Shown: one piece after another, positions 1-64,000 of the stretch
Numbering within the stretch: position 1 is the stretch's first letter
Layout: every line of letters begins with the position of its first letter
Origin: an uncultured bacterium
GTDB lineage: Bacteria > Fidelibacterota > UBA2242
Reading direction: 5' to 3'
Assembly (NCBI GenBank): GCA_964576275.1
Contig: CAZNUN010000003.1
Location: 69,848-133,847, forward strand
DNA length: 64,000 bases
Program-made: the position numbers and the translations under genes
Notes under the pieces: model-generated
What the model was told of the DNA's origin: nothing
The model's input: the letters and a program-made list of their open reading frames with translations, nothing else
The model's database searches: none

Positions 1-507
1 GTGCCGCCGGGCAAAATGTCGTCGTATCTCTTCGGCCTCAAGCCCGGCGACCGGGTGACGATTTCCGGCCCATACGGTGAATTCTTCGCTAAGGAAACCG
101 GTAAGGAAATGGTTTTCATCGGCGGAGGAGCCGGAATGGCCCCGCTGCGCTCCCACATTTTCGACCAACTCAAACGCCTGCACACCACACGCAAAATCTC
201 CTTCTGGTACGGCGCCCGCAGCCTGAAGGAAATTTTCTACCAGGACGATTTCGACCGTTTGCAAAAGGAATTCCCGAATTTTCACTGGCACGTAGCCCTG
301 TCTGCGCCGTTGCCGGAGGATGACTGGAAAGGGCACTGCGGTTTCATTCACAATGTAGTCTTGAATAATTATCTGCGCGATCACCCGGCCCCGGAAGAAT
401 GTGAATATTATATCTGCGGACCGCCGCTCATGAACAGCGCCGTCGTTAAAATGCTGGACGAACTCGGCGTCGAACCAGAAAACATCATGTATGATAATTT
501 TGGATGA
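1..507 (+). CDS. nqrF: Na+-translocating NADH:quinone oxidoreductase subunit F, C-terminal FAD/NAD-binding part (5' end lies outside the window)
   Basis: The C-terminal 168 aa carry ferredoxin-NADP-reductase-type motifs ([26 protein letters not shown]) and end ...YDNFG, as NqrF does. The ORF runs to the window edge. Confidence 0.85.
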
Positions 508-522
508 TAAAGGAGGATTGCC

Positions 523-978
523 GTGCGACAAGCCATTGACCTTTTACTCGAAAAAGACCGCCCGATGATCAGCGTGACACCGGATACCACGATCTTTGAT
601 GCCCTGCAAATCATGGTGGAAAATAATATCGGGGCGATCGTCGTTTCCGAAAACGACCGGGTGATCGGAATCTGGACCGAGCGCGACCTGATGCACGCGT
701 CCGCCAGGCCCGATTTCGACCGGCACACCGCCCTGATCAAAGACTATATGCAGTCCGAATTGAAAACCGTCAACTTCGACGAACCGATCTACCGGATGCA
801 GGATCGTATTTTGGGCATGTACATCCGACACCTCTTCGTAGTCAAAGACGAAAAGATTATCGGCCTGCTCTCGGCCGGCGACATCACTCGGGCTTGCCTG
901 CTGGAACGCACCAAAGAACTCGAAAGCGTCAGTATGGAATACTACGAGAACTGGCGCTGGGAACGCAAGAAACGTTAG
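523..978 (+). CDS. CBS-pair domain protein
   Basis: GTG start sits 7 nt after an AGGAGG RBS. Two CBS-like segments are present (IGAIVVSENDRVIGIWTERDL; HLFVVKDEKIIGLLSAGDI). Confidence 0.75.
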   Translation: MRQAIDLLLEKDRPMISVTPDTTIFDALQIMVENNIGAIVVSENDRVIGIWTERDLMHASARPDFDRHTALIKDYMQSELKTVNFDEPIYRMQDRILGMYIRHLFVVKDEKIIGLLSAGDITRACLLERTKELESVSMEYYENWRWERKKR

Positions 979-981
979 ACT

Positions 982-1146
982 ATGCTGCTCAACTTTACGG
1001 TGATAATGGGAATCGTAATGCTGGCCTTTGTCCTGCTGATGCTGGCGCTGAAGTTCAGCCGCTACCAGGGTGAACGGCATGACGACCGGTGCGGAAGCGG
1101 TTGTCACTGCGTTGGCGGGTCGTGCGGTAAAAGCAAAACAGAATAA
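982..1146 (+). CDS. Candidate small membrane peptide (54 aa) with a Cys-rich tail, not in the ORF track
   Basis: ATG lies 4 nt after the CBS gene stop. An N-terminal hydrophobic helix (MLLNFTVIMGIVMLAFVLLMLAL) is followed by a Cys-rich tail (CGSGCHCVGGSCGK). Codon usage resembles its neighbours. No homolog recognised. Confidence 0.3.
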   Translation: MLLNFTVIMGIVMLAFVLLMLALKFSRYQGERHDDRCGSGCHCVGGSCGKSKTE

Positions 1147-1319
1147 TCTCTCGCCAAGTCCGCGAAGGATATTTTTGACGAGATTGACAGGCACATTTTT
1201 AGACAGGATTAACTCCGCAGGTCACGTAGGTCACAAAGAAGTCCTCTGGAGAGTCTCCGGTAAGACAGGATAAAATTTTAGCAGGATTGACTCCACAGGA
1301 GTAATCTCTGTCTAAAAAA

Positions 1320-1349
1320 ATCCGCTTAAATCCGCGTCCATCCGCGGCA
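1320..1349. repeat. Three tandem ATCCGC motifs at exact 10-bp phasing, upstream of eda
   Basis: ATCCGCTTAA / ATCCGCGTCC / ATCCGCGGCA start at 1320, 1330 and 1340, on one helical face about 120 nt upstream of the eda start. Confidence 0.4.
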
Positions 1350-1467
1350 GAAGCAACTATGCCAGTGTCTCGCGCAGACGTTAAAACCGGAAAATGCCTT
1401 GCGAAATTTATGCGACTCGATTAATATTCGGGCAGATTAAAACATACGTTTTTGACAGGAATATAAA

Positions 1468-2118
1468 ATGGACAGACAAACAGTTACAGGCAAGTTGATC
1501 GATTCGGGATTGGTGGCCGTCATCCGGCTGAACAGCGGAGAGAAACTGCCGGGCATTATCGAGGCTTTGCGCCAGGGCGGCGTCAATGCCCTCGAAATCA
1601 CCATGACCACGCCAGGTGCGCTCGCGATCATTAAAGACATTGCCGATAAAACCGGTGACGATTTCCTGATCGGGGCGGGCAGTGTGCTGGATGCTGAAAC
1701 CGCCCGTCTGGCGATTCTCAACGGCGCGCAGTTCGTGGTTGGACCGGTCTTCAACCCGGAAGTGCTACGCCTGTGCCACCGCTATGACAAGGTCGCCATT
1801 CCCGGCGCCTTTACTCCGACGGAGATATTAGCCGCCTGGGAGCAGGGAGCCGACATCGTGAAAGTTTTTCCGGCGACGGCGCTTGGGCCGGGCTATATGA
1901 AGGACGTCCTGGGCCCGCTGCCGCAGGTCAAACTGCTGCCGACCGGCGGAGTTACCCTGGCAAACGCGGCCGAATTTATCCGGGCGGGCGCTTGTTGTCT
2001 GGGAGTCGGTACGGCCTTGTTGGATAAAAAGATAATCGCCGCCGATGACTGGCCGGCGCTGGCTCAACATGCCGCGGCTTTCCGCGCCGCCGTTTTGGAC
2101 GGTCGGGCGGGCAAATGA
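1468..2118 (+). CDS. eda: 2-dehydro-3-deoxyphosphogluconate (KDPG) / KHG aldolase
   Basis: Length of 216 aa and motifs typical of Eda-family aldolases (GVNALEITMTTPGA; GAGSVLD; KVFPA). Confidence 0.85.
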   Translation: MDRQTVTGKLIDSGLVAVIRLNSGEKLPGIIEALRQGGVNALEITMTTPGALAIIKDIADKTGDDFLIGAGSVLDAETARLAILNGAQFVVGPVFNPEVLRLCHRYDKVAIPGAFTPTEILAAWEQGADIVKVFPATALGPGYMKDVLGPLPQVKLLPTGGVTLANAAEFIRAGACCLGVGTALLDKKIIAADDWPALAQHAAAFRAAVLDGRAGK

Positions 2119-2145
2119 AATTAATGCTAATTAAAGAGGAATAAG

Positions 2146-2976
2146 ATGGAAGTCCGTTATTTAGCCGACCCGGTGCGGTTTCAGCGTATGACGACCGCAG
2201 AATTACGGCAGAATATGCTGATCGAGAATCTTTTCAAACCGGGCGAATTGACGCTGGTTTACAGTGATTCAGAGCGGGCCATCGTGGGTTCGGCGGTTCC
2301 GACCGGTGCGCCGCTAAGCCTGCGTGGCTCGAAGGAACTGGCCGCTGAATATTTTACCGAACGACGCGAAATCGGAATCATCAACATCGGCGCGCCCGGA
2401 ATTGTTACGGTGGGCGAAGAATCTTTTCATTTAGCGCATAAAGAGGCGCTTTATATCGGCAAGGGGCAGCACAATGTCGAATTCCGCAGCGAGGCGGTAC
2501 AGACGCCGGCCGAATTTTACCTGCTGAGTTACCCGGCGCACCAGGCCTATCCGACCCGCAAGGTCACCCAAGCCCAGGCCAACCGGCTGGATCTCGGCAG
2601 CGCTGCCGAATGCAACCAGCGTACGATTTTCCAGTATCTGCGGCCGGGAGTGCTGGAGACCTGCCAGCTGGTCATGGGACTGACCGAGCTGGCCGAGGGC
2701 AGCGTCTGGAACACGATGCCGCCGCATACCCATGCCCGTCGCACGGAGGTTTATTTTTATTTCGATATGCCAGAAAATGGGCTGGTGTTCCATTTCTGCG
2801 GCGAGCCGCAAGCCACCCGCCATATCGTCATGCGCAACAAACAGGCCGTGCTTTCGCCCAGCTGGTCGATTCATGCCGGAGCTGGCACTGCGCGCTACAC
2901 CTTTATCTGGGGAATGGGCGGCGAAAACCAGGAATTCGGCGATATGGATAATGTTGCGCCGGTGAATTTGATGTAA
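2146..2976 (+). CDS. kduI: 5-dehydro-4-deoxy-D-glucuronate isomerase
   Basis: Aligns by eye along its whole 276 aa to E. coli KduI. Shared blocks include LETCQLVMGLTELAEGSVWNTMPPHTH, EVYFYF, TRHIVMRNKQAVLSPSWSIH and TFIWGMGGENQEF. Confidence 0.88.
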   Translation: MEVRYLADPVRFQRMTTAELRQNMLIENLFKPGELTLVYSDSERAIVGSAVPTGAPLSLRGSKELAAEYFTERREIGIINIGAPGIVTVGEESFHLAHKEALYIGKGQHNVEFRSEAVQTPAEFYLLSYPAHQAYPTRKVTQAQANRLDLGSAAECNQRTIFQYLRPGVLETCQLVMGLTELAEGSVWNTMPPHTHARRTEVYFYFDMPENGLVFHFCGEPQATRHIVMRNKQAVLSPSWSIHAGAGTARYTFIWGMGGENQEFGDMDNVAPVNLM

Positions 2977-3081
2977 TTTTTACGACCTGAAAAGGCCGCC
3001 CGGAAAAAAAATTTACCGGATAATAATTACATAATTGATTCTACAACCATATTTGGATAAATTTGAGCGTTTATTTAAAAT

Positions 3082-3711
3082 GTGGTTGTTTTGAAAAATA
3101 TTGCGGTTTTTGCTTCCGGGCGCGGTTCCAACTTCTCCGCTATCCTGGATTTGATTAAGAAGGGCAAAATTGACGCTCAGGTCGTTTGCGTCATCAGCGA
3201 CAACGATCATCCGGCCGTTTTTGACCGTGCGGCAGCGGAGGGAATCCCGACTTTTTGCATCAATCGTAAACAATTTTCGGCCCCGGAAGACTATGTAGCC
3301 GCGTTACTGGAAATGATGGAGAGACAAAAAGTCGATTTGATTGTCCTGGCTGGTTTTCTGAAATTGATCCCGGGCGCGGTCGTGCGCCGTTTTCCGCATG
3401 CTATTGTTAATATTCACCCGGCCTTGCTGCCGAATTTCGGCGGGCAGGGATTTTACGGGATGAAGGTACATGAAGCCGTGATAGCCTCCGGCGTGAAGGT
3501 AACCGGAGTAACGATCCATTTCGTGGATGAGAAATATGATAACGGGGCGATCATTTGCCAGGAACAGGTGCCCGTTCGGCAGAACGATACGCCGGAAAGC
3601 CTGGCGCAGCGGGTTCTGGAAGTCGAGCACCGGCTCTATCCGGAAGTCGTGCAAGCCCTGTGTGCAGATAAAATTAAAGTGATTGACAGAAAGGTTGTCT
3701 GGAACAAATGA
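3082..3711 (+). CDS. purN: Phosphoribosylglycinamide formyltransferase
   Basis: GTG start. PurN motifs are present (ASGRGSNF; HPALLP; folate-binding VTGVTIHFVDEKYDNGAII). The stop overlaps the purH start (ATGA). Confidence 0.9.
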   Translation: MVVLKNIAVFASGRGSNFSAILDLIKKGKIDAQVVCVISDNDHPAVFDRAAAEGIPTFCINRKQFSAPEDYVAALLEMMERQKVDLIVLAGFLKLIPGAVVRRFPHAIVNIHPALLPNFGGQGFYGMKVHEAVIASGVKVTGVTIHFVDEKYDNGAIICQEQVPVRQNDTPESLAQRVLEVEHRLYPEVVQALCADKIKVIDRKVVWNK

Positions 3712-5258
3712 GTGCATTTCAAATCAAACGGGCTGTCATCAGTGTCTGGGACAAAACCAATATTGGGCTGCTGGCCCAAACATTGGCCGATCACGGAACG
3801 GAGATATTTTCAACGGGCGGCACTTTCCAGGCCTTGAAAAACGCCGGTTTGGCAGTGCAAAAAATTGAAGATTTGACCGGCTTCCCGGAAATTCTGGGCG
3901 GGCGGGTCAAGACCCTGCATCCGGTGGTTTTCGCCGGCTTGCTGGCGGATACTACCGAAGAAAGCCACCGCGCTGACCTTGCGCGCGTCAAAGTTGAGTC
4001 GTTTCAGCTGGTAGTGGTCAATCTGTATCCGTTCCGCGAGACATATCATGCCGGCAATAAAAGCTTCGAGGAAATTGTCGAGATGATCGACATCGGCGGA
4101 CCGAGCATGCTGCGGGCGGCTTCAAAAAACTTTAAAAATGTCGTGATTCTGTCCGATCCAGCGCAATATGAAGAATTCCTGCAAAGATTGCAGAAAGACG
4201 AAATTGATCTGGAGTATCGCCGGAAATTAGCCAGAGCGGTTTTCCTTAAAACCACGGCCTACGACGCCGAGATCGCTTCCTTCCTTTCTGGTGCCGGCGA
4301 AGATAAAATGCCGCCGGTTATAGTGCAGCCTTACAGTAAATACCAGAATATGCGTTACGGCGAAAATCCCGATCAGAGAGCCGTGCTATATGCTCCGCTG
4401 AACGAGCCGAACTGGCAGCCGTTTCAACAATTGCAAGGTAAAGAAATATCCTATAACAATTACGTTGACTGCCTGGCGGCTTATCGGTGCTATTCAACTT
4501 TCCGGACCGACGACGCTGCGGTGGTAATCATGAAACACACCAACCCGTGCGGTTTTGCAGTCGGGGCGACGCCGCTGGCGGCCTACCAGCGGGCGGTGCA
4601 GACCGATCCGGTCAGTTACTTCGGCGGGATCGTGGGCGTGAACCGCGAGGTCGATCAGGAATTGGCCGAAGAGTTTACCAAGAGCTTCCTGGAATGTATC
4701 ATCGCACCGGCTTATTCGGCGACAGCGCTGGAAATTTTAAGAAAACGCAAGAATCTGCGGCTGTTGATTCCGGATGAGAATGCCCTGCGATTCGATCTGG
4801 ATATGCGCGCCTATGGCAAAGGCTTGTTGGTTCAGGAGCAGCAAGCGTCCGAAGATGCGGAAAGCGACTGGCAAACGGTGACCGAGCAACAGGCCGATCC
4901 GGCCTTACTGCCGGCTATCAGAATTGCCTGGCATGTGGTCAAGCATGTCAAATCCAATGCAGTGGTCTTTTGCAATGCGACCGGTACGGTCGGGGTCGGG
5001 GCTGGGCAGATGTCAAGGGTTGACTCGGCCAAGATCGCCGTACGCAAAGCCGGCGAAGCGGGCTTGTCGTTAAAAGGAACGGTGATGGCTTCGGATGCCT
5101 ATTTTCCGTTTCGGGATTCGGTCGATCAGGCCGCCGCAGTTGGTGCTGTAGGAATAGTTCAGCCGGGCGGCAGTATCCGGGATGAGGAGAGCGTCAAGGC
5201 TTGCAATGAGTATAAAATGTTTATGGTATTTACGGGTAAGCGGGTTTTTAAACATTAA
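3708..5258 (+). CDS. purH: Bifunctional AICAR transformylase / IMP cyclohydrolase
   Basis: 516 aa. The N-terminal MGS-like domain ([29 protein letters not shown]) and the AICARFT domain are both recognisable. Confidence 0.95.
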
Positions 5259-5268
5259 GGGGTGGAGC

Positions 5269-6288
5269 ATGAAATTAGGAGCGAATTTGTTTAATATTTT
5301 TACCGGCGATATTGCCATCGATCTGGGTACCGCCAACACAGTCATATATATGAAGGGCAAGGGCATCATCCTGGATGAGCCGTCGATTGTCGCCCGTTCG
5401 GCGCACGATGGTGAAGTCGTCGCGGTCGGCATTGACGCCAAGGATATGCTCGGCAAGACTCACCGCGACATTATTACCATCCGACCGCTAAAAGATGGCG
5501 TGATAGCCGATTTTGAGATGACCGATGCCATGATCCGCGGCTTTATTCGCAAGATCAATCTCAGCCGGATTGCCCGCCCGCGCATGGTCATCTGCATTCC
5601 GTCCGGAATCACCGAGGTCGAAAAACGGGCGGTGCGTGATTCGGCCGACCGCGCCAACGCTCGCGAAGTATTTCTGGTTGACGAGCCGGTGGCGGCTGCC
5701 ATTGGAATCGGGATCGATATTTCCAAACCGGTCGGTAACATTATCGTCGATATTGGCGGCGGCACAACCGAGATCGCCGTGATAGCTTTGAATGGAATCG
5801 TCACCAAACAGGCCATCCGGGTGGCCGGTGATGAAATGGACGAAGCCATTGTCCAGTATTTTAAAACCGAACATAATCTGCTGATCGGTGAACGCACCGC
5901 CGAAACGATCAAGTGCTCGGTCGGTTCCGCCATGCCGATCAACGACACGACTATTCAGGTCAAAGGCCGCAGTCTGGTAGCCGGTATTCCGAAGACCATC
6001 GAAGTGTCTTCGGTAGAAATCCGCGAATGTCTGAAAGACACCCTTGATCTGATTATACAGGCCGTTAAACAGGCTCTCGAAATGACTCCGCCGGAATTAT
6101 CTTCGGATATTCTCGATCGCGGAATTATTTTAACCGGCGGCGGCGCGCTGCTGAAAGGCCTCGATCAGCGCATACGCGTCGAAACCGACCTGCCGGTCAA
6201 CGTTGCCGAAACTCCATTATTGTCAGTAGTCAAAGGGGCCGGGATGATCATCGACGATATTGAAAAGTATCGGGATGTTCTGGTCTAA
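5269..6288 (+). CDS. mreB: Rod shape-determining actin homolog MreB
   Basis: ATG at 5269 follows a GGTGGAG RBS; the track ORF extends upstream into purH. Canonical MreB N-terminus (DIAIDLGTANTVIY) and actin-fold motifs are present. Confidence 0.95.
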   Translation: MKLGANLFNIFTGDIAIDLGTANTVIYMKGKGIILDEPSIVARSAHDGEVVAVGIDAKDMLGKTHRDIITIRPLKDGVIADFEMTDAMIRGFIRKINLSRIARPRMVICIPSGITEVEKRAVRDSADRANAREVFLVDEPVAAAIGIGIDISKPVGNIIVDIGGGTTEIAVIALNGIVTKQAIRVAGDEMDEAIVQYFKTEHNLLIGERTAETIKCSVGSAMPINDTTIQVKGRSLVAGIPKTIEVSSVEIRECLKDTLDLIIQAVKQALEMTPPELSSDILDRGIILTGGGALLKGLDQRIRVETDLPVNVAETPLLSVVKGAGMIIDDIEKYRDVLV

Positions 6289-6293
6289 AAACG

Positions 6294-7085
6294 ATGTGGC
6301 TGAAAGTAATCCGTTTTCTGATTGACCTGTATGAATACTTACTGCTGATTTTTTTAATAGTTATATCACTCACGATCCTGACGCATAATGAATCGCCCCA
6401 GGCGCGCCTGTTGCAGGGCGATATCGCCGATTTGTTCGCTTTTATTCATTATCCGCGCCTCTGGATTGACGATCTCTCAGGTCTCATCGATGAAAATCAG
6501 AATCTCAAGGAGGAAAACCTGCGCCTTGGTCTGCTGAATGCACAATTAAAAGAGGCCTATCTGGAAAATCAACGTCTGCGCGAAATGCTTAGTTTTATTG
6601 ATACGACCAGATTGACAATCGTCCCGGCGGAAGTAATCAACCAGGGTACGACGCCGCTGTTTAATTCAGTTTTGATTAATGTCGGCAGCGCCCGGGGAAT
6701 TGCCCCGAATATGGCCGTCATTACCAATAAGGGAATTGTCGGAAAAACAGTTTCGGTCGGGGACAACAATTCGATTGTGCAGATCTTTACGGATGTCAAT
6801 TTTCGGCTGGGGGTCAAGTTTCAGATTTCACGGGAGTACGGCATCATGAGTTGGCGGCCGAACGGTTTGGCCGAAGTGCGCGAGATTCCCAAGACGGCAG
6901 TAATCTATCCCGGTGAGAAAGTGTTGACTTCCGGGTACAGCGATATTTATCCGGCGAATATTCCGGTCGGCGAGGTTATTGACGTGCGTCAGTCGACGAA
7001 TAATCTTTTCCAGATTGCGACTGTCCGCCCAGGGGTCAATATTAACTCAACCGAAGAGGTTTTTGTGGTGGTGGCGGAAAAATGA
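6294..7085 (+). CDS. mreC: Rod shape-determining protein MreC
   Basis: Lies between mreB and mreD. N-terminal TM segment plus coiled coil (ENQNLKEENLRLGLLNAQLKEAYLENQRLREML), then a beta-rich C-terminal domain. Confidence 0.85.
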   Translation: MWLKVIRFLIDLYEYLLLIFLIVISLTILTHNESPQARLLQGDIADLFAFIHYPRLWIDDLSGLIDENQNLKEENLRLGLLNAQLKEAYLENQRLREMLSFIDTTRLTIVPAEVINQGTTPLFNSVLINVGSARGIAPNMAVITNKGIVGKTVSVGDNNSIVQIFTDVNFRLGVKFQISREYGIMSWRPNGLAEVREIPKTAVIYPGEKVLTSGYSDIYPANIPVGEVIDVRQSTNNLFQIATVRPGVNINSTEEVFVVVAEK

Positions 7086-7561
7086 TGCGCAAGACCCTGA
7101 TAATTACAGCCTTCAGTTTGCTGGCATTTCTGGTGCAGCTCCTCTTTGGTTCATGGATGACAATCCGGGAAATCAGACCGGATTTTCTCCTGATCGTGGT
7201 GATGTTTATCGGGCGCAATGAAGGTAAAGTCGGCGGGCAGATTTACGGATTTTTAATCGGCCTGATAGCAGATATGATCGGCCTGAGCTCTTTTCTCGGG
7301 TTGTCGGCCTTGTCGAAAACAGTAGCTGGCTTCGGGGCCGGTCTGTTGCGCAAGCGCCGCAACCGCCTGAATCCGGTCATTTTTCATGGGGTTGAGGTCT
7401 TGATTCTTGTGATTCACTTTTCGATTATCTATATGATCAATTTCAATACTATCGATGTTTCGGCCCAGATGATCTTTTTTCAATATATTCTGCCGTCCGT
7501 CCTGTATACCGGACTCTTTTATTTTCTCTTTCAGTATTTTCTTCCGCAAGCTTCGGAATAG
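7082..7561 (+). CDS. mreD: Rod shape-determining protein MreD
   Basis: Polytopic 159-aa membrane protein. Overlaps mreC by 4 nt and precedes mrdA. Confidence 0.75.
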   Translation: MMRKTLIITAFSLLAFLVQLLFGSWMTIREIRPDFLLIVVMFIGRNEGKVGGQIYGFLIGLIADMIGLSSFLGLSALSKTVAGFGAGLLRKRRNRLNPVIFHGVEVLILVIHFSIIYMINFNTIDVSAQMIFFQYILPSVLYTGLFYFLFQYFLPQASE

Positions 7562-7564
7562 ACC

Positions 7565-9370
7565 ATGTATATTTCGCACAACACGGTTACAAATCTGAGA
7601 AAGAACGTCCTGGTCGGTTTATTCATTGTGATTTTCATGATTTTAATCGGCCGCCTGTATTATTTACAAATAGTTGAAGGCCCGAGCTATAAGGGGATTG
7701 CGGAAGCCAATCGGATCCGGGTCGTTCCGATCGAGGCTCCGCGCGGGATAATCTATGACCGCAAGGGTCAGATCATCGCGGATAATGCCTCTCAATATAA
7801 TATCAATGTTATTCCATATGAATTCAGACAGAATTCTCAGGCGGATTCGACCCTGGCGGCAATCCTGGGATTGAGCACCAAACAGCTCAATACCCGCATT
7901 CGAAACAACTGGCGGGGACAATTCGTTCCGATCAGGGTGGCTGAAGACGTCGATTTTCAGGTGTTGACGACTATTGAAGAGCATCGTTTGGACTTGCCGG
8001 GAGTTATTTATTCGCTGGAACCTGTCCGCTCCTTTCCGACCGGAATTCGCATGTCGCAATCTCTGGGCTATGTGCGCGAAATCGGTCCCAATGATCTGCG
8101 TCTTGTAAAAAATCAGGAATACAAACAGGGCGATGTGATTGGCTGGAGAGGAGTCGAAAGACAGTATGAAACTCTTTTAAGGGGCAATCGCGGCTTTAAC
8201 TTCATACAAGTGGATGCTCTCGGGCGGGAGGTTGGCAATCTGAAAGATCGCAGCAATATTCCGCCCAGTCCCGGTAACGATATGTTTCTGACAGTCGATC
8301 TGGATCTGCAGGTTTATGCCGAATCCCTGCTGGAAGGATATAAGGCCGCGATGGTCGCTATGGACGCCCACAGTGGCGAGATTCTGAGCATTGTCAGTAA
8401 ACCGGATTATCCGCCAGCGGTCTTTTCCGGTGTGGTTTCCGGGAGTATGTGGAATCAACTGCGCAGTGATCCGAATTTGCCGATGTATAACCGCGCTACT
8501 CAGGGCACCTATCCACCGGGCTCGACTTTTAAAATTATTGCGATTTTAACCGCCCTGGAAACTCAGGCCGTAGATACAAATTGGTCGGTGGTCTGCCATG
8601 GACAGTATCGTCTTGGCCGGCGGATTTTCAAGTGCTGGGAACAAAGCGGGCACGGTCGGATGAACATGCACGACGCCGTGGTTCATTCCTGCAATGTATA
8701 TTTCTATAATTTAATCCGCCGTCTCGATCTGAATGAGTGGGCAAATATGGGCAAGGCATTCATGTTCGGAACCTCCACCGGCTCCGATCTGTTCGATGAA
8801 TCGGAAGGAGTCATGCCGGACGTCGGTTTCCTGAATCGGAAATACGGTGAACATGGCTGGACGGATGGCAATAAGCTCAATCTGGTGATCGGACAGGGCG
8901 ATGTTCTCGTCACGCCGATTCAGATGGTCCGCTTCAGCGCGGCTCTGGCGACCCGCGGTAAGTTGGTGCAACCACATGTCGGACTGAAATATATTGACCG
9001 CATTACCAATCAGACCCACTACTTTACCAGTAAATCCGATTCGATCCGCCGTATTTCCACCCGCAACTGGGAGTTTGTCGAACGGGCAATGAATGATGTC
9101 GTGAACGGCGGCACCGGCCGGGCTGCCCGGGTGCGGGGCGTTCAGGTGTTTGGCAAGACTGGCACCGCCCAGAACCCGCATGGCGAGGCGCATGCCTGGT
9201 TTATCGGCTACATGAAAGAACGTGATCAGACTATCGCCCTGGCGGTTTTGGTCGAACATGGAAAATCCGGCGGCGGCATTTCCGCCCAGATCGCCGGTAA
9301 GATTTTCAATTTTATCCGACAGCAGACTGTCAATCAAATGGTGGCTAACAATGCGCCGGTCAATCATTAA
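7565..9370 (+). CDS. mrdA: Penicillin-binding protein 2 (elongasome transpeptidase)
   Basis: N-terminal TM anchor, PBP dimerisation domain, and transpeptidase motifs STFK (GSTFKII), SxN and KTGT. Confidence 0.9.
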   Translation: MYISHNTVTNLRKNVLVGLFIVIFMILIGRLYYLQIVEGPSYKGIAEANRIRVVPIEAPRGIIYDRKGQIIADNASQYNINVIPYEFRQNSQADSTLAAILGLSTKQLNTRIRNNWRGQFVPIRVAEDVDFQVLTTIEEHRLDLPGVIYSLEPVRSFPTGIRMSQSLGYVREIGPNDLRLVKNQEYKQGDVIGWRGVERQYETLLRGNRGFNFIQVDALGREVGNLKDRSNIPPSPGNDMFLTVDLDLQVYAESLLEGYKAAMVAMDAHSGEILSIVSKPDYPPAVFSGVVSGSMWNQLRSDPNLPMYNRATQGTYPPGSTFKIIAILTALETQAVDTNWSVVCHGQYRLGRRIFKCWEQSGHGRMNMHDAVVHSCNVYFYNLIRRLDLNEWANMGKAFMFGTSTGSDLFDESEGVMPDVGFLNRKYGEHGWTDGNKLNLVIGQGDVLVTPIQMVRFSAALATRGKLVQPHVGLKYIDRITNQTHYFTSKSDSIRRISTRNWEFVERAMNDVVNGGTGRAARVRGVQVFGKTGTAQNPHGEAHAWFIGYMKERDQTIALAVLVEHGKSGGGISAQIAGKIFNFIRQQTVNQMVANNAPVNH

Positions 9371-10601
9371 CAGTTTTAATCGCTTTATCGGTTCGCTCTC
9401 AAACCTGAACCGTCTGGTTCTGGTGTTTGTTGCCCTGCTGTGTATCATTGGCATATTGTCAGTATACAGTGCTTCGCTGAACATGGAGGGCTCCTTCTTT
9501 CAAAAAGGATTCGGCCGACAGATTATCTGGCTGATAGCCGGAAGCCTGGTGGCCGCGGCGATTTTTTTTATACAGAAGAAACTGATTTTCGACTCGGTCT
9601 ATATCTTGTACGGAATCGGCTTTGCACTCTTATTAGTACCTTATTTCCTTCGTTCTTCGGTAGCCGGTACGGCCCGCTGGATACCCGTCGGCTCGATGGG
9701 GCTCCAGCCTTCCGAGTTTATGAAAATATTAGTCATGCTGGCGATTGCGCGCTTCGTGGCAAGCACCTCATATTCCAATCTGGATTTTAAGTTCGTCCTG
9801 ATACCAGCGCTCTTTTCGATATTGCCGATGATTGTGGTGCTAAAGCAACCGGATTTGGGGACTTCGATGATCTACTTCGGATTGTTGTTTCCTATGTTAT
9901 ACTGGGCGGGCGCGCGGCTCTTTCATCTCTTTATTATTATCGCGCCGGTCGTCAGCGTGATAAGCGCTTTCAATTTCTATACTTTTTTCGTGTGGGTTGT
10001 CGTAATCCTGATTGTACTTTATTTTACCAAGGAGAAACTCTGGATCTCTCTGACGGTGATGCTTTCCAATCTGGCGCTTGGTTTTGCCACTCCGGTACTC
10101 TGGGGCAGTCTGAAGCCTTATCAACAGCAGCGGATTATGACTTTGTTCAACATTGAAGCCGATCCTCAGGGGGCCGGTTATCAGGTAATTCAGTCCAAAA
10201 TCGCCATCGGATCCGGCGGGCTTTTCGGCAAGGGCATTGCGCACGGAACCCAGACGCATCTTAAATTTTTACCGGAGCAACATACCGATTTTATCTTTTC
10301 CGTGATCGGTGAAGAATATGGCTTTATCGGAGCGGTGGTGGTGCTGGTGTTGTTTTTAGCCTTTATATTGCTCTGTCTGTATATCGCTTATCGTCAAAAA
10401 GATCGCTTCTGTTCGTTATGTATGGTCGGAGTCGCCGGTATTATCGGAATTCATGTGACGATTAACGTCGCAATGACGGTAGGTTTAATGCCCGTAACCG
10501 GTTTGCCTTTACCGTTTATCAGTTATGGAGGCTCGTTTTTGCTGACCTGCTTTATTTTGTTAGGACTAGCTTTGAATATCGGTTCGGATAAACAATATTG
10601 A
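9351..10601 (+). CDS. rodA: SEDS-family peptidoglycan glycosyltransferase RodA
   Basis: ATG at 9351 overlaps the mrdA end. A 10-TM FtsW/RodA-type protein, placed after PBP2 in the mre operon. Confidence 0.9.
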   Translation: MRRSIINSFNRFIGSLSNLNRLVLVFVALLCIIGILSVYSASLNMEGSFFQKGFGRQIIWLIAGSLVAAAIFFIQKKLIFDSVYILYGIGFALLLVPYFLRSSVAGTARWIPVGSMGLQPSEFMKILVMLAIARFVASTSYSNLDFKFVLIPALFSILPMIVVLKQPDLGTSMIYFGLLFPMLYWAGARLFHLFIIIAPVVSVISAFNFYTFFVWVVVILIVLYFTKEKLWISLTVMLSNLALGFATPVLWGSLKPYQQQRIMTLFNIEADPQGAGYQVIQSKIAIGSGGLFGKGIAHGTQTHLKFLPEQHTDFIFSVIGEEYGFIGAVVVLVLFLAFILLCLYIAYRQKDRFCSLCMVGVAGIIGIHVTINVAMTVGLMPVTGLPLPFISYGGSFLLTCFILLGLALNIGSDKQY

Positions 10602-10683
10602 TTTCTGGGTGGCGTCTGAAAATAAAGTTTCTTTTTTACGGTATAATTTTGTAGCTTTAGTCGCATTTTATGCTCTTGATAAT

Positions 10684-11571
10684 ATGAAACAAACAATAGA
10701 ATTTACATCCAAGCTGAGGCCGTTTTTCAGCATTACCTGTGCGCTTATTCTCCTTCTCGCGGTCGGATTCGCCAACCCGCCCGAAAAGAAACTCAGCAAT
10801 GCGGAAATATCCACAAGCCTGGACGATCTTGGAAAGGATATCACTGATCTGAAAACCAAGCTGAATACGCTGACCCGGGTCGTGAACGAGCATACCACCA
10901 AGTTAAAATCGCCGGAGGGCAATCAGCAGATGACCGGGATCAGTCAGGCGATCGAACCTTTGCGGCAGTCGGTTGCCGGTCTGGAGAACCGGATCAACAC
11001 TCTGGCCGCCGAACAGGCTCAGATGCAGAAACGTCTGTTAGCCGCCGAACAGCGCGCCCATTATTCCGACAGTATCAATTTCGAAATCCTTTCACAGCTC
11101 GTAATTCTGGAAAACCGTCTGGTTTCGCTGGGCAATAGTATTAATGAGTATAATGCCGTTACTCAGACTGGACCGCCCGGTCCAGATCGTTCCGTTCCCG
11201 GCGTGGGAAGCGCCTACAAAGACCGCTATCTCATCGCCCTCAGCCTGCACCAGAACGGGAAATTTGAAGAGGCGATCGAATTATTCCGCAAGCTGATCGT
11301 CGACGACCGCACCAACAGCCTGGCTGACAATGCCCAATACTGGATCGGAGAAAGTTATTATTCCATGAAACAATATCAACGCGCGGTCATTGAATTCGAG
11401 AAAGTAAGTGCTTTTTCTAATTCTGATAAAGGTGACGACGCGCAGTATAAAATCGGGCTGTGTTACAAACAGGTGGGCAATCAGGAAAAGTCCCGGGCAG
11501 AATTCCAGAAATTGATTGAACTCTACCCGCAAAGTGAATTCGCTGAAAACGCCAAACAACTAATTAGATAA
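10684..11571 (+). CDS. Secreted coiled-coil plus TPR protein, CpoB/YbgF-like
   Basis: ATG at 10684 gives a signal peptide (MKQTIEFTSKLRPFFSITCALILLLAVGFA). A long coiled coil is followed by a C-terminal YbgF-type TPR domain (DNAQYWIGESYY...DDAQYKIGLCYKQVGN). Confidence 0.6.
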   Translation: MKQTIEFTSKLRPFFSITCALILLLAVGFANPPEKKLSNAEISTSLDDLGKDITDLKTKLNTLTRVVNEHTTKLKSPEGNQQMTGISQAIEPLRQSVAGLENRINTLAAEQAQMQKRLLAAEQRAHYSDSINFEILSQLVILENRLVSLGNSINEYNAVTQTGPPGPDRSVPGVGSAYKDRYLIALSLHQNGKFEEAIELFRKLIVDDRTNSLADNAQYWIGESYYSMKQYQRAVIEFEKVSAFSNSDKGDDAQYKIGLCYKQVGNQEKSRAEFQKLIELYPQSEFAENAKQLIR

Positions 11572-11578
11572 ACAACCT

Positions 11579-12415
11579 ATGATTAAAAGAATTTATTTTT
11601 TAACTGCCGAGATCATTCCTTTTGCCGAAACCTACGATCTGGCTGGCTTCAGCAAGGAAATTCCGGTGGTTTTCAACGAGCGCAAGTACGATTTTCGCCT
11701 GATGATGCCCAAATACAGTTTCATCAGTGAAAGACGCTATATACTGCGTGAAGTCATCCGCCTGCGCGAGATGGATTTAAAATACCGCGGCGAACAGATC
11801 AAGGCTTCGGTTAAATCGGCCTTTATCCCGAATACGAAAGTCCAGGTCTATTTCCTGGAACACCCGTATTTCTACAATAATGCCGATAATGACCTCTATC
11901 CGCTGCACTGTGAATCGGAAGATTGCCTGAATTCGGTGCGGTTCGGTTACTTTGCCTCGGCGGCTTTGGTGACGCTCAATTATTTGCGCTGGAAGCCGGA
12001 AGTCATTATTTGTAATGACTGGCAGATGAGTCTCATTCCGCTTTTGATCAAATCGAACTTGCTGGATAAGGAATATTTTGACGGCGTGAAGATTTTACAG
12101 ATCGTCCACTCCAAATCTACCTACTCTGATTTTGAATTGAACGAGTACCAGAAAATCGGTTTGAATGCCACGGAATTAAAGAACAGTGTCAACGGACATC
12201 TGGATGTTCTGGCCGCCGCGATCCCGATTTGTGATCACGTTCTGGTGATCAACAAAGGTGAAAATTTACTCGAGAAATATCAGAAAGATCCGTTGTTCGG
12301 CGAAATCTTAAAACACGACCGGAAGAAATTTTCTTCCTTCGAATTAAAAGGTGAATCCCCTGAAGATTGGCAAAATTTGGCAGATGAAATCGTTAATATT
12401 ATGGAACGTTTATAA
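11579..12415 (+). CDS. Degenerate stand-alone glycogen-synthase N-domain (GT5) homolog
   Basis: Aligns to the bona fide GlgA at 62904 (IYFLTAEIIPFAE vs IVFVAAEAFPFAK; ICNDWQMSLIP vs HCHDNQTALIP). The catalytic K-x-GGL motif is replaced by ETYDL. The protein ends at 278 aa with no C-terminal GT-B half. Confidence 0.6.
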   Translation: MIKRIYFLTAEIIPFAETYDLAGFSKEIPVVFNERKYDFRLMMPKYSFISERRYILREVIRLREMDLKYRGEQIKASVKSAFIPNTKVQVYFLEHPYFYNNADNDLYPLHCESEDCLNSVRFGYFASAALVTLNYLRWKPEVIICNDWQMSLIPLLIKSNLLDKEYFDGVKILQIVHSKSTYSDFELNEYQKIGLNATELKNSVNGHLDVLAAAIPICDHVLVINKGENLLEKYQKDPLFGEILKHDRKKFSSFELKGESPEDWQNLADEIVNIMERL

Positions 12416-13634
12416 ATCAAATGCGGACCATGCGTGGTCATTTCCTTTACCAGGTAAGTTTTTACATTTACTCTGGGTAATTGCCTTACCCTTTCTGCTC
12501 CTGCCGGGGTGTTCTGAAAAAATCCCCACCTTGCCGCTGGAAAAAAATCTGGTCAGCTTCGATTCCGTCTCAGTCGCGGCGGATTTAATCGCGGATACGA
12601 CCATTTTAGGAGAACCATATGTCGGCTCGAATTCCTATCTGGTGGTGGGCGAGGATGCCAATATCAGCGCCTATGCCTTATTGCTGTTTGAAGAATTAAG
12701 CTCGCCGCTGGATACCATCGCAATCGATAATATACTCAGTTGCGAGCTCGTCCTGCGTACCTCCAGTTATCTGCCCGCCGATACGGCCGCTACTCCCAAT
12801 CTGAGCATGACGATCAGTTCACTGGAAGCTGATGGAGCTGAGGCCTGGACCGAAGACAGTACCAACAGTGCAAATTTCAGTCTCGACGCCTTTACTCAGA
12901 CTGAATGGCACACTTTTACTTATTCAGATACGGATACGCTGATTCTCGACCTGACGGCCTCATTTATCGCCAACTGGCGCGACACCGAAAAGTCTCATTA
13001 CGGCATCGCGATCAGACCCGCACCAGCTTCGGAGGCTGGACTGGGCATCATTTATTCCGGCGAAACCAGTTATTATCCCTATCTGAAGATCAGTTACATC
13101 GATTCGGATGGCGATACATTGACCGCAGCCTATACCACCGAAGAAGATGTGACTATCCTGACGTTTAAAAAGGACCTGAGCCCGGTTCCTCAGCCGCTCC
13201 TGATCAGTTCCGGAATGGCCTCTTTTACATTTCTGAAGTTCAGAGTCGAAGAATTGATCACGGATAAAAACCTTTTAATTGCCGGGGCTAATCTTTACTT
13301 AACCGTCAATCCGGATTTAACCGAAGATTACGGAAAATACTATACGGTCTATATCAGTCTGCTGGATTCGACCGACTGGGACGACCTGGCTTATACGCCC
13401 TCGACCTCGGATTATACCGCCACAATGAGCCGTTACCCGGGAGGTAGTCTTTTTGTGCTGAAGATCCCCAGCACCGTGCAGCTGTTTACCAGCGGATATA
13501 ACGGCAATTTCGGGATTGCCATGTGGATTTCATCCAGTAGTATGTATCCCGGGGTATTAAGTTTCTACCCGACTGAAAGTGCCGATCCGTCGTTGCGTCC
13601 GCATATGGAAATATTAACGATGCAGGAAGAATGA
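12384..13634 (+). CDS. Hypothetical lipoprotein, Ser/Thr/Asp-rich
   Basis: In-frame ATG at 12384. The hydrophobic segment LLWVIALPFLLLPGC ends in a Cys (possible lipobox). No recognisable domain. Start uncertain, since the track begins at 12351. Confidence 0.5.
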   Translation: MKSLILWNVYKSNADHAWSFPLPGKFLHLLWVIALPFLLLPGCSEKIPTLPLEKNLVSFDSVSVAADLIADTTILGEPYVGSNSYLVVGEDANISAYALLLFEELSSPLDTIAIDNILSCELVLRTSSYLPADTAATPNLSMTISSLEADGAEAWTEDSTNSANFSLDAFTQTEWHTFTYSDTDTLILDLTASFIANWRDTEKSHYGIAIRPAPASEAGLGIIYSGETSYYPYLKISYIDSDGDTLTAAYTTEEDVTILTFKKDLSPVPQPLLISSGMASFTFLKFRVEELITDKNLLIAGANLYLTVNPDLTEDYGKYYTVYISLLDSTDWDDLAYTPSTSDYTATMSRYPGGSLFVLKIPSTVQLFTSGYNGNFGIAMWISSSSMYPGVLSFYPTESADPSLRPHMEILTMQEE

Positions 13635-14857
13635 AAATAGGAATTAACATAATTGTACTGGTTGCAATCAGCACCCTGACTGGTTTGGCTCAGACCTCGT
13701 CTTATTCTTCGTATGGATTCGGCACGCAGGCCCCAGCTAACTCCGTCCGTTTGCAGGGAATGGGAAACTCCGGAATTGCCGTGCGAGACTCAATGAGTCT
13801 AAACCAATCCAATCCGGCGCTCTGGCAGGGATTCGGCAGCACGTCTTTGCAGGGACAATTATATTTCTCCAGCCTCGCGATTACCAAGCAGAACTACGTC
13901 GGCGGTATCTCGAACTTCTCGGGTTTTTCTTTTAAAATGCCGGTCGGCAAACGGGCCGGCCTGGCGATCGGTCTGGCGCCATTAACCAGAATGAAATCAT
14001 CTGTGGACTTTGCCGATTCGCTGGCGTTTCAGGGCGAACAGATCAATTACACTTCCACGGTCGAACTGAATGGCGGCCTCTCGGAATTGTTCGTCGGCGC
14101 CGGCTACCGGCTTTCCAATTGGCTTTCGGTCGGATTGAAAGCCAAGGTAATATTCGGTAATTATGTCGTGCGCAATCATACCGCACTGGTGTCGGATGAC
14201 AATGAAATTGACAGTTATTACAAGCGCTCCATTTCCATAAACGGTAATCAGATCAGCGGAGGTCTTCTCATTATCGATCCGGACGGGCGTTACAGCCTTG
14301 CGGCGGTCGTTGACATGGGTACCCGACTGAAAAGCTGGACGACAACTGAAAACAGTTACGGACCGGATACGACCACCCGCTCCGGCGCCATTGAATTTCC
14401 CACTTTCATCACAATTGGATCCAATCTGCAGGTTGCCAGAAATGTTGCCCTGAATGCCGACTTTAGATATGGTATATACGGGTCGAGCGTTTTTGAGAAT
14501 TTTTCCGTTTTTCCGCAGTTCAGCACTCAGAGCCGGAACTCGTTGGCGCTCGGGGTCGGCCTGGAGAAATCGGCGCGCCGCGCTCTGAGCGGCAACCTTT
14601 TCCAGAAAATAAGCTACCGCGTCGGCGGCTATTATCAGCGTGAGGCGATTTACCAGGATTCCGGGATCAGCGAATACGGAATGACCGCCGGACTTAGCCT
14701 GCCATATTTTAATAATTTGAATCGAATCGATTTAGCATTAACTTACGGAATTAGAAACGGCTTTTTATCAGATGATATTGGTAACGAAAATATATTTAGT
14801 GTTCATGTTGGAATCACGACGGGTGAGCCTTGGTTTCGCAGGTATAAGAGGCGTTGA
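13631..14857 (+). CDS. Outer-membrane beta-barrel, FadL/PorV-PorQ-like
   Basis: Signal peptide (VAISTLTGLAQT), alternating beta-strand pattern, and the N-proximal motif RLQGMGNSGIAV..NPALW. The same motif appears in the PorV-like protein at 18756. Confidence 0.5.
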   Translation: MKIGINIIVLVAISTLTGLAQTSSYSSYGFGTQAPANSVRLQGMGNSGIAVRDSMSLNQSNPALWQGFGSTSLQGQLYFSSLAITKQNYVGGISNFSGFSFKMPVGKRAGLAIGLAPLTRMKSSVDFADSLAFQGEQINYTSTVELNGGLSELFVGAGYRLSNWLSVGLKAKVIFGNYVVRNHTALVSDDNEIDSYYKRSISINGNQISGGLLIIDPDGRYSLAAVVDMGTRLKSWTTTENSYGPDTTTRSGAIEFPTFITIGSNLQVARNVALNADFRYGIYGSSVFENFSVFPQFSTQSRNSLALGVGLEKSARRALSGNLFQKISYRVGGYYQREAIYQDSGISEYGMTAGLSLPYFNNLNRIDLALTYGIRNGFLSDDIGNENIFSVHVGITTGEPWFRRYKRR

Positions 14858-14877
14858 AGATAATAAGAGGTGAGAAA

Positions 14878-16161
14878 ATGAAAGGATATTTTAAGGTACT
14901 ACTAATAATATGTGCAAGTCTGATGATCGCATTGGTCAGCTGTGTGCCCCCGGCATCGGATTCAGCCGAGCCGGTCGCTACTGCGCCAGCTCCTAAACCG
15001 ACCATAGACCGGGATAAATGCGATCTCTATCTGAGTTTTGCTTACAGTTACTATCAGAATCAGAACTGGAGAAGCGCCATAGATAATTATAAAAAAATGA
15101 GCAGCTACGGCTGCGACGAGGAATACGCTCAGGACGTATTCTCTTACTGGGGACGCGCCTATCAACAGCTGGCCGCCGAAAATAATGTCTATCTCGACAG
15201 CGCCCTTTACATTTATATGACTGGCGCCCAATACCTGCCGAATGATATTTTTCTGAAGAAAAACATCGCCTATATCTACCATCTTCAGGGTAAAACAGAC
15301 CTTGAAATCCGCGAATATGAAAAAATGATTGAACTTACTCCGGAAGATATTGAGCTTTACCGGACACTCGTCAAACTGTGCATCAATGCCCAGCGCTGGG
15401 ATGACGTCGTTTATGCCACGAATGAAATATTAAAACTGGCCCCCAACGATGAACAGGCTCTCAACGACCGCATTCTGGCTTATCAGAAAACCGGCAAAGA
15501 TATCACTACGATCCAACGGGAACAATGGGAACAAAATCCGACCAACGTGCGCTATGGCCTGGAATACGCCGCCGCCTTGAAGCAGCAACAGAATTATGAT
15601 GCTGCCCTGGGCGTGTATCAAAAAGTGGCTCAGCTGGAATTAAAAAATCTGGAAGTCTGGAATAGCATCGCCGATATTTATTTCACTCATAAAAACAATT
15701 ATACCGAAGCCCTGAAAGCCTATGAGCAAATCCTGAAAAATATTTCGCCGAAAGATATCAATGTCCTCGAAAGGGCGGCCAAATGTTGTCAGATGCTCAA
15801 TGATTTTCCAGCCGCCCTGAAATATGCCGAGACGGCCATTGCCGCCGCCCCCTCTTCTCCGCAGGCTTATAAAATCAGGGGCGATGTCTACTATGCCGCC
15901 GCAGATCATTTTACGGCCGGTCGCCAGATGAATTTTGAAGATAAGTTAGTTTTTAAACTGGCTTATGACGCTTACCGAAAAGTCGTCGAACTGGGCGACT
16001 CCGGCGTCAGCTCCCGGATCGATCACCTGAAAGAGTATCTGATTCCTACCCGCGAAGAGTGGTTCTTCAACCGCTATGATGCCGCCGGCAAAGCCCGGAC
16101 GAGTTACCGTCCGCTTAATCCGGATTACAACTGGATAACCAGCGAACCGACCAAGGATTAA
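14878..16161 (+). CDS. TPR-repeat lipoprotein
   Basis: ATG at 14878 follows a GAGGTGAG RBS. Lipoprotein signal with lipobox LVSC. Multiple TPR-like repeats. Confidence 0.7.
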   Translation: MKGYFKVLLIICASLMIALVSCVPPASDSAEPVATAPAPKPTIDRDKCDLYLSFAYSYYQNQNWRSAIDNYKKMSSYGCDEEYAQDVFSYWGRAYQQLAAENNVYLDSALYIYMTGAQYLPNDIFLKKNIAYIYHLQGKTDLEIREYEKMIELTPEDIELYRTLVKLCINAQRWDDVVYATNEILKLAPNDEQALNDRILAYQKTGKDITTIQREQWEQNPTNVRYGLEYAAALKQQQNYDAALGVYQKVAQLELKNLEVWNSIADIYFTHKNNYTEALKAYEQILKNISPKDINVLERAAKCCQMLNDFPAALKYAETAIAAAPSSPQAYKIRGDVYYAAADHFTAGRQMNFEDKLVFKLAYDAYRKVVELGDSGVSSRIDHLKEYLIPTREEWFFNRYDAAGKARTSYRPLNPDYNWITSEPTKD

Positions 16162-16163
16162 GT

Positions 16164-16604
16164 GTGCGTATTGCTTTTGGGGCTGACCACGGCGGTTATC
16201 GGATCAAAAATGATCTGATCGAATTTACCGAGCGAGCCGGGCATCAGGCCATCGATTTGGGAACCGAGAGCGGGAATAGCGTTGACTATCCCGATTACGC
16301 CCGAAAGGTTTGCGACGCCATCAGGTCCGGAGAGGCCACAGTTGGGGTGCTGATCTGCCGGACAGGTGTTGGTATGTCCATTTCGGCCAATAAAATTCAT
16401 GGTATCCGGGCGGTCATGGGTTGTAGTGTGGAAATCGCCCGCCTGAGCCGCCAGCACAATCACACCAACGTGATTTGTTTTGGCGCTGATTTCACTACCG
16501 GTGAAAAAGCCTGGGAAATTTTAAAGGCCTGGCTGGAAACATCCTGGTCGGAAGACCGGCGTCATGTCCGACGGGTGGAAAAAATAACGGAACTGGAGAG
16601 CTGA
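16164..16604 (+). CDS. rpiB: Ribose-5-phosphate isomerase B
   Basis: GTG start. RpiB/LacAB motifs are present ([10 protein letters not shown]; [13 protein letters not shown]). Confidence 0.9.
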
Positions 16605-16608
16605 AAAT

Positions 16609-17913
16609 ATGGAATATTCCGATCTCGCCAAACAGGATGCAGCCCTCTTAGCGGCCATTCAAGCCGAATTTGAGCGTGAGCGCCATACCCTGGAACTGAT
16701 CGCTTCCGAAAATTTCGTTAGTCCGGCCGTGCTGGAAGCCGCTGGCTCGGCTATGACCAATAAATATGCGGAAGGCTACCCTGGAAAACGCTATTACGGC
16801 GGCTGTGCGGCCGTGGATCAGGCTGAAAATTTAGCCCGCGACCGGGTCAAGCAGCTCTTCAGAGCAGAATATGCCAATGTTCAGCCGCATTCTGGCTCAC
16901 AGGCTAACATGGCGGTTTATTTTTCACTGCTGAATCCCGGAGATACGGTGATGGGCATGGACTTGGCGCACGGCGGTCATTTAACGCATGGCAGTCCAGT
17001 TAATTTTTCCGGGAAACTGTTTAGAATAATTTCCTATGGTGTAAAACCGGATACCGGCAGGATTGATTTCGAACGCATGGCGGAATTGGCCAAAGAACAC
17101 CGCCCCAAAATGATCATCGCCGGCGGCAGCGCTTATCCGCGCTTCCTGGATTTCGCCCGGTTTCGGGAAATCGCCGACAGTGTCGGAGCTTTTCTGGTGG
17201 CCGATATTGCGCATCCGGCCGGATTGATCGCCGCCGGACTGCATCCCGATCCCCTGCCCTTTTGCCATATCGTGACCTCAACCACCCACAAAACCTTGCG
17301 CGGTCCGCGCGGCGGCCTGATCCTGATGGGAAAGGACTGGGAAAACCCGTTTGGGATTGTAGCCCCTAAAAGCGGCCGCCTGAAAATGATGTCTGAGATC
17401 GTCGATTCCAATGTCATGCCCGGAATCCAGGGCGGCCCGCTGATGCATATTATCGCCGCTAAAGCCGTCGCGTTCGGCGAAGCCCTCCGGCCTGAGTTCA
17501 AGATCTACGCCGCCCAAATCATCGCCAACGCCCAAACGCTGGCGGAGGAACTGTTAAGTCGCGGCTACAATCTTATATCCGGCGGAACCGATAACCACCT
17601 GATGCTGATAGATCTTAGCAATAAGAACATCACCGGGAAACAGGCCGAAAATATTCTGGAAGAATCCGGTATCACCACTAATAAAAACATGGTGCCATTC
17701 GATCAAAAAAGTCCATTTATCACCAGCGGCATCCGCATCGGTACGGCGGCTATGACCACACGGGGTATGCGCGAATCCGAAATGAAAATCATAGCCAGTT
17801 TGATTAACCGCGTGCTGAGCCACCCGGAAGCGGAAGACATCCGCCGGGAAGTCCGGTCGGCGGTCGGTGAACTTTGTGATCAGTTTCCTTTATATCGGGA
17901 AATAAAAATATAG
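16609..17913 (+). CDS. glyA: Serine hydroxymethyltransferase
   Basis: 434 aa with the PLP-lysine region ([17 protein letters not shown]) and other canonical SHMT blocks. Confidence 0.95.
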
Positions 17914-17920
17914 GTGATAT

Positions 17921-18370
17921 ATGCGTTGTCCATTTTGTAATTCGCCGGAAAGTAAGGTCATTGACTCACGCGCAGCCCAGAAGAACAATGCCATTCGTCG
18001 TCGGCGCGAGTGTATCGATTGTGGCCATCGCTTCACGACCTATGAATATGTCGTCGAATATCCGCTTCAGATCATAAAAAATGATGGGCGTCGGGAGGAA
18101 TACGATCGTAGTAAATTATCGGACAGTATCAAGATTGCCTGTAATAAACGTCCGGTCTCAGCAGAAAAACTGGAAACGTTGGTGATCGACATCGAAAAAG
18201 AAATCGAAGAGGCTTCCGGTGGCGAAGTGCGTTCCAGCCAGATCGGTGAGTTGGTAATGAAAAAACTGAAAGAGCTAGACGAGGTCGCCTATATCAGATT
18301 TGCCTCGGTCTATAAAAAATTTAAGGATCTCGACGAATTTAAAGATCATATCGAAAAATTCGGCGGCTGA
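17921..18370 (+). CDS. nrdR: Transcriptional repressor NrdR
   Basis: N-terminal zinc ribbon (MRCPFCNSPESKVIDSR...CIDCGHRFTTYE) followed by an ATP-cone domain. Confidence 0.95.
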   Translation: MRCPFCNSPESKVIDSRAAQKNNAIRRRRECIDCGHRFTTYEYVVEYPLQIIKNDGRREEYDRSKLSDSIKIACNKRPVSAEKLETLVIDIEKEIEEASGGEVRSSQIGELVMKKLKELDEVAYIRFASVYKKFKDLDEFKDHIEKFGG

Positions 18371-18446
18371 TTCAAAAAAGCGCCCCCGGAACAAATAATC
18401 TGACGGAGAGTAAGATAAACATTCATAATAAAAAGAGAGATGAGAA

Positions 18447-18611
18447 ATGATATCCCAGGAATTACTCGATATATTAGCCTGTCCGCAATGCAAGGGCATT
18501 TTGGAATATGACGTTGAAAATCAGAAATTGATCTGTCAGGCCTGCCGTCTGAAGTATCCCATCAGGGACGATATACCGATCATGTTGGTCGAAGAAGCCG
18601 AACACTTTTAA
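18447..18611 (+). CDS. Trm112/YcaR (UPF0434) zinc-ribbon protein, 54 aa, missed by the ORF track
   Basis: [17 protein letters not shown]...[24 protein letters not shown] aligns closely with E. coli YcaR (LLEIVACPVCNG...LICK...PLRDGIPVLL). Confidence 0.75.
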
Positions 18612-18755
18612 CTAAATCCAGGAGTTAATCCCCGCCGCCGGTTGTTAAATCACGCACATTATTTCCGATAATTAATCTTCGTAAAAATTACCTGTTTGTG
18701 TATATTACCCGAACCGAAAGGATTGTGTTCGGTTTTCTGTTCTTAGGAGGTTTCG

Positions 18756-20018
18756 ATGAAAAAAATATTCGCCATGCTCGGGATCGGATTGCTCATGACC
18801 GGCAGCGTACTCGCCCAGAGCGAAGCCGGGGCGGTGTGGTTATTGATCAATCCCGGAGCGCGCTATTCCGGTATGGGCGAGGTCGGTGTAGCTATGACCG
18901 ACGACGCCTACGCCAGCTACTGGAATCCGGCAGCGCTGGGATTCCTGCGCGGCCGGGAAGCGGCGCTGACGCACACCAACTGGCTCCCGAACCTGGTCAA
19001 TGACATATACTATGAGTTTTTAGGCTATCGTCAATTTGTAAAAGATGTCGGCACTCTCGGCGGCAATGTTATTCTGATGAATCTCGGCGAACAGACCCGC
19101 ACGGATGAGTACGGCAATGAATTGGGAACCTTTAATTCCTATATGCTGGCCATAACGGGTTCATACGGCACGGCTTTATCGCGTCGATCTTCGCTCGGTA
19201 TCAGTATCAAGATGGTGCATCAGCACCTGACCGACCAGGGCGCCGGCAAGGAAAAAGGAAAAGGCTACTCAACCAATTTTTGCTTTGATGTCGCTTACCT
19301 GAAGCATCAGTTTCTGACCAAAAACCTGACCCTGGGTGTCAATTTTGCCAACATCGGGCCGAAGATCGCCTTCATCGATGTCAATCAGGCCGATCCGATG
19401 CCGACCAATATGAAAGCCGGATTGGCCTATACACTTGACGGCGAATATAATAAGCTGACCATCTCTTACGATGTCAATAAAGTTCTTGTTTCGGCCTATC
19501 CCAACCGCGATATTGACGGCGACGAACGTGTCGGCGGCTACGATGAAAACGGTCATAAGGTCTCCGGCGGTGAATATAATAAGGACGGTCAGCGGGAATA
19601 TGCCCATTCTGACGAATGGTATACCGGTATTTTTACCTCCTGGATCGATGACTGGCTATTAATTTACGATTCCGAGAATGATGGCATCGGCAAAGATGTC
19701 GGCGGTGGTTTGAATCAATATGGTGAAAAGGCCGATACGGATGGTAACACCAATGACGGATCATTGGGCGCCGAATTTAAAAAATTAACTCATAATTTTG
19801 GCATAGAATACTGGTATTCGGATCTGTTCGCGATCCGGGTCGGAGGGATTTATGACAAGACCGGGAACATTACCATGAAAAATGGTAAATGGCCGGTTCC
19901 GACCTTCGGCGCCGGACTGCGCTGGGCCGGAATGGGATTTGACTTCGGTTATACCGCCGGCGAACCCGGACACCCGCGCCAGAATACGATGCTGTTCTCG
20001 ATGAATATCAAATTTTAG
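18756..20018 (+). CDS. T9SS PorV-like (FadL-like) outer-membrane beta-barrel
   Basis: GGAGG RBS and signal peptide. The N-terminal motif GARYSGMGEVGVAMTDDAYASYWNPAAL is characteristic of PorV/LptO-type barrels. The next gene encodes a T9SS CTD cargo protein. Confidence 0.55.
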   Translation: MKKIFAMLGIGLLMTGSVLAQSEAGAVWLLINPGARYSGMGEVGVAMTDDAYASYWNPAALGFLRGREAALTHTNWLPNLVNDIYYEFLGYRQFVKDVGTLGGNVILMNLGEQTRTDEYGNELGTFNSYMLAITGSYGTALSRRSSLGISIKMVHQHLTDQGAGKEKGKGYSTNFCFDVAYLKHQFLTKNLTLGVNFANIGPKIAFIDVNQADPMPTNMKAGLAYTLDGEYNKLTISYDVNKVLVSAYPNRDIDGDERVGGYDENGHKVSGGEYNKDGQREYAHSDEWYTGIFTSWIDDWLLIYDSENDGIGKDVGGGLNQYGEKADTDGNTNDGSLGAEFKKLTHNFGIEYWYSDLFAIRVGGIYDKTGNITMKNGKWPVPTFGAGLRWAGMGFDFGYTAGEPGHPRQNTMLFSMNIKF

Positions 20019-20076
20019 TCCGGGAGAATCAGGATCATCCGCGGTTTAGATTGTTCTATCTTATAAATCAGATTAA

Positions 20077-23000
20077 ATGCAGATAAATAAATATTTTATT
20101 AACATAATAGTCCTGTTGGCTTTTATAAGCGGATCAGCTGCGGCAATGATGGAGCCGGCTTACCGTATCGCTTCTCCATCTCAGCCGTCGATGGCGATTT
20201 CCAATCCGATCCGGATTTGCGCCCTGCGGATCAGCTTCCTGCCTGATGATGATGAGACCACCACGGGAACCGGACAGTTTCTTACAACGGTAGTTGATCA
20301 TCCCTGCGACGAGTTTGTCGTCGATCCGGCTCCGCATAACCGCGCCTATTTCCAGGATCATATCCGCTCTCTGGCGAATTATTACCAAACCGTATCGGAC
20401 GGGAAGGTAAACATTGATACCCTTAATTCAACGGTCTTTCCTTTAACGGATGACAGCAGTTTCCAGGTCGGTCATGCGATGGCTTATTATCATCCGTTCT
20501 TGGTTGAAGATTCGGTTGATTTACGCCTGAGCGAACTGTTGGTGGATGCCGTGCAGGCCGCCGATCCGGTCGTGGATTTTTCACAATTCGATCTGGTGGT
20601 GGTATTCCATGCCGGGGTCGGTCAGGATTTTGCGATTACGCTCGATCCGACGCCTTATGATATTCCGTCGGCCTATATGAACAAGAATGATTTGAAGGCC
20701 CTGTTGTCTCCCGGCGATCCGGATTTTGAAGGTCTGCCGGTTGAGAACGGGACGGCTTTTGTTACCTGTGGACTGATCCTGCCGGAGAGCCAGAATCATT
20801 TGCTTTACGATAATTACGAAGAAGTTTTCGGCAGTGGTGAATCGGTCTGCGAATATCAGTTCGGGCTGAATGGCACTTTTGCCTTCACCTTCGGTTTTTT
20901 TCTCGGGCTGCCGAGTCTCTATAATACCGAAACCGGCTATACCGGTATCGGCCGTTTCGGTTTAATGGATCAGGGTTCGGCTAACCTGAACGGTTTGGTT
21001 CCGTCTGTTCCCAACGCCTGGGAGCGTGTTTTTCTGGGTTGGGAAACGCCGGCCGTGGTCGGAAAATTTGCGGATGTCAGTCTTGAAAAAGCCGGTTCCG
21101 GCGCCGGCACGACCGTCTGGAAAATTCCTATCAACTCCCATGAATATTTTTTAATTGAAAATCGCTGCGCCTGGTTTCGCCCAGGAGTCAGTCTCGACAG
21201 CCTCCAGTATCAGATTTACATGGCGGGTGGCGAAAAGAACTGGCCGTCGGCCTTTCCGCTGATTCGGGACACCCTGAAAGCCGTGTTTTCTACGGAAACC
21301 GGAGTGATGTTATCCGTTCCGCACTATGATTACGGGATTCCCGGCTCGGGGCTCCTGATCTGGCATATTGACGAGACAATTATCAACGCCAATCTGTCCA
21401 CCAACCGGGTCAATGTCGATCGCGATCGGCGCGGCGTTGATCTGGAAGAAGGCGATGGCGCTCAGGACCTCGGCTATGACGCCGACATTCTGAATGAAGA
21501 CGTCGAAGACGGCTGGTTTTTCGATCCGTGGTTTGCCGGCAACGACGGCTTCATCGATCTTAATCCGGAATATGAGTTGGATGCGGAAAAACGGGTGGGC
21601 TTTACCCCGTACACCAATCCGTCATCCTGCAGTAACAGTTTTGCGTTTACCGGGATTTATGTTGACAGCATCGGACCAGCCGGCGAAACGATGACTTTTC
21701 GGATCACCTTGAAAAATGCGCTGGATAATTTTCCACTGATTTTTGCGAGCCAGCCGGAAGAAATCTTACCCATTGATCTGAATCCAGCCGATCAAACGGA
21801 AGAAATTCTGGTAATTGGCGACAGTCTGTGGATTTTCAGCCCTGACGGTGAACGCGTGGCGGTGTCTCCGGCCGATTCCATCAATGTGATTAGTGACAGC
21901 CTGATATTGTACGGTCTCGGGGGCGAATCCCTGTCAGCCCGCCAACTGGCCGCTGACGGACAAATTATGCTGATTGACACTCTCTACATGCCAGGATGGC
22001 AATTTTACGGCCGACCGTTACCGGTCAAGACCGGCTTGCTGTCCGCCGCGCAAAACAGCGCCCGGCAGAATTTTCTAATCTACTATCAACCGGAACTGCA
22101 TACCGTTTCGGCTTTTTCGATCGATGAGTCCATCGAAAAAATAATCGGCGGCGATGACAATCTGTTTGCGGCTACCAGTGACGAGCGGGTCAGGCGCATC
22201 CGGCTGGATCCATTTTCGGCGGAGGTCGTGAGCAACCTGCCAAAGGCGGGCGACGGCACGCTGGCGACGGCCTTTATTAACGCGGATACCTTTCCCGATC
22301 TGATCCATTGTAGTGATTCGCTCCTGACGCTGATTCTGGATATTGGAAGCGACAATGAGACCACCCTGAGCAAGATGGTGAAATTAAACGGTAATTTAGC
22401 CCTGGCTGACCTTGACGGTGACGGTAAAATCGAGATCATCGTCGCCGGCTCCAATCAGATTTATGCGTACAATGAAGAACTCACGCTTGAAAGTAATTTT
22501 CCGGTCAGCCTGCCGTTCATTCTGGGCGGCGATCAATTCGGCGTAGAATTGCTATCCGCCGATCTGGATGGCGACGACAACGGTGATATTATCATCAATA
22601 CCTCGGCGGCGCTGCTGGCATTTAATTACAAAGGCGAGCTGCTGGAAAATTTTCCTAAAGTGGTCGACTCCTCTCCAAAGCCATTGACCGGGATGCTGTT
22701 CAATACGCCTCACGGACTGGCTTATCTGGCTGCTATGCAGGCAGACGGTGCCATCGATTATTACAATCGGTTGATGGCCACTATCATCACATCTCACGCT
22801 CACGAAACGGGTGACTGGATCTGTTATGGAGGCGGCGGCAACCGCCAATTTTATTGTGCTACTGCTTCGCAGAGCGGCGCTGTTGAAGATGAGACGCTTT
22901 TAGATCAAGCCCGAACATTTAACTGGCCGAATCCGGTAAAAGACGACCACACCTTTATCCGCTATTTCCCAAATCACAATTGCGATATCACGATCACTGT

Positions 23001-23181
23001 TTATGATTTGGCGGGAAGTCTGATCGCCAGCTTCAAGGATTCGGCGCCGCTGATCGGCGAACCTAACGAGAAAGAGTGGAACACCGCCGGGGTGGCCAGC
23101 GGAGTTTATTTCGCTGTGGTGAAGGCGAAATCCGGTGCTAAAAGCGAGTCCAAGATCGTTAAAATTCTGGTGGTGAATTAA
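20077..23181 (+). CDS. T9SS-secreted protein (1034 aa): M6 immune-inhibitor-A-like domain with degenerate active site, FG-GAP/VCBS-like repeats, and a T9SS C-terminal sorting domain
   Basis: Signal peptide is present. The M6 motif HEYGHNLGLPDEY is replaced by FTFGFFLGLPSLY (nt 20881-20922). Repeats are of the form DLDGDGKIEIIVAG / DLDGDDNGDIIIN. The C-terminal 85 aa match the Por_Secre_tail (WPNPV...ITITVYDLAG...GVYFAVVKA...KIVKILVV). Confidence 0.7.
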   Translation: MQINKYFINIIVLLAFISGSAAAMMEPAYRIASPSQPSMAISNPIRICALRISFLPDDDETTTGTGQFLTTVVDHPCDEFVVDPAPHNRAYFQDHIRSLANYYQTVSDGKVNIDTLNSTVFPLTDDSSFQVGHAMAYYHPFLVEDSVDLRLSELLVDAVQAADPVVDFSQFDLVVVFHAGVGQDFAITLDPTPYDIPSAYMNKNDLKALLSPGDPDFEGLPVENGTAFVTCGLILPESQNHLLYDNYEEVFGSGESVCEYQFGLNGTFAFTFGFFLGLPSLYNTETGYTGIGRFGLMDQGSANLNGLVPSVPNAWERVFLGWETPAVVGKFADVSLEKAGSGAGTTVWKIPINSHEYFLIENRCAWFRPGVSLDSLQYQIYMAGGEKNWPSAFPLIRDTLKAVFSTETGVMLSVPHYDYGIPGSGLLIWHIDETIINANLSTNRVNVDRDRRGVDLEEGDGAQDLGYDADILNEDVEDGWFFDPWFAGNDGFIDLNPEYELDAEKRVGFTPYTNPSSCSNSFAFTGIYVDSIGPAGETMTFRITLKNALDNFPLIFASQPEEILPIDLNPADQTEEILVIGDSLWIFSPDGERVAVSPADSINVISDSLILYGLGGESLSARQLAADGQIMLIDTLYMPGWQFYGRPLPVKTGLLSAAQNSARQNFLIYYQPELHTVSAFSIDESIEKIIGGDDNLFAATSDERVRRIRLDPFSAEVVSNLPKAGDGTLATAFINADTFPDLIHCSDSLLTLILDIGSDNETTLSKMVKLNGNLALADLDGDGKIEIIVAGSNQIYAYNEELTLESNFPVSLPFILGGDQFGVELLSADLDGDDNGDIIINTSAALLAFNYKGELLENFPKVVDSSPKPLTGMLFNTPHGLAYLAAMQADGAIDYYNRLMATIITSHAHETGDWICYGGGGNRQFYCATASQSGAVEDETLLDQARTFNWPNPVKDDHTFIRYFPNHNCDITITVYDLAGSLIASFKDSAPLIGEPNEKEWNTAGVASGVYFAVVKAKSGAKSESKIVKILVVN

Positions 23182-26100
23182 TGATCGGCCGTATGCGGTG
23201 GGCGGCTGGGTTCGCGCTACTGAATCTGCTCTTTTTTTTTGACCAGGCGAGCGCGCAGTTCGGCACTTTCAATCACCCGGAGCTGCGTTGGTTGACTTTT
23301 GAAACCGCTCATTTCAAAGTGCATTACCACACGGGGGCGGAATGGACGGCGCGGCGCACCGCCGAAGTCGCCGAAACCGTTTACGGGCCGGTGACCGAAT
23401 TTTACCATTTCGAACCCGACGAAAAAACCGCTCTGATTATCAAAGATACCGACGATATTTCCAACGGCGCGGCTTATTATTATGACAACAAGATCGAAAT
23501 CTGGGCAACGCCTTTAGATTTCCCGATGCGGGGCAATCATGATTGGATTCGCGACGTGCTTACCCACGAATTCACCCATATCATTTCCCTACAGAAGGCG
23601 ATGAAGTACGGCCGTTCGCTGCCGGCATTTTATTTTCAGGTCATTGATAATGAACCTGAGAAGCGCGAAGATGTGATTTACGGCTACCCGCGCGTGATCG
23701 CTTCCTATCCGATTGCCGGGATGGTAATTCCAATGTGGCTGGCAGAGGGCATGGCGCAATATATGTTCCCCGGCACTTCCAATGATTTCTGGGATACCCA
23801 TCGCGACATGCTCTTGCGCGACCGCGTTCTGCATAAAGATTTACTAACCCTGCGGGAAATGGGTTCGTTCGGCAAACCCGGGCTGGGCAACGAAACGGTT
23901 TATAATCAGGGCTATGCTTTCGTGCGTTATCTAGCAGAACGTTTTGGCACACCGACAATTCCGAATTTATCGCAGGAACTATCCAAACCGCAGCGGATGT
24001 CGATCGAAACCGCGCTGAAAAATGTCACGGGTGTGGAGGCTGACCAAATCTATAACGACTGGAAAACGGAACTCGAGAAGAAGTATTTCCGGCAAACTGA
24101 AATTCTCCGCGCCAACGAAAAGCCCGGAGAGGCGATTCTGGCGGAAGGCACCATGCAAATGGCGCCGGAGTGGAGCGGCGATTCGCTGATCTATTATTTG
24201 TCCAATAAAGGCCGGGACTACTATTCGCAGACCGGTTTATATGTTTACGATGTCAAAACCCATAAGAGTCGCCTGCTGATCCCGCGGATTTATTCACGGG
24301 TTGCGGTGGCGCCGGATGGAAAGTGCATTTATTATTCGCGCGCCAGCGATCCGGACAAACACGGCTCGGTCTTTTTCGATATTTATTCCTGGGATACCCG
24401 GAAGCGCAAGGAAAAACGCATTACCAAAGGTTTACGCGCCTACAATCCGGCGCTTTCACCGGACGGCCAAATGATGGCCTATGTCACCGGCCGCGATGGC
24501 ACCAGTAATCTTTGCGTGATGGATATGAATACCAAATCCACCCGTCAGGTCACCCATTTTAGCGACGGTGTCGAAGTTTTCACCATTCACTGGTCGCCGG
24601 ACGGCCAAACGATCGCCTTCGACTATCTGACCGGCCACGGACGCGACCTTGCCCTGATTGAAGTGGCAACCGACTCTCTGCGCATCTTCAACAATGCAGC
24701 CTTCGATACGCGAAATCCATATTTCAGTCCGGACGGCGCCTGGCTCTATTACGCCTCGGACGAGACTGGCGTTTACAATATTTACCGGCAGGCGCTGACC
24801 GACGGCGAAAAACAGATTCTGACCAACGTCACCGGCGGCGCTTTTATGCCGACTGTCAATGCGCGGGGCGAGCTGCTATATGCGATTCTGGATAATTCCG
24901 CCTTTAAAATTGCCAGGATGAATAATCCGGAGCCCTATGACCCGGCTCTGGCAGCCTATTACGATTACGCTAAACCAGCAATGCCGGTTTCGGAACTGAA
25001 GCCGATTTCCTTTCCTCAGCCGCAAAAGTATAAAGATCAATTTGCTAAAATGTTTTTCCTGCCGCGTATTCTGATCGAATACGGCACGATCAAACCCGGT
25101 TTTTACTGCTACTCGAATGAAATCTTAAATCGTTTTAATATTTTCGGCGGCGCTTCCGTCAACCGCATCATGGACCGCGACCTGGTGCTGATGCTCGAAT
25201 ATCACCAGTGGGAACCGACTTTTTTCCTGGAATTCTACAATATCAGCCGCCATATTTTTAACCAACATACTACTTATGCTGCACGTCCTGTTACTATGGA
25301 CTATACATTTTTTTTAACAGAAGCCTATGCCGGAATTTCCAGGCCGCTTGATGGCTTCAATAATTTGCGTTTAGATTTAAAATGGGCGCGTTATCGGACA
25401 GCGGCAGAAGAAACGATTGCATCGGAAAATTATCGCGGAAGCCTGTCTTATGATTATTATCATGGTGTCGATTTCCAATTGCGCTGGCAGCTGCGCAAGA
25501 TCCTGCCGACCGTGAACGAGGATACCAATCCCGACAACGGTTTTGTGCTGGATACTTACATTTCCCGCAACTACGATAAATTTATTCAAGGCTTTGAAGT
25601 TAATGCGGATTACAGTACGCTTCAGGTCGATTTCCGCAACAATTATTACTGGCGGATCGAGCACGAAGGGAACTGGTTCCACAAATATCCGGTTTTGCGG
25701 AATCTGGTCGGTACGCTGAAATGGCGGGCGGGCTGGATTTCGAAGCCGGACGTTGATTCGTTTTTCAATTTCTTTGCGGGCGGAATGCCCGGTCTGCGCG
25801 GCTATCCTTATTACAGTCTGGAAGGGCGCAACCTGTTCAGTCTGCATTATACTTGGCGGGTGCCGATTTTCCGTCAGAAAAATTTTCAGTTAATGACATT
25901 CAATTTGCATAATGCCTTTTTAGCGACTTATATTGAAGCCGGAAACGCCTGGAATAAGGTATCCGGTTTTGCAGGTCTCGATTGGGAACAATTTAAAGCT
26001 CAGCCCGTTTCTGTCTTACGCAGTATCGCGGGTGATTTTAAAAGAGATGTAGGTTTGCAATTACGTATGAGCGGACATTCATTTTACGCCTATCCCACTT

Positions 26101-26216
26101 CGATCAGTCTGGATTGGGTTTACGGTTTGGACGCCTTCGATATCGTCAGCGGTTCGAAAACCTATTCGTATGGTCACGAATGGCGAACTTACGTCACAAT
26201 TTTATTCGGTTTATAA
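23181..26216 (+). CDS. Secreted 1011-aa fusion of an HExxH metallopeptidase-like domain, TolB-like PD40 beta-propeller repeats, and a C-terminal Omp85/BamA-like beta-barrel
   Basis: Signal peptide is present. HEFTH lies at nt 23565-23579. PD40 repeats include YSRASDPD, NPALSPDGQMMAY, HWSPDGQTIAF and NPYFSPDGAWLYY. The C-terminal roughly 400 aa show beta-strand periodicity and an Omp85 loop-6-like GGMPGLRGY motif. The start overlaps the upstream stop (TAATG). Confidence 0.65.
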   Translation: MIGRMRWAAGFALLNLLFFFDQASAQFGTFNHPELRWLTFETAHFKVHYHTGAEWTARRTAEVAETVYGPVTEFYHFEPDEKTALIIKDTDDISNGAAYYYDNKIEIWATPLDFPMRGNHDWIRDVLTHEFTHIISLQKAMKYGRSLPAFYFQVIDNEPEKREDVIYGYPRVIASYPIAGMVIPMWLAEGMAQYMFPGTSNDFWDTHRDMLLRDRVLHKDLLTLREMGSFGKPGLGNETVYNQGYAFVRYLAERFGTPTIPNLSQELSKPQRMSIETALKNVTGVEADQIYNDWKTELEKKYFRQTEILRANEKPGEAILAEGTMQMAPEWSGDSLIYYLSNKGRDYYSQTGLYVYDVKTHKSRLLIPRIYSRVAVAPDGKCIYYSRASDPDKHGSVFFDIYSWDTRKRKEKRITKGLRAYNPALSPDGQMMAYVTGRDGTSNLCVMDMNTKSTRQVTHFSDGVEVFTIHWSPDGQTIAFDYLTGHGRDLALIEVATDSLRIFNNAAFDTRNPYFSPDGAWLYYASDETGVYNIYRQALTDGEKQILTNVTGGAFMPTVNARGELLYAILDNSAFKIARMNNPEPYDPALAAYYDYAKPAMPVSELKPISFPQPQKYKDQFAKMFFLPRILIEYGTIKPGFYCYSNEILNRFNIFGGASVNRIMDRDLVLMLEYHQWEPTFFLEFYNISRHIFNQHTTYAARPVTMDYTFFLTEAYAGISRPLDGFNNLRLDLKWARYRTAAEETIASENYRGSLSYDYYHGVDFQLRWQLRKILPTVNEDTNPDNGFVLDTYISRNYDKFIQGFEVNADYSTLQVDFRNNYYWRIEHEGNWFHKYPVLRNLVGTLKWRAGWISKPDVDSFFNFFAGGMPGLRGYPYYSLEGRNLFSLHYTWRVPIFRQKNFQLMTFNLHNAFLATYIEAGNAWNKVSGFAGLDWEQFKAQPVSVLRSIAGDFKRDVGLQLRMSGHSFYAYPTSISLDWVYGLDAFDIVSGSKTYSYGHEWRTYVTILFGL

Positions 26217-26226
26217 AGGAGGTCAC

Positions 26227-27126
26227 ATGAAGCCCAGATATTTGCAAATGGCGCTGCTGTTGAGTCTGATGTTGCCGCTCTGGCTTTTCGGGCAGCCGCT
26301 GGCCGGCGACAATCCGAACATTACGGAGCGCGAGCGGGCTGTCTATAATTTAAAATATGCCCAGACCGAGCCGGATACTTTTGAATTCAGCTATCAAAAA
26401 TCACCTGGTCTGGCTTTTCTGCTATCGGCGGCCGTGCCGGGCGCCGGTGAATTTTATTCGGGAGCCAAATACCGGGCCGCGGCTTTCTTCGGCGTGGAGG
26501 TAATTTCCTGGATCGTTTATTTCAATCGTAAGAGTGTCGGCGAGCAACTCGAAAAAGATTACAAAAAGTGGGCCGACACTTACTGGAATGCCTGGAATTG
26601 GTATGCCAACGGTCTGACTCATCGGCCTTATCTGGGTATCCCCGATTCCACGGAAGAAGCCTCGCATCTGATTTACTTTGAATATAATGGGGAAGAGTAT
26701 CCATCCAACACCGATTATCTTGATGAAAACCTCAATGGCTGGGAATCGCTGCTGGAATCCGGCGAATTGGCTCCGATCAAGACCCGCGATTATTATGAAA
26801 ATATCGGCAAATACGATCAGTTCGCTTCCGGATGGGCGGATTTTAATACGATCGAAGCCGATATGGATACGAGCATTATTCCAAACAGCGCCAGGCGCTC
26901 GAATTACCTCAATCAGCGCTACGATTCCAACCAGGCTTTAAAGATGGCGACTAACTTTGCCACGGTGGTCATGTTCAATCACCTGATCAGCGCCTTTCAT
27001 GCCCAGATTGCGGCTAAACAATATCGCGGACCTGATAAAAAAGAAATTACCTGGAATGTGGGTCTGGTGACAGACTATACGTATAAAAATCCCATTCGCG
27101 GGTTGACGCTCTCCTTTGCATTTTAA
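26227..27126 (+). CDS. Hypothetical secreted / outer-membrane protein
   Basis: ATG at 26227 follows an AAGGAGG RBS. Signal peptide is present. The C-terminus ends in aromatic residues (LTLSFAF), as outer-membrane proteins often do. No known domain recognised. Confidence 0.5.
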   Translation: MKPRYLQMALLLSLMLPLWLFGQPLAGDNPNITERERAVYNLKYAQTEPDTFEFSYQKSPGLAFLLSAAVPGAGEFYSGAKYRAAAFFGVEVISWIVYFNRKSVGEQLEKDYKKWADTYWNAWNWYANGLTHRPYLGIPDSTEEASHLIYFEYNGEEYPSNTDYLDENLNGWESLLESGELAPIKTRDYYENIGKYDQFASGWADFNTIEADMDTSIIPNSARRSNYLNQRYDSNQALKMATNFATVVMFNHLISAFHAQIAAKQYRGPDKKEITWNVGLVTDYTYKNPIRGLTLSFAF

Positions 27127-27216
27127 ATCAGCGGGTGCGCAGTAATATTACCGGATTTGTATTTTAAGCAGGATAATTTCCCGATGGGAACCGACAGGAG
27201 AAAAAACAGAATACTA

Positions 27217-28017
27217 ATGAGAAAAATCTTAAACACCGCCGGGCTGACAATAGGCGGTATCCTGATAATGATGTTAAGCGGCTGTGCCTCTCAAAAACTG
27301 AAGCCGATGCCGGATTTCGACCAGCAATTCAAGGATGGTATGGCCGAGTTCAACAAGAAAAAATGGGATAAAGCCATCGAACATTTTACCTTGGTCGTCA
27401 TCAATACGCCGGGTGGCGAGCTAGCCGACGATGCTCAGTTTTATCTCGGCGAGTGTTACTTCGGCCGTAAAGAGTATCTTCTGGCAATTTCAGAATACGA
27501 GCAGGTGATCAATAGATACGCTTATAGCGAATATGTCGAAGAAGCCGCCTATAAAATTGCCCTGGCGGAACTGAAATCCTCGCCGCGCTACCAGCTCGAA
27601 CAAGAATATTCACTGAAGGCCTTGCAGAGTTTTCAGGATTTTTTAGACACTTATCCGAACAGCAGATTCAAAGCGGATGCCGAGCAGAAAATCACCGAAA
27701 TCCGCTCGAAATTAGCCCGCAAGGTTTTCGAAAGCGGACGACTGTACCGCAAACTCCAGGAGTACAGTGCGGCGATCATTTACCTGGATAAGGTTCTGGA
27801 GCAGTATTACGATACCGAATGGGCCGAGAAAGCCCGGCTGGAGAAAGCCTATTGCCTGATCCGTTTGCGCGAATTCGATCAGTATGAACTTTTACTGAAA
27901 GAAATCAGCGCTCGCGCCACGCCCCAGACCGACCCGAACGCCATTGAATATCTGCACGTTTCACACCGCAAAGAACTTCGCAGAATCGAGAAGGAACAAC
28001 GTCGGAAAGAAGAATAA
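27217..28017 (+). CDS. bamD: Outer-membrane protein assembly factor BamD (YfiO), a TPR lipoprotein
   Basis: Lipoprotein signal with lipobox LSGC. The TPR/YfiO pattern is present (DDAQFYLGECYFGRKEY...NSRFKADAEQKI). An alternative start lies at 27184. Confidence 0.75.
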   Translation: MRKILNTAGLTIGGILIMMLSGCASQKLKPMPDFDQQFKDGMAEFNKKKWDKAIEHFTLVVINTPGGELADDAQFYLGECYFGRKEYLLAISEYEQVINRYAYSEYVEEAAYKIALAELKSSPRYQLEQEYSLKALQSFQDFLDTYPNSRFKADAEQKITEIRSKLARKVFESGRLYRKLQEYSAAIIYLDKVLEQYYDTEWAEKARLEKAYCLIRLREFDQYELLLKEISARATPQTDPNAIEYLHVSHRKELRRIEKEQRRKEE

Positions 28018-28607
28018 AAGTCTGTCTGTTCGGCGGGACATTCGACCCGCCGCACAACGGCCACCTGGCTATTGCGCGGGCTGTACGCCAGGCTTTTGAA
28101 ATCGGACGCCTGCTTTTCGTTCCGGCCAATATTTCACCCAATAAAACTGCACGCACTCACTCTGAGCCGCGCCATCGTCTGGCCATGCTGGAGCTCGCTC
28201 TGCGCGGCGAACCGGTTTGTGAAATTTCCGGGATCGAGTTGGAGCGTGGCGGCGTTTCGTATACAATTGATACAATCCGGGCTATAAAAACCCGCCTGCA
28301 GATTGACCGCAACGATCTCTATCTGCTGATCGGGGCGGATAGTCTGGTGGAATTTCATACCTGGCGCCAACCGGAGGACATTCTGGCCGAAGCGCAGGTT
28401 GTGGTCGCCCGCCGGCCGGGATTCGATCCGTCGAAAGTCCGGCCGCAATATCTCACAAATGTATCGTTTTTCGACTCGCCTCTGGTTCCGATTTCATCGT
28501 CCGGCATTCGGGAAATCGTCCGCAACGGCGGCCGAATTGAGAATCTCGTATCACCGGCGGTTGCCGAATATATCCGGACCAACGGATTGTATAAGTCGCC
28601 GGTTTAA
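28014..28607 (+). CDS. nadD: Nicotinate-nucleotide adenylyltransferase with no canonical start codon
   Basis: (I)KVCLFGGTFDPPHNGH plus later NadD motifs run from 28014. The only in-frame ATG is at 28185, downstream of the nucleotide-binding motif. The ATA at 28014 overlaps the bamD stop TAA. Confidence 0.65.
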   Translation: MKVCLFGGTFDPPHNGHLAIARAVRQAFEIGRLLFVPANISPNKTARTHSEPRHRLAMLELALRGEPVCEISGIELERGGVSYTIDTIRAIKTRLQIDRNDLYLLIGADSLVEFHTWRQPEDILAEAQVVVARRPGFDPSKVRPQYLTNVSFFDSPLVPISSSGIREIVRNGGRIENLVSPAVAEYIRTNGLYKSPV

Positions 28608-28631
28608 TATTTCGCAAGTCCGATAGACTCC

Positions 28632-29972
28632 ATGAGCGAACCGACCCTAAAACGCGAACTCAACATCTGGCATATCGTTGCCCTGATTCTCGGAACGGTC
28701 ATCGGGTCGGGAGTTTTTATAAATCTGCCGATCGTAGCCCGTGAAAGCGGCAGTCCGCTGATGGCATTGCTGGCCTGGCTGATCGGCGGAGTAATCTGGT
28801 TACCACAATTATTAATTCTGGCGGAGATGGCGACGGCTTATCCGGAGGAAGGTTTCGGCTATTTATATCTCAAGAAGGCTGGTAGCCCGGCGCTGGGATT
28901 TCTGTATGTGTGGACGGTTTTCTGGACGAGTGATACGCCTTCTATCACCATAATTGGTTTGAGCGCCGTTTCGGCTCTGTCCGTTTTCTGGCCGGCGTTA
29001 GATGGCACGATATACACCAAAATATTCGCGGCTTTAATTATCATTAGTCTGACAGCCGTGCATTACCGCAGCGTTCGCAAGGGCGGCGGCCTGCAGATTG
29101 TCCTGACAATCGCCAAACTCGCGCCGTTAGTTCTGCTGGCAATTCTCGGTGTAATTTATTTTAAAACCGATAATCTGTTACCTATCGCGAGACCTTCTGC
29201 GGCGTCGGGCGGTTTTGTAAAATTACTGACTGCCGGAGTAGCGGCCACCATCTGGTCGTACGCCGGATTTACCAATGTGCTGTATATGTCCGGTGAAATG
29301 AAAAATCCCGCCAAAGTCATTCCGCGCAGCCTGATTCTGTCGATTGCCTTTGTAACCTTGATTTATATGCTGATCGCCCTGGCGACCAATGTATTAATGC
29401 CGTTTGAAGAATTGATTGCGGCCAGTGGGAAATTCGCCAATCCATTTCTTTACCTGCCGGCGTTGGCACGCATCGCGGCCGGATTTCTGGCGATCGCCGC
29501 CTTTGTCAGCATGGTCGGGTGTATCAATGCTCTGATCATGGTACAGCCGCGCATCGAATATGCCGTTGCCAAAGATGGACTGTTTTTCAAGCCTTTTGCG
29601 CATGTTCACCCGCGTTTTAACACGCCGGATTACTCGATTCTATTTCAATCCGGACTGGCGATTGTTTTACTTTTTATAGGTGGAATCGAGACCTTGCTGG
29701 GTTATTTTACGCTGTCGTACCTATTACAAAACGGTTTAGTCTATGCCGCGATTTTCTGGTTGCGGAAACGGAACGATTACCGGCCAACATTCCGCTCGCC
29801 GCTCTGGCTGGCGATGACCATCCTGGCAATCGCCACTCAGGTTTACCTGGTTTACGGAACCTTTGTGGCCTATCCGGTCGGCGGCGCGATTTCGGCGGCG
29901 TTATTAATTGCAACCGGCTTGCCGGCCTATTATTATTTCAGACGGCAACAAAATCCGTCTATGATAGCCTAA
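28632..29972 (+). CDS. APC-superfamily amino acid permease
   Basis: A 12-TM protein with an APC-type N-terminus (NIWHIVALILGTVIGSGVF). Confidence 0.85.
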   Translation: MSEPTLKRELNIWHIVALILGTVIGSGVFINLPIVARESGSPLMALLAWLIGGVIWLPQLLILAEMATAYPEEGFGYLYLKKAGSPALGFLYVWTVFWTSDTPSITIIGLSAVSALSVFWPALDGTIYTKIFAALIIISLTAVHYRSVRKGGGLQIVLTIAKLAPLVLLAILGVIYFKTDNLLPIARPSAASGGFVKLLTAGVAATIWSYAGFTNVLYMSGEMKNPAKVIPRSLILSIAFVTLIYMLIALATNVLMPFEELIAASGKFANPFLYLPALARIAAGFLAIAAFVSMVGCINALIMVQPRIEYAVAKDGLFFKPFAHVHPRFNTPDYSILFQSGLAIVLLFIGGIETLLGYFTLSYLLQNGLVYAAIFWLRKRNDYRPTFRSPLWLAMTILAIATQVYLVYGTFVAYPVGGAISAALLIATGLPAYYYFRRQQNPSMIA

Positions 29973-30045
29973 AATTAAAAAATTCGCGGAGAGTTCCTTC
30001 CCCGTATTCATCAGTGTAAATCTGTGTGTATCTGTGGTTGAATAT

Positions 30046-31440
30046 CTACCGGCGCGGATTGCTAGATTTCATCGACAATATTCTAAGAATATCCACCGCC
30101 GAGAACATGGTCAGACGTTCGCGCGCTTCCTGTATGCCGAAATGTTTAACCTCCCGCACTTCTTTGATGAGAGGTAACATCACCGCTGCAACCAGCAGAC
30201 GGACCGCGGCGCTGACCAATAATACCAACGCCAATGCCGAGAAACGGTGATAATGAAACGGCAGTTCGGCAATTTGTCCACCGATCAGTCCGCCCAGAAA
30301 CATTCCGACGCCGTTGAAGATATTGTAATAGGCTACACAAATGGCCATCCTCTGCCGGGTCACCGCGTCATAGATGAAATTGACCGTCGTCAGGTTAAAC
30401 CCCGCCCAGGCGAATCCACTTAAGGTTTCAACCAGCATCAGATACAGGATCACCAGCCATGGCCGGCTTGTGAAAAATACAGCCAGAACCCAGAGCGCCG
30501 GGATAACGGGAATACAGAAACTGCAAATGCGCACCACCTTCAGATTCCCGTAGCGGTCGGCAAAGCGCCCCCAGGCGGGCATCAGGAGCATATTGACGAA
30601 AGGCATGGTCATGGTGATAACTGTAAATTCAAGGTAGTTGAAATGCAAATCTTTCAGCATGAAAACCGCGAAGAACGGCGCTGAAATGTAAACGGCAAAC
30701 TGCATCAGGGCTACGAAGGCCACGAATTTCCCAAAATTGCTCTGTGGTATCTTCTGAATAAATTGCCGGATCGTGAAATAATATTCTTTCTGGGGGTGGA
30801 AAGCCGGCTCGTACTGGCGTTTCAACAAGGCCGATGAAATTGCTCGTCCCAGGAATGCGATCAGAAAAATGATTACAAAACCCGCGAATGGTCGCCCGAT
30901 GCCATTGAAATATTGGAGAGTCAATCCGGCGCCCAGCATGGCGCAGATCGTCGTAAACCCGACTACCCGGTTGCGCATGCCGAAATAGGTTCCGATCTGG
31001 CGCGGGACGATGTCGCCCATCCAGGAACTCCAGGCCGGACCGACGATCCCGCCGAAAATCACCATCAAACTGTAAAAAAACATAAGACCCAGCGGAATTA
31101 ATCCGCCAGACCCATTCCCCCGGAAATACAACCAGCCCAGGAAAATGATCGGAAACCACATCGCAGTTTGCAGAAAAGTGCCGATCCACGAAATCGTCTT
31201 GCGATGAATGCCTTTGTCTAAGAGTTTCAGGGTCAGCAACTGAACGGAGGTGCCGAGCATTTGGGGCAGGGCGATCAGAATGCCGATCATCGCATTGCTC
31301 ATGCCCAGCAAAAGGGCATAGGGCGTAATGTAGCGCAGGCCGAATCCGTCGAAGAACCCAAACGCGCCGCCCTCGCGGATGCTGATCCGACTGGCCTTCT
31401 TCTTCAGATATTCGATTTTTCGCTGAGGGTCGCTGATCAT
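30046..31440 (-). CDS. MFS transporter
   Basis: 464 aa, polytopic, 12-TM MFS architecture. The antisense ORF 30629..31792 is a shadow. Confidence 0.8.
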   Translation of the reverse strand: MISDPQRKIEYLKKKASRISIREGGAFGFFDGFGLRYITPYALLLGMSNAMIGILIALPQMLGTSVQLLTLKLLDKGIHRKTISWIGTFLQTAMWFPIIFLGWLYFRGNGSGGLIPLGLMFFYSLMVIFGGIVGPAWSSWMGDIVPRQIGTYFGMRNRVVGFTTICAMLGAGLTLQYFNGIGRPFAGFVIIFLIAFLGRAISSALLKRQYEPAFHPQKEYYFTIRQFIQKIPQSNFGKFVAFVALMQFAVYISAPFFAVFMLKDLHFNYLEFTVITMTMPFVNMLLMPAWGRFADRYGNLKVVRICSFCIPVIPALWVLAVFFTSRPWLVILYLMLVETLSGFAWAGFNLTTVNFIYDAVTRQRMAICVAYYNIFNGVGMFLGGLIGGQIAELPFHYHRFSALALVLLVSAAVRLLVAAVMLPLIKEVREVKHFGIQEARERLTMFSAVDILRILSMKSSNPRR

Positions 31441-31565
31441 TAGCGGAAAATTTATTCAGCGGCTGAATTTCATCCAAGCTGATTGCAGCACGCAGGACAT
31501 TAAGTTTGTGAACGATACCTCTATAGCTTAAATTGAGGTCAATTTGAATACAAATGGAGGTAAAA

Positions 31566-32435
31566 ATGGGTTGGGTTACAATTTTAATTATCGTCGTTGT
31601 GTTTCTTTTTCTGGTCGGTATCCGCATTGTCCGGCCGACGCACCGCGGCCTGATTGAAAAGCTCGGCAAATACAATCGCTTCGCGGAACCCGGTTTCCAC
31701 TGGATCATTCCGGTCATCGAAAAAATGTACCGCATCAACATCACCGAGCAGATGGTGGACGCCGAACCGCAGGAAATCATCACCAACGACAATCTGAACG
31801 CCCGCGTGGACGCCCAGGTCTATTTCAAAGTAAAACCGGACGAGGAGAGCATTAAAAATTCCCAGTATAATGTCAATGACTATCAATGGCAGATCGTCAA
31901 TCTGGCGCGCACAACTTTGCGTAATATCATCGGTACTTTGACTCTGAAATCGGCCAACAGCGAACGCGGCAAAATCAATTCCGAGTTGCATAAGACTCTC
32001 AGGGAAGAAACCGCCAGCTGGGGTATCGAAATCGTCCGCACTGAATTGAAAGAAATCGATCCGCCCAAGGACGTTCAGGAAACCATGAATAAGGTCGTCA
32101 AGGCCGAGAACGAAAAGATCGCCGCAATTGACTTTGCGACCGCCCGCGAGACCGAAGCCGACGGCGAAAAACGCGCCAAAATCAAGGAAGCCGAAGGTAT
32201 CAAACAATCCCGCATTCTGCAGGCCGAAGGTGAAGCCGAAGCCATTCGCTTGGTCAATGAAGCCGCCGATAAGTATTTCATCGGCAACGCCCAACTCCTG
32301 CGCAAGCTGGAAACCGTGGAAAATTCGTTGCAGCATAATGCCAAAATCGTCATTCCGACCGGCTCGGAACTGGTCAATGTGGTCGGCGAGATGGCCGGCG
32401 TTCTGCCGCTGGTTAAAAAAGCCAAAGAATCCTGA
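31566..32435 (+). CDS. SPFH/band-7 (stomatin/prohibitin-like) membrane protein
   Basis: A GGAGGT RBS precedes the ATG at 31566. N-terminal TM segment, SPFH domain, and a C-terminal coiled coil rich in E, A and K. Confidence 0.85.
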   Translation: MGWVTILIIVVVFLFLVGIRIVRPTHRGLIEKLGKYNRFAEPGFHWIIPVIEKMYRINITEQMVDAEPQEIITNDNLNARVDAQVYFKVKPDEESIKNSQYNVNDYQWQIVNLARTTLRNIIGTLTLKSANSERGKINSELHKTLREETASWGIEIVRTELKEIDPPKDVQETMNKVVKAENEKIAAIDFATARETEADGEKRAKIKEAEGIKQSRILQAEGEAEAIRLVNEAADKYFIGNAQLLRKLETVENSLQHNAKIVIPTGSELVNVVGEMAGVLPLVKKAKES

Positions 32436-32489
32436 ACTTAGTCAGCCCTATTCTTAGCAGTAACCGGAGAAAAAATATCGCTTGCGCAT

Positions 32490-32510
32490 AAAAATAACAG
32501 TGTTATTTTT
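32490..32510. promoter_or_regulatory. Perfect 21-bp palindrome AAAAATAACAGTGTTATTTTT, 5 nt upstream of the sensor kinase start
   Basis: Ten-bp arms around a central G, seen directly in the sequence. Candidate operator. Confidence 0.35.
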
Positions 32511-32515
32511 AAAGG

Positions 32516-34195
32516 ATGAATTTCTCAGGTAAAGAATTTAAACTGCAACCGCGCACTGCGATTTCGGTTTTTGTTATCCTGCTTTTCCTGTTGCTGGCCT
32601 CAGCCTATCTCGAATTTCAGAATCGTAAAAAAGCCACCCTGGAATTAATGGCGCTGATGTCCGAGAATTTATCCCAGACCATTCGGCAGGCGGCCGTCAA
32701 TTCTATTCTGAGTAATGATGCCATGGAAGACAAATTGGCCAACCGTACGTTCGACGCTCTGCGCCGAATCGCCGCCAATCCTAAAACAGTACAAAAGTAT
32801 GGCAATTCAGGCGAACATCTTGCAAACGAATATGGATTGGTCGGACTAAAGGTTATCGGAAGTTCCGGTAACCTGGTGTGGGTAACACAATCGACTATTT
32901 ATGATTTTCCAGGTACCGACGAACTGGCAGAATGGTTGGCAGCTGCTGAACCGCAAACGGTTTTTGGGTTAGAGTCGGGTGTGCTGGCGGTAGGTTGGCG
33001 TCTTGCGGACGGTGGTGCTCTGATTGGCTATGCAGACGCCATGGATTTACTCGCATATCGCCGTAAAAGCGGTCTCGGAAGTTTGATAAATGGTATTTCG
33101 CAAAACAGTGCGGTGACTTATATCGCTATCCAGGATTCGCTTGGAATTTTAGCCGCCACTGCCAACGTCGAAACCCTGCCGTCCATCGCCAGCGATAGAT
33201 TTTTACAATCAGTCATGGATTCGTCCAATTTTCAATGGCGCATAAGCAGTTTTCAGGAGCGCCGGATTTTTGAGGGTATTCTGCCTTTCGATATTTTGGA
33301 TGCCTCGTACGGCTTAATCCGGATTGCTCTGGATTACAAACCGATTCAGGCTATTCAAACCGCGGCGGTTCGGCAGGGAGCGTTTCGTCTGGGAATTCTG
33401 TTGGTCATTGGATTTTTACTGGCGGCGTTTTCGATTACCACCCAAAATGTGCGTTTACTGCAGGCCGAAAAAGAGCACATCACCAGCGAAGTCTATCGCC
33501 TGCAGGACGACCTGCGACGACGTGAAAAATTAAGTGCGATGGGCGAACTGGCCGCCGGCGTCGCCCACGAAATCCGCAATCCGCTGAATGCCATTTCGAT
33601 GACTGTTCAACGCCTGGCGCGGGAATTTCCGGCGGCGGAAGGCGCCGATGAACAGTCTGAACTGATCAAAATTGTTCGGCGTGAAATCGACCGGATTAGC
33701 GCCATTATCCGCCAATTTTTAGAGTTCGCTCGCCCGGCGCCTCTCGTTAAAAAACCGGCCCTGGTTGAGGAGCTGATTGCCCAAGTCGTGGCGCTCTATA
33801 CGGCTAGGGCGGCCAGCCGGCAGGTGAAAATCGAGTGGGAAAATCACCGGTCTGTAAAAGCCTACCTCGATGCCGATAAAATCACCCAGTGTTTAGTTAA
33901 TTTACTGGAAAATGCGCTGGATGCCGTCGAAATTGGCGGAATCGTGCAAATCCGCCTTGAGACGCCCCGCCGCAAATATTTTTCCATTATTGTGGAGGAT
34001 AACGGAACCGGTATTCCGGCGGAAAACCAGAGCCGGATTTTCAACCTTTATTTCACCACCAAACCCAACGGAACCGGACTGGGACTGGCGCAGGTTTTAC
34101 AAATCGTGGGCGAACATGACGGCACGGTTGAAGTTTTCAGCGAACCCGGCCGGGGCACTCGTTTCATATTAACAATTCCATTCGGGAAGGAATAA
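32516..34195 (+). CDS. Sensor histidine kinase with a periplasmic sensor domain between two TM helices
   Basis: TM1 (residues 20-40), a periplasmic domain of roughly 250 aa, then TM2. HisKA H-box (AAGVAHEIRNPLNAI) and HATPase_c N, G1 and G2 boxes are present. Confidence 0.85.
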   Translation: MNFSGKEFKLQPRTAISVFVILLFLLLASAYLEFQNRKKATLELMALMSENLSQTIRQAAVNSILSNDAMEDKLANRTFDALRRIAANPKTVQKYGNSGEHLANEYGLVGLKVIGSSGNLVWVTQSTIYDFPGTDELAEWLAAAEPQTVFGLESGVLAVGWRLADGGALIGYADAMDLLAYRRKSGLGSLINGISQNSAVTYIAIQDSLGILAATANVETLPSIASDRFLQSVMDSSNFQWRISSFQERRIFEGILPFDILDASYGLIRIALDYKPIQAIQTAAVRQGAFRLGILLVIGFLLAAFSITTQNVRLLQAEKEHITSEVYRLQDDLRRREKLSAMGELAAGVAHEIRNPLNAISMTVQRLAREFPAAEGADEQSELIKIVRREIDRISAIIRQFLEFARPAPLVKKPALVEELIAQVVALYTARAASRQVKIEWENHRSVKAYLDADKITQCLVNLLENALDAVEIGGIVQIRLETPRRKYFSIIVEDNGTGIPAENQSRIFNLYFTTKPNGTGLGLAQVLQIVGEHDGTVEVFSEPGRGTRFILTIPFGKE

Positions 34196-34196
34196 T

Positions 34197-35543
34197 ATGT
34201 TTAATCTGAACGTGGCGGTAATCGACGATGATGCCACCCAGCGGGAACTCCTAAGCGGGTTCTTCCGCAAATTGGGTTGCACGGTGTTTGCCTGTGCTTC
34301 GGGCGAAAACTGTTTGTCGGTCATCGAAAAACAATATCTCGATGTGGTGCTGACCGATTTCCGGATGCCGGGCATGAGCGGCCACGAAATTTTAAACAAA
34401 GTCAAAGCCATCAATCCGGAAATTCAGGTAATTATCATGACGGCGTTCGGAACTATCGAGGATGCCGTGACTGCCATGCGTCAGGGAGCCTGGGATTATC
34501 TGGCCAAGCCGGTTGATCTGGATGAACTCGAACTGAAACTGCGTAAAATCGCTGAACACAATGCCCTCGTACGTGAGAACCAATTGTTAAAATCGCGAAT
34601 TGCCGAAGCCGAGCTGCCCACCGAAATTATTTTTAAAAGTAAGGCAATGGCGGAAGTACTGAATATCGTCGCCCGTGTCAGTGACAGTCAGGCCGCGGTT
34701 TTGATTCGGGGCGAGAGCGGCACCGGCAAAGAGCTGATTGCCCGGGCAATTCATCAGGCTTCGGCGCGCCGCACCAAACCTTTTGTGGCGATCAACTGCG
34801 CCGCCATTCCGGAAACCCTTTTCGAGAGTGAAATATTCGGACATGAAAAAGGAGCTTTTACCGGAGCAACCGAGCGCAATCGCGGACGGCTGGAGGCCGC
34901 GGAGGGCGGAACGCTCTTCCTGGATGAAGTCGCCGACATTCCACTCAATTTTCAGGTCAAATTACTACGGGTTTTACAGGAAAAAGAATACCAGCGCCTC
35001 GGTTCTACCCAAACTCTGCAGGCGGACGTCCGGATTGTGTCGGCGACCAATAAAAATATTCAGCAGCTGATTGAAGAGGGTAAATTCCGGGCGGATTTGT
35101 TCTTCCGGCTGAATGTCATTCCACTCGAAATTCCGCCTCTGCGTGAACGCCGCGAGGACATCGTTCCGCTGGTGCAGCATTTCATTGCGAAACATGCCCG
35201 GCTGAACAACCGTCCGATACAAAACATCTCAGCCGAAGGTCTGAATTCGCTGCTGCGCTACGATTATCCGGGCAACGTGCGCGAACTGGAAAACATTATC
35301 GAACGCGCTGTTATTCTGGCTCGCGAAACGACGCTTACGACGGCCGATTTGCCGTTGCAACCGATTGCTCAATCTGCCGTTTCACTCTCCAGGCCGCTCA
35401 ATGAACAGGTCGAAGACCTCGAACGCGAATTGATTCGCCAAGCCTTGCAACAGACCGGCAATGTGCAGATCCGCGCGGCGCAATTGCTGGGGCTTTCCGA
35501 GCGGGTTTTGCGGTATAAAATCGAAAAATATAAACTCAATTAA
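34197..35543 (+). CDS. Sigma-54-dependent response regulator (NtrC family)
   Basis: REC domain (D in [13 protein letters not shown]), AAA+ sigma-54 activation domain ([15 protein letters not shown]; GAFTGA), and a C-terminal Fis-type HTH. Confidence 0.9.
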
Positions 35544-35671
35544 GATCGACATTATTGTCGAATTACCGACAAAATTGGCGAAATATTGCTTCAGCGCCTT
35601 GACCATTAAAAACACCTTTGTTATTTATTTTATCGTCGGGAAATGATAAATTGGAATATGATTATTCTCCT

Positions 35672-35688
35672 TTGGCATGGCTATTGAA
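35672..35688 (+). promoter_or_regulatory. Candidate sigma-54 (-24/-12) promoter, TGGCAT-N5-TTGAA
   Basis: TGGCATGGCTATTGAA at 35673-35687 matches TGGCAC-N5-TTGCW at 10 of 12 positions with correct spacing. It lies about 55 nt upstream of the 35742 gene and directly downstream of the NtrC-family regulator. Confidence 0.45.
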
Positions 35689-35741
35689 TTAATCGTAGCC
35701 AGAAATTTGAAATTGAGAACACAAAGACAAAGGAGAAAAAA

Positions 35742-36206
35742 ATGAAGAAACTCAATTTGATCGCATTTTTAACACTCAGCCTCTTGGTTGTTTTGGTAAC
35801 TATGCCGGTTGGTCTGAGGGCTCAGACTTCGACTAAGCAGCACGGCTCCCACTTCGTGGATACCGATGGCGACGGGTACAATGACAACGCTCCGGACGCA
35901 GACGGTGACGGGATTCCGAACGGACAGGATCAGGATTATGTACGCTCCGGTAGTGGTCGCGGAAAAGGTTTTGTGGATGCCGATGGCGACGGTTTCAACG
36001 ATAACGCTCTGGATGCTGACGGCGATGGAATTCCGAACGGACAGGACTCAGACTATCAACGCCCCGCCGACGGAACCGGTCAGAAACATATGTACGGCAA
36101 TCGCCACCAAACCCAGGCTTCTGAAAGTCAGGCGCCTGCCAATTCAAACTGCAATGACAATTCCACCCGCTCCCGAAAAGGTAATCGCGGTGCCGGCAAT
36201 AAATAA
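35742..36206 (+). CDS. Small secreted protein with tandem DxDGDG (thrombospondin type 3 / EF-hand-like) calcium-binding repeats
   Basis: Signal peptide is present. Two near-identical units of about 37 aa (FVDxDGDG[YF]NDNAxDADGDGIPNGQDxDY) are also repeated at the nucleotide level. Confidence 0.65.
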   Translation: MKKLNLIAFLTLSLLVVLVTMPVGLRAQTSTKQHGSHFVDTDGDGYNDNAPDADGDGIPNGQDQDYVRSGSGRGKGFVDADGDGFNDNALDADGDGIPNGQDSDYQRPADGTGQKHMYGNRHQTQASESQAPANSNCNDNSTRSRKGNRGAGNK

Positions 36207-36277
36207 ACAGGCTTGCCAGATGAAAACGGTCGACGGAATCTCCGTCGGCCGTTCCGGCTTTTAATGAGGAGAATGCC

Positions 36278-36886
36278 ATGAAATTAATTCCGCACTTATT
36301 GATGGTTTTTACAATTGTTGCGACGTTAGGTTTCAGCCAATCCACGCCGAATGAAGCCCGGTCGGTGCGTGGATTCATTGATGAAAATCATGATGGAATC
36401 AATGATTGGTTCCGGGATGCCAATGGTGACGGAATCAACGATATTGATCAAAAATCCTACCGGCACACATTCCGTTTTCAGGATCAAGACCGCGACGGTC
36501 GCAACGATCTTTTTATGGATGAAGACGGTGATGGGGTCAATGATCTGAATGCGAAATTTGGCGATGCTAATAAAGATGGCTGGAGTGAAAATATCATTGA
36601 CAACGACCACAATTGGATCAACGATATCACCGGTGAAATTTATACTCGTCGTAATCTGGGCGGCTCCCGCTACGGTTTTGTGCTGGAAGAATATCGGGAA
36701 AAGTTGAGCGATTTTACCGATCAGGATGGCGACGGCCAGGATGACCGGCTAGCCAAGCGTGAGGGTTTGCAGGAACAACGCATGGATCGTTTTATCGATG
36801 CGGATGGCGACGGCGTCTGTGATCAGCGCGGATTTTACCGGCATCGCAAAGGCAGCAGTAGTCGTGGCTCCGGGAGAAAACCATGA
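36278..36886 (+). CDS. Second secreted Asp-rich DxDGDG calcium-binding repeat protein
   Basis: Signal peptide is present. At least five DxDGDGxND-type loops (DANGDGINDID; DEDGDGVNDLN; DQDGDGQDD; DADGDGVCD). Confidence 0.65.
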   Translation: MKLIPHLLMVFTIVATLGFSQSTPNEARSVRGFIDENHDGINDWFRDANGDGINDIDQKSYRHTFRFQDQDRDGRNDLFMDEDGDGVNDLNAKFGDANKDGWSENIIDNDHNWINDITGEIYTRRNLGGSRYGFVLEEYREKLSDFTDQDGDGQDDRLAKREGLQEQRMDRFIDADGDGVCDQRGFYRHRKGSSSRGSGRKP

Positions 36887-38025
36887 GCCTGAACCGACGC
36901 ATTTTCTTTTGGGCCGGCCTGCTGGCAGTCTTTTTTAATTCCCAAGCTGGAGCCCAATGGCAACTTTCGCTCGATACATATACCGGCCGGGACAACAATC
37001 TATTACGTTATTACAATCCGGTCGCGGATGCCATTTTTTCACCTCAAATCGAAATAGCCTATCTGGGCGCCCAAACCCGGTTTTATTACAATTACGACCA
37101 GACCCGGATTATCGAAAATGACCAGTATAATTTTTCCGTGCAGCAGGCCGGCGTCGACTTTACAGCCGGAAACGCGATGAAGATTGGTCACTATCTGGGC
37201 GCCAATTTGAACCGGCGGTCGAATCAGCCGGATTACGATTATTTCGATTACTGGAAAGCCGAAGGCGTTTACAATTTCAAATATTTCCCGGTTGACTGGG
37301 TTTTATTTAAAGGCGAAATAGTGGCGTTTTATAAGAAATTCGACGAAGAACCGGCCTGGAATCACCTGGAAACGAACCTGAATTTTTCCGGCAGTATTTT
37401 TTTGCCGACCCGTACAACCATTCGCCTAAGCCTTTTCGGACTATTGCGGGATTTTAGTTCGTATACGACCCGGGATTCTGTTTCCACAACTGCGGAACTG
37501 TCTACGCTAAGGCAATTAGTGGGGGTGGTGCGACTGGCCCAATCGTTTGGAGCGAGAGTCGGCGGTTACAGTGATTTTCTCTATCGTTATAATCCTTCGG
37601 AAGGCAATCCGTACCAGGTCGAAATTACCGCATTTAGTCCGATTGACGATTATTTCGGTTATAAAGGATACCGGTGGACGAATGCCCTGAAATGGAAAAT
37701 TAATTCACAAGTCTGGATGAAAATCGCCGGCGCGGTCTATACGAACACTTACCTGAACCGGCCGGTTTATGAATTCGATTTTGAGAGTGGCACCTGGGTT
37801 ACGGATGCGGATGACAATTACATCATGCTGTCTGAAAACCGCCGCGACCAGGGTTACACCGCTGGAATTTCAGCCGGCCTGACATTTCGTAATGTTTTTA
37901 ACCGGGCCGCCAATCTCGAAATCATCGGATCTTTCGATTACTCTCATGTTGAATCCAACGACAATTATTTTGATTATAATGACCGCTCTTTCGGTGTACA
38001 AATCCGGTATGATTTACAATGGTGA
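36883..38025 (+). CDS. Outer-membrane beta-barrel protein, hypothetical
   Basis: Signal peptide (LLAVFFNSQAGAQW), amphipathic beta-strand periodicity, and a C-terminal aromatic residue (IRYDLQW). Overlaps the upstream gene by 4 nt. Confidence 0.6.
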   Translation: MSLNRRIFFWAGLLAVFFNSQAGAQWQLSLDTYTGRDNNLLRYYNPVADAIFSPQIEIAYLGAQTRFYYNYDQTRIIENDQYNFSVQQAGVDFTAGNAMKIGHYLGANLNRRSNQPDYDYFDYWKAEGVYNFKYFPVDWVLFKGEIVAFYKKFDEEPAWNHLETNLNFSGSIFLPTRTTIRLSLFGLLRDFSSYTTRDSVSTTAELSTLRQLVGVVRLAQSFGARVGGYSDFLYRYNPSEGNPYQVEITAFSPIDDYFGYKGYRWTNALKWKINSQVWMKIAGAVYTNTYLNRPVYEFDFESGTWVTDADDNYIMLSENRRDQGYTAGISAGLTFRNVFNRAANLEIIGSFDYSHVESNDNYFDYNDRSFGVQIRYDLQW

Positions 38026-38073
38026 AAAAAATATTTGCAATTATTCGAAATTATCCGTAAATAACCGCCCGTA

Positions 38074-38163
38074 ATGAACAATATCAGCAATACAAAAACC
38101 GCTCTGCAAAACACCCAAAACTGGTGGTGGTGGCAAATTGATATGAGGGCGGTGACGTGCTGA
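38074..38163 (+). CDS. trp leader peptide (29 aa) with four consecutive Trp codons
   Basis: ATG...TGG TGG TGG TGG (38122-38133)...TGA encodes MNNISNTKTALQNTQNWWWWQIDMRAVTC. It lies in the 238-nt leader of trpB2, upstream of an intrinsic terminator. Confidence 0.6.
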   Translation: MNNISNTKTALQNTQNWWWWQIDMRAVTC

Positions 38164-38195
38164 GATAAGCAATTAAGCAATTCTGTATTTGCATA

Positions 38196-38227
38196 GACCC
38201 GCCCGAAAAAGCGGGTTTTTTGTTTTT
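38196..38227 (+). terminator. Attenuator terminator: GACCCGCCC-GAAAAA-GCGGGT followed by TTTTTTGTTTTT
   Basis: A 6-7 bp GC-rich stem plus a U-tract ends 37 nt before the trpB2 ATG. The upstream GGGCGG (38147-38152) can pair alternatively with the CCGCCC arm as an antiterminator. Confidence 0.65.
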
Positions 38228-38263
38228 AATGAAAATTTGAACACATAATGAAAGGAAAAGAAA

Positions 38264-39625
38264 ATGGAACAACACAAATTCATCTTGTCTGAGTCCGAAA
38301 TGCCGAAAACCTGGTACAACATCGCGGCCGATCTGCCGTTTGAAATGCCGCCAGTCTTACATCCAGGCACTCAACAACCCATTACGCCCGACGATTTGGC
38401 GCCGCTCTTTCCGATGGCGATCATAGAGCAGGAAGTCAGCACGGAACGCTTTATTCCGATTCCGGAACCGGTGCGGGAAATATATCAAATTTGGAGACCG
38501 TCGCCACTGGTGCGGGCTTATCGTCTGGAGAAAGCCATCGGAACACGCTCAAAAATTTACTATAAAAATGAGAGTGTCAGCCCGGCTGGCAGTCACAAGC
38601 CCAATACTGCGGTTGCCCAGGCTTATTACAACGCCAAAGAGGGAGTCAAAAAACTGACCACTGAAACCGGCGCCGGACAATGGGGCAGCGCCCTGGCATT
38701 AGCCTGTAATTTCTTCGGGCTGGAATGCCTGGTGTTCATGGTGCGGGTCAGCTATGACGGCAAACCCTATCGCAAATCAATGATCCAGAGCTGGGGCGCG
38801 CGTATTTTTGCCAGCCCGAGTAAGGAAACCGTCTGTGGTCGCGAAATACTGGCGCGCGATCCGGAATGTTCCGGCAGTCTGGGCATTGCGATCTCGGAAG
38901 CGGTCGAAGTCGCTGTAGCCGATGAAAAAACAAAGTATTCACTCGGCTCGGTACTGAATCACGTCATGCTACACCAGACCATTATCGGCGAAGAAGCCCA
39001 GCAACAAATGAAGCTGGCGGGTGATTATCCTGACATAGTCATCGGCTGTGTCGGCGGCGGCAGTAACTTTGCCGGCATCTCTTTCCCGTTTATCAAGGAT
39101 AAGTTTGCCGGGAAAAACCTGCGCGCCATTGCGGTTGAGCCGACGGCTTGCCCATCGCTGACCAAGGGTCTGTATGCTTACGATTACGGTGACACCGGCA
39201 AACTGACGCCGCTGGTTGCCATGTATACACTCGGTCATAATTTCATTCCGTCGAAAATTCACGCCGGCGGGTTGCGCTATCACGGCGCTTCGCCGTTAGT
39301 CAGCCGGCTGGTCAAGGAAGGATATATCGAAGCCCGCTCCTACCAGCAGACCGAAGTCTTCCAGGCAGCGGTGACCTTTGCCCGCAGTGAGGGCATTATT
39401 CCGGCGCCAGAGACGGCGCATGCCATCAAGGCTAGCATTGACGAAGCCAAGAAAGCCGACGAAGAGGGTGTCAGCAAGACGATCCTTTTCAATTTCAGCG
39501 GTCATGGCCACTTCGATATGAGCGCCTATGACGCCTATTTTAGCAAGCGGATGGAAGATAATCATTTTTCCGACGCCGCTCTGCAAAAGAACTTAGCGGA
39601 GATCGCCGATTTGCCGAAAATCTGA
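38264..39625 (+). CDS. trpB: TrpB2-type tryptophan synthase beta chain (PLP-dependent)
   Basis: 453 aa, the long TrpB2 form. Motifs include [16 protein letters not shown], the PLP-lysine region [14 protein letters not shown], and the glycine loop [11 protein letters not shown]. Confidence 0.85.
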
Positions 39626-39647
39626 CGTTATAACCCTACATAGTCGC

Positions 39648-39683
39648 GAAAAACGGGGCGTGGATTTATGCGCCCCGTTTGGA
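39648..39683 (+). terminator. Hairpin after trpB2: AAACGGGGCG-N10-CGCCCCGTTT
   Basis: A perfect 10-bp GC-rich inverted repeat lies 25 nt after the trpB2 stop. The A/T flanks would let it function in either direction. Confidence 0.45.
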
Positions 39684-39727
39684 TTATCTGGCTTCGTAAG
39701 GTGTTATTGTTTACATTCCGCCCCGCA

Positions 39728-40492
39728 ATGCCGATTGGATTTGACAGAATGCAAGCAAAAATTGTCCCGGTGGCCGGAATCGGACCAGTTGTTCTACGCC
39801 GCAATCGCCGCGCCCGGCGGCTGACGTTACGCATTAGTCCCGGCAAACCGGTCACGCTCACGCTTCCGTATGTCATCAGCGCAAAAGCCGCTCTGGCCTT
39901 TCTGGAGGCGCACCGGGATTGGGCCCGGCAGATGATGGAAAAAAATAAAACCCATCGCCCGCCGGCGGTTATTGTTGATGGAACGAAACCGGTACAAACC
40001 CGCGCTCATCGTCTGGAATTACATCCTGCCGAAGGCGAAAACATCAGGATTTCAGTACGCTCTGGGCTGATTCGCATTCAATATCCGGCCGACGAGCCGG
40101 TTACCAGTCCGCGGGTTCAGGAAGGCATCGCGCAGGGCTTGATTGCGGCTTACCGGAACGAAGCCAATCAATATCTGCCGAAGCGGGTAAAAGAACTCGC
40201 CGGGCGATATGGTTTTTATTACCATCGCGTCGCAATCAAAAATCTCAGATCGCGCTGGGGCAGTTGTTCAGCGGCTAATAATATTAACCTGAATCTGCAT
40301 CTGATGCGTCTGTCGGACGATCTTATTGACTACGTGATTCTGCATGAATTAACTCATACGCGTGTGAAAAATCACAGTCCGGCTTTCTGGAGAGAACTGC
40401 AAAAATTTCTGCCGGACGCCAAAGAGAAGCGTAAGCAACTCCGCTTCCGCACCCGCAGCGGTTTGCTGGATTCCGTGCTGATTGGACTATAG
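39728..40492 (+). CDS. DUF45/YgjP-family zinc metallohydrolase (M48-like)
   Basis: C-terminal signature RWGSCS...INLNLHLMRLSDDLIDYVILHELTHTRVKNH with the HExxH motif. The track start at 39668 lies inside the upstream hairpin, so the start is placed at ATG 39728; 39749 is also possible. Confidence 0.65.
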   Translation: MPIGFDRMQAKIVPVAGIGPVVLRRNRRARRLTLRISPGKPVTLTLPYVISAKAALAFLEAHRDWARQMMEKNKTHRPPAVIVDGTKPVQTRAHRLELHPAEGENIRISVRSGLIRIQYPADEPVTSPRVQEGIAQGLIAAYRNEANQYLPKRVKELAGRYGFYYHRVAIKNLRSRWGSCSAANNINLNLHLMRLSDDLIDYVILHELTHTRVKNHSPAFWRELQKFLPDAKEKRKQLRFRTRSGLLDSVLIGL

Positions 40493-40590
40493 ACTTTCGC
40501 TTGGCTTTATCGACATTCGGCCGGCGGGAGTCACTTTAATTATTTAAGATTTATCTTTATGTTTAAGAAAATAGTTAATAACTTACCACT

Positions 40591-42501
40591 ATGAAAAAGA
40601 TCATAGGTTCAGAGTTGCTAAAAGCGCCAGCCAATCCTTTTCCGCAAATAATCAGCCCGGAAAACTGGCAAAAATTAGTGGCGCTGGAAAACCGGCATGT
40701 GATTTCCATTGTGACTGAGTATACCGGTTTATGCCGACCGCATAAAGTCACAGTGATAACCGACACGCCGGAAGAAATCGCCGCAATGCGTCAAATGGCG
40801 CTCCGTACCGGTGAAGAACGGCTCCTCCGCCTGCCGGGACATACGATTCACTACGACAGTTATTTCGATCAGGGGCGCGATAAGGAGCATACGCGGATAT
40901 TAGTCAGCGATCAAAGTCAGATGAACGCGCGCCTCAATACTTTAGACCGTCAAACCGGTTTGAAGGAAATTCGCGCGTTGTTAGATGGGATCATGCGCGG
41001 CAAGGAATTGTTCGTGCATTTTTACTGCCTGGGGCCGCTTGATTCGGCCTTTGCCATTCCGGCATTGCAGCTGACCGATTCGGCTTATGTGGCTCACTGT
41101 GAAGATTTGCTTTACCGGCAGGGATATGCCGAATTTCAACGTTTAAAAGGTTCGGACCGCTTTTTTCATTTTGTCCACAGCGCCGGGGAACTCGACGAAC
41201 TCGGTTGTACGAAAAATATCGCCCAGCGCCGCATCTATGTTGATCTTGAAGCCAATCGGGTATTGAGCATTAATAATCAATATGCCGGCAACAGCGTCGG
41301 TTTAAAAAAACTAGCCCTGCGCCTGGCGATCAACAAAGCCAATCATGAAGACTGGCTGGCCGAACACATGTTCGTTATGGGCGTTCACTCTCCACGCTGC
41401 GAGCGCACGACATATTTCACGGGCGCCTTTCCAAGCGCCTGCGGCAAGACCAGCACCGCCATGCTGCCCGGCCAGACCATTGTCGGAGATGACATCGCCT
41501 ATCTGAGAATTGACAATGAAGGAATCTGCCGGGCGGTCAATATCGAGTCCGGTATTTTCGGGATCATAGCCGATGTCAATCCGGTCGACGACGCCCTGAT
41601 TTACAGTTGCCTGACCACCCCGCGTGAGCTGATTTTTTCAAATGTGCTGGTCAAAGACGGACAACCGTACTGGCTGGGAATGGGTTGTGAGACACCGGAC
41701 GTCGGTTTCAATCATTCCGGCGAATGGTATAAAGGTAAAAAAGACGCCAGCGGCAAGGAGGTTCCGCTGGCGCATAAGAACGCCCGCTATACGATGCGTC
41801 TCAGCGAGCTGGAAAACCTCGATCCGCGCGCCGACGATCCAACGGGCGTGCCGGTGAGTGCCGTTGTTTATGGCGGACGCGATTCCGACACCAATCCGCC
41901 CATCCTTCAGGCGCTTGACTGGAATCATGGCGTGTTGCTCGGTGCCACTCTGGAATCGGAAACAACTGCCGCTATTCTCGGACAGGAAGGGCGCCGCACC
42001 TTTTCTCCGATGGCAAACCTGGATTTTATCGTCGTACCGCTGGGAGTGTACATCGAAAATCACCTGAAATTCGGCACGCGCCTGAAAAAACCGCCGCTGG
42101 TTTTCGCCACAAACTATTTTCTCAAGAATTCCGCCGGAAATTATCTGAATGCCAAAACGGATAAAAAAGTATGGATTCTGTGGGCGGAAGGCCGTGTACA
42201 TGGCGAATATGACGCCCTGCCGACACCGGTTGGATTTTTACCCCGGTATGTGGATTTACGAAAACTGTTTCAGACGGTTTTTGCCAAAGACTATTGTCTG
42301 TCTGAGTACGAGGAACAGTTTACTCTGCGCGTCCCAAAGTTATTGGAGAAATTAGAACGCCTCTTGCCGATTTATCAATCCGAAGCGGCGCCGCCGGAAT
42401 TTTTCCGGCAGATCGAGCGCCAGAAAATAGGTTTGGAGCAATTACAAAAGCAATACGGGAAAATGGAAATAAGCCCGCTCCAGATTGCCGCTTACCGATA
42501 A
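40591..42501 (+). CDS. pckG: Phosphoenolpyruvate carboxykinase (GTP)
   Basis: Aligns by eye with GTP-PEPCK. Shared blocks include the PEPCK-specific P-loop FPSACGKT, WLAEHM, VGDDIAYL and VYGGR. Confidence 0.9.
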   Translation: MKKIIGSELLKAPANPFPQIISPENWQKLVALENRHVISIVTEYTGLCRPHKVTVITDTPEEIAAMRQMALRTGEERLLRLPGHTIHYDSYFDQGRDKEHTRILVSDQSQMNARLNTLDRQTGLKEIRALLDGIMRGKELFVHFYCLGPLDSAFAIPALQLTDSAYVAHCEDLLYRQGYAEFQRLKGSDRFFHFVHSAGELDELGCTKNIAQRRIYVDLEANRVLSINNQYAGNSVGLKKLALRLAINKANHEDWLAEHMFVMGVHSPRCERTTYFTGAFPSACGKTSTAMLPGQTIVGDDIAYLRIDNEGICRAVNIESGIFGIIADVNPVDDALIYSCLTTPRELIFSNVLVKDGQPYWLGMGCETPDVGFNHSGEWYKGKKDASGKEVPLAHKNARYTMRLSELENLDPRADDPTGVPVSAVVYGGRDSDTNPPILQALDWNHGVLLGATLESETTAAILGQEGRRTFSPMANLDFIVVPLGVYIENHLKFGTRLKKPPLVFATNYFLKNSAGNYLNAKTDKKVWILWAEGRVHGEYDALPTPVGFLPRYVDLRKLFQTVFAKDYCLSEYEEQFTLRVPKLLEKLERLLPIYQSEAAPPEFFRQIERQKIGLEQLQKQYGKMEISPLQIAAYR

Positions 42502-42508
42502 CCGGAGA

Positions 42509-44173
42509 TTAATAGCTGTCTTTATGAACCGAGCGGACGGCGCGTCCGGAGGGATCGGCCATATTGCGGAAGGCTTCATCCCATTTTAAAGCCGTCGGAG
42601 TGCTGCAGGCAATTGAAGGTTCAAACGGTACTGTATCAAGAGCGGCCTTGGTAGGGAAATGCGTTTCGAAGATTTGGCGATACAGATATTCTTCTTTAGT
42701 CTGAGGAGTCTTCTCAGGAAATTTGTATTTGGCGGAAGCGAGTTTCTGATCGCTGATTTCACGTTCGGCGTAGGCTTTCAGGCCGTCAATCCAGGAATAG
42801 CCGACGCCATCCGAGAACTGCTCTTTCTGGCGCCATAGTATTTTTCTCGGTAAATAATTTTTAAAAGCCGTTCGCAGAATATACTTCTCGATGCGCCCAT
42901 TGCGGCACATCTTATCCTCCGGATTGATGTTCATCGCCACATCCAGAAAATCCTTGTCTAAGAAAGGCACTCTGGCTTCGACGCCCCAGGCAGCCATCGA
43001 TTTATTAGCTCTGAGGCAGTCGTAGAGATGTAGTTTTCTCAGTTTGCGAACGGTTTCTTCGTGCAATTCCCGGGCGGACGGAGCCTTGTGAAAGTAGAGA
43101 TAACCTCCGAATATTTCATCCGAACCTTCTCCCGAAAGCACCATCTTAATGCCCATGGCTTTAATCTGACGTGCCATCAGGTACATCGGGGTGGAAGCCC
43201 GCACGGTTGTCGTGTCGAAAGTCTCCAGGTGGTAAATTACGTCCGACAAAGCGTCCAGTCCATCTTGGACGGTGAAATGTAATTCATGATGGACGGTGCC
43301 GATATATTCGGCAACTTCCCGGGCGGCCAGTAAATCCGGGGCGCCTTCCAATCCAATGGCAAAGGAGTGCAGGCGCGGCCACCAGGCCTCGGAACGGTCG
43401 TGATCTTCGACGCGCTTGGCGGCGAACTTTTTCACGATCGCCGCGATGATCGAAGAATCCAATCCGCCGGACAAAAGAACAGCGTAAGGTACGTCCGACA
43501 TCAGATGAGTCTTGACCGAATGCTCCAAAGCGGCTTTTAAAACGTTGACATCGGTTTTATTGGCGGCCACGTTGGCAAAATCCATCCAGGAGCGCTGATA
43601 ATAACTTTGCGGGGCCGACATGCCGCTGGTTAGATAATGACCGGGCGGGAAATAGTCAACCGATTGACAAACGGCCTGAATCGCTTTCATTTCGGAGGCG
43701 ACGTAGAAATTGCCGTGCTCGTCGTGGCCGGTGTATAGCGGAATGATGCCGAGATGATCGCGGGCAATCAGGTAGGCGTCCTGCTCATTGTCGTATAGAA
43801 TAAAGGCGAACATGCCGCGCAAATCGTCTAAAAAATCAACCCCTTTTTGTTGATATAAAGCCAGGATAATTTCGCAATCGGATTTGGTTTGGAACTGATA
43901 ACCGCAGGTGATTGTTTCTTCCAGATCGGCGTGGTTATATATTTCGCCATTGACCGCCAAAGCATGTGTCCGGGCGGCGTTGAGCAGCGGCTGCGCGCCG
44001 GAATCAACTCCGACGATCGCGAGACGTTCATGCGCCAGAATTGCATTCTTGCCAACGTAAACCCCTGACCAGTCCGGACCGCGGTGGCGCTGCAGTTTTG
44101 ACTGACCCAGAGCCTGTTTACGCAGTTTGACTTTATCCGTTTTAATATCGAGAATACCGAGAATTCCACACAT
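42509..44173 (-). CDS. asnB: Asparagine synthase (glutamine-hydrolysing)
   Basis: N-terminal Ntn Cys (MCGILGI) glutaminase domain plus a synthetase domain (LLSGGLDSS). Confidence 0.9.
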   Translation of the reverse strand: MCGILGILDIKTDKVKLRKQALGQSKLQRHRGPDWSGVYVGKNAILAHERLAIVGVDSGAQPLLNAARTHALAVNGEIYNHADLEETITCGYQFQTKSDCEIILALYQQKGVDFLDDLRGMFAFILYDNEQDAYLIARDHLGIIPLYTGHDEHGNFYVASEMKAIQAVCQSVDYFPPGHYLTSGMSAPQSYYQRSWMDFANVAANKTDVNVLKAALEHSVKTHLMSDVPYAVLLSGGLDSSIIAAIVKKFAAKRVEDHDRSEAWWPRLHSFAIGLEGAPDLLAAREVAEYIGTVHHELHFTVQDGLDALSDVIYHLETFDTTTVRASTPMYLMARQIKAMGIKMVLSGEGSDEIFGGYLYFHKAPSARELHEETVRKLRKLHLYDCLRANKSMAAWGVEARVPFLDKDFLDVAMNINPEDKMCRNGRIEKYILRTAFKNYLPRKILWRQKEQFSDGVGYSWIDGLKAYAEREISDQKLASAKYKFPEKTPQTKEEYLYRQIFETHFPTKAALDTVPFEPSIACSTPTALKWDEAFRNMADPSGRAVRSVHKDSY

Positions 44174-44463
44174 ATATAATCCTTATCAATTGGTAGCCTG
44201 GCGAGAACTTTCCGCAAGTCATTTTAACTTGACGCTGAGTTGTCTCGCCTAAGTTATTAAAGAAATATTATAGATTTTATTTATAATTAAAATCGCATGT
44301 AATTTTCAAAAATCTTAAACTTTAGCGAAGATAAAATAGACAAGTGAATTTTCAAAGAAAATAGATAACTACCACTATTAAAAAGGGCTTGCAATTAAAA
44401 AGACCGCGGATGTAAATTTACCTGCTTTTTTGCGTTAGCGAATGAAATCAAAGGAATTAAAAA

Positions 44464-44676
44464 ATGAAACCAAATATTCATCCCGAATATAAAGAATGCA
44501 CAGTCACCTGCGCCTGCGGCAATACTTTCGTAACGCGTTCGACCGTCGGTGACATCAAGGTGGAAATTTGCTCCGCCTGTCATCCGTTCTTTACCGGTAA
44601 ACAAAAATTGATCGACAGCGCCGGCCGCATTGAAAAATTCAATCGCAAATACAAACGCGATACCAATAAGGGTTAA
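44464..44676 (+). CDS. rpmE: 50S ribosomal protein L31
   Basis: 70 aa, MKPNIHPEY... with a zinc ribbon (C-x-C...C-x2-H). Confidence 0.95.
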
Positions 44677-44736
44677 CTACATTCTACACTTGTAACGACT
44701 TCTTCACGATGGTGAGGAGGTCGTTTTTTATTATCT

Positions 44737-45690
44737 ATGGTAAAAAAAATATTAGTTGGTGGGCAGGCAGTAATCGAAGGCGTCATGATGCGCGTTCCGG
44801 GCGCTTATGCGACTGCCGTGCGCAAGCCGGACGGCGGGATCGAAGTCAGGCGTGAGAATTTTCGGTCTCTGGCCGAACGTATTCCAATTTTCAAAAAGCC
44901 ATTTATTCGCGGGATGATCAGCATGTTCGAATCGCTGAAAATCGGGCTGAGCACTATTCAGCTTTCTGCTGACATCGCTATGCCGGAAGACAATTCTGAC
45001 AGGACGCCGAACGGGACAAAGGATAAAATTCTTTCAGCCGGTTCAATGATTTTAGCTTTTGGACTGGCCTTTTTACTGTTTGGCTTTTTACCGCTCTGGC
45101 TGACGACAAAACTGCTGAATATCGAAAAACAGGCCCTGGCTTTCAATCTCATTGTCGGCGCGTGGCGGGTTCTGTTTTTCCTGGCTTATCTGTGGATCAT
45201 TTCCCGGATGAAGGATGTCCGGCGACTTTTTCAGTATCACGGCGCAGAGCATAAAGTGGTCTTCACCTTCGAAAACGGGCGCGAACTGAGTGTTGAAAAC
45301 ACCCGGCCGTTTACCACATATCATCCGCGTTGCGGAACGAGTTTTATATTCATTGTGATGATCGTCGGCATCCTGATATTTGCGTTAATCGATTCGCTGG
45401 TGATCTGGGGCTTCGGTTCGATCTCACTGGGAACCCGCTTAATTTTTCACCTGATTTTATTGCCGTTGGTGGCTGGTACCGGCTATGAGTTTCTTAAACT
45501 GTCCGCGCGTTTCCAGGATCGGACATTGATGCGCTGGCTGATTGCGCCGGGGCTCTGGCTCCAGCGCATTACCACCCAACCGCCCAGCGATGATCAGATC
45601 GAAGTTGCGATTGCGGCGTTGAAAGGGGCTTTTGGCGATCAATATGCAAAATATGCCGGGCAGGAATATATTGCGGATGCCGTTGACTGA
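44737..45690 (+). CDS. DUF1385 (YqhQ-like) membrane-associated protein
   Basis: Opens GGQAVIEGVMMR and carries YHGAEHK. It occupies the conserved position upstream of prfA-prmC. Confidence 0.8.
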   Translation: MVKKILVGGQAVIEGVMMRVPGAYATAVRKPDGGIEVRRENFRSLAERIPIFKKPFIRGMISMFESLKIGLSTIQLSADIAMPEDNSDRTPNGTKDKILSAGSMILAFGLAFLLFGFLPLWLTTKLLNIEKQALAFNLIVGAWRVLFFLAYLWIISRMKDVRRLFQYHGAEHKVVFTFENGRELSVENTRPFTTYHPRCGTSFIFIVMIVGILIFALIDSLVIWGFGSISLGTRLIFHLILLPLVAGTGYEFLKLSARFQDRTLMRWLIAPGLWLQRITTQPPSDDQIEVAIAALKGAFGDQYAKYAGQEYIADAVD

Positions 45691-45698
45691 GGCTTTTT

Positions 45699-46757
45699 AT
45701 GCGTGAACGAATCCAGGAAATAATCGAGCGATACAATGTAATTACAGATGAAATGATGCGGCCGGAAGTAATCGCCGATCAGAACCGCTACCGTGACTTG
45801 GGCCGGGAACACAAAGAACTTTCCAAAATTGTCAGCAAGGGTACCGAATATCTGAAAGTACTGAAGAATCTCGAAGAGGATCGGGAAGTATTGGATGGGC
45901 ACGACGAGGATTTGAAGGAATTGGTGCGCGAGGAACTCGATACGTTGGAACAGGCAGAGGCGGTTTTACGGGAAGAAATGAAACTGTTGCTGATTCCCAA
46001 AGACCCGAATGATAACAAGAATGCCATTGTCGAAATCCGGGCCGGAACCGGCGGCGATGAAGCCGCCATTTTCGCGGCTGATCTGCATCGCATGTATCTG
46101 AAATTTGCCGAACGGAATGGTTGGAAGGTGGAAGAATTGTCCAGCAGCGAAATCGGTCTGGGCGGTTTCAAAGAAGTGATTGTCCTGATGTCCGGCGAAA
46201 ATGCTTACGGAACGATGAAATTCGAATCGGGTGTGCATCGTGTGCAACGCGTTCCGGTCACCGAAACCCAGGGCCGCATTCATACCTCCGCCGCCACCGT
46301 CGCCGTGCTGCCGGAAGCCGAGGAAGTCGATCTGGCTATCAATAACAATGATCTGCGCATCGATACGTATCGTTCGAGCGGCGCCGGCGGGCAAAACGTC
46401 AATAAAGTCGAGACCGCCATCCGGATTACGCATTTGCCGAGCGGCTTAGTGGTCACCTGCCAGGATGAAAAATCGCAATTCAAGAATAAAGAAAAAGCGC
46501 TTAAAATTCTGCGCAGCCGCCTGCTGGCTCTCAAGGAGGCCGAACAGGAAGCCGAAATTGCCGCCAAACGGCGCAGCATGGTCAGCACCGGCGACCGCAG
46601 CGCCAAAATCCGCACCTATAACTTTCCGCAAGGACGCGTTACTGATCATCGCATCAACCTAACACTGTACCGTCTGGCGGATGTTATGGAAGGCGAGATC
46701 GACGAGCTGATTTCCGCCCTGCAATTGGCGCACAACACCGAACTCTTAAAAGGTTAA
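45699..46757 (+). CDS. prfA: Peptide chain release factor 1
   Basis: PVT tripeptide (RVPVTETQGRIHTS) and GGQ motif (SGAGGQNVNK). Confidence 0.95.
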   Translation: MRERIQEIIERYNVITDEMMRPEVIADQNRYRDLGREHKELSKIVSKGTEYLKVLKNLEEDREVLDGHDEDLKELVREELDTLEQAEAVLREEMKLLLIPKDPNDNKNAIVEIRAGTGGDEAAIFAADLHRMYLKFAERNGWKVEELSSSEIGLGGFKEVIVLMSGENAYGTMKFESGVHRVQRVPVTETQGRIHTSAATVAVLPEAEEVDLAINNNDLRIDTYRSSGAGGQNVNKVETAIRITHLPSGLVVTCQDEKSQFKNKEKALKILRSRLLALKEAEQEAEIAAKRRSMVSTGDRSAKIRTYNFPQGRVTDHRINLTLYRLADVMEGEIDELISALQLAHNTELLKG

Positions 46758-46862
46758 TTAAACCTGATTAACGGCGCTTCCGACAGCGCTGAAAAATGTT
46801 TATTAGGGATAAGAATTTCCAATTGTTCAGCTCCAAAACAATCTTAAATTCCAAATTGCGAT

Positions 46863-47750
46863 ATGGCAGAATCTAACCGGCAAATCTGGCGGATTATCGA
46901 TGTGCTGAAATGGTCGAAGGACTATCTGCGCGATAAACAAGTCGAATCGCCCCAGATCGAAACCGAATGGATTTTGCGGGAAGTGCTGGGGCTCAGCCGC
47001 CTGGAAATTTACCTGCGACATGAACGTCCGCTTTCAACCACCGAACTCGCTCGAATTAAAGCCCTTTTACTTAAACGGGCGGCCAGTCAGCCAATCCAAT
47101 ATGTACTCGGCAATGCCGAATTCATGGGCTTGAAATTCAAGGTGACGCCGGATGTTTTAATACCGCGCCCGGAGACTGAACTGCTGGTTGAAAAAGTCAC
47201 GGATTTGTGTAAAGTCAAATCCTGGAGTGAACCACATATTCTTGATATCGGAACCGGTTCCGGCTGTATCGCCGTTGCTTTGGCAAAGCGCTTACCGGGC
47301 TGTCAAATAACGGCGGTGGACATTAGTCCGGCTGCCCTGGCGATTGCCCGCGAAAATGCCGGAGAACTGCTTGCCGATAAACAAATTGATTTCAGGCAAC
47401 TGGATATATTGAAGTCGACGGATACTTTACCAAATGGCTTTGACGTGATTGTCTCCAATCCGCCCTATGTAGCCGGCGATTGGTTCCTCAATCTGCCGAA
47501 ATTGGTGAAAGACCATGAGCCGGAAATTGCCCTGAATCCCGGTCCGGACGGTTTGTTGTTTTATCGCCGGATCAGCGAAATCGCTCCGCGACTTTGTAAA
47601 ACCGGCGGTTTCGTCGCGCTGGAAATCGGCGGCGATCATCAGGCTGCGGGAGTTACCGCCTTATTTTCGGGGAATACATTCACGGCGGTTGAGGTTATTA
47701 AAGATTATGCCGGATTGAGCCGGATGGTCGTGGCGGAGCTGACATGCTGA
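46863..47750 (+). CDS. prmC: Release-factor glutamine N5-methyltransferase
   Basis: SAM-binding DIGTGSGCIA and the NPPY motif (VSNPPYV). Confidence 0.9.
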   Translation: MAESNRQIWRIIDVLKWSKDYLRDKQVESPQIETEWILREVLGLSRLEIYLRHERPLSTTELARIKALLLKRAASQPIQYVLGNAEFMGLKFKVTPDVLIPRPETELLVEKVTDLCKVKSWSEPHILDIGTGSGCIAVALAKRLPGCQITAVDISPAALAIARENAGELLADKQIDFRQLDILKSTDTLPNGFDVIVSNPPYVAGDWFLNLPKLVKDHEPEIALNPGPDGLLFYRRISEIAPRLCKTGGFVALEIGGDHQAAGVTALFSGNTFTAVEVIKDYAGLSRMVVAELTC

Positions 47751-48586
47751 AAAAAATTAACGTCTTTCTGAAAATTATGCGGCCGCTAAATTTACTGCAG
47801 GGCGGTATCGCTATTTTGGTTTGTCTGGCTCTGGCCGATCCGCTGCCGCGCTGGTGGCAGGTGCTGCTGGCGATTTTGGTTGTCTGGGCGTACACTGGAG
47901 CCGGCAACACCCTGAATGATTATTACGATCGGGAAATCGATCAAATCAATCGTCCCCACCGCCCGATTCCGGCGGGATTGATCCGCCCGCGTCAGGCTCT
48001 TATTTTCGCGTGGATTCTGTTCGGATCGGGAACCCTAGCCGTGCTCCCGGTTTTCAATCGCCAGATAGCAGTAATTATCCCTATCGCTTTGTTTTTCTTA
48101 ATCGCTTATACTCCGGTCTTCAAATCACGACCGCTGTGGGGCAATCTGATCGTCTCGGGAATTCTGGGAATGACGTTTTTATTCGGTTCGGCTATTTTCG
48201 GCGACATGCGCCCGGGCATTGTGCCCTGCTGTCTGGCGTTTGGTTTTAATTTGATCCGCGAGGTTGTCAAGGACATGCAGGATGTCAAAGGCGATCAAGC
48301 CCTGGGAGCCCGGACGTTTCCGCTGGTATTCGGACTGGAGGCCGCCCGACGTCTGGTGGTCATATTAACATTAATCCTGATACTGGGAGCGCTGGTGCCA
48401 TTTTTCCTGAAAATCTATGGAATATTTTATCTCATTGTTCTGGTTTTAACGGTTGAAATCCCGCTCGTTTTTGTTATATTTTCAGTCAGGCGTGACTGTA
48501 CGCCGGCCAATTGCGGCCGACTGGCGGCGCTTTTAAAAGGTGATGTGTTTTTCGGCCTGCTGGCCATTTTCGCGGGAAGGTTTTAA
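47744..48586 (+). CDS. UbiA-family aromatic prenyltransferase
   Basis: A 9-TM protein with the Asp-rich motifs NTLNDYYDREID and DxxxD. Confidence 0.8.
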   Translation: MLKKINVFLKIMRPLNLLQGGIAILVCLALADPLPRWWQVLLAILVVWAYTGAGNTLNDYYDREIDQINRPHRPIPAGLIRPRQALIFAWILFGSGTLAVLPVFNRQIAVIIPIALFFLIAYTPVFKSRPLWGNLIVSGILGMTFLFGSAIFGDMRPGIVPCCLAFGFNLIREVVKDMQDVKGDQALGARTFPLVFGLEAARRLVVILTLILILGALVPFFLKIYGIFYLIVLVLTVEIPLVFVIFSVRRDCTPANCGRLAALLKGDVFFGLLAIFAGRF

Positions 48587-51500
48587 TGACGCAATTCGTT
48601 CATCTGCATAATCATTCGGACTACAGTTTGCTGGACGGCGCTCAGACGGTCGAATCGATCGTCAAACGGGCAGTCAACCTTGAAATGCCGGCCATCGGCC
48701 TGACCGAGCACGGCAATATGTTCAGCGCCGTACATTTTCTGAAAACTGCCCAGAAACAGGGAATCAAACCGGTGCTGGGCTGTGAAATGTATGTGGCGGA
48801 CACCGATCGTTTCGATAAAAAAAAGCGCGAGCATGGCGGCGGAAATTATCATCATTTTCTGCTTCTGATTCAGAACCGGGAGGGCTATGAGAACCTGATT
48901 AAATTAGTTACGCTCGGTTATACGGAAGGCTTTTATCACCGGCCGCGCATTGACTGGGAACTCTTACAAAAGTATAACAGTGGATTGATCGCCACGACCG
49001 CCTGTATCAAGGGTCTGATACAAAGTACGGCTCTGAAGGGAGATTACGAAAAAGCCAAACAATTGGCCCTCGAATATGGCCGGATTTTCGAAGGACGTTT
49101 CTACCTGGAGGTGCAAAACCACGGCATGGCGGAAGAGTTGCGCTGGTATGAAATTGCCAAAAAGCTGGCCAGCGAGACCGGCCTGCCGCGTGTCCTGACC
49201 AATGATGCCCACTACACTCTGCCGGAACATTGGGAAGCCCACGACGCCCATCTTTGCATCGGAACCGGCAAGGAAATGAGCGATACCGAGCGTCTGTCTT
49301 ACAGCGCTCATGAATACTGGATAAAAACTGCCGATGAAATGGCGGCGCTTTACCCCGGCGATCCGGAGATACTAGAAAACACGCTCAAAATTGCCGGGGA
49401 GTGTGATTTTAAACTCGAGTTCGAACAGTATTACCTGCCGAAATTTCCGATTCCGGAAGAAGCCGGAGTTCAGACGGCTGAAGAATATCTGAATCAATTG
49501 GTCGAAGAGCGCCTGGCCGGGCGCTATTCCGTTGTGACATCTGAAATTCGCGAACGGGTGGATTACGAAATGAGCGTGATCCGCCAGATGGGCTTTGCCG
49601 GTTATTTTCTGATCGTTCAGGATTTCGTGCATTACGCCCGGAAAAATGATATTCCGGTCGGCCCGGGGCGTGGTTCGGCAGCCGGCAGCATCGTGGCATT
49701 TATTCTGGGAATTACAGACATTGATCCGCTCAAATACAAGCTGATTTTCGAGCGTTTTTTAAATCCGGAGCGGATCTCGATGCCGGATATTGACATTGAT
49801 TTTTGCGATACGAAGCGGGCTCTGGTTATTGATTATATCCGTAAAAAATACGGTGAGAACTGCGTAGCCCAGATTATTACTTTCGGGAAAATGAAGGCCA
49901 GAGCCGTGATCCGGGATGTCGGCCGGGTGCTCGGCATGCCGCTGGCGGAAGTCAATCGTATCGCTAAGTTAGTGCCGGAGACGCTTAACATTACGCTCGA
50001 AAATGCCCTGGCCAATACTCCGGAACTGCAGGAGGCCGCCAGCATCGACGAACTGCATCAGAAACTGTTTGCTATTTCCAAAGTTCTGGAAGGCCTGAAC
50101 CGGCACTCGTCCACTCACGCCGCCGGAGTGGTAATCGCGCCGGGCAACCTGACCGATTACATCCCGTTGCATCAGGCGCCCAACAGCAACGATGTCACTA
50201 CTCAGCTCGATATGAAATGTATCGAGCAGATCGGCCTGCTCAAGGTAGATCTGCTCGGCATTCGCAACCTGAGTGTGATCGCCAATACGCTTGAGATGGT
50301 GCGCGAACAGGGAACGGACATTGACCTGAATAAAATCCCCGAGCAGGACGAAAAAACGTTAGCCCTCTTCGGCGAAGGTCAAACGATCGGTATCTTCCAG
50401 TTTGAATCCTCCGGAATGCGCGAATACCTGAAGAAACTGAAACCTTCCGGGATCGAAGATTTGATCGCCATGAACGCCCTTTATCGTCCGGGGCCGATGG
50501 ATATGATTGACGATTTTATTGACCGCAAACAGGGACGCAAGCCGATCACTTATCTGCACCCGCTGATGGAACCGATCCTGGTTGATACTTACGGCATTAT
50601 CGTTTATCAGGAACAGGTGATGCAGATCGCCCACCGCGTCGCCGGCTTTTCGCTGGCCAAGGCCGACTTGATGCGCAAAGCCATGGGCAAGAAACAGAAA
50701 GACACCATGGAATCGCTCCAAAAGGAATTTGTCGAAGGTGCGGTCAAGAATGGTATTTCCAAGCCGATCGCCATCCAGATTTACGAGCTGATCCAGCGAT
50801 TTGCCCAATACGGTTTTAATCGCAGTCACTCGGCGGCTTACGCGATCCTGGCCTATCAATGCGGCTACCTGAAAGCCCATCATCCGGCGGAATTTATGGC
50901 GGCCAACCTGTCGAGTGAAATTAACAATACCGACCGTATTACGATCTTATCGAATGAAGTGCGCAGTATGGGTTACGAAATCCGGCCGCCGGACGTCAAC
51001 TTCAGCGCCGTGCAATTCGTGCCGGAAGGACAGGCGATTCGCTATGGTTTGAACGCTATCAAGAATGTCGGCGAGAAGGCCGCCGAGAATATCGTTGCAG
51101 CCCGTCTCCGCGAGAAAAAGTTCAAAACCTTCTTCCAGTTCGTCGCCGCCCTTGACCTCAAATGCGTCAATCGCAAAGTCCTGGAAAGCCTGATCGCCTC
51201 CGGTTCGACCGATTCGCTGGAAGGCACCCGTGGACAGAAATTTGCCGCTATCGATACTGCTATCCAGTATGCGATGCGCACCCAGGAAGAAAAAACCAAC
51301 AACCAGGTCAGCCTGTTCGGCCTCGGCTCCGGCGCCAACCAGGCGACCCTGATCGAGCCGCATCTGCCAGACGTTCCACCCTGGAACGATTCGGAAAAAT
51401 GGAATAAGGAAAAAGAGCTGCTTGGCATGTATCTGAGCGGCCATCCTCTTTTGGAATATTCGACCGAGATCGAATCTTTCTCGAATTACGATTTTACCGA

Positions 51501-52020
51501 GCCGCTCTGCAATCGGGACAAAGCTAATGTCAAACTCGGTGGTCTGGTCTCAGGTATCAAGACAATGACCGATAAAAAGGGGCGACTGATGGCTTTCATT
51601 AACCTGGAAAGCCTGAACGGCAAAGTTGAACTGATCGCATTTGCCGACGCTTATGAAAAATACCGTGAATATATCAAAAACGATCACCCCATTTTTGTAA
51701 TCGGCACTGTCAATTGCCGGGGCGAAGAAGATGCCAAAATACTCGTTGAGGAAATCAGCCCGTTGCACGGTCTGCTGAATCGCAAATCCAAGAAATTACA
51801 TGTCCGCATCAATGTCAGCCAGCATAACGCGGACGATTTGCGCAATTTAAAAAAATTAGTCAGTCAGCACGCCGGCGACTGCCAGTTTTTCCTGCATTTG
51901 AACGATGGTAACGGTAGCGCCAAGCTCATCCGCAGCGGTTCCCTGCGCGTCAGTGCCGACCGTGAACTGCTGGATATTCTGAAAAAAACCTTCGGTGATG
52001 AAAACGCCTGGGTGGAATAA
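48586..52020 (+). CDS. dnaE: DNA polymerase III alpha subunit
   Basis: 1144 aa with a PHP domain ([16 protein letters not shown]), polymerase core, and OB fold. Its start overlaps the upstream stop (TAATG). Confidence 0.97.
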
Positions 52021-52466
52021 TGATCGCCGTGATTCAAAGATCGAAAAATGCCAGTGTGACTGTTGACGGTGCCGTCGTTGGCCATATTGATCACGGACTG
52101 GTGATTCTGTTGGGAATTTTTATGGATGATGATAAAACGGCGGCGGCTTTTTTGGCGGAAAAGATCGCTGGGTTGCGGATTTTCGGCGACGCTCAACAGA
52201 AAATGAATCTTTCGATTAAAGACACCGGCGGTCAGGCGCTTGTCGTTTCACAGTTTACCCTATGCGGTGACTGGCGCAAGGGACGCCGCCCCAGTTTCAC
52301 TGCCGCCGCCGATCCCGGCCTCGGGCGACAGCTTTACGAAGAATTTATTGCCCTTTTAGAGCAAAACGGCGTACCCACCAGCCAGGGCATTTTCGGAGCC
52401 ATGATGGATGTTGCTCTGGTTAATGACGGACCGGTCACTTTCGTACTCGATAGCAAATTACGCTGA
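52020..52466 (+). CDS. dtd: D-aminoacyl-tRNA deacylase
   Basis: 148 aa with the SQFTL motif and the C-terminal NDGPVTF. Its start overlaps the dnaE stop (TAATG). Confidence 0.9.
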
Positions 52467-52479
52467 CGGAGATAGTCGG

Positions 52480-53193
52480 ATGCGGGCCAAAGAGCCAGCT
52501 GTTTACAAATTACCGATTACTGCATGGCCTGAAAACGACCGGCCCCGCGAAAAATTAATGCAGTCCGGCCCGCTAAAACTGACTGAAACCGAACTATTGG
52601 CGATTCTGCTCAGATCCGGCGCCGGAGGCAATTCTGCACTCGATGTCGCCCGCGAACTAATCCGACGGAGCGGCGGTCTCAAGGCTCTGGCGCAAATGGA
52701 TTATCACGATATTCTCAATTTAAAAATCAAGGGCCTCGGACCGACCAAAGCCGTGACTATCGCCGCCGGTTTGCAATTAGCCCGGCGCTTGCAGGCAGTC
52801 AGCGACGCCCCCCCGGAGTTGATCATTCACGACAGTGAAGAGGTGGCCAGAATCTACAGCCCGAAGCTGCGCGATCTGAAAAAGGAAATTTTCATGGTTG
52901 TGCTCCTGGCCAGCAACAATAAGATCATTCGTGACGCGATTATTTCGGAAGGGGTTCTGAATGCTTCTGTCGTCACTCCGCGTGAAGTTTTTCGTGAGGC
53001 GGTGCTGGGTATGGCAGCCGCCGTGATTCTGATTCACAATCACCCGAGCGGCAATCCCGAACCGAGCAGTGAGGATTTGCGCCTCACGCGCCAGATGAAA
53101 GAAGTCGGTCAGACCATGAACATACCGGTTCTCGATCACCTAATTATTGCCGGCGACCGCTATACCAGCTTCGCAGATAAAAAGTTGCTCTGA
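52480..53193 (+). CDS. radC: RadC-like JAB/MPN domain protein
   Basis: ATG at 52480 with GGAG 10 nt upstream. An HhH region and the JAMM motif HNHPSGNPEPSSED are present. Confidence 0.85.
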   Translation: MRAKEPAVYKLPITAWPENDRPREKLMQSGPLKLTETELLAILLRSGAGGNSALDVARELIRRSGGLKALAQMDYHDILNLKIKGLGPTKAVTIAAGLQLARRLQAVSDAPPELIIHDSEEVARIYSPKLRDLKKEIFMVVLLASNNKIIRDAIISEGVLNASVVTPREVFREAVLGMAAAVILIHNHPSGNPEPSSEDLRLTRQMKEVGQTMNIPVLDHLIIAGDRYTSFADKKLL

Positions 53194-53232
53194 CAGAATG
53201 TTTATGTTAATTTAGACGCCGGAAACAGATTT

Positions 53233-53541
53233 ATGGATAACGATACAGTAAAGTTAGAGATAACCTCATCTGCCCGCGCGGAGATGCTGCACATTTTAGA
53301 AACCGTAACAGAACCAAACCGGATTTTTCATCTTTATGTGAAAGGATTCAGCTGAAGCGGACCCCAGTTGGGGATTGCTCTGGAAGAGCCGCACGCCGCC
53401 GATGAGATCATGGAAGTGGACAATATAAAAGTCGCTTATAATCGTTCCCTGCAGAGGTATTTAGATGGAAAGATCGTGGATTACAGGCCGGACTTTTTTG
53501 GTCACCGGAAATTTATTGTTTATGGTAACTCCGCCTGCTGA
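53233..53541 (+). CDS. Candidate selenoprotein: IscA/HesB-like protein with in-frame TGA (Sec) at codon 41
   Basis: MDNDTVKLEITSSARAEMLHILE...IFHLYVKGFS-TGA-SGPQLGIALEE...YLDGKIVDY...GNSAC aligns by eye with IscA. The TGA at 53353-53355 sits exactly on the first conserved Cys of the SGCSG motif. A hairpin (GCGGACCCC-AGUU-GGGGAUUGC) lies directly downstream. The ORF is absent from the track because the TGA splits it. Confidence 0.55.
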
Positions 53542-53576
53542 TAGCGGATTTGTGATAATAAAGAAAGAGGGATTCA

Positions 53577-54974
53577 ATGGAGACACTTGATCAAGCAACT
53601 CTGCAACAATATGTTGACAACAATCCTGACAGCCATCTGTTACCACGACTGGCCGCGTTTTTCCTGGCGGAAAATGACATCCGGGCGGCAACTGATCTGT
53701 GCCGGCAGGATCTGACAATTCATCCTCAATCTGCGCTTGCTCATTTTATTTGGGCTCTGGGGGCCGAAGCTCAGGACGATATCGACCTGGCAGTGGAACA
53801 TTTCCAGGCCGTCGTGCGCTGCGATGCTTATTTCCTGTCGGCTTATTATAAATTGGTTAAATACAGCCAGGGTTATTTGACTCCCCAACAGCTGAAAAAT
53901 TGTTATGAACAAATCTGCCGTCTGAATCCTTTCGATGCCGATATCGCTGCCAAACTGGCCGCGCTGCCTGAGGATCTCGATATGCTGGCGGTTCAGATGA
54001 AAATCAAGCCTCAGCGCCAACCCAAAACAACTCCTCCTCCGGCTGCCGAACCCACCGCCACCCAAGCAGCGGTTGAACCGGTTCCAGCGGAAGAACCACC
54101 GACTCCGGATTTTTCGAGGCCGGACACAACCCCGGAAGTCGATATAGCCGGCGGTGCCGGACGCCTGGAAAAGTTTTTTAATTCCATGAAAGAAGCTGCC
54201 GATCTGCATAAGCAGCCGGTTGTCGCTTCTAAACCGGAAATTCCTGAGGAGGAAGCTCACTTCGGTCCGCTGGATCTGTCTGAGCCGGATGAAACACCGG
54301 CTGAACCCGAACCTGGGATGGTTTTCGATGAACCCGCATCGGTTCCGTCTCCGGACGCTGCCGAAAAAGCGGAAGGTTCTTCGATCAGCGATTTTTTCAG
54401 CCGGTTGCGCAATAAACCACTCGAGGAAGTTCAGAAGGAAAACTGGATGGCCGAACATGCCATGGCAAGCGTTCAGGCAGAATCACCCGCGCCTAAAGTA
54501 GAATCTCCCAAACCAACCAGTCTGAAAATTGAGGAGCCTCCGATCGAGTCGAATCCGGACATAATTGCCGGAAAACTGGAGAAATTGCTGGCGCCTGAGC
54601 CGGCCCCTCATATCTCCGAACAAATATCCGAAGAGTCCGTGACGCCTGAGATTTCAGCTGAGTCGGAAAACCCGGAGAGTCAACCGGTGGTAACCGCCGA
54701 AAAGCCCGCGGAGACCGCCAAACCATCCGCTCCTAAAAAGCGCCCCCCGCGTCAGACCAAAAAAACCAGCCCGGCTGCCAACAATATTACGTTTCCGATA
54801 CCGACCTGGACTTTGGTGGATGTGCTCACAAAGCAGAAACTTTTCGAGCAAGCCTTGAGTATTCTGGATATAATCGAAGCCAAGTCGAAGAACGAAAAAG
54901 ATCTGGAAAAAGTCCAGACCAGCCGTGCCGAAATCATCAGAAAAATGGCTGAGGAACAATCCGGGGAAGCCTGA
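53577..54974 (+). CDS. Hypothetical protein with an N-terminal TPR-like region and a long Pro/Glu/Ala-rich low-complexity segment
   Basis: An AAGAGGG RBS is present. The 465-aa ORF has acidic PE-rich repeats (PEPAP, EPEPG, ESPAPKVESPKP). No catalytic motifs. Confidence 0.5.
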   Translation: METLDQATLQQYVDNNPDSHLLPRLAAFFLAENDIRAATDLCRQDLTIHPQSALAHFIWALGAEAQDDIDLAVEHFQAVVRCDAYFLSAYYKLVKYSQGYLTPQQLKNCYEQICRLNPFDADIAAKLAALPEDLDMLAVQMKIKPQRQPKTTPPPAAEPTATQAAVEPVPAEEPPTPDFSRPDTTPEVDIAGGAGRLEKFFNSMKEAADLHKQPVVASKPEIPEEEAHFGPLDLSEPDETPAEPEPGMVFDEPASVPSPDAAEKAEGSSISDFFSRLRNKPLEEVQKENWMAEHAMASVQAESPAPKVESPKPTSLKIEEPPIESNPDIIAGKLEKLLAPEPAPHISEQISEESVTPEISAESENPESQPVVTAEKPAETAKPSAPKKRPPRQTKKTSPAANNITFPIPTWTLVDVLTKQKLFEQALSILDIIEAKSKNEKDLEKVQTSRAEIIRKMAEEQSGEA

Positions 54975-55394
54975 TCAGGCGACCGGATTGATCAGGATTT
55001 CGTAACTGATCTCCGTTGATTTGGACAGCATTGCCGAAACCGAGCAGTATTTATTCTGTGACAGGTTTACGGCCTTGGCAATGCTGTCGGCGTTCAGATT
55101 CGGACCGTGGAAGATATATTTCAGGTGAATTTTGGTATAAATGCGCGGATGTTCCTCGCGGCGTTCGGCACTGACCTCGACCAGAAATTTTTCGGCGGGT
55201 GTGCGCATTTTGTGTAAAAGCGATTCGACGTCCATTCCGGTGCAGGCGCCCAGGGCAATCAGAACCATCTCCATGGGCGTGTTGGCGGCGTCCTGTCCGC
55301 CGTGCTCAGCTTTTGTATCAATGACAGTCCAATGATTGGAATCGCCGCGGCCGACGAAGGTGTTATTTTCTAAACGCTGGAGATAGACTTTCAT
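54975..55394 (-). CDS. OsmC/Ohr-family peroxiredoxin-like protein
   Basis: 139 aa with the OsmC signature (LIALGACTGMDV) and conserved Cys residues. Confidence 0.85.
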   Translation of the reverse strand: MKVYLQRLENNTFVGRGDSNHWTVIDTKAEHGGQDAANTPMEMVLIALGACTGMDVESLLHKMRTPAEKFLVEVSAERREEHPRIYTKIHLKYIFHGPNLNADSIAKAVNLSQNKYCSVSAMLSKSTEISYEILINPVA

Positions 55395-55462
55395 GGTACG
55401 TTCCTTAAATTATTTTTGACCGGTGAGGGTGCGTATGGAAATGGTGATAGGATTGTTGAAGA

Positions 55463-55714
55463 TTATTCGTCGCAGGTCTTGGACGGATCATTGAGCTTAA
55501 GACAGGTCAGCAGGTCGCGGGTGACTTTTTCCGGGACCTGATCGCACTGGTCAGCCTGGCGGTATATTTCGATAGTCTGTTTGATTTTATTCACATAGAC
55601 TTCGCAATTGGGATAAGCTTCCATATGATCCCGAATTTGTTTGCAGGGTGAGGAATCGAGATCGCTTCCCAGATATTCGCAAATTTCATGAAAAAGGGTT
55701 TTATTGATAGTCAT
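55463..55714 (-). CDS. Putative Cys-rich (zinc-finger-type) anti-sigma factor
   Basis: 83 aa with 6 Cys plus His. Its start overlaps the ECF sigma stop by 4 nt (ATGA), suggesting translational coupling. Confidence 0.45.
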   Translation of the reverse strand: MTINKTLFHEICEYLGSDLDSSPCKQIRDHMEAYPNCEVYVNKIKQTIEIYRQADQCDQVPEKVTRDLLTCLKLNDPSKTCDE

Positions 55715-56304
55715 GGCAATACATCGGCTTTGACCGAATCCTCTAAATGTTCTTTAAGAAAATTACGGGCGCGCATCAGCCGGATTTTGGTGTTGGAAGG
55801 GGTAATTTGTAAAATGCGGCTGGTGTCTTCGGTTGACAATTCATGTAAATCCCTCAGAATAAAGACCGTGCGGTACATTTCCGGTAATTGTTCTATGAGA
55901 CGGTCTAATTTCTGGCGAAAACGGCGGTCGTTAACGATGCTGAAGTCGAATTTAGGCCATTCGCGGGCATTTTCCGCACTGACCCGCTCGAAGTCGGGAT
56001 CGTCAACCGAGATATGATCGTACTTATGCGGTTTGGATTTGAGTTTGCGCAGGCCGACATTCACGGCGATCCGGTAAAGCCAGGTGTAGAATGAGGATTT
56101 ACCCTGAAATTGACCGATCTTTTTAACCATGATTAAAAATGTTTCCTGTAAAATATCTTCGGCATCCTGCGGGCTTCCCGATAAGCGCAATCCCAGATGA
56201 TAAATCCGGCTGCTGTAACCGGTGACTAATTGCGATAAGGCCACGCGATCGCCTTTTTTGGCGCGCGCAACTAATTGCTCTTCCTGCTGACGGTCGTTTT
56301 CCAA
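55711..56304 (-). CDS. ECF-family RNA polymerase sigma factor
   Basis: Sigma-70 region 2 (YSSRIYHLGLRLSGSPQDAEDILQETF) and region 4 (LPEMYRTVFILRDLHELSTEDTSRILQI). Confidence 0.85.
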   Translation of the reverse strand: MENDRQQEEQLVARAKKGDRVALSQLVTGYSSRIYHLGLRLSGSPQDAEDILQETFLIMVKKIGQFQGKSSFYTWLYRIAVNVGLRKLKSKPHKYDHISVDDPDFERVSAENAREWPKFDFSIVNDRRFRQKLDRLIEQLPEMYRTVFILRDLHELSTEDTSRILQITPSNTKIRLMRARNFLKEHLEDSVKADVLP

Positions 56305-56343
56305 CGCCGATTAATTTAGTGAATGAGCGCCAAAATTCCATTG

Positions 56344-57009
56344 CTATTTTACCGAAGGTGAGTAATCCGACCGGCTGGCTAAGATTTGTTCCAGATATTT
56401 GGACTCGGAAACGGCGCCGTCCACCCTCAGCGTTTCGTTGATAACGGAGCGCGGCACGCCGCGGACCTGGTACTTTTGGGCCAGGTGGGGAAATTCGATG
56501 GCTTCGATCATATCGGCGCGAATGTTTTCATTCAGGAGCGCAAAACGATGAGCGGTTCGCACGGCCGCCGGGCAATACGGACAGGTCGGCGTAATGAAAA
56601 CCTGAATATGCACCGGCCAGGTGACTTTTTTCAGGTCGTTGACGACCTCGGCGGGCAGGTCGGTTTTGCCGTTGGACAAATCTACGATATCTTCCATCAG
56701 GGTCGTGAATTCATAGCCCGACGGGATGCCGTAGAATTTAATCCGGGTGTGCGGCTTGGTGGCGGACATCAGAAGCGTCGCCGGGATTTTGTCCACACCA
56801 TACTGTTCCGCCAGGGCTTTGTCTATCTGGAAATTGTAAACCTCGAGGCTAAGTTTATCGGAAAGCTTCACGACTTCTTCCATTATTTCGCGCGTCTCGC
56901 GGCAGTACTGACATTCGAGTGTCTGGGTAAAATTTACGATCCGCACCGGATCGGTCAGACGGCTGAAAACCTCGCGAACATATTTCTGATCGCTTTCTTT
57001 TAATAGCAT
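56344..57009 (-). CDS. Glutaredoxin-like protein disulfide oxidoreductase with two thioredoxin folds
   Basis: Two CxxC active sites (CQYC and CPYC) in tandem thioredoxin-like halves, the Pyrococcus PDO-type architecture. Confidence 0.7.
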   Translation of the reverse strand: MLLKESDQKYVREVFSRLTDPVRIVNFTQTLECQYCRETREIMEEVVKLSDKLSLEVYNFQIDKALAEQYGVDKIPATLLMSATKPHTRIKFYGIPSGYEFTTLMEDIVDLSNGKTDLPAEVVNDLKKVTWPVHIQVFITPTCPYCPAAVRTAHRFALLNENIRADMIEAIEFPHLAQKYQVRGVPRSVINETLRVDGAVSESKYLEQILASRSDYSPSVK

Positions 57010-57118
57010 CTCAATCTCCTTTCATTTAACGGATTTTTCCACGCTAAATTAGATAAGAGCGGCGGGGCATGGTTACATTTCAGGATGAGTTTTGGTCGGC
57101 GCGGGGCGCTGGCTTTTA

Positions 57119-59458
57119 TCAGCTGATGGACTTTTGGAGACGGCTGGCTAACTGACGGGCAATGCTGGCCGGTTCAAATTCCCGATCGGCATTGCTCCAG
57201 ATTTTGAGGGCGGTCTGGACATGCATGGCAGCCGCAGCGGGATCGCCCAGCGCCTGGTAAATTTCCGCCATTTCAAGATGAGCGGCCGGATGGAATGGCA
57301 AGACTTTTAGGGTGGTCGTCAGCAGACTACGAGCTTTCGCAGGATCACCAGCTAGGCGGTAACAGCGCGCTATGTCGATCATGACCGTTACCGCGGTGGG
57401 TTTGATATTCAATTCCTGCTGGTATTCCAAAATAGCGCCGAGATAATCCGATTTCAATTCGCAGATCTGGCCGCGGAGGTGATGAAGGCGGTCGGATTGA
57501 TGATAGCTGCTGAATATTCGGATAGCGTCGGCGAATTTATCCGCTGCTGTTTCGGCGGGAGCCGTTTTGCCGGCGGCGATGTAAAATTCGGCAAATCCGA
57601 CGGAGACCAGTTTGTTCCAGGGAGCTGCCAATTGATTTTCGATTTGGTTCAGATATCGTCCGGCGCCGCCAGCGTCGCCGATTGAAAAGTAACAATTGAG
57701 CGAGCCATCGAAGATCCGGTTGATTGCTACCGTGGCCGGATTGAGAAATTCGGCCTGAGCCTGGAACTTGTCATCCCGGGCGCGAAAGGCTGCCCGGATC
57801 TGGCCAGTCCGTTCGTAATAGTGCTGCAAGGCCTCATAGACCTGACTTCTCTCGTTGGCGGTGCGGGCCTGACGCAAGGCCTTGTGAAGGTCATCTAGCG
57901 CGCTTTCCGATTCACCAGTCTCGAGAGCGATATTGCACAGCTGGATCGCGGCGGTGATGGCCGCCGGTTCAAGGGCCAGAGCGTCGGTATAATATTGTTG
58001 GGCGGTGGTATAGTTACCCATTGTGAAATAGAGGTTTCCAAGGGCAGTGAAAGCCTGATAATCGCCGGGAAAATCCTGTTGGTATTGGGTAAAGTATTTC
58101 AGAGCATTTTTAAAATCGCCGCTCGTCAGATAAATATCGCCAATATACTGTAAATAATAGCGACGACTCGGGTCAAGCTGCATGATAGTATTATATTCAG
58201 CGATGACCTTGTCCGGTTCGTTGCGTTTCAGGTATTCGGCCGCCAGGCTAAAGTGCCCGCGCACATCGCGTGGGTAAAGTTTGACCCACATTTCCAGCAC
58301 GGCAAAACGTTTATCCGGATTTTCAGTGACCTGATAATATTCCTGTTTGATGACCAGGCGGGTCAATTCCGGGACTTTGTAGAGATGCTGCATAGCAGTT
58401 TGCAACGCCGTCAGAGCTTGGGCGGATTGATGGAAGTTGACATAGCAAGCATACAGCATCCAATAGGCCAGAGTGAAGGTCGGATCGAGGTGTACGGCTC
58501 TTTCAAAATAGGGCGTGGCGTCTTGGTAATTATTTTTCAGGTTGACCAGATCGCAACCGAGGAAATAAGCCCGGGCTGCAATCGGATCGTTGGTCAGGAG
58601 AGCCTTAACCGGTAAATCTTCGGTCTGTTCGATGTGCCAGACCGGCAGGCCTAGATCGGTTTTCAATTCTCGCGTGATTCGATCAATTACCACGCAAAAA
58701 TCCTTGTCCCGATAACTATGTTCGGCAATGAGCTTACCATTACCGGTTTCATAGAGATAGGTGCTGACGATGAACGTGTCACCGGCGGTAGTGAAGGAGC
58801 CGCCCAGAAAATATTCGCGCTGGATTTCAGTGGCGATTTTACGTTCGAGCGTCATCGGCAGCCCCGCGCTGTTGGTGAGTCCGGTTTTCAGGATTTTCTG
58901 GTAAATCACATTGTCGGACGCCGAATAAAGCGAGAAAACCGGGTCCTGAGAGAGGTCCAGATGGCATCCGGCCATGAAAGCCGACTGCAACCAGTCAAAT
59001 TGCGTCTGTCCGGCTTGATTACGGAAGAAAAAGATCGCGACTCGGCGGTTGAATTCGCCGGCTGGAACCCGGCGTTTGATCATTTGTCCCAAATCGTTAC
59101 GGACGGTGACTTGGGTGGTGGCGGAACCGAGTTCCTGGCCGGAAAAAATGATGAAGATCATGATGCCGGTGAATAGGATATTGAGTGGAATTCCGATTTT
59201 TTCGGTGCGGGTCCATTCATCGCGGCCGGGCTTACCATGGAAGTAAGCCAGCATACTGACCGTCGGGAGCATTGATAGTAGAACGATCAACCCTAAATCT
59301 GTCAGGTGGGGAGAAATCTGATAATGTTCCACCAGCCAGCTCAGGAATTCCAGGATCGTCCAGCAGACGCCGAAATAAATAAAAATGATTTGTGGCAGGC
59401 GTCTTTCCAGAAGACGTTTCAGAAGAGTCTGTTTTTGAGCGGCTTTCTTTCTGGGCAT
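57119..59458 (-). CDS. Membrane-anchored multi-TPR protein (779 aa)
   Basis: N-terminal basic region plus 3-4 TM helices, then about 600 aa of TPR-like repeats. Confidence 0.6.
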   Translation of the reverse strand: MPRKKAAQKQTLLKRLLERRLPQIIFIYFGVCWTILEFLSWLVEHYQISPHLTDLGLIVLLSMLPTVSMLAYFHGKPGRDEWTRTEKIGIPLNILFTGIMIFIIFSGQELGSATTQVTVRNDLGQMIKRRVPAGEFNRRVAIFFFRNQAGQTQFDWLQSAFMAGCHLDLSQDPVFSLYSASDNVIYQKILKTGLTNSAGLPMTLERKIATEIQREYFLGGSFTTAGDTFIVSTYLYETGNGKLIAEHSYRDKDFCVVIDRITRELKTDLGLPVWHIEQTEDLPVKALLTNDPIAARAYFLGCDLVNLKNNYQDATPYFERAVHLDPTFTLAYWMLYACYVNFHQSAQALTALQTAMQHLYKVPELTRLVIKQEYYQVTENPDKRFAVLEMWVKLYPRDVRGHFSLAAEYLKRNEPDKVIAEYNTIMQLDPSRRYYLQYIGDIYLTSGDFKNALKYFTQYQQDFPGDYQAFTALGNLYFTMGNYTTAQQYYTDALALEPAAITAAIQLCNIALETGESESALDDLHKALRQARTANERSQVYEALQHYYERTGQIRAAFRARDDKFQAQAEFLNPATVAINRIFDGSLNCYFSIGDAGGAGRYLNQIENQLAAPWNKLVSVGFAEFYIAAGKTAPAETAADKFADAIRIFSSYHQSDRLHHLRGQICELKSDYLGAILEYQQELNIKPTAVTVMIDIARCYRLAGDPAKARSLLTTTLKVLPFHPAAHLEMAEIYQALGDPAAAAMHVQTALKIWSNADREFEPASIARQLASRLQKSIS

Positions 59459-59508
59459 TTATCTTTTCACACCGCGTTCTTAGACTCGCTTCCGCCGGAA
59501 TGGTTGCC

Positions 59509-60390
59509 TCAGCCGGAGTATTGTCTTATCGCCGTCCGAATGGCGCGGATATAATCGGGAGTGGTGCCGCAGCAACCGCCGATAATTTCTACGCCGGCGC
59601 TCTTAATGACCATGAGATTGCGGGTATAGATAGCCACATCTTCCGGGTAATGCAGAAGGCCGTTTCGCAGAACCGGAATCCCGGCGTTGGGCTGGATAAT
59701 GACCGGAACCGATACCGCCGCCCGGATCATTTCGGCTAAACGCACCATTTTATCACTGCCGATAGAGCAGTTGGCACCTACAGCGGCGGCACCCGCGCCT
59801 ACCAAAGCCTGCATGGCGTTGCTAACCTGGTTGCCCATCAGGGTCGCAAATCCGGTTGGATTTTGTTCAAAAGTCAAGGTGACGAAGACCGGTTTCCGGG
59901 TGACCTGAAGCGCTCCTTTGAGGGCAGCTAAGGCTTCATTCAAATCAAACATCGTCTCGATAATATACAGATCGACGCCGGCGGTTTCGAGACAGGCTAC
60001 CTGCTCGGCAAAGACAGCCACGGCTTCTTCAAAACCGATCAGGCCGTAAGGCGCCATCATTTCGCCCATCGGCCCAATATCGCCGGCGATAAAATTACCC
60101 GGCTGAGCGGCGGCTTTGGCCGCCTCAACCATGCAGCGATTGATCTCTTCGACGCGTTTCTCCAATCCGTTTTTCTTAAGTTTTTGAGCAGAAGCGCCGA
60201 AGGTATTGGTCGTAATCACATCGGCGCCGGCAGCGACATAATCAGCATGGATTCCGGTAACAACTTCCGGATGTTCCAGACACCATAGCTCGGGCGTCAC
60301 CCCGGAAGGCAGACCGCGCTGCATCAAGAGCGAACCAAAAGCGCCGTCGAACAATAAACCTTTTTCTTTAATCCGGGACAAAATATCCAT
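59509..60390 (-). CDS. Homocysteine S-methyltransferase (MetH N-terminal Hcy-binding-domain-like, stand-alone)
   Basis: Pfam S-methyl_trans-like. Opens LLFDGAFGSLL and ends GGCCGTTPDYIR with the zinc-binding Cys pair. Confidence 0.8.
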   Translation of the reverse strand: MDILSRIKEKGLLFDGAFGSLLMQRGLPSGVTPELWCLEHPEVVTGIHADYVAAGADVITTNTFGASAQKLKKNGLEKRVEEINRCMVEAAKAAAQPGNFIAGDIGPMGEMMAPYGLIGFEEAVAVFAEQVACLETAGVDLYIIETMFDLNEALAALKGALQVTRKPVFVTLTFEQNPTGFATLMGNQVSNAMQALVGAGAAAVGANCSIGSDKMVRLAEMIRAAVSVPVIIQPNAGIPVLRNGLLHYPEDVAIYTRNLMVIKSAGVEIIGGCCGTTPDYIRAIRTAIRQYSG

Positions 60391-60519
60391 AGCATTTCTC
60401 CATTAGTGATGGTAAATGTAAAAACCTTCTAAATAGAAAACAACTTTGTTTATAAAATCGTGCGCCAGCACATTATTATTGCAGTCAATCTCGCTTCGGC
60501 GCCAAAACCTGATTTGGTA

Positions 60520-60558
60520 TTTACTGCAATTTGAAAAATCGTGGCAATGTCGTATTTT
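60520..60558. repeat. Left copy of a roughly 38-nt direct repeat (TTTGAAA..GTGGCAATGTCGTATTTT) flanking the RhuM remnant
   Basis: The 18-nt core GTGGCAATGTCGTATTTT at 60541-60558 is identical to 61102-61119. The flanking TTAC-N-TTTGAAA is also shared. Confidence 0.5.
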
Positions 60559-60584
60559 CCTGTCACCAAGGTAAACTAAAAACG

Positions 60585-61010
60585 ATGCCCCAAAACGAGA
60601 AAATTTTTATTTTTCAACCGCCGGAAGGTTTTCCAGCGCTGGAAGTGCGTCTGGAAGAAGATATGGTTTGGCTTACTCAAAAGCAGATATCTCAACTCTT
60701 TAATGCCGAAAGAAGCGTAATCATAAAGCCTATCAATAACATTTATAAAACCGATGTCCTTCCGAGAAATTCAGTCTGTGCAAAATTTGCACATACTACC
60801 GTCGATGGTAAAACCTATCAGACATAATATTATAATCTCGATATGATTAGTTCCGTCGGTCATCGGATCAATTCTAAGCTGGGCACCCAATTCCGCATCT
60901 GGGCGACGAATGTTCTTAGGCAACATTTCGTCCAGGGCTATACGATCAATGAAAAAAGGCTTACCGAGATCCGCGACAACTTTCGCAGGTTGAAGTCATC
61001 GGTAATCTGA
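60585..61010 (+). pseudogene. RhuM-family (virulence/Fic-DOC-like) gene remnant with an in-frame TAA and a C-terminal truncation
   Basis: ALEVRLEEDMVWLTQKQISQLFNAERSVI...SVCAKFAHTTVDGKTYQT-TAA-YYNLDMISSVGHRINSKLGTQFRIWATNVLRQHFVQGY matches the conserved RhuM N-domain. The stop at 60825 is in frame. The protein ends at about 140 aa, where RhuM normally runs about 330. Confidence 0.55.
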
Positions 61011-61079
61011 TTAATCGCGATAATTAAACCTGAAGATTAAAAAACCAATTTTAGCGTTGCCAAATTGGTTTTGGAAACA

Positions 61080-61119
61080 TTTTACCGTAGTTTGAAATCT
61101 TGTGGCAATGTCGTATTTT
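61080..61119. repeat. Right copy of the direct repeat, about 40 nt upstream of the GH57 gene
   Basis: See the left copy. TTTGAAAT..GTGGCAATGTCGTATTTT fits a Bacteroidota-style -33 TTTG / -7 TAnnTTTG promoter. Confidence 0.5.
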
Positions 61120-61158
61120 TAACGGTCGTTACTTGAAATAATTAAATAAGGATAGATT

Positions 61159-62889
61159 ATGAAAGGCTACTTTTCCTTAGTTCTGCACAGTCATTTACCC
61201 TATGTCATCAATCACGGCGAATGGCCGCACGGCATGGACTGGCTCTATGAAGCCGCTGCCGAAACCTATATTCCGCTCCTATGGGAATTCAATAGTTTAG
61301 TTAGCGACGGTATCAGTCCGAATGTTACGATCGGGATCACGCCCATCTTGGCCGAGCAGCTGGCCGCCGAACGTTTTAAAAATGGCTTTGCCGGTTATCT
61401 GGATGTAAAAATTAAAGCCGCGCTGGAAAACCGGGAGGAGTTTGCCGCAATCGGCAACGAGCACCTGGAAAAGTTAGCCGAAATGTGGGCTGATTATTAC
61501 CAGGGTGTGTCCGATTATCTGAATTCCCTGCCGGACCGAAATATTTTATCCGCCTTCAAGAAACTCCAGGATGAGAATCATCTCGAAATAATCACCTGCG
61601 CCGCCACGCATGGCTATTTTCCATTGCTCGGCAGCGATGAAGCCATCGACGCCCAGGTGCGGGTTGGCAAGGAAACCTACCGGCGTCATTTCGGGCGCGA
61701 TCCGCGCGGCATGTGGCTGCCGGAATGCGCTTACCGCCCGAGTTACAACTGGTCTTCGCCAATCAAGGAATATCCCAAAACTTTTATGCGGCGCGGCGTG
61801 GAGGAATTTCTGTTCAAATATGATATTCAGTATTTCATCGTTGATAAACACCTGATCCTGGGCGGCAAGAACCGGGGCGTTTACATTGATCGCTATGAAT
61901 CCCTCAAACAACTCTGGCAGCAGTTCGAGAAAAACTGGACGCCGCCGGCCGAGGAGAAAGACCGCTCGATCTACCAGCCTTACCTGGTTTCTTCAACCGG
62001 CACCGGGCGGGTGGCAGTGGCTTACGGCCGGCACGAGGAATCCGCCCTGCAGGTCTGGAGCGGCGAATGGGGCTATCCGGGCGACGGGCGCTACCTGGAA
62101 TTTCACAAGAAGCATTTCCCGGGCGGACATCGCTACTGGCGGGTGACCAGCGCCAAAGCCGATTTGGCTGACAAACAGGAATATTCGCCAGCGGAAATCG
62201 AAGAAGCTCTCGAAAACCAGGCCAGTCACTTTGTCGAAGTCCTCCAGAATTATATCGTGAAGAATTATGAGGAAAGCGGCAAAATCGGTGTCCTGACCGC
62301 GCCCTTCGATACGGAACTCTTCGGACACTGGTGGTTCGAAGGCCCGCGCTGGCTCGGGAAAGTTTTGCGGAAAATCAACGCAAATCCTGATATTAAAGCC
62401 ATTTCACTCGGCAATCATTTGTCCGATAACCGTCCGGCGCAGGTCATTAGTATGCCGGAAGGCAGTTGGGGACAAGGTGGTTTCCATTATATTTGGCTGA
62501 ATCAATGGACGGAATGGACCTGGAAACACATTTATGCGGCGGAAGACCAGATGGTGGAACTGGCCGAAAAACACCATGACACCGACGACGCCACTCTGCG
62601 CCGCATCCTGAACGATCTGGCGCGCGAACTCCTGCTGCTGGAAAGTTCCGACTGGCAATTCCTGATCAGCACCTGGAGCGCACGGGATTACGCCGAAGAG
62701 CGGGTCAGCGTGCATCGCGATCAATTCCGCAACCTCGTAAAAATTTTATCCAATTACGAAAACGGCAAAAACCTCTCTGAAACGGATGAAAAGTATCTCG
62801 CGCGCATCGAGCGGGTTGATGATGTTTTTCCAAACCTGGATTATACTTACTGGCGCAAATTGCCGGCGGAGGGAAAATTCAATCAGTAA
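61159..62889 (+). CDS. GH57-family alpha-glucan branching enzyme
   Basis: Hallmark GH57 N-terminus FSLVLHSHLPYV plus catalytic-region blocks. It lies immediately upstream of glgA. Confidence 0.85.
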   Translation: MKGYFSLVLHSHLPYVINHGEWPHGMDWLYEAAAETYIPLLWEFNSLVSDGISPNVTIGITPILAEQLAAERFKNGFAGYLDVKIKAALENREEFAAIGNEHLEKLAEMWADYYQGVSDYLNSLPDRNILSAFKKLQDENHLEIITCAATHGYFPLLGSDEAIDAQVRVGKETYRRHFGRDPRGMWLPECAYRPSYNWSSPIKEYPKTFMRRGVEEFLFKYDIQYFIVDKHLILGGKNRGVYIDRYESLKQLWQQFEKNWTPPAEEKDRSIYQPYLVSSTGTGRVAVAYGRHEESALQVWSGEWGYPGDGRYLEFHKKHFPGGHRYWRVTSAKADLADKQEYSPAEIEEALENQASHFVEVLQNYIVKNYEESGKIGVLTAPFDTELFGHWWFEGPRWLGKVLRKINANPDIKAISLGNHLSDNRPAQVISMPEGSWGQGGFHYIWLNQWTEWTWKHIYAAEDQMVELAEKHHDTDDATLRRILNDLARELLLLESSDWQFLISTWSARDYAEERVSVHRDQFRNLVKILSNYENGKNLSETDEKYLARIERVDDVFPNLDYTYWRKLPAEGKFNQ

Positions 62890-62903
62890 GAGGTAGGGTT
62901 CGA

Positions 62904-64000
62904 ATGAAAATAGTCTTTGTCGCCGCGGAAGCCTTTCCCTTTGCTAAAGTCGGCGGGTTGGGTGACGTGATCGGAGCCTTGCCGCCCGTGCTGGCGGCCA
63001 AGGGTCATGACGTCAAAGTCATTTTACCCGGTCATTTGTCCACCTGGCGTTTCAAAACCGAAAAAATGCCGGGAATCCCTTCTGTTAAAGTCACTCTGGG
63101 AATAGATATAATCGAGTGCCCGGTGCGTGTCTGGCATAATCCTGACTGTCCGACGCACAGTGTTTATTTGATAGATCATGAGGAATTTTTTGGGCGCCGC
63201 AATGTTTATACCGATGAACATGGCGCGGTGTATCCTGACAATCCCGAGCGATTTATCCTTTTTCAGAAAGCCGCCCTGAATTTGGTTGCCGCTTCCGGCT
63301 GGCCGGTTGACATCCTGCATTGCCATGACAATCAAACGGCGCTGATTCCTGTTTATTTGAAAACGACGCTGGCAGAAGAGCCGCAATTCCGGTCAGTCAG
63401 GAGCATTCTGACCCTGCATAACATTGCCTATCAGGGCATTTGTGCGCTGAAATATCAGGAGTTGTGCGGCCTGCCGGAAGAATTGTTCAGACCGACTGGC
63501 GCCCTCGAGTGGTTCGGCCAGTTCAATCCGCTCAAGGGCGGAATCCTGTTCGCCGACGCCGTTACGACCGTCAGTCCGACGCATGCCCGTGAAATTATGG
63601 AGGACCGGGAAATCGGCGCCGGCATGGGTGATATTCTGGCTACCCGGAAAATGGCGGTGCGCGGAATTTTAAATGGGATCGATTATAATGTCTGGGACCC
63701 GGCCGGCGACCGTCATCTGTATGCAAATTTTTCCGAGTTGGATCTCTCCGGTAAACAGATCAATAAGGTCGAGCTGATCCGCGAATTGAAAATCGATCCC
63801 ATGCTGACCATCCGGCCGTTGATTGGAGTCGTATCGCGTTTGGTTGAACAAAAGGGGATTGATTTGCTGATTGCCGGTCTGGAACAGATTTTACAGAAAG
63901 AGACCGGGTTTATCCTTTTAGGAAGCGGCGAGGAGCGCTTTCAGAGCGCATTAACGGATTTAGCCGCCAGGTTTCCGGAGCGCATGATTTACGATTGCGG
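62904..64000 (+). CDS. glgA: Glycogen synthase (5' part; 3' end lies outside the window)
   Basis: MKIVFVAAEAFPFAKVGGLGDV with an intact KxGGL motif. HCHDNQTALIP is present. The ORF runs off the window end. Confidence 0.9.
   Translation, partial: MKIVFVAAEAFPFAKVGGLGDVIGALPPVLAAKGHDVKVILPGHLSTWRFKTEKMPGIPSVKVTLGIDIIECPVRVWHNPDCPTHSVYLIDHEEFFGRRNVYTDEHGAVYPDNPERFILFQKAALNLVAASGWPVDILHCHDNQTALIPVYLKTTLAEEPQFRSVRSILTLHNIAYQGICALKYQELCGLPEELFRPTGALEWFGQFNPLKGGILFADAVTTVSPTHAREIMEDREIGAGMGDILATRKMAVRGILNGIDYNVWDPAGDRHLYANFSELDLSGKQINKVELIRELKIDPMLTIRPLIGVVSRLVEQKGIDLLIAGLEQILQKETGFILLGSGEERFQSALTDLAARFPERMIYDC

Follow-up and report, generated by a model that had tools for sequence, protein, structure and literature searches.

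A porV-linked, predicted M6-fold pseudo-protease with a type A T9SS sorting domain in Marinimicrobia and other FCB phyla

The gene directly downstream of porV in a 64,000-nucleotide stretch of DNA from an uncultured bacterium (the window) encodes a protein, here called M6i, that is by prediction exported through Sec and then the T9SS and that joins an M6 (immune inhibitor A) metzincin fold to a beta-propeller and a type A C-terminal sorting domain (CTD). We are highly confident of four points taken jointly: that the M6 module is dead, that M6i is an export protein of three modules, that it is an orthologue of the NCBI family NF052323, and that its gene is linked to porV. The whole explanation that we prefer adds to this dead, exported M6-fold protein a PorV-associated accessory role in the T9SS, and we lean toward it, if only slightly.

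The M6i ORF runs from 20077 to 23181 on the + strand, stop codon included, and encodes 1034 aa, exactly as given in a preliminary description of this DNA. Its N-terminus, MQINKYFINIIVLLAFISGSAAA, had been called a signal peptide and does read as one of the Sec type (aa 1-23, 20077..20145, +); in the AlphaFold model (pLDDT 85.5, pTM 0.83), a helix occupies aa 4-21 and is followed by a low-confidence linker. Public copies of M6i are either unnamed or called "T9SS type A sorting domain-containing protein," because they score under the equivalog cutoff of NF052323. The public protein P0001 is 100% identical to M6i but starts at M24, without the signal peptide.

The T9SS sorting domain claimed in the preliminary description lies at aa 948-1034 (22918..23178, +) and is of type A: PF18962 (Pfam; aa 950-1028, 30.8 bits versus a cutoff of 27) and TIGR04183 (33.5 bits versus a cutoff of 23) both exceed their curated cutoffs. 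The structure model has a beta-sandwich at aa 948-1032, and the M6i family profile matched the CTD of PorU (6za2) with an E value of 1.3e-4. M6i thus has both attributes of a T9SS type A substrate, the Sec signal peptide and the type A CTD. The motifs of this CTD are ordinary ones for type A, with no feature that favors retention over cleavage. The FG-GAP/VCBS-like DLDGDG repeats that had also been described stand only in part, as there are just two DLDGD loops, of the calcium type, at aa 778 and 829, and both Pfam matches fall just short of their cutoffs (FG-GAP_3, 25.8 versus 26.9). These loops belong to what the structure model presents as a full beta-propeller (aa about 556-940, 21742..22896, +).

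The N-terminal module is the catalytically degenerate M6/InhA-fold domain (aa about 41-545, 20197..21711, +). HMM searches, profile alignment, and fold agree on the claimed M6 similarity, which is far above chance. TIGR03296 (M6 domain) matched M6i with an E value of 3.2e-19 and 69.9 bits, short of its cutoff of 110.8; a profile of 71 homologues scored 34-88 bits against three genuine M6 proteases from plasmids; and the catalytic region has the InhA-type fold. A Pfam scan of M6i returned no match to Peptidase_M6 (PF05547) and only a sub-threshold match to M11.

Where M6 proteases carry the zinc-binding motif HExxHxxGxxD, M6i carries FTFGFFLGLPS (aa 270-280, 20884..20916, +), which sits on helix 264-276 of the model. 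Real M6 proteins have SHEFGHFLGLPD and AHELGHSFGLPD in columns that align one to one with it, and F270, T271, F274, and S280 of M6i stand in the places of H, E, H, and D. The motif column is the one originally named, with GTFAFTFGFFLGLPSLYN aligned to GVFSHEFGHFLGLPDLYD of genuine M6 proteases, although the coordinates need a small correction: bases 20881-20922 give AFTFGFFLGLPSLY, and the 13-mer first described begins one codon later, at 20884. Loss of both His and the Glu had been claimed, and the alignment adds the third ligand, Asp, to the losses. It had also been claimed that the protein has no other HExxH, and indeed neither HExxH nor HxxEH occurs anywhere in its 1034 aa. Alignment to M6 proteins, the check that had been proposed, places no intact ligands elsewhere, and the motif scan and the alignments together rule out that the motif was mis-aligned and that an intact site lies at another position. 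With other residues in place of the catalytic Glu and of all three zinc ligands, no zinc peptidase function should be possible, and the lost ligands and general base support the catalytically dead pseudo-protease of the preliminary description as a prediction. EYFLIENR, GLPGSGLxxWHID, and the Met-turn are common to M6i and active M6 proteins; M297 of the Met-turn, in GLMDQGS (20965..20967, +), aligns with the LM of the active proteins, and Met is found there in 78 of 80 species and in 136 of 139 cluster representatives. Since these elements are kept, the fold and cleft scaffold are preserved rather than decaying.

The known family to which M6i belongs is NF052323, which matched it with an E value of 1.5e-165 and 552.9 bits, below the equivalog cutoff of 600; the best matched stretch (aa 8-557) covers the N-terminal half, and one further stretch was reported. 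Syntenic counterparts in Balneolaceae, Ignavibacterium, and KSB1 scored 1182.6, 1016.5, and 658.6 bits, respectively, versus the same 600, and RefSeq gives the family name to cultured Balneolales orthologues. Three loci (L074, L059, and L016), whose M6i genes exceed the cutoff, share with the window the gene order porV, M6i, a zincin-propeller-barrel gene, and a fourth gene. On these comparisons, M6i is a divergent Marinimicrobia orthologue of NF052323. The pseudo-protease reading is accordingly not new, NCBI having come independently to an inactivated-protease name, and the call alone adds little; annotation misses the M6i orthologue by 47 bits. We found no paper on, or experimental characterisation of, the NF052323 family in the literature.

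PorV is the shuttle of the T9SS and the anchor for type A CTDs. Its orthologue in the window, a FadL-like outer-membrane barrel encoded directly upstream of M6i (18756..20018, +), scored 244 bits with the PorV/PorQ family NF033709 (cutoff 90), matched Pfam PorV at 4e-28, and reached 190.8 of the 250 bits set for the PorV equivalog, a cutoff that its Balneolaceae and Ignavibacterium counterparts exceed (292 and 260 bits). NCBIfam "PorV2" was also considered for this barrel and was ruled out at 49 bits versus a cutoff of 325. Among the loci with sufficient flank, M6i lies directly 3' of porV in 69 of 69. In at least 21 loci, tblastn found a PorU-like gene directly before porV, and the lineages with this porU-porV-M6i order are Ignavibacteria, Balneolia, Rhodothermales, LCP-89, and KSB1; three of the PorU-like neighbors scored 744-1077 bits with the sortase model NF033707 (cutoff 420). 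No PorU was found in the 64-kb window or in the Marinimicrobia loci, porU adjacency being seen only in the other phyla, and the window contained no further T9SS genes, its remainder being housekeeping. The Marinimicrobia cassette is situated among BAM genes, namely a BamG-family gene (13631-14857) and BamD (27157-28017). Literature searches on the T9SS in Marinimicrobia and on porU/porV neighborhoods outside Bacteroidia yielded nothing specific.

Because the position of M6i after porV is invariant in 69/69 loci, a T9SS-linked accessory role fits better than a niche-specific adhesin. We tentatively suggest, at rather less than even confidence, that M6i is a non-catalytic accessory of the T9SS, working on its outer-membrane, attachment side, and not an ordinary cargo protein or adhesin. 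M6i would be exported through the T9SS and would remain at the cell surface, docked most likely on PorV via its CTD, which might stay uncleaved, as for PorU and PorZ in Porphyromonas. The former substrate cleft, which is conserved, and the propeller could then act as binding surfaces for cargo, for a glycolipid, or for a neighboring barrel protein. As a counterpoint, adjacency to porV need not mean a shared complex and can also arise when an abundant cargo is co-expressed with its shuttle.

That counterpoint leads to the alternative that survives best, although we consider it somewhat unlikely: M6i may be ordinary T9SS cargo, a stand-alone adhesin or coat protein with a dead protease cleft and an FG-GAP-type propeller that is cleaved by PorU and anchored, with its place beside porV reflecting co-expression as a major housekeeping substrate. 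The preliminary description had favored this kind of role, suggesting an adhesin or binding module. The canonical type A motifs of the CTD are what this would predict, "T9SS-dependent" in the NCBI name implies cargo, and what occupies the former metal site differs from clade to clade. Adhesins, however, are usually lineage-specific, multi-copy, and fast-evolving, whereas the length of M6i (about 900-1090 aa) and its three-module layout are constant across several phyla. Equally hard to square with ordinary cargo are the post-porV position, held without exception, and the conserved downstream partner, whose start overlaps the M6i stop in the window.

This downstream partner (23181..26216, +) is a protein of 1011 aa with a signal peptide, a zincin, a TolB-like propeller, and a putative Omp85-like barrel, and the stop codon of M6i and its own start codon share the sequence TAATG. 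The protein matches Peptidase_MA_2 and PD40; its zincin has an intact HEFTH (aa 129-133), and HExxH is kept in 120/120 of its homologues. TolB matched at 1.8e-17, and a Foldseek search with the AlphaFold model (pLDDT 90.1) gave TolB as best match and recovered only the TolB-like propeller. Assignment of the barrel to the Omp85-like type draws on the model and on weak matches: the strands of the model (about 16), a GLRGY loop, a weak TamA barrel match (E = 0.14), and a PF01103 annotation carried by one homologue together suggest it. The protein is apparently not the genome's BamA. The zincin-propeller-barrel gene directly follows M6i in 53 of 58 loci and is absent there from the other 5. Behind it, in 47 of 49 loci, comes the fourth cassette gene (26224..27126, +), the translation of which gives about 300 aa from M19, with a signal peptide and the ending ...LSFAF; it had a weak, sub-cutoff DUF5683-like match in Pfam (E = 0.0077) and no match in an NCBIfam search.

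So regular an association invites the idea that M6i is a dedicated partner or client of the barrel protein, for example the surface cap or substrate receptor of a two-partner outer-membrane module in which recognition would fall to the dead M6 domain and proteolysis to the live zincin, PorV being only the export shuttle. The barrel gene's frequency downstream and the codon overlap speak for such a partnership, as does the contrast between the zincin site, intact in every homologue, and the dead site of M6i; so do the BAM genes around the Marinimicrobia cassette (BamG-family and BamD) and the BAM-T9SS link noted in Bacteroidota (PMC12611786). We nevertheless regard it as improbable. Five loci have porU-porV-M6i without the barrel gene, which makes the PorV link the tighter of the two. 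Furthermore, if the barrel protein is oriented as Omp85 proteins are, its zincin and propeller should face the periplasm, with M6i outside the cell, so direct contact between the domains is not obvious.

Conservation across the family supports the preferred reading of M6i as a dead module that has been retained. At E <= 1e-30, relatives of M6i fall into 1410 clusters (50% identity), and relatives occur in at least 504 GTDB species; the most distant homologues share 26-35% identity, and the columns are on average 41% identical. To judge from these sequences, the full-length ORF is under purifying selection. A decaying pseudogene was ruled out, for the ORF is unbroken and has been conserved across hundreds of species. 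Motif columns were tallied with hmmalign, which replaced a regex that had missed the motif in 27/80 loci. Glu is missing from the catalytic Glu column in all 80 species, all 139 cluster representatives, and all 120 Balneolales homologues; the loss thus extends to every homologue tallied, in answer to the check on orthologues that had been proposed, and its universality in the family indicates that it is ancient. The metal-site residues differ by clade: Marinimicrobia have L/F-M-F-P, Balneolales A-S-S-D, and some KSB1 H-Q-H-S, and this variation argues that the exact spot is not a conserved new binding site. A few KSB1-type members retain both His, as HQxxH. It is very improbable that M6i is still an enzyme, neo-functionalised rather than dead and using other residues or chemistry on the M6 scaffold, for although a set of polar residues is invariant (H87, H178, D190, D195, E237, D298, E356, E361, H430, D432, E458, and D460) and those few KSB1-type proteins keep their His pair, in no member examined does the Glu column supply a general base, most clades have hydrophobic residues in place of the metal-site ones, and the largest conserved blocks (FHAGxG, EYFLIENR, WHID, and MDQGS) belong to the ancestral scaffold and not to a new site, since active M6 proteases share them. 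M6i is thus a clean case of an ancient pseudoenzyme, with zinc-site relics that differ by clade.

The mechanism of the T9SS has been worked out almost wholly in Porphyromonas and Flavobacterium. A bolder form of the accessory role, which we put forward as speculation and think rather unlikely, is that M6i is an unrecognised structural subunit of the T9SS attachment/sorting module in Marinimicrobia, Ignavibacteria, Balneolia/Rhodothermales, KSB1, LCP-89, and Calditrichota: an unrelated pseudo-protease doing a PorZ-like job, tethered to PorV through an uncleaved CTD and acting with a new type of Omp85-like barrel. The periplasmic part of the barrel protein would then be a live zincin with a TolB-type propeller, and porU precedes the cassette in several phyla. 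If this were true, porV, M6i, the barrel gene, and the fourth gene would constitute a new T9SS or outer-membrane biogenesis module. What is new here is the porV-M6i-barrel linkage across FCB phyla, which we found described in no publication. It makes the cassette a testable candidate for a T9SS/outer-membrane accessory module, with cultivable carriers that include Gracilimonas and Balneola.

Of the known systems, the closest is NF052323 itself, the "T9SS-dependent M6-like inactivated metalloprotease" (T9SSA_dep_M6i), which has 1043 model positions to the 1034 aa of M6i and has in common with it the three-module architecture, the dead motif column, and the type A CTD. The MEROPS M6 proteins, such as InhA of Bacillus and PrtV of Vibrio cholerae, resemble M6i in the GLP turn that follows the active-site helix and in being multi-domain and secreted, as is predicted for M6i. 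They differ in that M6i lacks the zinc site and the general base, and the M6 proteins compared lack the propeller and T9SS CTD that form the C-terminal modules of M6i. The downstream partner can be compared with the Omp85 family (BamA, TamA): in the model its C-terminus forms a barrel of about 16 strands, and its GLRGY loop resembles loop 6 of Omp85, but where Omp85 proteins carry POTRA domains, it carries a zincin and a TolB-like propeller.

PorU and PorZ offer the comparison that bears on the proposed role. In Porphyromonas, both are at once cargo and components of the T9SS; neither loses its CTD, and the barrels PorV and PorQ hold them in place; PorZ, composed of propellers and a CTD, is non-enzymatic and binds A-LPS, and porU adjoins porV in Porphyromonas gingivalis (PMC8545088, PMC5445135). 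PorZ has also been reported to resemble BT4663. Propellers dominated a Foldseek search with full-length M6i, in which BT4663 was the top PDB match, but with TM-scores of 0.14-0.18 this may be a generic propeller hit, and we discarded it as a sign of PorZ kinship. M6i is like PorZ and PorU in having a propeller and a CTD and in being encoded next to porV or porU-porV. At the level of sequence they are distinct, as M6i scored 19.5 bits with PorZ (NF052228; cutoff 260), in a match confined to the CTD, and 19.3 bits with PorU, with no similarity outside the CTD. The architectures also diverge, PorZ having two propellers, whereas M6i combines a single propeller with a dead protease domain.

The M6i gene, which encodes the M6-like T9SS cargo of this locus, is present as claimed, with an open reading frame at 20077..23181 (+) that encodes 1034 aa. 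Its N-terminus, MQINKYFINIIVLLAFISGSAAA, reads as a typical Sec signal peptide, and its C-terminus passes both curated models of the type A T9SS sorting domain (CTD) (PF18962, 30.8 bits against a cutoff of 27; TIGR04183, 33.5 bits against a cutoff of 23). M6i is a Sec- and T9SS-addressed protein, as the preliminary description had it at both ends. A signal peptide is a requirement for a T9SS substrate. The identical public protein, P0001 (1011 aa), begins at the internal Met24 (position 20146 instead of 20077), and this annotated start leaves it without a signal peptide; the longer start chosen originally is therefore the better one, and that of the public record is probably a start-codon mis-call.

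The FG-GAP/DLDGDG repeats also described for this protein held up in part. The two FG-GAP-type Pfam matches both fall slightly below cutoff and there are only two DLDGD loops (aa 778 and 829), but the AlphaFold model, which is of high confidence (mean pLDDT 85.5, pTM 0.83), contains, at about aa 556-940, a beta-propeller that is complete, and after it the beta-sandwich of the CTD. Two loops have a pLDDT of <50: aa 183-195 (positions 20623-20661), with invariant D190, P191, T192, D195, I196, and S198, and aa 465-480 (positions 21469-21516), with invariant G466 and G479. Conserved but unmodelled, these loops could be candidate partner-binding sites.

M6i is related to the M6 proteases, and its degenerate motif stands at the true zinc-site column, both as first proposed. 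The Pfam Peptidase_M6 model, named beforehand as the means of checking this, does not match M6i, and PDB sequence searches with M6i did not reach InhA; the relationship was instead confirmed through TIGR03296, the NCBIfam M6 domain, which matches aa 90-363 (E = 3.2e-19), and, together with the motif column, through a profile built from 71 M6i homologues. Three genuine M6 proteases taken from plasmid records (Bacillus toyonensis WP_215596053, a Sinorhizobium protein, and a Phyllobacterium ORF) aligned to this profile with 88, 72, and 34 bits, and GtfAlmlGFylGLPgLyd of the profile stands over GVFSHEFGHFLGLPDLYD and AHELGHSFGLPDLYG of the genuine enzymes. Bases 20881-20922 translate to AFTFGFFLGLPSLY. 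PMC3890501 describes which general zinc-ligand and catalytic roles HExxHxxGxxD has, and places M6 in MEROPS subclan MA(M). In the H, E, H, and D columns of this motif, M6i has F270, T271, F274, and S280, while the Gly, the GLP turn, and the Met-turn methionine (M297) are kept. A motif search of the whole protein found neither HExxH, in line with the earlier reading, nor HxxEH. The scaffold is intact, as the EYFLIENR and GLPGSGLLIWHID blocks are common to active M6 enzymes; on its sequence, it would be unable to bind the catalytic zinc or to activate water.

The same pseudo-protease reading already exists as a curated name. NCBIfam NF052323, "T9SS-dependent M6-like inactivated metalloprotease," matches M6i with E = 1.5e-165, and its 552.9 bits lie below the 600-bit equivalog cutoff; the syntenic genes of one genome each of Balneolaceae, Ignavibacterium, and KSB1 reach 1183, 1017, and 659 bits. 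M6i is thus an orthologue from Marinimicrobia too divergent to reach the cutoff, and the match together with the syntenic orthologues makes the original interpretation correct and coincident with curated annotation. RefSeq and UniRef give the family name to Gracilimonas and Balneola proteins; close public copies of M6i are nameless or have just the label "T9SS type A sorting domain-containing protein." A literature search found no papers on the family. NF052323 is numbered consecutively with NF052324 and NF052325, the other two being "putative T9SS sortase PorU2" and "putative type IX sorting system protein PorV2," and a single neighbourhood study may lie behind the curation of all three. The neighbours in the M6i loci examined are ordinary PorU and PorV, not PorU2 and PorV2.

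Loss of the active site is conserved in orthologues, a check suggested at the outset. The catalytic Glu (column 271) is absent from all 80 species of the genome collection (M 47, N 10, S 10, L 8, others), from 139 further representatives of 50%-identity clusters, and from 120 Balneolales homologues, and no sequence of these three sets has the H-E-H-D quartet. The zinc-site Asp survives in Ignavibacteria and Balneolia orthologues (LGLPDLF) and the second His in some lineages; a few KSB1-type proteins have HQxxH...S, and Marinimicrobia orthologues have hydrophobic residues throughout the former zinc site. Two loci, L037 (a KSB1 single-cell genome) and L056, carry AHQFGH[FY][LF]GLPS, in which both His are kept, Glu is replaced by Gln, and the third-ligand Asp by Ser; five further cluster representatives share this minority H-Q-H-S pattern, perhaps a halfway state on the path to inactivation. 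The Met-turn methionine is retained in 78/80 species and in 136/139 representatives. A decaying gene is ruled out by numerous homologues (relatives in at least 504 GTDB species; 1410 representative clusters at E <= 1e-30) and full-length ORFs with a mean column identity of 41%. M6i is an old pseudoenzyme under selective maintenance.

Gene order was compared across 80 loci from different species, counting those with enough flank. A gene of the PorV/PorQ barrel family (18756-20018 here) lies directly upstream of M6i in 69/69 loci, and the M6i gene has been tied to porV through deep evolutionary time. By tblastn, at least 21 loci have a PorU-like gene directly before porV, and these porU-porV-M6i loci belong to Ignavibacteria, Balneolia, Rhodothermales, LCP-89, and KSB1. 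Three of the PorU-like genes score 744-1077 bits against sortase model NF033707 (cutoff 420), and the two PorV genes tested at such loci pass the PorV equivalog cutoff. In Marinimicrobia loci porU is not adjacent to porV, and it is absent from the window. There the upstream genes are a BamG-family gene (13631-14857, +; 177 bits, below its cutoff), a TPR protein gene (14854-16161, +), glyA, nrdR, and a Trm112-like ORF, with BamD downstream (27157-28017, +). With the BamG-family, TPR, and BamD genes on its flanks, the Marinimicrobia cassette is thus set among genes of outer-membrane biogenesis; the Bacteroidota-type BAM complex has BamG and BamD among its core components (PMC12611786). Between glyA and porV stand the NrdR-like regulator gene (17922-18372, +) and the small Trm112/YcaR-like zinc-ribbon ORF (18448-18612, +), both read directly from the sequence; they appear unrelated to the cassette, whose upstream intergenic region is about 140 nt. 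The remaining genes of the window are housekeeping (PBP2, RodA, purH, dnaE, pckG, asnB).

Downstream lies a gene at 23181-26216 (+) whose start codon takes its first base from the end of the M6i stop codon (TAATG). Its 1011-aa product is of unusual build. Behind a signal peptide it has a zincin domain (Peptidase_MA_2), with HEFTH at aa 129-133 and a glutamate in WLAEG; next comes a TolB-like beta-propeller, and the C-terminal part is an Omp85-like barrel that has about 16 long strands and a GLRGY loop. HExxH is intact in 120/120 homologues. One homologue carries Pfam Omp85, the match of the profile to the TamA barrel is weak (E = 0.14), and the protein has no POTRA domains and matches no curated NCBIfam equivalog. 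PF26549 and PF26550 are carried by homologues. The product of the fourth gene (26170-27126, +; probable start 26224), about 300 aa long, has a signal peptide, a C-terminal Phe (...LSFAF), and a weak DUF5683-like match; the gene follows that of the barrel protein in 47/49 loci. M6i might be a dedicated partner of the zincin-barrel protein, given the codon overlap and their adjacency in 53/58 loci; this idea is weakened by the five loci without the barrel gene, which keep porV-M6i (a PorU-sized ORF lies upstream in 3/5), and by the expectation that the domains of the two proteins lie on opposite sides. The five (L052, L066, L067, L071, and L073) are Ignavibacteria and Bacteroidota MAGs; the gene downstream of M6i is about 367 aa in L066, L071, and L073, and the ORFs there are about 640 and 500 aa in L052 and L067.

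Propeller matches that include Bap1 and integrin alpha would be in keeping with a plain adhesin or a coat cargo; against this stand the unvarying architecture of M6i and the fixed position of its gene. A neo-enzyme is unlikely, since the largest of the conserved blocks go back to the M6 ancestor.

The kind of protein is already known, from a curated family with the same functional reading, of which M6i is a new sub-threshold member. We found no description of the obligate porV linkage, the frequent porU-porV-M6i arrangement, or the unusual barrel partner; on account of these, the family is a concrete candidate for an uncharacterised module, of the T9SS or of the outer membrane, in FCB phyla beyond the well-studied Bacteroidia. 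We infer that M6i serves the T9SS on its outer-membrane side as a non-catalytic accessory and is not a lineage-specific adhesin. Some caution is due: porV adjacency could arise if a major cargo is co-expressed with its shuttle, the former metal site is filled differently in different clades, and the CTD has no unusual features. The further-reaching view of M6i as a new structural subunit of the T9SS seems rather improbable.

PorU and PorZ of Porphyromonas offer a precedent for such an accessory, being T9SS cargo and T9SS components alike; both retain the CTD, and the barrels PorV and PorQ hold them at the surface. PorZ, built from propellers and a CTD, has no enzymatic function and brings A-LPS to PorU (PMC8545088, PMC5445135). 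M6i differs from PorZ in having no similarity to it outside the CTD, and its top Foldseek match, BT4663, has very low TM-scores. Its build is nonetheless like that of PorZ and PorU, with binding modules followed by a CTD, and on this precedent we propose that M6i would dock on PorV through its CTD, while its preserved cleft and propeller might bind cargo, surface glycolipid, or the neighbouring barrel protein.

Follow-up and report, generated by a model that had tools for sequence, protein, structure and literature searches.

On the strength of sequence comparisons, the genes described here form a real five-gene unit that is conserved over several poorly studied bacterial phyla and encodes a sensor kinase (HK), a response regulator (RR), two small secreted acidic proteins (small1 and small2) and an outer-membrane barrel. 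Its gene content and linkage, the promoter and palindrome in front of the output genes and the sensor domain of the kinase are conserved, the first gene of the output operon is interchangeable, and small2 and the barrel form the constant core of the module, with the small1 position varying. By analogy, its closest parallel is a response to metal or envelope stress that has gained an outer-membrane component. Its function has no published description, in line with the original prediction, which did not recognise this combination as a described system.

The ORF list of the window (the whole 64,000-nucleotide stretch of DNA that was analyzed) contains all five genes on the + strand, in the co-directional arrangement that had been described for them:

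32516..34195, + strand: HK, sensor histidine kinase, 559 aa, with HisKA and HATPase_c Pfam matches
34197..35543, + strand: RR, NtrC-type σ54 enhancer-binding response regulator, 448 aa, assigned by its Pfam domains
35742..36206, + strand: small1, secreted acidic protein, 154 aa, with a signal peptide and four DxDGDG loops
36278..36886, + strand: small2, acidic protein with export signal, from an unnamed but conserved family, secreted, 202 aa, with a signal peptide
36883..38025, + strand: 16-strand outer-membrane β-barrel, 380 aa, with a signal peptide and the C-terminal sequence YDLQW

Two hydrophobic segments of HK, at residues ~14-32 (TM1) and ~284-302 (TM2), enclose a periplasmic domain of ~255 aa, in good agreement with the ~250-aa sensor domain proposed earlier. 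The N-terminal 320 aa are homologous across all module-linked kinases (E 1e-16 to 1e-68), and the membrane-proximal half of the sensor gives a weak, sub-threshold sCache_3_2 signal; the sensor is probably family-specific and Cache/PDC-like. The nearest NCBIfam models, AtoS and ZraS, both score far below their cut-offs, and with 217 bits against a cut-off of 479 bits HK is not a ZraS equivalog by NCBIfam. When the HK sensor was aligned with the ZraS N-terminus by hhalign, a probability of 43% (E 2.5e-4) was obtained over the membrane-proximal half and TM2. The Pfam matches of RR (Response_reg, Sigma54_activat with E 3.8e-73, AAA_lid_14 and HTH_8) and an intact GAFTGA motif bear out the predicted NtrC-type σ54 activator, with its REC, AAA+ and Fis-type HTH (HTH_8) parts. 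Over its full length, RR shares 43% identity with E. coli ZraR; its NCBIfam scores stay under the equivalog thresholds of AtoC, NtrC and ZraR (419 vs 760 bits for the last).

The following noncoding elements were located between and behind these genes:

35546..35561, no strand: TCGACATTATTGTCGA, perfect palindrome, a probable regulator binding site (enhancer)
35566..35581, no strand: CCGACAAAATTGGCGA, candidate second, degenerate regulator site, read from the sequence
35673..35688, + strand: TGGCATggctaTTGAA, σ54-type -24/-12 promoter, 69 nt before the small1 start codon
36226..36252, + strand: 12-base-pair stem-loop in the small1-small2 intergenic stretch
38195..38218, + strand: intrinsic terminator-like hairpin closing the operon, 8 pairs (5 GC), with the T-run TTTTGTTTTT behind it

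The σ54 -24/-12 consensus is TGGCAC-N5-TTGCW. The element in front of small1 consists of TGGCAT (35673-35678), N5 and TTGAA (35684-35688); it is the one originally predicted, except that its end had been placed at 35687, one base short of the true end at 35688. Within the window alone the match is not significant, since 0.58 matches are expected and at least one was found in 43 of 100 shuffles. The promoter is convincing only because related loci carry the motif in the corresponding position: in 13 out of 17 of them, TGGCAY-N5-TTGH precedes the first operon gene by 32-110 nt. Its chance rate is, by our own estimate, ~0.002 for an upstream region of 300 nt. The -12 GC varies at its C, and individual loci carry TTGA, TTGT or TTGC. 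An exact match to TCGAC-N6-GTCGA occurs once in the 64-kb window (35546..35561), and across phyla this palindrome is found upstream of the promoter in 12 out of 13 related loci, often in two copies; it is a probable upstream activator sequence for the regulator. CCGACAAAATTGGCGA is a possible second, degenerate site, and an element that resembles it, CCAACAAAATTGTCGC, lies at the matching relative position in locus L005. Together, the conserved promoter and the upstream palindrome strongly support σ54 dependence of the output operon. Neither rpoN itself nor an RpoN box was found within the 64-kb window.

Linkage of the kinase, regulator, acidic protein(s) and barrel was observed in Marinimicrobia (the lineage of the window), with differing flanking genes, and in at least six other lineages; the loci come from Latescibacteria, Calditrichaeota, Glassbacteria, Gemmatimonadaceae, Cytophagia/Bacteroidetes and Ignavibacteria, as well as from unclassified MAGs. 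The genes flanking the cassette are different in every lineage compared, and the HK-RR pair adjoins the operon in either of two layouts, upstream and co-directional or downstream and convergent. Conservation of the neighborhood in relatives, which the original prediction had proposed as a check, thus extends over several phyla despite rearrangements. Since barrel identity between lineages is 14-25%, the loci are unlikely to represent one recently transferred element. One could suppose that the genes are neighbors by accident, an ordinary two-component system beside a generic porin and unrelated Asp-rich ORFs of low complexity, with no functional unit among them. The expected frequency of the promoter motif in the window and the presence of DxDGDG repeats in unrelated proteins would fit such chance adjacency, but linkage, promoter, palindrome, sensor domain and an ATGA overlap between small2 and the barrel gene are all kept across phyla even though the loci are rearranged. 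We consider chance adjacency extremely improbable, and it is already contradicted by the comparative data.

The small2 protein contains seven DxDxDG loops and one degenerate loop, has a pI of 4.65 and ends in a basic tail. DxDxDG is a general calcium-binding motif, and from these loops alone we infer that small1 and small2 may bind calcium or another metal; the two proteins may also be located at the cell surface. DxDGDG repeats occur in unrelated proteins too, for example in L020. The small2 family comprised 490 clusters in our search, all of them without a Pfam domain or a name. In an alignment of 55 sequences, 34 columns are invariant; NDITG is present in 114 of 120 members, and the last 25 aa have a median net charge of +5. 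Y.H.F.F, NDITG and G.RYG...EE are non-repeat motifs specific to the family. In the AlphaFold2 model, the core of small2 (residues 31-160) is mostly predicted with pLDDT >90 and is nearly devoid of secondary structure.

Repeated D-x-D-x-D-G-x-x-D/N loops with high Asp content, and a confidently modelled core almost without secondary structure, are features that liken these proteins to TSP3_bac, dockerin, EF-hand-like and Excalibur repeats. In contrast to those, no repeat family is matched at threshold, there is no fold match, and small2 has non-repeat motifs of its own. Specifically, small2 had no Pfam or NCBIfam match and no PDB match by sequence or by fold; neither small protein matched EF-hand, dockerin or Excalibur in Pfam; TSP3_bac scored 18.0 bits with small1, below the 25-bit Pfam cut-off, and TSP_3 gave E 0.15 in L011. 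With no match at threshold in Pfam or NCBIfam and none in PDB by sequence or fold, the small proteins fall outside any known family of defined function, as the original prediction implied. Its description of them as built almost entirely of DxDGDG loops holds for the loops and the signal peptides and is slightly overstated, in view of the non-repeat segments and the basic, Gly/Arg-rich C-terminal tails.

The loops of small1 fall in two repeats of ~39 aa, the pI of the mature protein is 4.6, and the basic C-terminal tail carries one conserved Cys. Orthologues are present in L005, L007, L009 and L011. In L010, L012 and L038, the place of small1 is taken by a CpxP/ZraP-like LTXXQ/Metal_resist protein, which in L012 matches PF07813 with 40.3 bits (above the cut-off of 24.3) and in L038 matches PF13801 with 28.0 bits (just under the cut-off of 29.2). 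The alignment of the L012 protein to E. coli ZraP (E 0.001) falls on the LTxxQ motif. Hybrid first-gene proteins, which carry one DENADGI loop, were also found; small1 of the window itself had no LTXXQ or Metal_resist match in Pfam. The fact that the slot holds either calcium-loop repeats or an LTXXQ protein, with hybrids between them, points to ZraPSR-like envelope/metal-stress logic.

The 77-nt intergenic stretch that holds the stem-loop between small1 and small2 has an MFE of -28 kcal/mol (z -3.2), and L005 (z -5.1) and L007 (z -5.6) have strong stem-loops in the corresponding position, the one in L007 with a U-run behind it. The structure is a probable partial terminator or mRNA-stabilizing hairpin. 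The start codon of the barrel gene overlaps the small2 stop codon (ATGA, 4 nt), as it does in at least nine loci.

The reading that we favor, with somewhat less than even confidence, is that of a self-contained envelope signaling module whose wiring is like that of ZraPSR or Cpx and which probably works in the same way. ZraPSR is a zinc-responsive envelope-stress system that is functionally homologous to CpxPAR (PMC12314577). By this analogy, HK would sense a periplasmic cue, most likely a divalent-cation or envelope-integrity one, through its family-specific, probably Cache/PDC-like sensor of ~255 aa and would phosphorylate RR, which would bind the TCGAC-N6-GTCGA palindrome(s) and open the σ54 promoter before the small1-small2-barrel operon. 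Because the stem-loop comes after its gene, small1 would be made in excess; exported by Sec and presumably periplasmic, it would serve as an acidic cation-binding buffer or accessory protein, in the role of the ZraP/CpxP-type LTXXQ protein found at the same position in other phyla. Given the ATGA overlap, small2 and the barrel would be made in coupled amounts and would form an outer-membrane pair, possibly a physical complex, and the task of the barrel would be to hold, display or pass the acidic small2.

As in ZraPSR and CpxPAR, a membrane kinase with a periplasmic sensor is paired here with a regulator, of the NtrC type and related to ZraR, and as in ZraPSR a σ54 promoter governs the gene for a small secreted accessory protein. 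Only in related loci is that protein a genuine LTXXQ/Metal_resist (CpxP/ZraP-type) protein. Unlike in ZraPSR, small1 of the window has DxDGDG loops in place of LTXXQ helices, the output gene is not divergently arranged, HK and RR are not equivalogs, and the kinship of the HK sensor with the ZraS one is doubtful. Neither the Zra nor the Cpx system has a counterpart of small2 or of the barrel, and the Zra analogy therefore leaves the conserved core unexplained.

A two-TM kinase with a Cache-like sensor of this size also fits nutrient sensors such as DctB. Accordingly, the cassette could be a regulated uptake channel, in which HK, acting as DctB acts for DctD, would sense a nutrient that is a small molecule or an ion and would induce a substrate-specific barrel channel, with the acidic proteins as periplasmic capture or binding partners. 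While the two TM segments, the weak sCache_3_2 signal in the ~255-aa sensor and the σ54 regulator fit known nutrient-sensing pairs, no inner-membrane transporter or catabolic gene is conserved beside the module, where the flanks differ by lineage, and neither the CpxP/ZraP-type first gene nor the tight coupling of small2 to the barrel is explained. We regard the uptake channel as improbable.

The envelope module that we favor has at its core a barrel which, as predicted, has a signal peptide and ends in YDLQW. Its AlphaFold2 model (pLDDT 88.9) has 16 strands, and the barrel begins right after the signal peptide. The protein had no match in Pfam, NCBIfam or any solved structure, and its family members are 350-430 aa long and consist of the barrel only. 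SlipAM (PF04575) is the only Pfam family that recurs among the barrel relatives, 19 of 120 of which match weakly at E<=0.01 (best 7.5e-9); three are above the gathering cut-off of 22 bits (L029 with 29.0, P0204 with 27.5 and P0167 with 24.0). These matches span only the C-terminal half of the profile (positions ~152-288 of 288), and the window barrel itself has no SlipAM match in Pfam. L029 is a full-length homologue of the barrel family of the window (probability 98.3%).

These matches raise the possibility, which we rate as doubtful, that the barrel belongs with Slam/DUF560 (type 11 secretion) as a non-proteobacterial relative without a TPR domain, and that it exports small2, perhaps together with small1, through the outer membrane. 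After export, the acidic proteins would have their role at the surface or extracellularly, for instance as cation scavengers, a calcium-bridged surface coat or adhesion/mineral-interaction factors, and the σ54 two-component system would set the timing of export. As in Slam/type 11 systems, an outer-membrane barrel is encoded beside small secreted proteins; type 11 cargo genes are direct neighbors of the gene for the barrel, and metal-binding proteins are among the known cargo (PMC12282271). A type 9 system is present in the organism, with PorV and a protein that bears a CTD; since small1 and small2 lack a CTD, they would need another route if they reach the surface. On the other hand, the model of the window barrel has 16 strands, compared to 14 described for Slam-type barrels (PMC8406197), and no periplasmic TPR domain is present in it or its family. 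The small2 model lacks the C-terminal 8-strand barrel that is a hallmark of known cargo (PMC8406197), and small1 consists of repeats and a tail. Both the translational coupling and the position of the hairpin, ahead of small2, speak for barrel and small2 in comparable quantities and against a bulk cargo. In addition, the cassette is found in the FCB group and candidate phyla, whereas the published type 11 descriptions considered here cover Proteobacteria only.

PF04575 also captures 16-strand PgaA homologues (PMC8406197). PgaA and the TpsB proteins (FhaC, CdiB) are 16-strand export barrels. Compared by hhalign, the window barrel and that of E. coli PgaA show no sequence similarity (probability 0.3%); the window barrel has neither a POTRA nor a TPR domain and gives no ShlB or Bac_surface_Ag Pfam match. 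It has no tpsA-type neighbors, and pgaBCD neighbors are absent from every locus.

Small2 and the barrel could represent a new, non-proteobacterial, type 11-like export branch, in which a Slam-related barrel with 16 strands and no TPR domain would either display an acidic calcium-loop protein devoid of known cargo signals or release it, under dedicated σ54 two-component control and with a ZraP-like accessory protein feeding back on the sensor. We consider this rather unlikely; if true, it would extend an outer-membrane secretion system beyond Proteobacteria and define a new class of cargo.

The originally predicted co-directional cluster was found as five ORFs on the plus strand between positions 32516 and 38025, in a sequence whose closest named relatives are Candidatus Marinimicrobia. 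The genes and associated elements are listed below.

32516-34195, plus strand: HK, histidine kinase, 559 aa (Pfam HisKA and HATPase_c)
34197-35543, plus strand: RR, response regulator, 448 aa (Pfam Response_reg, Sigma54_activat at E 3.8e-73, AAA_lid_14 and HTH_8)
35673-35678 (TGGCAT), N5, 35684-35688 (TTGAA), plus strand: promoter-like -24/-12 element, found by sequence
35742-36206, plus strand: small1, 154 aa, signal peptide, four D-x-D-G-D-G loops
36278-36886, plus strand: small2, 202 aa, signal peptide, seven such loops and one degenerate
36883-38025, plus strand: barrel, 380 aa, signal peptide, C-terminal YDLQW
38195-38218, plus strand: terminator-like hairpin with a T-run closing the operon

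Since hydrophobic segments of HK at about residues 14-32 and 284-302 flank ca. 255 residues, these are expected to be periplasmic, in agreement with the roughly 250-aa domain proposed earlier. The Sigma54_activat match and an intact GAFTGA loop bear out the assignment of RR as an NtrC-type sigma-54 activator. The two small signal-peptide proteins carry loops as foreseen; mature small1 (pI 4.6) and small2 (pI 4.65) both contain 16-17% Asp, and a lipobox is absent from both. A lipoprotein nature of small2 was considered and rejected, a lipobox-like string being present in only 7 of 120 family members, inside an ordinary signal peptide. The claimed outer-membrane β-barrel ending in YDLQW was modelled by AlphaFold2 from a 26-sequence alignment with 16 strands (pLDDT 88.9, pTM 0.79). 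When the small proteins were compared with known families, neither they nor the barrel gave anything above threshold in Pfam or NCBIfam, and PDB sequence searches were empty for small2, the barrel family and the kinase sensor. The window contains no tRNA and no Rfam match, and for two sizeable ORFs, 26170-27126 (318 aa) and 53577-54974 (465 aa), Pfam gave nothing at E<=1e-5.

The module is not confined to this contig. Its five-gene order is the same in Marinimicrobia loci whose barrels are just 34-44% identical to that of the window and whose surroundings are different (amino-acid permease and PALP; methyltransferase and alpha-amylase; MFS and YajC). The small2 family comprises 490 clusters at 90% identity, and loci traced through it belong to Latescibacteria, Calditrichaeota, Glassbacteria, Gemmatimonadaceae, Cytophagia/Bacteroidetes, Ignavibacteria, a Hyphomicrobiales-labelled MAG and unclassified bacteria. 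A barrel homologue adjoins the small2-type gene in these loci (hhalign probability 98.3-99.8%; HMM scan), and in most of them a sigma-54 regulator and a kinase are located within a few kb; none was found in the available stretches of three small2-barrel loci, L011, L014 and L015. KSB1 also shares the module and, like Marinimicrobia, Latescibacteria, Calditrichaeota and Glassbacteria, has few or no cultured members. Thus, the conservation of the neighbourhood on which the original prediction depended extends across several phyla with differing flanks. In some lineages the two-component genes precede the rest of the module in the same direction, in others they follow it in convergent orientation, so the linkage has outlasted rearrangement. 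The constant core is small2 and the barrel, present throughout, with an ATGA overlap of the two genes in at least 9 loci. Most loci are metagenome-assembled, so their taxonomic labels can be trusted no further than the binning itself; for one small2 relative, we doubt the label given, "archaeon".

Small2-like matches in Deltaproteobacteria/Desulfuromonas (L017-L020) revealed no barrel gene in these loci. L020, the one locus among them that was examined closely, was rejected as a module member: it encodes a larger lipoprotein that has only the repeat in common, with neither a barrel nor a sigma-54 system near its gene. This 430-aa Desulfuromonas protein (L020 7641-8933) consists of GFVDxDGDGINDNFxDxNGDGICD repeats, the same loop-pair unit as in small2; this unit seems to be of a widespread kind for which Pfam has no model. 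In a Glassbacteria locus (L036 6670-10665) and a JGI locus (L037 9953-12509), a multihaem cytochrome (C554/NNT-like, 453 aa) and a 393-aa gene of no assigned function come after the module; L036 has genes for an encapsulated ferritin and an encapsulin shell in between. Such neighbours may point to iron or redox chemistry as the context, or be a coincidence.

The original prediction also placed a -24/-12 element in front of small1. Taken alone, the motif is not significant, with 0.58 matches expected by chance in 64 kb; what upholds it is recurrence, as in 13 of 17 loci TGGCAY-N5-TTGH precedes the leading gene of the output operon by 32-110 nt, against an estimated chance rate of ~0.002 per 300-nt upstream region. 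A palindrome, TCGAC-N6-GTCGA, occurs further upstream in one or two copies in 12 of 13 loci, and its sole perfect copy in the window (35546-35561) lies 112 nt before the -24 box. Together, the palindrome and the putative promoter are the layout expected of an enhancer-dependent sigma-54 promoter, and from the conservation of the palindrome we predict a common DNA specificity for the regulators of all these loci. The rpoN gene was not seen in the 64-kb window, to which the search was limited. By comparison of the loci alone, a chain running from kinase to regulator to palindrome to sigma-54 promoter and on to a small1-small2-barrel operon is very probable.

The -12 element reads TTGA, TTGT or TTGC (window 35684-35688 and equivalents in 12 loci); to judge by these sequences, these lineages have not retained the usual conserved C of the -12 GC dinucleotide. 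Marinimicrobia loci have a third conserved element, TTATCGNCGRGAAA, ~40 nt ahead of the -24 box (window 35630-35643; L005 about 6722-6737; L007 about 6571-6585). It contains a TCGNCG half-site and could be an extra half-site for the regulator or the site of another factor.

At the other end of the chain, the N-terminal 320 residues of HK (TM1, sensor and TM2) are homologous in all module-linked kinases (E 1e-16 to 1e-68), and the non-Marinimicrobia kinases covered by Pfam also have cytoplasmic PAS domains. No Pfam family describes the sensor; sub-threshold sCache_3_2 matches were detected in the membrane-proximal half of four of the nine sensor members, and comparison with ZraS gave a probability of 43%.

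The most informative observation, in our opinion, is that the small1 slot varies between lineages. In Marinimicrobia, Calditrichaeota, Glassbacteria and L037, it is occupied by tandem DxDGDG/DxDGDGIPN-type repeats with a Gly/Arg-rich tail. In another related locus, L012, it holds a repeated LTxxQ protein (40.3 bits against a Pfam LTXXQ threshold of 24.3) that aligns with E. coli ZraP at the LTxxQ motif. The proteins of L038 (Metal_resist 28.0 bits, cut-off 29.2) and L010 (a weaker signal) have a single DENADGI loop at the start and an RGG-rich tail at the end. Since the slot holds acidic loop repeats, CpxP/ZraP-type helices or hybrids, both types interchange or combine at one regulated position. 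In the window, small1 is followed by a 12-bp stem-loop within a 77-nt intergenic stretch (-28 kcal/mol, z -3.2), and hairpins just as strong follow small1 in the Marinimicrobia loci L005 and L007, the latter with a U-run. Such a hairpin suggests a higher output of small1 than of small2 and the barrel.

ZraP is the periplasmic accessory protein of ZraPSR, a system whose promoters are sigma-54 dependent. As an envelope-stress system, ZraPSR responds to zinc and is a functional homologue of CpxPAR (PMC12314577). By analogy, we tentatively propose, at somewhat less than even odds, that the module is a ZraPSR/Cpx-like envelope response. The inducer would be a signal in the periplasm, probably envelope damage or a cation load; small1 would be induced as an abundant acidic cation-binding accessory protein, and small2 with the barrel as a stoichiometric outer-membrane pair. 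Metal binding, location and signal are all inferred from motifs and gene context. HK and RR are not equivalogs of ZraS and ZraR, and ZraPSR has no counterpart of small2 or the barrel. The sensor architecture would also fit nutrient uptake, but this would leave a ZraP-type first gene unexplained and there is no conserved transporter nearby, which makes such a role improbable.

Export through the barrel is a more serious rival to an envelope response. The barrel family comprises 482 representative clusters at 50% identity (E<=1e-3), nearly all of 350-430 aa, aligning end to end and named "hypothetical protein" throughout in source records; an extended profile brought in only one further cluster. 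In a one-by-one scan of 120 members, the only recurrent family was SlipAM (PF04575; 19 of 120, best E 7.5e-9), the outer-membrane protein of Slam/type 11 secretion. The window barrel has no Pfam match; L029, a Bacteroidetes homologue, reaches 29 bits (cut-off 22) and two other members exceed the cut-off, every match being restricted to the C-terminal half of the profile. PF04575 also picks up 16-strand PgaA homologues (PMC8406197); PgaA membership was rejected after a negative hhalign comparison with the E. coli PgaA barrel.

Among the known cargo of type 11 systems are metal-binding proteins whose genes adjoin that of the barrel (PMC12282271). The organism, moreover, has a type 9 system, as follows from two further genes of the window.

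18756-20018: PorV homologue (type 9 secretion; PF19572, 99 bits)
20077-23181: protein of 1034 aa with a Por_Secre_tail C-terminal sorting domain, after PorV

Yet small1 and small2 lack such a domain, and would need another route if they reach the surface. Against type 11 export, translational coupling and the position of the hairpin ahead of small2 point to similar amounts of small2 and barrel. The modelled barrel has 16 strands, not the 14 of Slam-type barrels, it lacks the TPR domain of Slam proteins, and small2 lacks the C-terminal 8-strand barrel of known cargo. We therefore treat type 11 as a rival rather than as membership, and consider it unlikely, if well above nutrient uptake. Both sources describe type 11 secretion in Proteobacteria (PMC8406197; PMC12282271); the terms sigma, two-component, calcium and Bacteroid do not occur in one of them, nor Bacteroidetes in the other.

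The most conserved barrel motif, NPSEGNPY..EI..FSPIDDYFGY, sits in the long loop that joins strands 11 and 12. FSPIDDYFG corresponds to window 37633-37659 (residues 251-259), and its loop is the one region of the model with pLDDT under 50; in position it resembles loop L6 of TpsB/Omp85 transporters, but a link in sequence was not found. A rough estimate from sequence phase gives a polar lumen of mixed charge and strongly acidic outer loops.

A sigma-54 two-component envelope response with a secreted accessory protein is of a known kind; new here are two conserved components of unnamed families and a new sensor. Small2, the barrel and the sensor domain have no Pfam, NCBIfam or PDB entry and no name in any source. 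Full-text literature searches retrieved no article with both LTXXQ and enhancer-binding protein, with Marinimicrobia and sigma-54, or with Marinimicrobia and rpoN; on sigma-54 and ZraP in envelope stress and the outer membrane, a single review, on Salmonella, came up. Three nameless families thus travel together with a dedicated regulator across phyla. Because the regulatory code (TCGAC-N6-GTCGA plus a sigma-54 promoter) is legible in sequence, the regulon is predictable in these genomes and could be tracked in metatranscriptomes. Should the module be a response to cations or envelope stress, it would reveal the means by which these uncultured groups safeguard the outer membrane; should the acidic protein leave through the barrel, type 11-like secretion would reach new phyla and a new kind of cargo.

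Follow-up and report, generated by a model that had tools for sequence, protein, structure and literature searches.

The gene trpB2 encodes a TrpB-like PLP enzyme whose role is debated, the alternatives being indole salvage and an O-phosphoserine-dependent tryptophan synthase (Busch 2014 and Hiyama 2014, as cited in PMC12727527). The copy considered here lies in a window of 64,000 nt (the whole stretch of DNA that was analysed) from Candidatus Neomarinimicrobiota (Marinimicrobia), and it raises the question of how the gene is controlled and what that control says about its role. A preliminary description of this DNA had proposed ribosome-mediated attenuation in the style of E. coli trpL, and this proposal is supported by competing folds and by conservation in 14 relatives. 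We conclude that a ribosome-mediated Trp-codon leader-peptide transcription attenuator very probably controls this stand-alone trpB2, judging from the sequence features listed in Table 1.

Table 1. Features of the trpB2 locus (positions in the window)
Feature	Position	Strand	Basis
-35-like hexamer TTGCAA	38035..38040	+	TTGCWW-17 nt-TAAnTW in 14/14 relatives despite differing surroundings
-10-like hexamer TAAATA, 10 nt upstream of the leader ATG	38058..38063	+	Conserved TAAnTW
Leader-peptide ORF, 29 codons + TGA, MNNISNTKTALQNTQNWWWWQIDMRAVTC	38074..38163	+	Intact in 14/14 relatives, 26-29 aa
Candidate region 1a, AAUAUCAGC	38081..38089	+	Can pair with 38158-38166 around the stop; RNAalifold, window's clade
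Candidate region 1b, ACCGCUCU, possible anti-antiterminator	38098..38105	+	Can pair with AGGGCGGU at 38146-38153
Regulatory codons, TGG x4 (Trp), consecutive, in frame	38122..38133	+	Relatives: 2-4 Trp, same place
Region 2, GGGCGG, antiterminator 5' arm	38147..38152	+	Within the ORF, 9-14 nt before the stop; GGGCG invariant in 14/14 relatives
Region 3, AGACCCGCCC, arm common to antiterminator and terminator	38195..38204	+	ACCCGCCC invariant, 100% identity, 14/14 relatives
Region 4, GCGGGUUU, terminator 3' arm and U-tract	38211..38227	+	GGCGGGT invariant in relatives; fold -13.6 kcal/mol
trpB2 Shine-Dalgarno, AAGGA	38252..38256	+	Sequence; AAGG in all relatives
trpB2, TrpB-like PLP enzyme, 453 aa, regulated gene	38264..39625	+	Pfam PALP; NF009057; TIGR01415
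GC-rich hairpin, 10 bp, directly after the trpB2 stop	39653..39678	+	75-nt stretch folds at -25 kcal/mol, z = -2.4

trpB2 is a stand-alone gene

The trpB2 product exceeds the cut-offs of NF009057 (746 bits, cut-off 366) and TIGR01415 (651 bits, cut-off 519), and its score against canonical trpB (TIGR00263) is 149 bits, below the cut-off of 392. A search of the ORFs of about 150 aa or more in the 64-kb window, 44 in all, found no other trp gene; trpB2 therefore stands alone, as had been proposed. The intergenic region upstream (38026-38263) is 238 nt long, which is the leader length given earlier. The Shine-Dalgarno sequence of trpB2 lies downstream of the terminator described below and is not sequestered by it. 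The hairpin after the gene, whose tail (UUGGAUUAUCU) is weakly U-rich, is possibly the transcription end of a monocistronic trpB2 unit; its function as a terminator is uncertain.

The leader encodes a short peptide with four consecutive Trp codons

There is a 29-codon ORF within the leader and it contains four consecutive TGG codons in frame, as the preliminary description had reported. The start at 38064 given there, however, is 10 nt upstream of the ATG at 38074. There is an in-frame TAA at 38062-64, so a longer leader ORF is excluded. The motif TGGTGGTGG occurs five times in the window in comparison with 0.31 expected. Three of the copies lie outside the leader and frame arithmetic places them as GTG-GTG within long ORFs; the leader alone has in-frame Trp codons at this motif. 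Two antisense ORFs in the region had been dismissed as artefacts, and this agrees with the lack of a Pfam match to them and, in a rough test, by an open frame that is inconsistent among relatives.

A conserved putative promoter lies immediately upstream of the leader ORF

A comparison set of 14 distinct relatives, with TrpB2 identity down to 74%, was used to examine the locus further. The putative sigma-70-like promoter TTGCAA/TAAATA was found by its conservation; a generic sigma-70 scan did not report it. The distance between the -10 element and the leader ATG is 8-10 nt in 14/14 relatives and the sequence between them varies. This suggests that transcription starts by the leader ATG and that the leader ORF is probably leaderless or nearly so, with a predicted 5' UTR of about 0-4 nt, a point absent from the preliminary description. 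In one relative (L002) the upstream gene is divergent and the gap is ~57 nt, so the promoter must sit within it. The cassette of promoter, leader and trpB2 is kept across at least four upstream gene contexts. Two features count against an attenuator: TAAATA resembles the -10 consensus TATAAT only weakly, and no Shine-Dalgarno sequence precedes the leader ORF.

There is precedent for such an arrangement. The 5' end of Sinorhizobium meliloti trpL/rnTrpL is the trpL ATG (PMC7298713), and in Deinococcus deserti no more than 1 nt of the transcript precedes the leader ORF of trpEGD (PMC4007540); each of these leaders controls a terminator. For the window leader this arrangement is predicted from the short gap between the -10 element and the ATG, and the start site is inferred. 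The locus also differs from these two in phylum, in sequence and in its target, which is trpB2 and not trpE(G).

Predicted terminator and antiterminator compete for the same arm

The preliminary description had pointed to an intrinsic terminator (ACCCGC...GCGGGT and a T-tract) and to a GGGCGG upstream that could pair with one of its arms. The terminator is present at 38195-38227. Its stem (38195-38218, followed by a T-run to 38227) has 8 pairs and folds at -13.6 kcal/mol (z = -3.0), and an equally good fold was obtained with 0/200 shuffled sequences. There is a T-rich tail, occasionally interrupted, after the terminator in all relatives. The stem in the window is one G-C pair shorter than that of every relative, which also counts against an attenuator.

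Pairing of GGGCGG (38147-38152) with CCGCCC (38199-38204) is predicted in the fold, and this antiterminator folds at -19.1 kcal/mol compared with -13.6 for the terminator. The folding check that had been proposed was run, and it shows terminator and antiterminator competing for ACCCGCCC; because both use this sequence, they are mutually exclusive. We also folded the RNA that a ribosome stalled on the Trp codons would leave free, with the RNA upstream masked. The antiterminator is then the minimum-energy fold in 14/14 relatives, at -18.6 to -27.8 kcal/mol. The terminators of the 14 relatives fold at -11.6 to -17.6 kcal/mol.

Two helices in the window's clade are candidates for a region 1:2 pairing. 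In the helix of region 1a, 92.6% of cells are paired, variation is one-sided and covariation is not significant. The helix of region 1b has one compensatory change (U-A to C-G) and is lost by a 3-nt deletion in the L002/L082 subclade. The candidate region 1:2 helices are 91-97% paired in comparison with 19-58% for slid controls, and their observed covariation score was reached by 247/500 and 132/500 shuffles. The helices are not the same in every clade, and those of L002/L082 are degenerate. A further candidate for region 1, CCGCCC (38065-70), pairs with GGGCGG in the full-length minimum-energy fold. We rejected it because it lies downstream of the -10 element but before the point where transcription is predicted to start, and is probably not transcribed, and because it is not conserved: the position reads TCACCC in L085 and L169 and is unrelated sequence in more distant clades.

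The leader is conserved in 14 relatives

The leader was also sought in related genomes, as had been suggested. All 14 relatives have an intact leader ORF, an in-frame run of Trp codons and the predicted antiterminator. Loss of the WWWW ORF in relatives had been named as the observation that would speak against attenuation, but the Trp run is kept in 14/14, down to 74% TrpB2 identity, with the number of Trp codons varying from 2 to 4. Spacing is kept too. The distance between the Trp run and GGGCG is 13 nt in 13/14 relatives; it is 16 nt in L165, where an AAG codon follows the two TGG codons. The stop codon is separated from GGGCG by 14 or 17 nt and from ACCCGCCC by 28-34 nt.

The 4-fold degenerate sites of trpB2 are 60% identical in L001 and 41% identical in L002. 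Identity is 100% in region 3, 88-94% in region 4 with the U-tract and 83-94% from region 2 to the stop codon, compared with 41-63% in the spacer after the terminator. The N-terminal codons of the leader ORF are variable (62-79% nucleotide identity among the relatives compared). The peptide appears free to vary outside the Trp run and the RNA-constrained C-terminus, and indels keep the frame. An alignment of 13 sequences has a mean column identity of 72%, with invariant columns at GGGCG, ACCCGCCC, GGCGGGT, the Trp run, both ATGs and the -35 and -10 cores. GGGCG, ACCCGCCC and GGCGGGT are invariant in 14/14 relatives. Regions 2, 3 and 4 therefore give no covariation signal, and support comes from conservation and geometry.

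These data bear on whether the arrangement could be a coincidence, in which the hairpin at 38195-38227 simply ends transcription of the upstream operon (gene 36883-38025) and the ORF with its Trp run is present by chance. Such a reading fits the orientation of the upstream gene, which shares the strand of trpB2, and the lack of any other terminator between that gene and the hairpin. In L002, L165 and L169, however, what lies upstream is another gene or a divergent one, and even so none of the promoter, ORF, Trp run or hairpin is missing. Additionally, the ORF is intact with in-frame indels in 14/14 relatives, the chance expectation for in-frame TGG x4 is far below 1, and Trp-run ORFs upstream of trpB2 are concentrated on the sense strand in the survey described below. 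A chance arrangement is contradicted by the comparative data and we regard it as extremely improbable.

The interior of the leader, from the stop codon to region 3, shows 77-87% identity, above neutral sites. This could reflect a second activity, added to attenuation, in which the terminated transcript of ~150 nt or the peptide acts in trans. There is precedent in S. meliloti, where rnTrpL, an sRNA produced by attenuation, and the peptide peTrpL both have activity, and the predicted terminated RNA here, like rnTrpL, would start at or near the AUG and end in a stable hairpin (PMC7298713). The peptide, however, is conserved only in its Trp run and its RNA-constrained C-terminus. The interior is likewise conserved within the close clade only, and no longer so in the MQY clade (relatives with leader peptides beginning Met-Gln-Tyr or Met-Gln-Cys). 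An additional action in trans is thus unlikely.

Proposed mechanism

Taken together, the data suggest the following model for attenuation. Transcription would start at the conserved promoter, 8-10 nt before the leader ATG. Because the promoter is so close to the ATG, a ribosome would load at or next to the 5' end of the transcript and trail the polymerase. If charged tRNA-Trp is scarce, the ribosome would stall when any of the four UGG codons (38122-38133) occupies its A site. Its leading edge would then be at ~38134-38143 and GGGCGG (38147-52) would stay free. The free GGGCGG would pair with CCGCCC (38199-204) as this is transcribed, the terminator would be blocked and transcription would read through into trpB2. 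If tryptophan is plentiful, the ribosome would reach the UGA (38161-63) and its footprint would lie over GGGCGG. With GGGCGG masked, ACCCGC would pair with GCGGGU and transcription would end in the U-tract (~38220-38227).

The footprint of a ribosome extends from about -12 to +15 relative to the first nucleotide of the P site. With this textbook footprint assumed, a ribosome at the stop codon would cover about 38144-38173, and so region 2, and the stalled one would leave region 2 free. In the window's clade, 38098-38105 and possibly 38081-38089 too may also occupy region 2 in the absence of leader translation.

The same elements could in principle serve other sensors. Terminator and antiterminator pairs are common to all switches of this kind, including those set by a trans-acting protein or by a ligand-binding RNA (TRAP-like, T-box or riboswitch) in place of the ribosome. 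Rfam gave nothing at gathering score over the window, however, and no T-box (RF00230) or riboswitch was found in the window even at E up to 10. The (G/U)AG repeat array is absent, and upstream of region 2 only an ATG, an open frame and a run of Trp codons at a fixed distance are conserved. Control by such a protein or ligand is very unlikely.

A different use of the leader peptide is exemplified by TnaC of the tryptophanase operon, which is also a short Trp-containing leader peptide before a PLP enzyme of indole/Trp metabolism. TnaC senses free Trp via conserved residues of the nascent peptide and blocks Rho, and with it Rho-dependent termination. If the leader acted in this way, free Trp would stall the ribosome and induce the gene when Trp is abundant, giving TrpB2 a catabolic or indole-releasing role; the leader does contain Trp, and the reactions of the PLP family are reversible in principle. 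In contrast with TnaC, however, the window leader has its Trp codons in a run and a variable peptide in which only this run of 2-4 codons is conserved. It also has a canonical intrinsic terminator with an antiterminator on a common arm, and a spacing that suits masking of region 2 by a terminating ribosome. Neither the conserved sensor residues nor Rho-dependent termination is seen in the window leader. Additionally, Chloroflexi place a Trp T-box, which responds to uncharged tRNA and hence to starvation, before the same gene. We consider a TnaC-like sensor highly improbable.

Comparison with known attenuators

The attenuator proposed here is most readily compared with E. coli trpL (RF00513). 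In both, Trp codons stand in tandem within a short leader ORF, the terminator's 5' arm has an alternative upstream partner (2:3 versus 3:4), and ribosome position decides the outcome, which for the window leader is predicted. The window leader has what is expected of the trpL type: a short 5'-leader ORF with clustered codons for the end-product amino acid (TGG x4), an intrinsic terminator between this ORF and trpB2, and an exclusive antiterminator on the 5' arm of the terminator. There are also differences. E. coli trpL has two Trp codons, whereas the window leader has four and its relatives 2-4. In contrast with E. coli trpL, the window leader lacks a Shine-Dalgarno sequence and a 5' UTR, being probably (near-)leaderless; its region 2 falls within the ORF, before the stop, and there is no clear conserved region 1. 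E. coli trpL controls trpEDCBA, whereas the window leader precedes a single stand-alone trpB2. RF00513 is the Rfam match of lowest E-value in the region and aligns with UGGUGG and the terminator, but it scores 17.9 bits (E 0.43) against a gathering score of 41. The leader is therefore not a homologous member of RF00513.

The Bacteroid-trp motif (RF01692) is located upstream of tryptophan biosynthesis genes. It is a cis-regulatory motif of Bacteroidetes, within the Fibrobacteres-Chlorobi-Bacteroidetes (FCB) superphylum (Weinberg et al. 2010, PMC2864571). It is absent at E up to 10 from 37950-38350, and at E up to 1 from six other Trp-run leader loci before trpB2, and is a family separate from the window leader. 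The preliminary description had presented the lineage as unexpected for this mechanism. This is weaker than claimed, as Trp leader-peptide attenuators are known or predicted in the FCB group, Bacteroid-trp being an example (PMC2864571). We found no description of an attenuator before TrpB2-family genes in the literature searched, and an earlier description elsewhere is possible. The 'trpB2' of PMC1262725 was considered as a precedent and rejected: it is a second gene, given the name trpB2, in a trpB2A operon of Corynebacterium diphtheriae.

Putative tryptophan sensors before trpB2 in other lineages

We surveyed about 155 trpB2 loci for short ATG ORFs upstream of the gene with at least two consecutive Trp codons. 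Such ORFs were found at 17 loci in the sense orientation compared with 1 in the antisense control, and at least two of the 17 (L043 and L112) appear spurious when inspected. In Bacteroidales and at L171, trpB2 follows a Trp-run leader with a strong terminator. There are Trp-run leaders in Latescibacterota as well, where the hairpins are weaker and poorly U-tailed, and in Calditrichaeota, where the leader precedes a serine-kinase-like gene and trpB2. Rfam gave no match in six other Trp-run leader loci (three Bacteroidales, one labelled Hyphobacterium and two metagenome contigs).

In Chloroflexi, trpB2 is preceded by Trp T-boxes (RF00230, UGG specifier) at three loci (L069, L053 and L030; 97-108 bits), and two metagenome loci have the T-box core motif at the same position. 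None of the close Marinimicrobia-like relative loci has this motif. The Chloroflexi T-boxes resemble the window leader in the gene regulated, in the signal (tRNA-Trp charging) and in the output (terminator versus antiterminator). They differ in that the tRNA contacts the RNA directly and there is no leader ORF and no translating ribosome as sensor. An SbnI/SerK-like free serine kinase gene is found in the trpB2 unit at L173, behind a Trp-run leader, and at L030, behind a Trp T-box.

A covariance model built from the 14 leaders (model R1) finds one copy in the window. Outside the family its matches are weak (L171, 26 bits; L173, 20 bits; L075, 19 bits), so the Trp-run leaders of other phyla would be very distant relatives at most, or convergent. 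Sensors that read tRNA-Trp charging may have been recruited to trpB2 independently: Trp-run leader peptides in Marinimicrobia, Calditrichaeota, Latescibacterota and Bacteroidales, and Trp T-boxes in Chloroflexi.

Implications for TrpB2

The mechanism is a textbook one, and the leader is a new trpL-type attenuator family that is unrepresented in Rfam. It provides a well-conserved attenuator with a defined promoter in a candidate phylum without a cultured model organism. The attenuator implies that TrpB2 would be made when tryptophan is short. Expression of TrpB2 would thus be tied to Trp limitation, and the T-boxes and other Trp-run leaders elsewhere independently agree. The preliminary description had argued from the leader that TrpB2 functions in Trp supply. 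This is reasonable and is backed by the Trp-run leaders and T-boxes of other phyla, and we infer such a function from the predicted direction of regulation.

TrpB2 enzymes have been reported to prefer O-phospho-L-serine in vitro. We tentatively suggest, as one possibility among others, that stand-alone TrpB2 is a member of the Trp-starvation regulon across distant phyla, that it is produced solely once tRNA-Trp charging falls and then converts scavenged or leaked indole to Trp, that sensors of tRNA-Trp charging were recruited to it independently and that in some lineages a serine kinase of the same unit supplies the O-phospho-L-serine. The SbnI-like serine kinase gene that is co-regulated with trpB2 makes the O-phosphoserine hypothesis directly testable. 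If it is true, the genomic data would lend in vivo support to a module for O-phosphoserine-dependent Trp synthesis or indole salvage, and the Marinimicrobia cassette (promoter, leaderless leader, trpB2 and hairpin) would be the minimal form of this module.

The trpB2 leader and its surroundings

There is a 29-codon ORF in the leader between trpB2 and the 380-aa gene upstream, a gene with no Pfam or NCBIfam match (see the table of features). The preliminary description gave the correct peptide and element positions but placed the ORF start at 38064 instead of 38074; an in-frame TAA at 38062-38064 excludes a longer ORF. Four TGG codons are followed by GGGCGG (region 2, the 5' arm of the putative antiterminator), ACCCGCCC (within region 3, the arm shared by antiterminator and terminator) and GCGGGT plus a T-tract (region 4, the 3' arm of the terminator), all read from the sequence. 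A terminator scan found an 8-pair stem at 38195-38218 followed by a T-run, and in isolation the terminator folds at -13.6 kcal/mol, with none of 200 shuffles as stable. The window contains five copies of TGGTGGTGG, where 0.31 would be expected; the three that lie outside the leader sit in long ORFs whose frame reads them as GTG-GTG.

Profile scores place the trpB2 product among TrpB2-type enzymes (NF009057, 746 bits; TIGR01415, 651 bits), the canonical trpB model scoring 149 bits, below its cut-off of 392. The nearest relatives are Candidatus Neomarinimicrobiota MAGs (TrpB2 identity 96% and 85%). The window also carries type IX secretion genes (PorV and a Por_Secre_tail protein), which would fit an organism of the FCB (Fibrobacteres-Chlorobi-Bacteroidetes) group. 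The 64-kb window has 44 ORFs of ~150 aa or longer; none is a second trp gene, so trpB2 is stand-alone. Downstream are a YgjP-like gene and one for a GTP-dependent PEP carboxykinase. The hairpin directly after the trpB2 stop codon suggests that the trpB2 unit is monocistronic, although the hairpin's tail is only weakly U-rich. The mechanically listed 274-aa YgjP-like ORF (39668-40492) has its ATG inside this hairpin; the gene is called at 246-261 aa in relatives, so the true start is probably further downstream, near 39737-39750. Upstream, a conserved block (32516-38025) encodes a histidine kinase, a sigma-54 response regulator, a pair of small secreted proteins in which Asp/Gly-rich motifs (DADGDG...) recur, and the 380-aa protein. 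It is syntenic in most relatives and unlinked to the leader-trpB2 cassette in three of the compared trpB2 loci (L002, L165 and L169).

Features of the trpB2 leader region in the window and of related loci (L-numbers denote trpB2 loci from other genomes and metagenomes)
Feature	Position	Strand	Remarks
trpB2 intergenic leader	38026-38263		238 nt, between 380-aa gene (36883-38025) and trpB2
Leader ORF	38074-38163	+	29 codons, peptide MNNISNTKTALQNTQNWWWWQIDMRAVTC
Trp codons of leader	38122-38133		four TGG, in frame
Region 2, GGGCGG	38147-38152
Region 3, ACCCGCCC	38197-38204
Region 4, GCGGGT	38211-38216		then TTTTTGTTTTT
trpB2	38264-39625		TrpB2-type by profile scores
GC-rich hairpin	39653-39678		10 bp
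Chloroflexi Trp T-boxes	L069:3673-3938; L053:3678-3927; L030:2040-2356		before trpB2
T-box core motif	L126:2433-2444; L127:2436-2447		same position before trpB2; two metagenome loci
SbnI-like gene + trpB2	L173:1918-4365; L030:2040-4686; L047:3123-5347; L134:1610-3847

Conservation of the leader

Genome and metagenome scans, a protein search and contig look-ups gave 14 distinct leader sequences, all upstream of TrpB2 proteins 74-96% identical to that of the window. All 14 have an intact leader ORF of 26-29 codons with two to four in-frame Trp codons (for example MSNFSTIKTASQNTQNWWWWQINIGAVTC, MDRISALENRQNTLNWWWQTNDRAVRC, MSHNCGTSKTKNFTNGWWKGLITGAVTTV and MQYRSCHKNYYQAWWWQFIMRAGTAI), so the Trp-run ORF first described in the window is kept in relatives. 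An alignment of 13 of these leaders has a mean column identity of 72%. Its invariant columns include TTGC of the -35 element, TAA.T of the -10 element, the third base of the leader ATG (whose first two bases are at least 90% conserved), TGGTGG, GGGCG, ACCCGCCC, GGCGGGT, several positions of the T-tract, part of the trpB2 Shine-Dalgarno sequence AAGG and the trpB2 ATG. Identity to the window is 100% in region 3, 88-94% in region 4 plus the U-tract, 83-94% from region 2 to the stop codon, 62-79% in the leader N-terminal codons and 41-63% in the spacer after the terminator; at four-fold degenerate sites of trpB2 it is 60% (L001) and 41% (L002). Judged by sequence identity, the spacer has decayed to approximately the neutral level but the pairing segments have not. 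Spacing is also kept: the Trp run lies 13 nt from GGGCG in 13 of the 14 leaders (16 nt in L165, where an AAG codon follows the two TGG codons), and the stop codon follows GGGCG at a distance of 14 or 17 nt and precedes ACCCGCCC by 28-34 nt.

No Rfam family matched at its gathering score. The lowest E-value among the sub-threshold matches was that of Trp_leader, at 17.9 bits versus the required 41, and neither Bacteroid-trp nor T-box matched the leader at E up to 10. By sequence, the leader falls outside the curated families. When a covariance model was built on the 14 leaders, it found one site in the window (149.6 bits) and elsewhere only weak full-length matches to Trp-run leaders (L171, 26 bits; L173, 20 bits; L075, 19 bits).

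Competing folds and ribosome position

The antiterminator and terminator both use ACCCGCCC and are therefore mutually exclusive. We modelled the stalled state by removing the RNA under a ribosome on the last Trp codon, together with region 4, as transcription would not yet have reached it. In the minimum-energy fold of the remaining window RNA, GGGCGG pairs with CCGCCC (-19.1 kcal/mol). The other 13 leaders give -18.6 to -27.8 kcal/mol under the same masking, with region 2 paired to region 3 in all 13, and terminator energies across the leaders range from -11.6 to -17.6 kcal/mol. The alternative structure proposed in the preliminary description is thus recovered. With a textbook footprint assumed (from ~12 nt upstream to ~15 nt downstream of the first P-site nucleotide), a ribosome that waits at one of the four UGG codons for Trp-tRNA would have its front edge at 38134-38143, leaving region 2 free. 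A ribosome at the UGA (38161-38163) would cover ~38144-38173 and mask region 2. This is the same logic of ribosome position as in E. coli trpL, and the element is predicted to work alike.

An upstream partner for region 2 (region 1) was also considered. In the full-length minimum-energy fold, CCGCCC at 38065-38070 pairs with GGGCGG. It lies in the promoter discriminator region, is replaced by TCACCC in L085 and in L169 and by unrelated sequence in distant clades, and was rejected as a functional partner. RNAalifold predicts helices 38081-38089 with 38158-38166 and 38098-38105 with 38146-38153 in the window's clade. In relatives with leader peptides starting Met-Gln-Tyr or Met-Gln-Cys, it pairs the nine nucleotides that follow the A of the AUG with GGUACUGCG, immediately past GGGCGG, and one compensatory change (A-U to G-C) is seen. 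These candidate helices have 91-97% of cells paired versus 19-58% in slid controls. Covariation within them is not above that of shuffles, and L002 and L082 have lost the inner helix. A region 1 anti-antiterminator is thus possible on these folds. The parts kept in all leaders make up a three-segment switch, in which masking of region 2 would fall to the ribosome itself.

Taken together, sequence, conservation, predicted folds and assumed footprints, on which all functional statements here rest, support the original reading of a trpL-style attenuator. On this evidence, the leader is a new, well-conserved instance of a known regulator type, controlling a stand-alone trpB2.

Probable promoter and translation start

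All 14 leaders have TTGCWW, exactly 17 nt, TAAnTW and then 8-10 nt of varying sequence before the leader ATG. The gene upstream of the cassette differs: in the window and most relatives it is the 380-aa gene, in L002 a divergent MFS-like gene (with ~57 nt left in which a promoter can lie), in L165 a transporter gene of the SSF family (sodium:solute symporter) and in L169 another gene, which makes at least four upstream contexts. The motif is therefore most likely the promoter of trpB2. Transcription would begin 0-4 nt ahead of the leader AUG, leaving no space for a leader Shine-Dalgarno sequence, and the leader ORF is probably leaderless. Shine-Dalgarno sequences are present for trpB2 and roughly half of the window's genes. 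Leaderless Trp leader ORFs are known in S. meliloti (PMC7298713) and D. deserti (PMC4007540).

The GC-rich stretch between the -10 element and the ATG (38064-38073, ACCGCCCGTA) is conserved in the close clade (CGCCCGT) and not in distant clades. On this comparison no conserved RNA pairing involves it; a discriminator or a start-site element is one possibility.

Putative Trp sensors before trpB2 in other lineages

Short ATG-initiated ORFs with at least two consecutive Trp codons lie upstream of 17 of ~155 trpB2 loci from genomes and metagenomes in sense, a count including at least two loci (L043 and L112) that look spurious on inspection, and of one in the antisense control. In L112, an ORF ending just before trpB2 (~330-545) has a helix-turn-helix segment (...GMPQREIAKQLGVAIGTVSRGARELKYG...) reminiscent by eye of the TrpR/YerC family; the script-flagged 'WW' ORF there is probably spurious.

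Strong terminators follow Trp-run leaders upstream of trpB2 in Bacteroidales (L010, L052 and L075) and in L080, L136, L152 and L171. A Latescibacterota locus (L003) has a Trp-run leader with weaker hairpins lacking a good U-tract; its -10 box, TGGTATAAT, is again just 8 nt from the leader ATG. Leaders lie ~120-260 nt upstream of trpB2 in the first six loci and at 2790-2955 in L171. Trp-run ORFs outside the window's family look independent (for example MALNTINRVNCSWWWWHEKNYRL and MKRILSNNWWWIKHRNIPVT), and Bacteroid-trp matched none of the six loci tested (L010, L052, L075, L080, L136 and L152) at E up to 1. In Chloroflexi, the element directly before trpB2 in L069, L053 and L030 is a T-box leader (97-108 bits) whose specifier position reads UGG. 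The Trp-run leaders in several lineages and the Chloroflexi T-boxes suggest that different sensors of tRNA-Trp charging converge on trpB2, which supports the earlier proposal that TrpB2 serves Trp supply.

A serine kinase-like gene beside trpB2

A Calditrichaeota contig (L173) has a two-gene unit, a 297-aa gene and then trpB2, behind a WWWW leader and terminator. The 297-aa product has no Pfam match; its residues 30-273 match the free serine kinase SbnI, of solved structure (PDB 5uje), at E = 2e-9. Homologues lie directly upstream of trpB2 in L047, L134 and L030, and in L030 the Trp T-box lies ahead of the pair. The window has no SbnI-like gene, and no paper linking such a gene with trpB2 was found in the literature searched. 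In L047 (2840-3120) and L134 (1320-1610), a small ORF before the pair resembles, by eye, an AroQ-type chorismate mutase, which would give the unit an aromatic-amino-acid context. TrpB2 enzymes are reportedly O-phospho-L-serine dependent (Busch et al. 2014, cited in PMC12727527). The occurrence of the SbnI-like gene and trpB2 behind a WWWW leader or a Trp T-box suggests that these organisms may have a Trp-starvation-induced route to Trp from O-phosphoserine and indole.

Follow-up and report, generated by a model that had tools for sequence, protein, structure and literature searches.

Canonical A-type carriers hold three cysteines, one in a CSG motif and two in a C-terminal CxC. The HesB-like proteins have been a recognised family of prokaryotic selenoproteins since the mid-2000s, with 11 bacterial members in 2006, a dedicated model (TIGR01911) and the motif UxGP (PMC1794560, PMC1088965, PMC13188914). 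They are known in Methanococcus, Deltaproteobacteria, Clostridia and Symbiobacterium (PMC1794560, PMC13188914), and the member from Methanococcus maripaludis has been confirmed as a selenoprotein by 75Se labelling, its function being unknown (PMC11097638). Family members have a HesB/IscA fold of about 100 residues with selenocysteine (Sec) at the first conserved Cys, homologues with Cys in the same column, and a bacterial-type SECIS hairpin just downstream of the UGA.

The same combination is predicted at positions 53233-53541 of the window, by which we mean the whole 64-kb stretch of DNA analysed here, from a Candidatus Marinimicrobia bacterium. The lineage is indicated by the MreB and TrpB-like proteins of the window, whose clusters at 90% identity include NCBI entries from MAGs of Candidatus Marinimicrobia/Neomarinimicrobiota. 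Judging from sequence comparisons, this locus is very probably one gene for a 102-residue HesB/IscA-like selenoprotein, in which UGA encodes Sec. It probably represents a divergent addition to the known UxGP family, with the fold, the motif, the Sec/Cys alternation and a putative bacterial SECIS (bSECIS) all present and with profile scores below the curated cut-offs. The first-pass annotation had presented the gene as a candidate selenoprotein. It overrated the novelty of this, as the HesB-like family is long established (PMC1794560, PMC13188914), but the proposal itself is supported by TGA in syntenic orthologues, by 76 TGA against 4 TGT codons in the wider family, by purifying selection past the TGA and by a SECIS-like hairpin.

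The reading frame and its homology to A-type carriers

The reading frame opens with the ATG at 53233, closes with the TGA at 53539-53541 and is split by a single in-frame TGA at codon 41, exactly as first annotated. Its main features are:

53233-53541, plus strand: predicted complete coding sequence of a HesB/IscA-like selenoprotein, 102 codons (Sec at codon 41) and the stop, based on profile matches, PDB alignment and hhalign
53353-53355, plus strand: in-frame UGA, putatively read as Sec (U41) in the motif U-S-G-P (UxGP), based on alignment to the CSG Cys and conservation of the TGA
53536-53538, plus strand: TGC codon of Cys102, the last residue and only Cys, presumed partner of Sec41, based on the invariance of the C-terminal Cys in three alignments (A1, A3 and A4)

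The frame translates as MDNDTVKLEITSSARAEMLHILETVTEPNRIFHLYVKGFS, then the UGA, then SGPQLGIALEEPHAADEIMEVDNIKVAYNRSLQRYLDGKIVDYRPDFFGHRKFIVYGNSAC and the final stop (abridged, MDNDTVKLEITSSARAEMLHILETVTEPNRIFHLYVKGFS, UGA, SGPQLGIALEEP...VYGNSAC, stop), and the immediate flanks of the presumed Sec41 are GFS-U-SGPQLGIALEEPH. The first-pass annotation had called the frame unannotated and expected gene callers to miss the protein. The JGI gene calls are indeed two fragments, a 40-aa ORF labelled "hypothetical" and a 57-aa ORF named "Fe-S cluster assembly iron-binding protein IscA". It is therefore true that no intact gene was called, but both pieces were, the second under an IscA name. When the full protein, with Cys in place of Sec, was used in a word-indexed protein search, the sole match was its own C-terminal fragment.

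Profile and structure comparisons bear out the likeness to IscA along the whole length, on both sides of the TGA and in a single frame. With Cys placed at the stop, the NCBIfam model for ErpA matches residues 3-97, spanning the TGA (E=5.7e-9), and TIGR00049 matches at E=7.5e-9. The two selenoprotein models also match, HesB_rel_seleno (TIGR01911) with 33.4 bits (E=5.2e-8) against a curated cut-off of 66.35, and IscA_HesB_Se (NF038090) with 32.6 bits (E=7.6e-8) against a cut-off of 85. All four NCBIfam matches to the window protein thus fall under their curated cut-offs. The orthologue at locus L006 reaches 44.9 bits with TIGR01911, and typical relatives score about 69 bits with NF038090, also below its cut-off. 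Similarly, Pfam Fe-S_biosyn (PF01521) covers residues 7-89 with 17.9 bits (E=0.0037), under the gathering threshold of 26.3; a precomputed PF01521 match is present in many relatives. A phmmer search of the PDB aligned residues 9-91 with Aquifex IscA (1NWB, E=6e-4) and residues 2-94 with Haemophilus HI1723 (2APN), and codon 41 falls exactly opposite the CSG-motif Cys of both. This is the first cluster-ligating Cys, where the UGA had been placed by eye. Finally, hhalign matched three Marinimicrobia orthologues to the Sec family over 94 columns with a probability of 99.7% (E=3e-27) and with the Sec columns aligned, although identity to the main Sec family was only 24% at the profile level.

The window protein thus shares the domain of IscA, SufA and ErpA (PF01521; 1NWB, 2APN) over residues 2-94, with the UGA at their CSG Cys. 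Where these proteins have three cysteines, it would have Sec first and a CxC cut to one terminal Cys. The single C-terminal Cys (GNSAC) was correctly noted in the first-pass annotation and is invariant throughout the family, in which one Cys, or a Cys near the terminus, is the rule. The window protein has the Sec/Cys column in common with NF038090, the named family that comes out first or close to first for typical relatives. It differs from the main HesB-like Sec family in reading S-U-S rather than G-U-G around the Sec and LGIALEE rather than GLALDE downstream.

Conservation of the UGA and of the sequence beyond it

The same sequence, including the TGA, occurs on eight contigs, and one of these (L002), which comes from another sample, was identical when read. 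More distant support comes from the syntenic Marinimicrobia orthologues at loci L006/L007/L008 and L013. TGA interrupts their complete frame of 103 codons at the equivalent position (...MKGYG-TGA-GGPRLGIALEE...), and they share only 44-49% protein identity and 62-63% nucleotide identity with the window gene.

To gather the wider family, we ran a HMMER search with the 61 residues that follow the UGA, which returned six matches. A profile search seeded with these found 249 relatives, two of which (P0002 and P0105) are 58-aa fragments like the one in the window and come from the syntenic loci L006/L007/L008 and L013. Among the 120 relatives listed, the Sec column reads W in 115 and Cys in three, and three are fragments; the Cys forms include P0005 and P0118. 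The W forms are found among P0003 and P0007-P0122 (GWGGPSFGLALDE). We read the DNA of three such loci (L009:10001-10300, L011:5090-5392 and L014:96-386), and all three keep TGA at the codon. The Trp in the databases is therefore a gene-calling artefact.

We also scanned one genome per species for the peptide pattern GGP[STQ][FIL]GLALD, leaving the choice of codons free. The codon before GGP was TGA at 76 of the 80 loci found and TGT at the other four. TGA and Cys codons thus alternate in this column across the family, with TGA in all three Marinimicrobia orthologues. The hosts of these loci are mostly Tissierellia and other Clostridia, joined by Deltaproteobacteria, the candidate division CSSED10-310, Vulcanibacillus and Tepidibacillus. 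Selenoprotein-rich species occur in both Clostridia and Deltaproteobacteria (PMC1794560). Marinimicrobia-type patterns gave no match in one genome scan and two metagenome scans, which also missed the source contig itself.

Two loci carry a tandem second HesB-like paralogue (L082:9548-9904 and L049:1176-1475), each again with a TGA in frame and with the GCTCTGGANGAGC core of the first copy. The paralogue in L049 is without the C-terminal Cys.

Selection acts on the part of the gene beyond the TGA as well as on the part before it. Comparing the three Marinimicrobia orthologues in pairs, we obtained a dN/dS of 0.13-0.49 for the codons before the TGA and of about 0.25, in all three pairs, for those after it; the part after the TGA is therefore translated in the same frame. 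In the 80-sequence alignment, the codon matching the TTG "start" of the window's second fragment is TTT in most family members, and hence the downstream part cannot start independently. Synonymous sites are themselves constrained directly after the UGA; pS is 0.16-0.29 over codons 42-54 but reaches 0.52-0.79 over codons 55-102.

Hairpins downstream of the UGA

Two hairpins can be drawn in the sequence after the UGA, and they overlap by two nucleotides:

53377-53389, plus strand: SECIS-like core GCUCU-GGA-AGAGC, coded by Ala-Leu-Glu-Glu and a C, based on synonymous invariance and an RNAalifold consensus helix
53357-53378, plus strand: hairpin GCGGACCCC-AGUU-GGGGAUUGC, lineage-specific, -11.5 kcal/mol

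The first of these is the conserved element. In the window it consists of a 5-bp stem with a GGA triloop and a U-A closing pair, its first stem base lying 22 nt and its loop starting 26 nt after the UGA. An ungapped alignment of the 55 nt from the UGA in 80 distinct Sec genes shows no variation in columns 25-32 and 34-35 and next to none in columns 36-37. The resulting consensus is GCU CUG GAN GAG C, or the hairpin GCUC[UGGAN]GAGC, and the RNAalifold consensus helix is this same hairpin. The codons of the core are nearly fixed (Ala GCT in 76/76, Leu CTG in 76/76, Glu GAG in 75/76, followed by C in 71/76), whereas the remainder of these genes uses GCT for 36% of Ala, CTG for 7% of Leu and GAG for 24% of Glu. 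Below the core, the pair 24-38 varies on both sides (AU 15, GU 15, GC 14, UA 5, CG 1, with 30 of the 80 cells unpaired), and none of 500 shuffles reached the observed count of double changes. As the sequences are related, this covariation is supportive rather than proof.

The forms with Cys show what happens to the hairpin at loci with TGT. In Clostridioides difficile (L090-L092, around 10105-10150), the region reads GCT TTA GAT GAG A; the hairpin is lost, with a folding energy of 0 kcal/mol. In contrast, the Cys form at L088 (around 10099-10140) retains GCTCTGGATGAG-A, which looks like a remnant SECIS left by a recent switch from Sec to Cys. A comparable remnant has been reported for Desulfitobacterium hafniense (PMC1794560).

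The bSECIS model of bSECISearch (Zhang and Gladyshev) requires, in the summary given in PMC13188914, a distance of 16-37 nt between UGA and loop and an energy of -7.5 kcal/mol or lower. As far as that summary describes the model, the window element agrees with it in its 3-nt loop, 5-bp upper stem and 26-nt spacing, and likewise in having G in the first two loop positions and the pattern U-GGA-A. The energy of the window hairpin alone is -4.9 kcal/mol, and the summarised limit is reached only with flanking structure; the UGA and the following 45 nt (48 nt in all) fold to -16.6 kcal/mol. The isolated hairpin is more stable in L006 (-8.1) and L013 (-7.2 kcal/mol), both of which have two extra base pairs that the window hairpin lacks, and typical members reach -9 to -10.9 kcal/mol. 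Rfam has no family at gathering threshold anywhere in the window and none overlapping the gene at E values up to 10.

Within the 64-kb window, the core matches only at 53377-53389. The 13-nt core GCUCUGGANGAGC, embedded in the A-L-D/E-E codons, is common to loci from Bacillota/Clostridia, Deltaproteobacteria, CSSED10-310 and Marinimicrobia. This spread over phyla could mean that gene and SECIS travel together, or that the minimal hairpin is a near-universal SelB ligand. At L077:9886-9898 and L078:9884-9896, the same 13-nt core turns up one more time, within an upstream ORF that is unrelated (...NERALEEHEK...) and with no TGA 24 nt before it; the core alone is therefore not diagnostic.

The first-pass annotation had instead placed the SECIS at the other hairpin, which starts 2 nt after the UGA. 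That hairpin does exist at 53357-53378, and at -11.5 kcal/mol it is the most stable one locally. All three Marinimicrobia orthologues preserve its CCCC/GGGG part as well as the codons CCC, UUG and GGG, and their synonymous divergence is low across codons 42-54 in their entirety. Nevertheless, we consider it unlikely to be the SECIS. With its loop beginning only 10 nt from the UGA, it falls short of the 16-37 nt given in PMC13188914, and its 3' arm runs into the 5' arm of the conserved hairpin. Across the 80 family members only 65% of cells pair; the pairs 7-24, 10-21 and 12-19 fail in most cases, and a register shifted by -1 gives a higher score. Such pairing as there is mostly follows from the Gly-Pro...Gly codons. 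Nor is its stability unusual for its composition (z = -1.5, with 20 of 200 shuffles folding as well). It could be a lineage-specific auxiliary or lower helix, with the conserved hairpin at 53377-53389 as the SECIS proper.

Alternative readings, genomic context and possible function

With the UGA as a true stop, the locus would represent either a pseudogene or two independent small genes, one of 40 aa and one of 57 aa starting from the TTG at 53368. This is how JGI called it, and a TTG does lie 13 nt after the UGA. It would also fit that we found no tRNA-Sec, selA, selB or selD in the window and 10 kb on either side (about 81 kb of the 336-kb contig); ARAGORN likewise predicted no tRNA, either in the window or in the Marinimicrobia loci. 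We consider this reading very unlikely all the same. The two halves make up a single HesB domain in the same frame, dN/dS stays below 1 to either side of the UGA, and the UGA is conserved at 62% nucleotide identity. The supposed TTG start is matched by TTT, a non-start codon, in most family members, and the Cys-codon forms of the same protein are single ORFs. A true stop also leaves the freeze of synonymous sites after the UGA unexplained.

The UGA could alternatively be read as a standard amino acid, either by a reassigned code (tables 4 or 25), which would make it Trp or Gly, or by near-cognate read-through as Cys or Trp, with Sec machinery playing no part. The databases do give W in this column for 115 of the 120 listed relatives, and no gene for Sec machinery was found in the roughly 81 kb read. 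However, TGA ends 21 of the 50 long ORFs in the window, and these have full-length Pfam matches; TGA is an ordinary stop here, and the code is therefore not reassigned. The only other codon seen in the column is Cys, and the hosts of the relatives include the selenoprotein-rich Tissierellia/Clostridia and Deltaproteobacteria (PMC1794560). Reassignment would moreover need no conserved hairpin at SECIS distance. Taken together, this makes decoding as a standard amino acid highly improbable. That the TGA is a sequencing or assembly error for TGC or TGT, a possibility raised in the first-pass annotation, has next to no probability; the identical TGA in eight contigs, one of them from a different sample, and in diverged orthologues refutes it. 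On this evidence, weighed rival by rival, we reject a pseudogene or two genes, a reassigned code, a sequencing error and the hairpin at 53357-53378 as the main SECIS, and retain the reading as a single selenoprotein gene.

We also looked for a second TGA-interrupted gene in the window. Of 81 raw candidates, those that we checked were alternative frames of real genes or ordinary gene ends, and none of them resembles a further selenoprotein.

The hesB-like gene has conserved neighbours on both sides:

52480-53193, plus strand: RadC/UPF0758, upstream neighbour and not part of the gene, based on Pfam and the same order in L006-L008 and L013
53577-54974, plus strand: 465-aa Pro/Glu-rich protein with no Pfam family, conserved downstream neighbour, based on synteny

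The gene for the 465-aa protein starts 36 nt after the stop of the hesB-like gene, and the two may be co-transcribed. RadC, the hesB-like gene and a Pro/Glu-rich protein of 434-465 aa follow each other in the same order in three Marinimicrobia populations (window 52480-57009; L006 9110-13562; L013 438-4009). The conserved order continues on the minus strand with OsmC, an 83-aa ORF containing Cys and His, an ECF sigma factor and, lastly, a thioredoxin-like protein that carries two CxxC motifs. OsmC, the sigma factor and the thioredoxin-like protein hint at a redox-stress setting, although they lie on the opposite strand and do not belong to the same operon.

The RadC stop (TGA, 53191-53193) shares the frame of the hesB-like gene, with no stop in the 39 nt between (window 53191-53232). 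This looks coincidental rather than like a read-through fusion, because in L006 the RadC stop is directly followed by TAA.

Two further observations concern other parts of the region. Just upstream of window position 1 (L003 1013-3119), genes for a Pyr_redox_2 flavoprotein, for DsrC and for a DsrE-like protein (DrsE_2) lie clustered after a RACo-type protein and before a six-gene NQR operon. The cluster is sulfur-relay-like, and all its members are ordinary Cys forms as called. For the 1034-aa ORF at window 20077-23181, counted from its first ATG, the gene-position index lists no exact product, although it does so for the neighbouring ORFs; the start codon in the public call is probably a different one.

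How the hesB-like gene would be decoded and what its product does, we infer from established bacterial Sec decoding and from knowledge of the family. The ribosome would read the UGA at codon 41 as Sec, with the mRNA downstream folding into the bacterial SECIS GCUCU-GGA-AGAGC at 53377-53389. This hairpin would recruit SelB with GTP and Sec-tRNA(Sec) to the UGA. The product would adopt the A-type Fe-S carrier fold, with Sec as the first ligand (U-S-G-P) and the CxC reduced to the terminal C102. Sec41 and Cys102 are the only two candidate ligands left, both invariant in the family, and we propose that together they make up the reactive centre. The product could be a dimer that carries Fe-S or Fe, ligated by two Sec + Cys pairs, or it could provide a centre for Sec/Cys redox (selenenyl-sulfide cycling) or chalcogen transfer. 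On our analysis, a carrier role and a redox or chalcogen-transfer role appear about equally plausible.

The window gene leaves the current understanding of selenoproteins unchanged. If it is decoded as proposed, its anaerobic Marinimicrobia lineage would decode Sec and need selenium. It adds a divergent sequence to the HesB-like family, where biochemistry has a clear target in the invariant Sec...terminal-Cys pair. A clean natural test set for SECIS recognition is also provided by the fixed 13-nt hairpin and by the Cys forms in which it is lost or persists as a remnant. For annotation, the consequences are more practical; the gene is split in the JGI records, and most relatives in the protein collections carry a false Trp at the active site, distorting the searches and family models that are built on them.

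We found nothing relevant on selenoproteins or selenocysteine in Marinimicrobia/Marinisomatota in the searchable literature. Perhaps the syntenic genes of the window, L006-L008 and L013 form a Marinimicrobia clade of their own, made up of HesB-like selenoproteins with two ligands (Sec...C-terminal Cys) and missed by TIGR01911, NF038090 and PF01521, although we put this forward only tentatively and regard it as somewhat less probable than the contrary. As far as the searchable literature shows, they would then provide the first evidence from sequence that members of Candidatus Marinimicrobia decode Sec.
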